Shown here piece after piece: positions 1 to 5,184 of a stretch of DNA of 5,184 nt; position 1 is the first letter of the stretch; the number at the start of each line of letters is the position of its first letter. Both the position numbers and the translations under genes were made by a program. Location of the stretch: the IMG/VR virus record IMGVR_UViG_2630968808_000001, positions 1 to 5,184 of that record; one strand, written 5' to 3'. The stretch is from a virus (taxonomy: Duplodnaviria > Heunggongvirae > Uroviricota > Caudoviricetes). The notes below the pieces were generated by a model, which was not told where the DNA came from, made no database searches, and saw only the letters and a program-made list of their open reading frames with translations.

Positions 1-1370
1 GAAACGCCGACTATATCGACTATCTGCCAGTGAATATGCTGGCTACACCCAAAGAAATCCTGAACAGCAGCGGATATCTTCGCTCATTCCCGGGCATTGC
101 CAAACGTTCTGATGTGAATGGCGTATCTCGCGGCGTCGAGTACAACATGGCGCAGAACGCTGTATATCGCGTGTGTGGTGGCAAGCTGTACAAAGGCGAA
201 AGCGAAGTCGGTGATGTTTCCGGAAGTGGTCGTGTATCAATGGCTCATGGTCGGACATCTCAGGCTGTAGGCGTTAATGGTCAACTGGTCGAGTATCGCT
301 ATGATGGTACGGTTAAAACCGTCTCAAACTGGCCTACAGACAGTGGATTCACTCAGTATGAGTTAGGTTCGGTTCGTGACATTACACGCTTACGTGGGCG
401 TTATGCGTGGTCAAAAGACGGAACTGATTCATGGTTTATCACTGACCTTGAAGACGAATCGCATCCTGACCGCTACAGCGCACAATATCGTGCCGAGTCT
501 CAGCCTGACGGCATCATCGGCATCGGAACATGGCGAGACTTCATCGTCTGCTTTGGTTCATCGACGATTGAATATTTCTCCCTGACTGGCGCAACCACCG
601 TTGGTGCCGCTTTGTATGTCGCACAGCCATCACTGATGGTGCAAAAAGGCATCGCCGGGACTTACTGCAAAACGCCGTTTGCTGATTCGTATGCGTTCAT
701 AAGCAATCCGGCAACAGGTGCGCCGTCTGTATACATCACCGGCTCCGGTCAGGTGTCACCAATCGCCAGCGCGAGCATTGAGAAAATCCTTCGCTCCTAC
801 ACTGCTGATGAACTGGCTGATGGCGTGATGGAATCGTTGCGCTTTGATGCTCATGAATTGCTGATTATCCATCTTCCGCGCCATGTTCTCGTGTACGACG
901 CATCTTCAAGCGCCAATGGTCCGCAATGGTGTGTACTGAAAACAGGCCTGTATGACGATGTGTATCGCGCTATCGACTTCATTTACGAAGGCAATCAGAT
1001 AACGTGCGGCGATAAGCTGGAATCCGTGACCGGGAAATTGCAATTCGATATCAGCAGCCAGTACGACAAGCAACAGGAACATCTGCTGTTTACTCCACTC
1101 TTCAAAGCAGATAACGCCAGAGTTTTCGACCTTGAGGTTGAATCGTCAACTGGCGTTGCGCAGTACGCTGACCGCCTGTTCCTCTCTGCAACCACTGACG
1201 GCATCAATTACGGGCGTGAGCAGATGATTGAGCAGAATGAACCGTTCGTTTACGACAAGCGCGTTTTGTGGAAGCGAGTCGGGCGCATCAGGAAAAATGT
1301 TGGCTTCAAATTGCGCGTTATCACGAAGTCACCTGTAACTCTGTCTGGCTGCCAGATAAGGATTGAGTAA
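1..1370 (+). CDS. 10: Head-completion / tail-accessory protein, P22 gp10-like; 5'-partial (reading frame open to window edge, codon phase begins at nt 3)
   Basis: Long ORF in frame 3 with no stop between nt 3 and the TAA at 1368-1370. The ORF track starts it at GTG 30, but the frame stays open upstream, so the true start lies outside the window. The 446 aa visible are consistent with the ~470-aa P22 gp10 as I recall it. Sits immediately upstream of a gp26-like needle gene, as in P22. Stop overlaps the next start (TAATG). Confidence 0.75.
1358..1362 (+). promoter_or_regulatory. Shine-Dalgarno (AAGGA) for the gp26-like gene
   Basis: AAGGA lies 7 nt upstream of ATG 1370, inside the 3' end of the gp10-like CDS. 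Confidence 0.6.
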
Positions 1371-2071
1371 TGGTTGATTCATCACTGAATGATCCTGTCG
1401 TGGTTCAGGCTACGCGCCTTGATGCTTCAATTTTGCCACGCAATATATTCAGCCAGTCTTACCTGCTGTATGTCATAAATCAGGGAGCTGATGTCGGTGC
1501 AATTGCCGGGAAGGCAAATCAGGCTGGTCAGGGCGCTTACGATGCCCAGGTAAAAAACGATGAACAGGACGTAGAACTGGCTGATCACGACGCAAGAATC
1601 ACCGCAAACACAAAAGCGATAAATCTCCTTGAGGTCAGGTTAACAACCGCCGAAGGGAAGATAGTCGTACTGCGTAGCGATGTTGATTACTTGCTGGGTG
1701 AGGTTATCGATATTCAGGGGCATCTGGTCACTGTTGACCAAATACTGGATGGCGTAGAAAGCGATGTATCTGACATTAAGAGTGATTACGTATCGAAAAC
1801 CGTAACCGAATCGCAGTCTCTTGCGTCACCGCTGGATGTAAAAACATCATATTCAGTTGATGGAATTCAGGTCGTTGGAGCAAGGCAGACCGGATGGACT
1901 GCAGCCACAGGTACGCCACTTCTTGGTTCATTCAACGCTAACCAGTCATACACGGTCGGCACTACGTACACACAATCCGAAGTCGCAGCTCTCGCTACAG
2001 GTTTGGAGCAGGCGCGGCAGCGTATTCTGGCGCTTGAAACAGCACTTAGATTACATGGGCTGATTGACTGA
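1370..2071 (+). CDS. 26: Tail needle / cell-envelope-penetrating plug protein, P22 gp26-like (233 aa)
   Basis: ATG at 1370 overlaps the upstream stop; AAGGA Shine-Dalgarno at 1358-1362. The N-terminus [25 protein letters not shown]... closely resembles the conserved N-terminal gp10-binding domain of P22-family needles as I remember it. The 233-aa length matches the P22-type needle without a C-terminal knob. The central region has a heptad-like hydrophobic periodicity typical of a trimeric coiled coil. Confidence 0.85.
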
Positions 2072-2526
2072 TGATTACATTCAAACCAACGCGAAACATC
2101 GACCTGATCGAAGCAGTCGGAAATCACCCTGACATTATTGCCGGAAGCAACAACGGTGATGGATACGACTACAAGCCTGAATGCCGTTACTTTGAGGTTA
2201 ACGTGCACGGTCAGTTCGGCGGCATTGTTTACTATCAGGAGATTCAGCCGCTTACATTCGATTGCCACGCCATGTACCTGCCCGAGATTCGCGGCTTCAG
2301 CAAGGAAATCGGGATGGCGTTCTGGCGGTACATTCTGACTAACACCACCGTTCAGTGCGTCACATCGTTCGCTGCACGCAAATTCCGCCACGGGCAGATG
2401 TACTGCGCAATGATTGGCCTTAAGCGTGTAGGAACTATCAAGAAATACTTCAAAGGCGTGGATGACGTGACGTTTTACAGCGCCACACGCGAAGAACTAA
2501 TCGACTTCCTGAATCACGGGAGATAG
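2071..2526 (+). CDS. 14: P22 gp14-like protein (151 aa), required for infectious particle formation / ejection-protein assembly in P22-like phages; exact function uncertain
   Basis: ORF begins at the ATG overlapping the gp26 stop (TGATG at 2069-2073). Assignment is by position between the needle gene and the gp7-like gene. No strong Shine-Dalgarno, so translation is probably coupled to the upstream gene. I recall P22 gp14 as somewhat longer, so the assignment is synteny-based only. Confidence 0.6.
   Translation: MITFKPTRNIDLIEAVGNHPDIIAGSNNGDGYDYKPECRYFEVNVHGQFGGIVYYQEIQPLTFDCHAMYLPEIRGFSKEIGMAFWRYILTNTTVQCVTSFAARKFRHGQMYCAMIGLKRVGTIKKYFKGVDDVTFYSATREELIDFLNHGR
2518..2522 (+). promoter_or_regulatory. 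Shine-Dalgarno (GGGAG) for the gp7-like gene
   Basis: GGGAG lies 6 nt upstream of ATG 2529. Confidence 0.6.
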
Positions 2527-2528
2527 CC

Positions 2529-3221
2529 ATGTTATATGCATTTAAACTGGGCAGAAAACTGCGCGGCGAGGAACCTTATTACCCTGAAAAAGGCGGGAAA
2601 GGTGGCAGTTCTGATAAAAGCGCAAAGTATGCCGCAGAAGCCCAGAAGTATGCCGCAGACCTGCAAAATCAGCAGTTCAACACCATCATGAATAACCTGA
2701 AGCCGTTTACTCCTCTGGCTGAGAAATATGTCGGCAGCCTCGAGAACTTATCGTCTCTGGAGGGGCAAGGTCAGGCACTTAACCAGTATTATAACTCTCA
2801 GCAGTATAAAGACCTTGCAGGTCAGGCTCGCTATCAGAGTCTGGCGGCAGCGGAAGCAACAGGTGGATTGGGTTCCACCGCAACCAGTAATCAGTTAGCA
2901 ACAATCGCACCAACGCTTGGTCAGCAATGGCTATCTGGACAAATGAACAATTACAACAACCTGGCAAATATCGGTCTTGGCGCTCTTCAGGGGCAGGCAA
3001 ACGCCGGGCAAACATATGCCAACAACATGAGTCAGATTTCACAGCAAAGCGCGGCGCTGGCGGCGGCAAACGCCAACCGACCGTCAGCATTGCAGCAGGG
3101 GGTTAGTGGTGCTGCATCCGGTGCGCTTTTGGGTGGTGGCATAGCCAGTGCTCTCGAGCTATCAACTCCGTGGGGGGCTGCGATCGGCGGCGGTCTTGGT
3201 CTGCTTGGCTCGTTGTTTTAA
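2529..3221 (+). CDS. 7: Ejection (injection/pilot) protein, P22 gp7-like (230 aa)
   Basis: ATG at 2529 preceded by GGGAG at 2518-2522. Length is nearly identical to P22 gp7 (229 aa as I recall it). Protein is Q/N/A-rich with a Gly/Ala/Leu-rich hydrophobic C-terminus. Position is immediately after the gp14-like gene. Confidence 0.8.
   Translation: MLYAFKLGRKLRGEEPYYPEKGGKGGSSDKSAKYAAEAQKYAADLQNQQFNTIMNNLKPFTPLAEKYVGSLENLSSLEGQGQALNQYYNSQQYKDLAGQARYQSLAAAEATGGLGSTATSNQLATIAPTLGQQWLSGQMNNYNNLANIGLGALQGQANAGQTYANNMSQISQQSAALAAANANRPSALQQGVSGAASGALLGGGIASALELSTPWGAAIGGGLGLLGSLF
2625..2659 (+). repeat. Perfect 14-nt direct repeat (AAGTATGCCGCAGA) in two copies at a 21-nt offset, in frame inside the gp7-like CDS
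   Basis: Copy 1 at 2625-2638 and copy 2 at 2646-2659 are identical; flanking bases differ on both sides. They encode KYAAE / KYAAD, seven codons apart. Confidence 0.9.
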
Positions 3222-3225
3222 GGGG
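3220..3225 (+). promoter_or_regulatory. Shine-Dalgarno (AAGGGG) for the gp20-like gene
   Basis: AAGGGG lies 5 nt upstream of ATG 3231 and overlaps the gp7 stop codon. Confidence 0.6.
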
Positions 3226-3230
3226 TAATC

Positions 3231-4595
3231 ATGGCTACGTGGCAACAGGGTATTAATTCTGGTGGTTTTCTGGCTGGCATTGGTGCGCAAAACGAGAATG
3301 CGCCAAAGGCAAGCGACATTAACGCAACGCTTGGTCTGATCCGCGAAAACAATGAACTGGCTCGATCAGGTGCAAATAACGTTGGTCTGACCGCGTTACG
3401 TGGTCTGGCTGGAGTTGCTGATATTTATAAGCAGGAACAGCAACAGAAAGCTATTAGGGCGTTCAATAAGGTTCACGCTGATGCATGGGCTTCTGGTGAT
3501 CCATCGGGACTATTTAAGTTTGCCCAGGAAAATCCAGCGTTTGTTGCGCAGGCACAACAGGCGTTTTCCGGTCTTAATGAGCAGCAACGCAACGATATGG
3601 GCGATTCAGCCATGAGGGCTAACGTCGCTCTTTCTCAGGGACCGGAAGCCTACAGTAAATTCATTACTGACAACAAGGACAGGTTAAATCGCGTGGGGGC
3701 GAATGCTGACTGGATGATTCAGACAGGTATCCAGAATCCAGAGCAGCTATCACACATGCTGACTACTATGTCTCTCGGTGCGCTTGGACCAGAAAAGGCG
3801 TTTGCTGTTCAGGACAAAATGGCTGGTCGTGAGATTGACCGAGGCAGGCTGGCAGAGACAATCCGCAGCAATCAGGCTGGCGAGGCGCTAACAGCGCGTG
3901 GTCAGAATATCACGATGCGCGGTCAGGATTTATCGATGCAGAGAGCATCAATGAAAGGGTCGGTTGGGAATAATGAGCGTACAGTTCAGTTAGCAGATGG
4001 CAGAACTGTAACGGTAGGCGGGAAGCTTCACGGCGCTGGGGCTAATGCGTTCTACGAAGGTATCGACAACGAGGGGAATATGGTTCGCGTCCCTGCTGGC
4101 TCTATTGCCGCTCCGGCTACATCGGCAGCAAGCGCACAGAATTACGCAATGAAGAAAGATCTTGATGCAATTTCTGGTGCATCAATTGACGATCTTGGCT
4201 TCATGACTGGCATTACAGGCTCTTCAGGTTCTCCTGCTCTTGGTGCAGATATTCGTAGCCGTGCATCTGGTGGTGATCAGAGGAAACTATACAACGCGGC
4301 ACAGCGAATCCAAGGAAAGATGCAGAATCAGGGCATTGCAGCAGCCAGAGACATGGGGGCATCCGGTATCAACACCGTTGCAGAAGCAAAGATGTATTTT
4401 CAAGGTATGCCACAGGTTGATTTCTCAAGCCCTGAAGCACTGCAACAATCAATGCGCGACATTCAGCAATATACCGACAATTACAACCAGCAATATAACG
4501 TTAATGTTGGTAAATCTCAGCGGCAGCAATCTCAACCTGCACAGGTATCACAGCCAGCAGCCAGCAGTAACTTTTCTTCACTATGGGGTGATTAA
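3231..4595 (+). CDS. 20: Ejection (injection/pilot) protein, P22 gp20-like (454 aa)
   Basis: ATG at 3231 preceded by AAGGGG at 3220-3225 with a 5-nt spacer. Size is comparable to P22 gp20 and it sits between the gp7-like and gp16-like genes. Stop TAA at 4593-4595 overlaps the next start. Confidence 0.78.
4585..4590 (+). promoter_or_regulatory. Shine-Dalgarno-like (GGGGTG) for the gp16-like gene
   Basis: G-rich purine tract 4-6 nt upstream of ATG 4595, inside the 3' end of the gp20-like CDS. Confidence 0.45.
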
Positions 4596-5184
4596 TGGCT
4601 AAAGCATGGAAAGATGTTATCGCTTCTCCACAGTATCAGGCGTTAACTGAAGAACAGAAAGCACAGGCTCAAGCGCAATATTTTGATGAGGTTGTTGCCC
4701 CTAAGGCTGGTGACAAATGGGCTGAAGCAAGAGATCAGTTTTATGCAGCATACCCTCCGCCTCAGCAGCAGAAAGAAGAACCATCATTGATGCAACAAGC
4801 TGGTGATTGGCTCACAGGTGGTCAAAGTGCAGGGCAAATTGCAGAACAGGCTGGTCGTGGTCTGGTAAACATACCATTTGACGTATTGCAGGGTGGCGCA
4901 AGTCTGATTAATGCAATCAGTCAGGGGCTTGGTGGACCCAAGGTTTTGGATGATGTTTATCGTCCAGTAGACAGACCGACAGACCCCTACGCTCAAGCTG
5001 GAGAAACAATTGGCGGGTATTTAGTTCCAGGAGTTGGAACGGCAGGAAGCATGGCTATTGGATCACTGGCAGAGGCCGCAAATCAGAAAGGCGATTTCGC
5101 ACAAAATGCAGCTAAAAATGCCGGAGTTAACCTTGCCGCTCAGGGTGTTCTTTCCGCAGCAGCAAAGGGAATAGGGCGTGGAAT
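4595..5184 (+). CDS. 16: Ejection (injection/pilot) protein, P22 gp16-like; 3'-partial (runs off window end)
   Basis: ATG at 4595-4597 overlaps the gp20 stop (TAATG); GGGGTG Shine-Dalgarno-like at 4585-4590. Frame is open from 4595 to the window end (translation begins [42 protein letters not shown]...). Not in the supplied ORF track because it has no stop in the window. Position matches P22 gene 16. Confidence 0.78.

Follow-up and report, generated by a model that had tools for sequence, protein, structure and literature searches.

The open reading frame at positions 1370 to 2071 (plus strand) of the 5,184-nucleotide stretch of DNA analysed here, hereafter the window, is almost certainly the gene 26 homologue of a P22-like (Lederbergvirus) E. 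coli prophage, encoding a knobless tail needle of the HK620 type. The frame runs from ATG to TGA and encodes 233 residues followed by the TGA stop, on exactly the coordinates and with the length given by an earlier note on this DNA, which had read the protein as a needle of the gp26 family. That assignment is borne out by searches of several kinds. When all PDB chain sequences were searched with the protein, eight matches were returned, every one of them a tail needle. The best match was 5bu5_A (also 5bu8 and 5bvz), a chain of 233 residues that aligns from 1-233 to 1-233 with an E-value of 8.2e-135. The entries 5BU5, 5BU8 and 5BVZ are titled 'HK620 Tail Needle' in the Foldseek PDB table, and the 5bu5 chain sequence is the translation of HK620 gene 26 (NC_002730, 27934-28635, 702 nt). 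P22 gp26 was also found among the PDB matches (2poh_A, E 2.8e-81), and PHROG 1219 'tail needle protein' was matched over 1-233 of 233 (E 2.5e-112). Pfam and NCBIfam scans of the needle matched no family, and no curated model covers the protein. Its family membership therefore rests on the pairwise, PDB and PHROG matches and, as there is no curated gp26 model to be hit, the Pfam and NCBIfam blank carries no weight against it. The lack of such a model also accounts for the RefSeq names of gp26 needles, which are 'phage tail protein' or 'hypothetical protein'.

The needle is already known, down to its exact protein sequence (WP_038976898.1 in NCBI, whose cluster at 90% identity numbers 2,951 members), and a 93%-identical relative has solved crystal structures. 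The gene was matched in 420 of 5,426 complete E. coli genomes, and a wider protein search brought up 2,404 cluster representatives with E-values of 1e-5 or below. Over its full length the window shares 99.2% identity with a chromosomal prophage of E. coli strain E9 and 96% with phage phiv205-1. In the phage records PQ850609 (Huey) and PQ850600 (Dewey) the matched feature is labelled 'tail needle knob'. The Huey protein aligns over all 233 residues at 95.3% identity and so has no knob despite its label, while the Dewey record matches the 3' 41% of the needle gene only.

The needle gene sits between gene 10, encoding the tail hub, and gene 14, upstream of the ejection genes 7, 20 and 16, as is expected of a member of the family. 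The gene order in the window, 10-26-14-7-20-16, is the same in HK620 and in the E. coli E9 prophage. The genes and the putative ribosome-binding signal are as follows:

1..1370, plus strand, gene 10 homologue truncated by the start of the window, tail hub / DNA stabilisation protein; matched to positions 24-469 of 469 of Pfam profile PF11134 (Phage_stabilise), E 7e-286; frame open from nt 3
1358..1362, plus strand, Shine-Dalgarno-like AAGGA, read from the sequence, ending 7 nt upstream of the needle ATG
1370..2071, plus strand, gene 26 homologue, tail needle / portal-channel plug; open reading frame with PDB, PHROG and HK620 gp26 matches
2071..2526, plus strand, gene 14 homologue (DUF2824); Pfam PF11039, E 1e-52
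2529..3221, plus strand, ejection protein gp7 homologue; Pfam PF25688 P22_gp7, E 4e-132
3231..4595, plus strand, ejection protein gp20 homologue; Pfam PF16928 Inj_translocase, E 2e-117
4595..5184, plus strand, gene 16 homologue (ejection protein), 5' part, cut at the window end; open frame whose E9 counterpart is annotated 'P22-gp16 family phage DNA ejection protein'

The gene 10 stop codon and the needle start codon share one base (TAATG, 1368-1372), as do the needle stop and the gene 14 start (TGATG, 2069-2073). A one-base overlap like these is also present between genes 20 and 16, at 4595. The arrangement at the 10/26, 26/14 and 20/16 joints is usually taken to indicate translational coupling in a late operon. 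A scan for promoters and terminators found nothing above shuffle expectation, consistent with the needle gene lying inside a long late operon.

An intact gene could nevertheless belong to a defective prophage remnant, in which case the needle would never be built into virions. More than 100 E. coli genomes carry small P22-like remnants that include a needle gene (Leavitt et al., PMC3741392), the window is only 5.2 kb long, and the longest recorded contig with the exact protein measures 5,194 bp. However, all six reading frames of the window are open and are joined by overlaps of the translational-coupling kind, and the E9 locus, which is 99.2% identical, has its genes for scaffold, capsid, gp4 and gp10 immediately upstream. 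Near-identical needle genes are also found in the isolated plaque-forming phages HF4s, IME10 and E212, and the needles in the remnants of Leavitt et al. are of the Sf6 type (PMC3741392). A remnant whose needle is never assembled is therefore improbable.

Like that of HK620, the needle can be divided into three parts, with a conserved motif at the joint between the second and the third:

1370..1549, plus strand, predicted N-terminal virion-binding (plug) domain, residues 1-60, from identity to P22 and HK620, with the plug function taken from PMC3741392
1550..1789, plus strand, coiled-coil shaft, residues 61-140, about 11 heptads in one unbroken register, from the register and a shuffle test
1784..1792, plus strand, coiled-coil-to-beta transition ('beta-layer') motif DYVSKT, D139-Y140-V141, from conservation across homologues
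1790..2068, plus strand, P22-type (knobless) C-terminal tip, residues 141-233, HK620 subtype A, from 93/93 identities to HK620 and 61/93 to P22, with the Sf6 knob unaligned

The N-terminal 60 or so residues had been thought conserved, and they are: 51 of 60 are identical in P22 gp26, 48 of 60 in HK620 gp26 and 47 of 60 in Sf6 gp9, the Sf6 figure being a hand count from a table of residue differences. The domain also matches the 62-residue P22 gp26 chain 8eap_B (E 1.6e-29). In the shaft, the heptad register is unbroken from about residue 63 to residue 139, with L70, I77, I84, L91, I98, V105, V112, L119, L126 and V133 at the a positions and H73, N80, L87, A94, L101, L108, I115, V122, V129 and I136 at the d positions. 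Over residues 67-140, 18 a and d positions are occupied by I, L, M, V, F or Y against 10.7 +/- 1.1 in shuffled sequences, and none of 20,000 shuffles reached 18. The heptad-like spacing noticed earlier over residues 70-140 (nt 1577-1789, with residues 77-122 quoted as an example) thus holds up statistically. P22 gp26 has the same register over the same span. Shafts of the gp26 family contain 11-16 heptads, those of the P22 and Sf6 needles about 11 (PMC3741392), so that the shaft found here, at about 11, has the long heptad repeat of the family. At its end, D139 and V141 are invariant and Y140 nearly so among 43 homologues. Hartmann et al. (PMC4786415) include the P22 counterpart of DYVSKT, 133-ISALQADYVSKTAT-146, among their coiled-coil-to-beta beta-layers. 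A short C-terminal heptad stretch (V205, L208, L212, I219, L222, L226) lies within about residues 202-228, which are helical in the structural model described below, but by itself it is not significant, being reached by 3,802 of 20,000 shuffles.

With an alignment of 43 sequences, AlphaFold2 modelled the monomer at low confidence (pLDDT 66.5, pTM 0.29). The model contains helices at residues 29-86, 101-141 and 202-228, with the shaft helix broken at residues 87-100 and residues 139-190 poorly defined. A Foldseek search of the PDB with this model placed the HK620 and P22 needles first (E 8e-17 to 3e-08), the next match having an E-value of 2.7. TM-scores to the crystal chains were 0.26-0.34, and are low because the modelled monomer folds back on itself. 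A chain able to fold only as a trimer would be expected to give a poor monomer model. The predicted fold is consistent with the needle assignment and adds nothing to the sequence evidence.

HK620 gp26 (NP_112083.1; 5BU5, 5BU8, 5BVZ) is the closest of the structurally characterised needles, with 216 of 233 residues identical (93%) in a gapless BLASTP alignment of two proteins that are both 233 residues long. Its gene occupies the same place, between genes 10 and 14. By segment, in addition to the 48 of 60 N-terminal identities, 75 of 80 residues are shared in the shaft (61-140) and 93 of 93 in the tip (141-233). The 17 substitutions comprise 12 in residues 1-51 and five in the shaft. The latter, T78, L86, G110, G117 and I125, fall at heptad positions b, c, f, f and g respectively, and none lies in the a/d core.

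P22-like needles are split into an Sf6 type, which carries a TNF-like knob, and a P22 type (Leavitt et al., PMC3741392). The P22-type tip has itself been divided by sequence into eleven subtypes, with HK620 as the type of A and P22 as that of C (PMC3741392). The tip encoded in the window is homologous to P22 residues 141-233 and closest to that of HK620, which places it in subtype A, in contrast to the subtype C tip of P22. On sequence grounds the window needle is therefore classed as P22-type, subtype A and knobless. The Sf6 gp9 and HS1 needles (3RWN, 4K6B) have the homologous N-terminal domain, identical at the 47 of 60 positions given above for Sf6, and a coiled-coil shaft. The 282-residue Sf6 gp9 differs in bearing a TNF-like knob, residues 140-282, that binds L-glutamate and has no counterpart in the window needle. 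BLASTP against Sf6 gp9 gave 75 of 148 identical positions (51%) with 7 gap columns, and the alignment ends at query residue 141, leaving the knob unmatched. Likewise, PHROG 1030 'tail needle knob' matched only residues 1-122, on profile positions 1-89 of 268. The apparent absence of a C-terminal knob reported in the earlier note is thus upheld, but its grouping of HK620 with Sf6 as knob-bearing was mistaken, since the knob 'is lacking in P22 and HK620' (Broeker et al., PMC6024685) and HK620 gene 26 is 702 nt long and encodes 233 residues.

P22 gp26 (YP_063715.1; 2POH, 3C9I) shares with the window needle its family, the 233-residue length, the three-part architecture, the DYVSKT transition and the HGLID end. 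Were the protein a strict P22-type needle, with shaft and tip essentially those of P22 gp26, the equal length, the 51 of 60 N-terminal identities and the similarity over the full length (BLASTP, E 2e-102) would all be accounted for. The alignments rule this out, and we give it practically no chance: only 153 of 247 columns are identical, 28 are gap columns forming two 14-residue gaps, the shaft is identical in 40 of 94 aligned columns and the tip in 61 of 93, against 75 of 80 and 93 of 93 for HK620, and nucleotide identity to P22 drops to 8-33% in several 60-nt intervals of the shaft. A damaged gene for an Sf6/HS1-type needle that has lost its knob, which the alignment of the N-terminal 141 residues to Sf6 gp9 at 51% identity and the PHROG 1030 match to residues 1-122 might suggest, has a negligible likelihood too, and a truncated or knobbed Sf6-type needle is ruled out, because residues 141-233 are all present and make up an entire P22-type tip, the same as in HK620, which is a functional phage, the protein ends in the conserved HGLID of the family, and gene 14 follows directly at the usual 1-nt overlap.

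For an HK620-type needle, the equal length of the P22 protein calls for explanation. P22 gp26 has 14 extra residues after residue 77, KQLRIDVDDHESRI, and the window needle has 14 extra at about residues 110-123. The shared length of 233 residues therefore results from two offsetting two-heptad indels and, as each indel amounts to two heptads, both the register and the heptad number (about 11) are kept. The exact match in length to the short P22 type, on which the earlier note had relied, is real but does not amount to sequence identity, given the 14-residue gap in each protein. The note had also raised the question of whether the middle and C-terminal segments are P22-identical or a recombinant variant, and had proposed pairwise alignment to P22 gp26 and Sf6 gp9. 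The alignment to P22 gp26, with 153 identities over the full length, shows that the segments are not P22-identical. The gene is instead of the HK620 type, and about 150 nt at its 5' end form a divergent patch shared with other coliphages:

1370..1522, plus strand, mosaic patch, divergent allele of the first 51 codons, from nucleotide identity to HK620

Nucleotide identity to HK620 is 68.0% over 1370-1522 but 97.8% over 1523-2071 and 96.7% over the final 300 nt of gene 10. Compared with the window, phage HF4s shows 95.4% identity over the patch and the E. coli E9 prophage 100%, so the combination of this patch with an HK620-type remainder is common. The HF4s, IME10 and E212 needles are 96-97% identical to the window needle at the protein level, and these three, together with phiv205-1 and E9 (WP_097479258.1), have the same divergent 5' patch and an HK620-type shaft and tip, with few point substitutions. 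Judged from these identities, 1370-1522 is a sharply bounded case of short-patch recombination (about 150 nt) inside a conserved domain. Despite a nucleotide divergence of 32% from HK620, only 12 of the 51 residues are changed, a sign of purifying selection in the patch and of a strongly constrained N-terminal domain.

Further mosaicism is suggested downstream of this gene and, in a relative, at its 3' end. Megablast matches of related phages end inside genes 20 and 16 of the window: those of E212 and EC.P3 stop at about 3770, those of HF4s and vB_EcoP-683R2 at about 4700, and those of HK620 and CUS-3 at about 5020. These match ends suggest mosaic joints in the ejection-protein genes. The needle gene of Salmonella phage UPF_BP1 (1501-2202) has a P22-like shaft, while its last 150 nt or so are 95-98% identical to the window and hence encode an HK620 subtype-A tip. 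Subtype A was confined to E. coli phages according to Leavitt et al. in 2013 (PMC3741392), so this 3' end in a Salmonella phage indicates that the tip domain is itself mosaic and has crossed host genus. Three protein variants were also encountered. P0001 (299 aa, from a single 41.7 kb Logan contig) is a near-identical needle in which the final HGLID is replaced by 71 unrelated residues, which probably reflects either disruption of a prophage gene or a join made in assembly. P0020 (240 aa) is a shaft length variant with one extra heptad (DVGNLQT repeated). P0047 (243 aa) is another, with a 10-residue tandem duplication (ADVSALDGRV twice) which, not being a multiple of seven, should shift the coiled-coil register.

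In P22, a single trimer of gp26 extends from the middle of the tail, and its N-terminal end plugs the exit channel made by gp4 and gp10; without gp26 the packaged DNA leaks (PMC3741392, PMC6024685). The distal tip is thought to touch the outer membrane after O-antigen cleavage by the tailspikes, gp26 is missing from virions after DNA ejection, and changes to the tip alter ejection kinetics while host specificity is unaffected (PMC3741392, PMC6024685). Since the window needle is 93% identical to that of HK620 and its gene context is conserved, it is by far the most likely that the same mechanism would apply to it. By analogy with P22 gp26, three chains would form one thin coiled-coil fibre, a trimer being expected also from the 93% identity to the HK620 needle structure. 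After DNA packaging, the N-terminal end would enter the gp10 tail hub and plug the exit channel, so that the genome would stay in the head. At the other end, the tip would project past the tailspikes and reach the outer membrane after they have cut the O-antigen. Departure of the needle from the virion would then open the channel, through which the DNA and the ejection proteins gp7, gp20 and gp16 could pass.

The allele in the window has some residues of its own. V2, D8 and V12 are allele-specific residues in an otherwise very conserved plug domain. The E9 needle gene differs by a single nucleotide, at 1698 in codon 110, so that E9 has D110 where the window has G110. This is a surface f position of the coiled coil at which HK620, HF4s and phiv205-1 all have aspartate, as does every close relative examined; the protein with G110 is nevertheless on record as WP_038976898.1. 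Mutations in the tip of P22 gp26 slow potassium release. It is very unlikely, in our estimate, that V2, D8, V12 and G110 make plug stability or DNA-ejection kinetics measurably different from those of the HK620 needle.

The needle gene is a routine structural gene of a very common E. coli prophage group, and its identification in one more such prophage matters little. Its analysis mends a typological error, in that HK620 needles are without a knob, and traces the equal 233-residue length of the P22 and HK620 needles to two compensating two-heptad indels. With its divergent patch, the gene is also a clear example of short-patch mosaicism under strong conservation at the protein level.

Follow-up and report, generated by a model that had tools for sequence, protein, structure and literature searches.

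Short-tailed phages have to assemble a conduit across the Gram-negative envelope out of proteins first stored soluble in the capsid. For P22 it is debated in what way the first ejected protein engages the outer membrane: gp7 is seen either as a pore in that membrane or as an extracellular channel, in which case gp20 would be the protein that crosses it. The locus described here raises this question for one end of one protein, namely what the Gly-rich hydrophobic tail of a gp7-type ejection protein is for. The window analysed is a 5,184-nucleotide stretch of a Caudoviricetes genome (IMG/VR record IMGVR_UViG_2630968808_000001), an E. coli/Salmonella Lederbergvirus sequence with 96% identity to phage phiv205-1. 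Gene 7 has gene 14 (DUF2824) on one side and gene 20 (Inj_translocase) on the other, within a module of tail-hub, needle and ejection-protein genes. The module order, gp10-gp26-gp14-gp7-gp20-gp16, is the same in P22, Sf6, and APSE-7. Gene 7 and the features that follow it are:

2529..3221, + strand: gene 7, DNA-ejection (injection) protein gp7, 230 amino acids plus stop codon
3220..3233, + strand: Shine-Dalgarno-like AAGGGG, spacer and gene 20 ATG, directly after the gene 7 stop (sequence inspection)
3231..4595, + strand: gene 20, ejection protein (Pfam Inj_translocase, E=1.7e-117)
4595..5184, + strand: gene 16, ejection protein, 5' part, continuing beyond the window

The start codon of gene 16 and the stop codon of gene 20 overlap (TAATG); in the closest phages gene 16 is annotated as a DNA transfer or membrane-spanning protein. 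The gene 7 product had been called a gp7-like ejection protein in the initial annotation, and this was confirmed by a full-length match to Pfam PF25688 (P22_gp7; residues 1-230 against profile positions 1-230, E=4.2e-132, 439.5 bits with a cut-off of 28). PHROG 598 ('DNA ejection') gives the same gp7 assignment, and identity to database entries named 'DNA transfer protein' is 98%. Counted over the unmasked part, identity is ~84% to P22 gp7 and 84-92% across P22 and Sf6. P22 gp7 has been shown to leave the virion and to be needed for DNA delivery; given 84-98% identity to its homologues, gp7 of this phage probably does likewise. Open reading frames at 2779-3090, 3162-3290, and 3218-3352 on the minus strand and at 2927-3106 on the plus strand were rejected as mechanical, lying within the strongly supported gene 7.

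Upstream of the tail, gp7 consists of three parts:

2529..2588, + strand: N-terminal 20-residue propeptide MLYAFKLGRKLRGEEPYYPE, near-identical to P22 gp7 residues 1-25
2610..3077, + strand: polar Q/N/A-rich helical core, residues 28-183 (AlphaFold2 helices; invariant columns)
3075..3086, + strand: N-[RK]-P-S hinge, residues 183-186, at the junction of core helix and tail (58-tail alignment)

According to the P22 record, the propeptide is cleaved by the host protease OpdA, which yields the mature gp7*, and the N-terminus of mature P22 gp7* was sequenced as Lys-Gly-Gly-Lys-Gly (PMC8402733). The sequence at the cleavage site (YPE before the cut, KGGKGG after it) is conserved with P22, and by this homology the propeptide is probably cleaved in the present phage as well. 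In the core, AlphaFold2 predicted helices at 28-75, 77-88, 91-111, and 117-183, with pLDDT >90 at residues 80-140, and the alignment contains an invariant turn region, AEATGGLGSTAT...IAP.LGQ.WL. The predicted core helices may be antiparallel. The last of them stops at residue 183, where the hinge begins; among the 58 tails N183, P185, and S186 never vary, and position 184 is conserved as R/K. In P22, a gp7 amber fragment that ends at codon 154 is still packaged, so that residues 21-154 are enough for packaging into particles and the C-terminal third is dispensable for this step (PMC8402733).

The tail itself is divided as follows:

3099..3155, + strand: zipper segment 1, residues 191-209, GVSGAASGALLGGGIASAL, with G194-x3-G198-x3-G202-x3-A206
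3156..3170, + strand: variable turn, residues 210-214, ELSTP (alignment of tails)
3171..3218, + strand: zipper segment 2, residues 215-230, WGAAIGGGLGLLGSLF, with G216-x3-G220-x3-G224 and a C-terminal Phe

Positions 3099-3221 translate to GVSGAASGALLGGGIASALELSTPWGAAIGGGLGLLGSLF and a stop codon, that is, residues 191-230 of the 230-residue open reading frame 2529-3221, and the last ~40 residues quoted in the initial annotation (3099-3218) match this translation exactly. The description of a Gly-rich hydrophobic C-terminus on an otherwise polar, Q/N/A-rich protein was borne out by both composition and hydropathy. Gly makes up 12 of the 40 tail residues (30%) and 19 of the 190 body residues (p=0.002, Fisher), Gln and Asn together 0/40 against 41/190 (p=4e-4), and polar residues 2/40 against 86/190 (p=2e-7). 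The sole charged residue of the tail is E210, which varies among homologues, and only one charge is found across the 46 residues that follow R184. The two Kyte-Doolittle maxima over 19 residues fall at 191-209 (1.28) and 211-229 (1.05) and the value is ≤0.2 elsewhere, making the tail the only hydrophobic region of the protein. Hydropathy thus agrees with the earlier description as to where the most hydrophobic segments lie, but these remain below the thresholds of classical transmembrane helices. The maximum of 1.28 compares with ~1.6 needed over at least 19 residues for a classical Sec-type helix, and the Eisenberg 21-residue mean of the tail is 0.56 against a threshold of 0.68 (segment means 0.56-0.72). 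The summed Hessa scale gives +5 to +6 kcal/mol for the tail, and Wimley-White octanol sums over its segments range from -0.7 to +5.5 kcal/mol, the value for 212-230 being -0.7. The zipper segments are uncharged stretches of 16-19 residues with Kyte-Doolittle values of 1.0-1.3.

A transmembrane glycine zipper in the sense of Kim et al. (2005) has conserved glycines in the motif (G/A/S)xxxGxxxG within a membrane-spanning helix. The gp7 tail carries the motif twice, as G194-G198-G202 and G216-G220-G224, with further small residues at 206, 212, and 228. The small-xxx-small spacing claimed for this region can accordingly be read in the sequence as two ladders, G194-G198-G202-A206 and S212-G216-G220-G224-S228. 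Conservation of the spacing was checked in 58 unique P22-like tails from Escherichia, Salmonella, Shigella, Serratia, Morganella, and Klebsiella. Six columns are 97-100% Gly and they are exactly the two GxxxGxxxG triplets, while the remaining six Gly positions of the tail vary (29-93% Gly); the chance of drawing that exact six out of twelve at random is 1/924. In segment 1, Gly is found at 194 in 97%, at 198 in 100%, and at 202 in 98% of the tails, and positions 191, 193, 195, 197, 199, and 206 hold at least 90% small residues. Segment 2 is conserved to its end (G216 100%, G220 98%, G224 98%, G222 93%, G227 93%, L229 98%, F230 88%) and reads GxGxGxGxG in the majority of homologues. Between the two, the turn appears in homologues as G-x-STP, as VPGxGT, or as a 7-residue deletion ending in P-W, and at its border P214 (78%) and W215 (84%) are conserved. 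Hydrophobic tail positions exchange only among Leu, Ile, Val, and Met. The tail of APSE-7, examined apart from the 58-tail set, agrees with the GxxxGxxxG triplets. A recent internal duplication was considered as the origin of the two segments and rejected, as no DNA repeat was found between them; in register they share 40% nucleotide, 5/16 amino-acid, and 3/16 third-codon-position identity.

Resemblance to known glycine zippers was measured with the Pfam set PF13441 (YMGG), PF13436, PF13488, and PF05433 ('2TM domain'). Among 25 tails, sub-threshold matches were obtained to YMGG in 24, to the OmpA and Omp zipper families in 11 each, and to 'Glycine zipper 2TM domain' in 5. The best E values were 3e-6 for PF13441, 1.3e-5 for PF13436, and 8.4e-4 for PF05433, again of the sub-threshold type. 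The present tail scores 18.3 bits against PF13441, under the gathering cut-off of 28.9, and matches of such low-complexity sequence are compositionally biased. Since the scores fall under the Pfam gathering cut-offs, the likeness to zipper families may be convergent. In the AlphaFold2 monomer the tail was modelled as helices at 199-208 and 215-229 with pLDDT <50, a level that extends across 149-230 in a model whose overall mean is 60. A Foldseek search of the PDB with this model (mean pLDDT 60) returned nothing under E=3.8, and a PDB sequence search with gp7 returned only a chance lectin match (E=0.6). The tail profile retrieved only antibody light chains sharing 'NRPSG' from the PDB, which were discarded as chance matches.

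The predicted arrangement of the tail is like that of the outer-membrane lipoproteins SlyB, YfgH, and OsmB: two uncharged (G/A/S)xxxGxxxG helices follow one another, with a short turn linking them. T6SS/T7SS glycine-zipper toxins and class II bacteriocins can be likened to it as well. Glycine zippers are known from outer-membrane alpha-hairpin rings (SlyB and YfgH, predicted) and from the pores of secreted toxins; such modules are at work in the outer membrane of Gram-negative bacteria or, once delivered from outside, perforate membranes. Unlike the SlyB type, gp7 has neither lipobox nor signal peptide, carries a 160-residue helical core, and comes from outside via the phage tail. Its closest counterparts are P22 gp7, Sf6 gp11, and the gp7 proteins of HK620 and CUS-3, with which it shares gene order, propeptide, KGGKG mature N-terminus, and C-terminal tail. 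Relative to the P22 and Sf6 tails there are point differences only; for example, residue 207 is Ser here and Lys in P22, and residue 210 is Glu here and in Sf6 and Gly in P22. Sequence comparison detected no functional distinctiveness relative to P22-type gp7.

In publications, gp7 already figures either as an ejection protein that is active on membranes or as a tail-proximal 'extracellular channel'. Transmembrane helices have been predicted in gp7-type proteins (PMC8954989), and P22 gp7 is cited as partitioning into lipid nanodiscs. gp7* is the first segment of the conduit and is built on gp10 (PMC10883804, PMC8402733). In the in-situ cryo-EM work of Liu/Molineux (preprint, Yu et al., 2026), the gp7* assembly is named an 'extracellular channel' for which the tail hub, gp10, acts as template. 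Term counts for this preprint gave 'extracellular channel' 32, 'hydrophobic' 7, 'transmembrane' 6, and 'not resolved' 2, with 'glycine' and 'GxxxG' at 0. From this wording, the tail may be a protein-protein element, or it may be unresolved in those maps. Within the texts that were accessible, no mention of a zipper in gp7 was found.

With modest confidence, we lean towards residues 191-230 forming a C-terminal double-zipper hairpin that packs ejected gp7 subunits into a ring and anchors it at the outer membrane. The hairpin would consist of two short uncharged Gly/Ala/Ser-rich helices (~19 and ~16 residues), each bearing one GxxxGxxxG, with a Pro/Trp-containing turn between them. As shown for P22, the 20-residue propeptide would be trimmed and ~12 copies of gp7 would be packaged via the N-terminal and central part. 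In cytoplasm and capsid, gp7 would stay soluble because the tail is only marginally hydrophobic. Upon release of the needle, gp7* would exit via the tail and assemble on the gp10 hub into the virion-proximal segment of the conduit, as others have shown for P22. There, the tail helices could pack very closely, glycine face to glycine face, with their neighbours in the gp7* ring, comparable to rings of SlyB/YfgH-type 2TM hairpins or to the inner ring of ATP synthase, which is made by c subunits with GxGxGxG. The Leu/Ile/Val/Phe/Trp positions would form the face in contact with the outer membrane. At the distal tip of the gp7* tube, the ring would anchor in or perforate that membrane and so allow gp20 to extend the channel. 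On this view, the tail glycines determine how the helices pack and do not act as a flexible linker. The initial annotation had proposed a candidate membrane-interacting element of the membrane-inserting or oligomerising kind. As a candidate it gains from the Gly-zipper resemblance and the literature on gp7-type proteins, but insertion into lipid we infer only, since hydrophobicity is sub-threshold and pLDDT is <50; 'oligomerising' is the safer half of that statement.

A competing reading, possible though rather unlikely, restricts the tail to protein-protein packing or docking, be it gp7-gp7 ring closure, insertion into the lumen of the gp10 hub, or contact with the gp20 N-terminus. In that case gp20 would cross the outer membrane and the tail would never meet lipid. 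One published explanation for the low diversity of gp7 is that it contacts gp10, itself highly conserved; gp7 was also proposed there as a tail extension (PMC10883804). This fits the templating of gp7* assembly by gp10 stated in the preprint abstract and the 32 uses of 'extracellular channel', as well as the dependence of gp20 incorporation on gp7. Moreover, the last 15 residues are near-invariant, above what is usual for lipid-facing helices, and the hydrophobicity of the tail is marginal. However, 40 residues nearly without polar side chains are unusual at a soluble interface, and the tail is the only hydrophobic region of a protein cited as partitioning into nanodiscs. Packaging needs residues 21-154 only, and therefore so does the gp20-recruiting role in the procapsid. 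In distant homologues the hydrophobic element sits at the other end of the protein; a generic membrane anchor accounts for this more easily than a specific docking site would.

It is very unlikely that the tail is a transmembrane beta-hairpin, ~12 copies of which would give a ~24-stranded barrel like the Gly-rich stem of a beta-pore-forming toxin, perhaps with a role for the C-terminal Phe like that in outer-membrane proteins. The idea draws on the period-2 alternation of Gly and hydrophobic residues in segment 2, which is G-A-G-I-G-A-G-L-G-L in most homologues, and on the terminal Phe found in 88% of P22-like tails and in 23/47 distant relatives; in a strand, too, the invariant Gly at i, i+4, and i+8 would share one face. 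Against it, AlphaFold2 predicts helices rather than strands, sequence similarity goes to helical Gly-zipper families, the alternation is broken at L225-L226, and beta hydrophobic moments are low (0.11-0.13). Counted from the end, the outer-membrane beta-signal has an aromatic residue at position 1, hydrophobic ones at 3, 5, and 7, and Gly at 6. The gp7 tail has F, S, L, and G at positions 1, 3, 5, and 7 and L at position 6, and its reading as a beta-signal was rejected.

Least probable of all is a low-complexity, disordered Gly-rich appendage serving as a flexible spacer or arising as a by-product of composition, as the pLDDT <50 over 149-230 and the end of all low-complexity-filtered tblastn matches at query residue 166-167, before the tail (most likely an effect of masking by this filter), might suggest, since the alignment instead yields a conserved zipper element with six i+4-spaced glycines fixed across genera while others vary, W215, L229, and F230 are conserved, the tail is without Gln and Asn and essentially charge-free, unlike typical disordered tails, and as a terminus it links nothing.

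The preferred double-zipper hairpin singles out six residues for mutation, G194, G198, G202, G216, G220, and G224. Deletion of the 40-residue tail may spare packaging, because the tail lies within the C-terminal third that is absent from the packaged amber fragment. With precise residues and this deletion in hand, the outer-membrane question becomes directly testable. Both gp7 and its general role were known before, which makes the tail zipper a refinement, not a discovery; as the motif class is also known, the gain is incremental.

Other phages place comparable proteins at the same step. Like gp7, T7 gp14 (PF24072), DEV gp73, and N4 gp52 are small (~200 residues), largely helical, and first in a three-gene ejection block. 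For all of them, action at the outer membrane has been either proposed or demonstrated, and DEV gp73 forms pores in bilayers (PMC8954989 among the sources). The hydrophobic Gly/Ala segment is N-terminal in T7 gp14, and the predicted transmembrane helix of DEV gp73 is internal (residues 77-91). T7 gp14 matches PF24072 only and gp7 homologues PF25688 only, and hhalign of gp7 profiles (P22-like and distant) against T7 gp14 gave a probability of 0.2%. The visual resemblance between the N-termini of T7 gp14 and of distant gp7 relatives is thus no evidence of common descent, and the gene position shared by gp7 and T7 gp14 is a functional analogy only.

In distant members of PF25688 the Gly/Ala-rich hydrophobic segment is N-terminal instead, possibly a new observation. 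Murrayvirus Lumpael gp45 and Skarprettervirus AZF88655 have the same core as gp7 (YY.S.EY...AEATGGLGSTAT...IAP.LGQ) and lie in the same hub-needle-gp14-gp7-gp20-gp16 module as in P22-like phages. An uncharged Gly/Ala-rich hydrophobic N-terminal segment of ~20 residues was found in 39 of 40 distant members which, compared with gp7 here, have a short GG[LM]F-type C-tail and lack both propeptide and double zipper. Because these members keep such a segment at the other terminus, the element itself may be what is required. It is tentatively proposed, although we regard it as doubtful, that the PF25688 family needs one small-residue-rich hydrophobic zipper element and that the terminus carrying it switched during evolution. 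Most lineages would then have a single N-terminal Gly/Ala helix, which the P22/APSE lineage would have swapped for a cleavable charged propeptide and a C-terminal double GxxxGxxxG hairpin. If the core is an antiparallel hairpin, both gp7 termini would lie at the same pole. About 12 C-terminal hairpins could then form a 24-helix outer-membrane annulus, by analogy c-ring- or SlyB-like, whose lumen, by a rough geometric estimate, would be ~25-28 Å and roughly fit gp20 or DNA.

Gene 7 of the window encodes a 230-aa protein with a full-length match (E = 4e-132) to the Pfam family PF25688 (P22_gp7). By its sequence it is a member of this family; all features testable at that level are present. The 5,184-base window comes from a P22-like podophage of the genus Lederbergvirus and spans its block of tail-completion and ejection proteins. 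The full window shares 96% identity with Escherichia phage phiv205-1; for UPF_BP1, JEP4, CUS-3, and HK620 the identity is 93-95%. The window's genes are:

3-1370, + strand: gene 10, tail hub (Pfam Phage_stabilise match from profile position 24), truncated at the window's 5' end, with the frame open from base 3
1370-2071, + strand: gene 26, tail needle
2071-2526, + strand: gene 14, DUF2824
2529-3221, + strand: gene 7
3231-4595, + strand: gene 20, Inj_translocase
from 4595, + strand: gene 16, start of gene only

One base is shared at the junctions of genes 10/26 (1370) and 26/14 (2071), and the gene 20 stop and gene 16 start overlap as TAATG (4593-4597). Such tight coupling of translation within the operon is usual in this module.

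The initial annotation had described gp7 as a polar protein with a hydrophobic, Gly-rich C-terminus. Translation of 3099-3221 agrees exactly with the quoted sequence, which forms the C-terminal residues 191-230 (the tail), and both composition and hydropathy bear the description out. Gly makes up 30% of the tail vs 10% of the body (residues 1-190), Gln and Asn are absent vs 22%, and polar residues number 2/40 vs 86/190 (p = 2e-7), with E210 as the sole charged residue. The top two 19-residue Kyte-Doolittle windows are 191-209 (1.28) and 211-229 (1.05); upstream of the tail the value never rises above about 0.2. At the DNA level, 3060-3240 has a GC content of 0.59-0.63 vs about 0.48 in the flanks and a strongly positive GC skew. 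Successive GGN and GCN codons of the tail account for this, and a separate DNA feature was rejected.

The spacing of the glycines is conserved. From 120 close homologues and 150 representatives of 50%-identity clusters, 58 distinct tails were taken, each starting at an invariant N-[RKQ]-P-S hinge. Once aligned, they show 97-100% Gly in the columns of G194, G198, G202, G216, G220, and G224, which form two GxxxGxxxG triplets, whereas the remaining six glycines of the window tail are just 29-93% Gly. The chance of obtaining this exact set from a random 6 of the 12 Gly positions is 1/924. Positions flanking the motif (191, 193, 195, 197, 199, 206, 212, and 228) are at least 88% Gly/Ala/Ser, the large hydrophobic positions (192, 205, 219, 223, 225, 226, and 229) show L/I/V/M exchanges only, and W215 and the terminal F230 are conserved at 84% and 88%, respectively. 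The variable part is the connector between the two zipper segments (191-209 and 215-230), which reads x-x-S-T-P, V-P-G-x-G-T, or a seven-residue deletion leaving G-G-P-W. Judged from the alignment, such conserved spacing around a variable connector is the pattern expected for two packed helices and a turn, not for a disordered linker. The same tail occurs in P22, Sf6, and the aphid-symbiont phage APSE-7, and the gp7 proteins of P22 and Sf6 are interchangeable in function (PMC10883804). When 2529-3221 was used as a tblastn query, all matches ended at query residue 166-167, before the tail, most likely because the default low-complexity filter of BLAST masks it. Routine BLAST comparisons would thus miss its conservation, which may explain the scant discussion of the tail.

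The tail resembles glycine-zipper hairpins. Alone, the window tail stayed below threshold against Pfam Gly-zipper_YMGG (E = 0.002, 18.3 bits vs a gathering score of 28.9). Among 25 diverse tails, this profile was matched by 24 (best 3e-6), Gly-zipper_OmpA and Gly-zipper_Omp by 11 each, class II bacteriocins by six, and the "Glycine zipper 2TM domain" of SlyB-type lipoproteins by five; such low-complexity matches are best counted as resemblance, not membership. The tail would work like a transmembrane glycine zipper, yet it falls short of the Pfam thresholds. The SlyB/YfgH outer-membrane "2TM glycine-zipper" lipoproteins, which form ring oligomers, and the T6SS/T7SS glycine-zipper toxins, which are delivered from outside and then perforate membranes, are good functional analogues. 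The segments are marginally hydrophobic, under the Kyte-Doolittle convention of 1.6, and the Eisenberg 21-residue maximum of 0.56 is under the 0.68 reportedly set by Eisenberg in 1984 for a stand-alone transmembrane helix. The summed Hessa scale came to +5 to +6 kcal/mol. On the Wimley-White octanol scale, only 212-230 had a slightly favourable sum. These values would fit a protein that is soluble in cytoplasm and capsid and becomes membrane-active only post-ejection. AlphaFold2, run as a monomer on a 70-sequence alignment, predicted a helical core (pLDDT >90 at residues 80-140) around an invariant AEATGGLGS turn, and tail helices at 199-208 and 215-229 with pLDDT <50. Low confidence is expected of an element presumably existing only in an oligomer or membrane, and the model of the tail is weak evidence in either direction. 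Searches by sequence and by fold with gp7, the tail profile, and the AlphaFold2 model matched no solved structure.

Processing, packaging determinants, ejection, and assembly order have been established for P22 by others, as has, by citation, partitioning of gp7 into lipid nanodiscs (PMC8402733, PMC11445570). Host OpdA removes the first 20 residues, leaving mature gp7* starting KGGKG (PMC8402733); this cleavage site is conserved in the window protein. gp7 is packaged at about 12 copies per virion, and an amber fragment to codon 154 is still packaged (PMC8402733). Residues 21-154 thus suffice for incorporation, and the C-terminal third, tail included, is therefore dispensable for packaging. Such amber mutants are conditional lethals, which suggests that the codon-154 fragment is non-functional, though it may retain partial function; it does not isolate the effect of the tail.

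The Cingolani group placed gp7 with T7 gp14 as an outer-membrane component and noted predicted transmembrane helices in gp14-like proteins (PMC8954989). In the account of the Casjens and Molineux/Liu groups, gp7* extends the gp10 hub as its virion-proximal segment (PMC10883804, PMC8402733). A membrane-active gp7 with predicted transmembrane segments is already a published idea, predicted before and observed by citation. The abstract of an in situ cryo-EM preprint (Yu et al., 2026) has gp10 acting as template for gp7* assembly; by term counts, the preprint uses "extracellular channel" 32 times, "hydrophobic" seven, "transmembrane" six, and "glycine" and "GxxxG" zero times. Searchable literature naming both P22 and gp7 contains neither "GxxxG" nor "hydrophobic C-terminal", and searchable texts hold no explicit description of the conserved double zipper, the most relevant full texts lying outside the search. 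The tail is a correct, well-conserved feature of a known protein with an established general role; its description as a glycine zipper sharpens the choice of residues to mutate and would not surprise a specialist.

At 22-38% identity, distant PF25688 members share the conserved core, with both ends different; all eight that were scanned exceed the Pfam gathering score. Of 40, 39 start with about 20 residues that form an uncharged, hydrophobic stretch rich in Gly, Ala, and Ser (e.g., MSWGFVAVAGATLVGSAVSS); the first charged residue lies at median position 20.5 and the best 15-residue hydropathy averages 1.5. They have neither propeptide nor double zipper, and their C-termini carry a short Gly-rich tail. 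Besides the representatives (P0155-P0268), proteins of two cultured phages have this arrangement within the same hub-needle-gp14-gp7-gp20-gp16 module:

L005:3854-4516: gp45 of Salmonella phage Lumpael
L006:3893-4525: gp7-family protein of Escherichia phage Skarpretter

On these sequences, only the P22/APSE lineage has the double C-terminal zipper and the cleavable charged propeptide. Between lineages, the hydrophobic element appears to have moved from one terminus to the other; the family seemingly requires a hydrophobic helix of small residues and tolerates it at either end. Both termini would share one pole if the core is an antiparallel helical hairpin, which would explain this tolerance.

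The tail may be pictured as an alpha-helical hairpin whose glycine faces would permit very close helix-helix packing as about twelve gp7* assemble on the gp10 hub. Its Leu, Ile, Val, Phe, and Trp positions would form a hydrophobic surface engaging the outer membrane where the gp7* tube ends distally; the membrane would be anchored or opened there, letting gp20 extend the conduit. As a whole, this mechanism is the most likely, and we hold it with moderate confidence. The earlier proposal of a membrane-inserting or oligomerising element was upheld in part: the conserved zipper and sole hydrophobic region favor it, while hydrophobicity is under transmembrane thresholds, and helicity, ring packing, and lipid contact are what we infer. 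A role confined to protein-protein contacts, for ring closure or for docking to gp10 or gp20, is possible though less likely; the naming of the gp7* assembly as an "extracellular channel" and the near-invariant last 15 residues favor it, but the tail is the only hydrophobic segment of gp7 and the corresponding element lies at the opposite terminus in distant homologues. Quite improbable is a transmembrane beta-hairpin or barrel, to which the terminal Phe and the alternating G-x-G-x-G of 216-224 would point, since predictions are helical, the alternation breaks at L225-L226, and the C-terminal pattern of outer-membrane proteins is unmet. Least probable is a disordered low-complexity tail, which position-specific Gly conservation contradicts.

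The N-terminus of T7 gp14 (MCWAAAIPIAISGAQAISGQNAQAK; gene 14 at L001:1129-1719) resembles those of some distant gp7-family proteins (MSWGFVAVAGATLVGSAVSSNAQKSAAKK; P0188, P0206, and P0227). Homology to gp7 was undetected by hhalign, two different gp7 profiles each giving a probability of 0.2%, and T7 gp14 falls in a separate family, PF24072; "gp14-like" refers to position and function. The Gly-rich C-terminal halves of representatives P0127 and P0228 weakly match phrog_1047 ("tail associated lysin") and phrog_11489 (PHROG, E about 1e-4), matches that are probably compositional. A terminal Phe (3216-3218 in the window) is expected at roughly 4% from general amino-acid frequencies, by estimate, and is far commoner in both groups. 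The outer-membrane-protein beta-signal was rejected as its account, as the pattern does not fit. In the distant relatives Phe ends 23/47 C-termini, as GLF in 10, GGF in three, and GAF in three.
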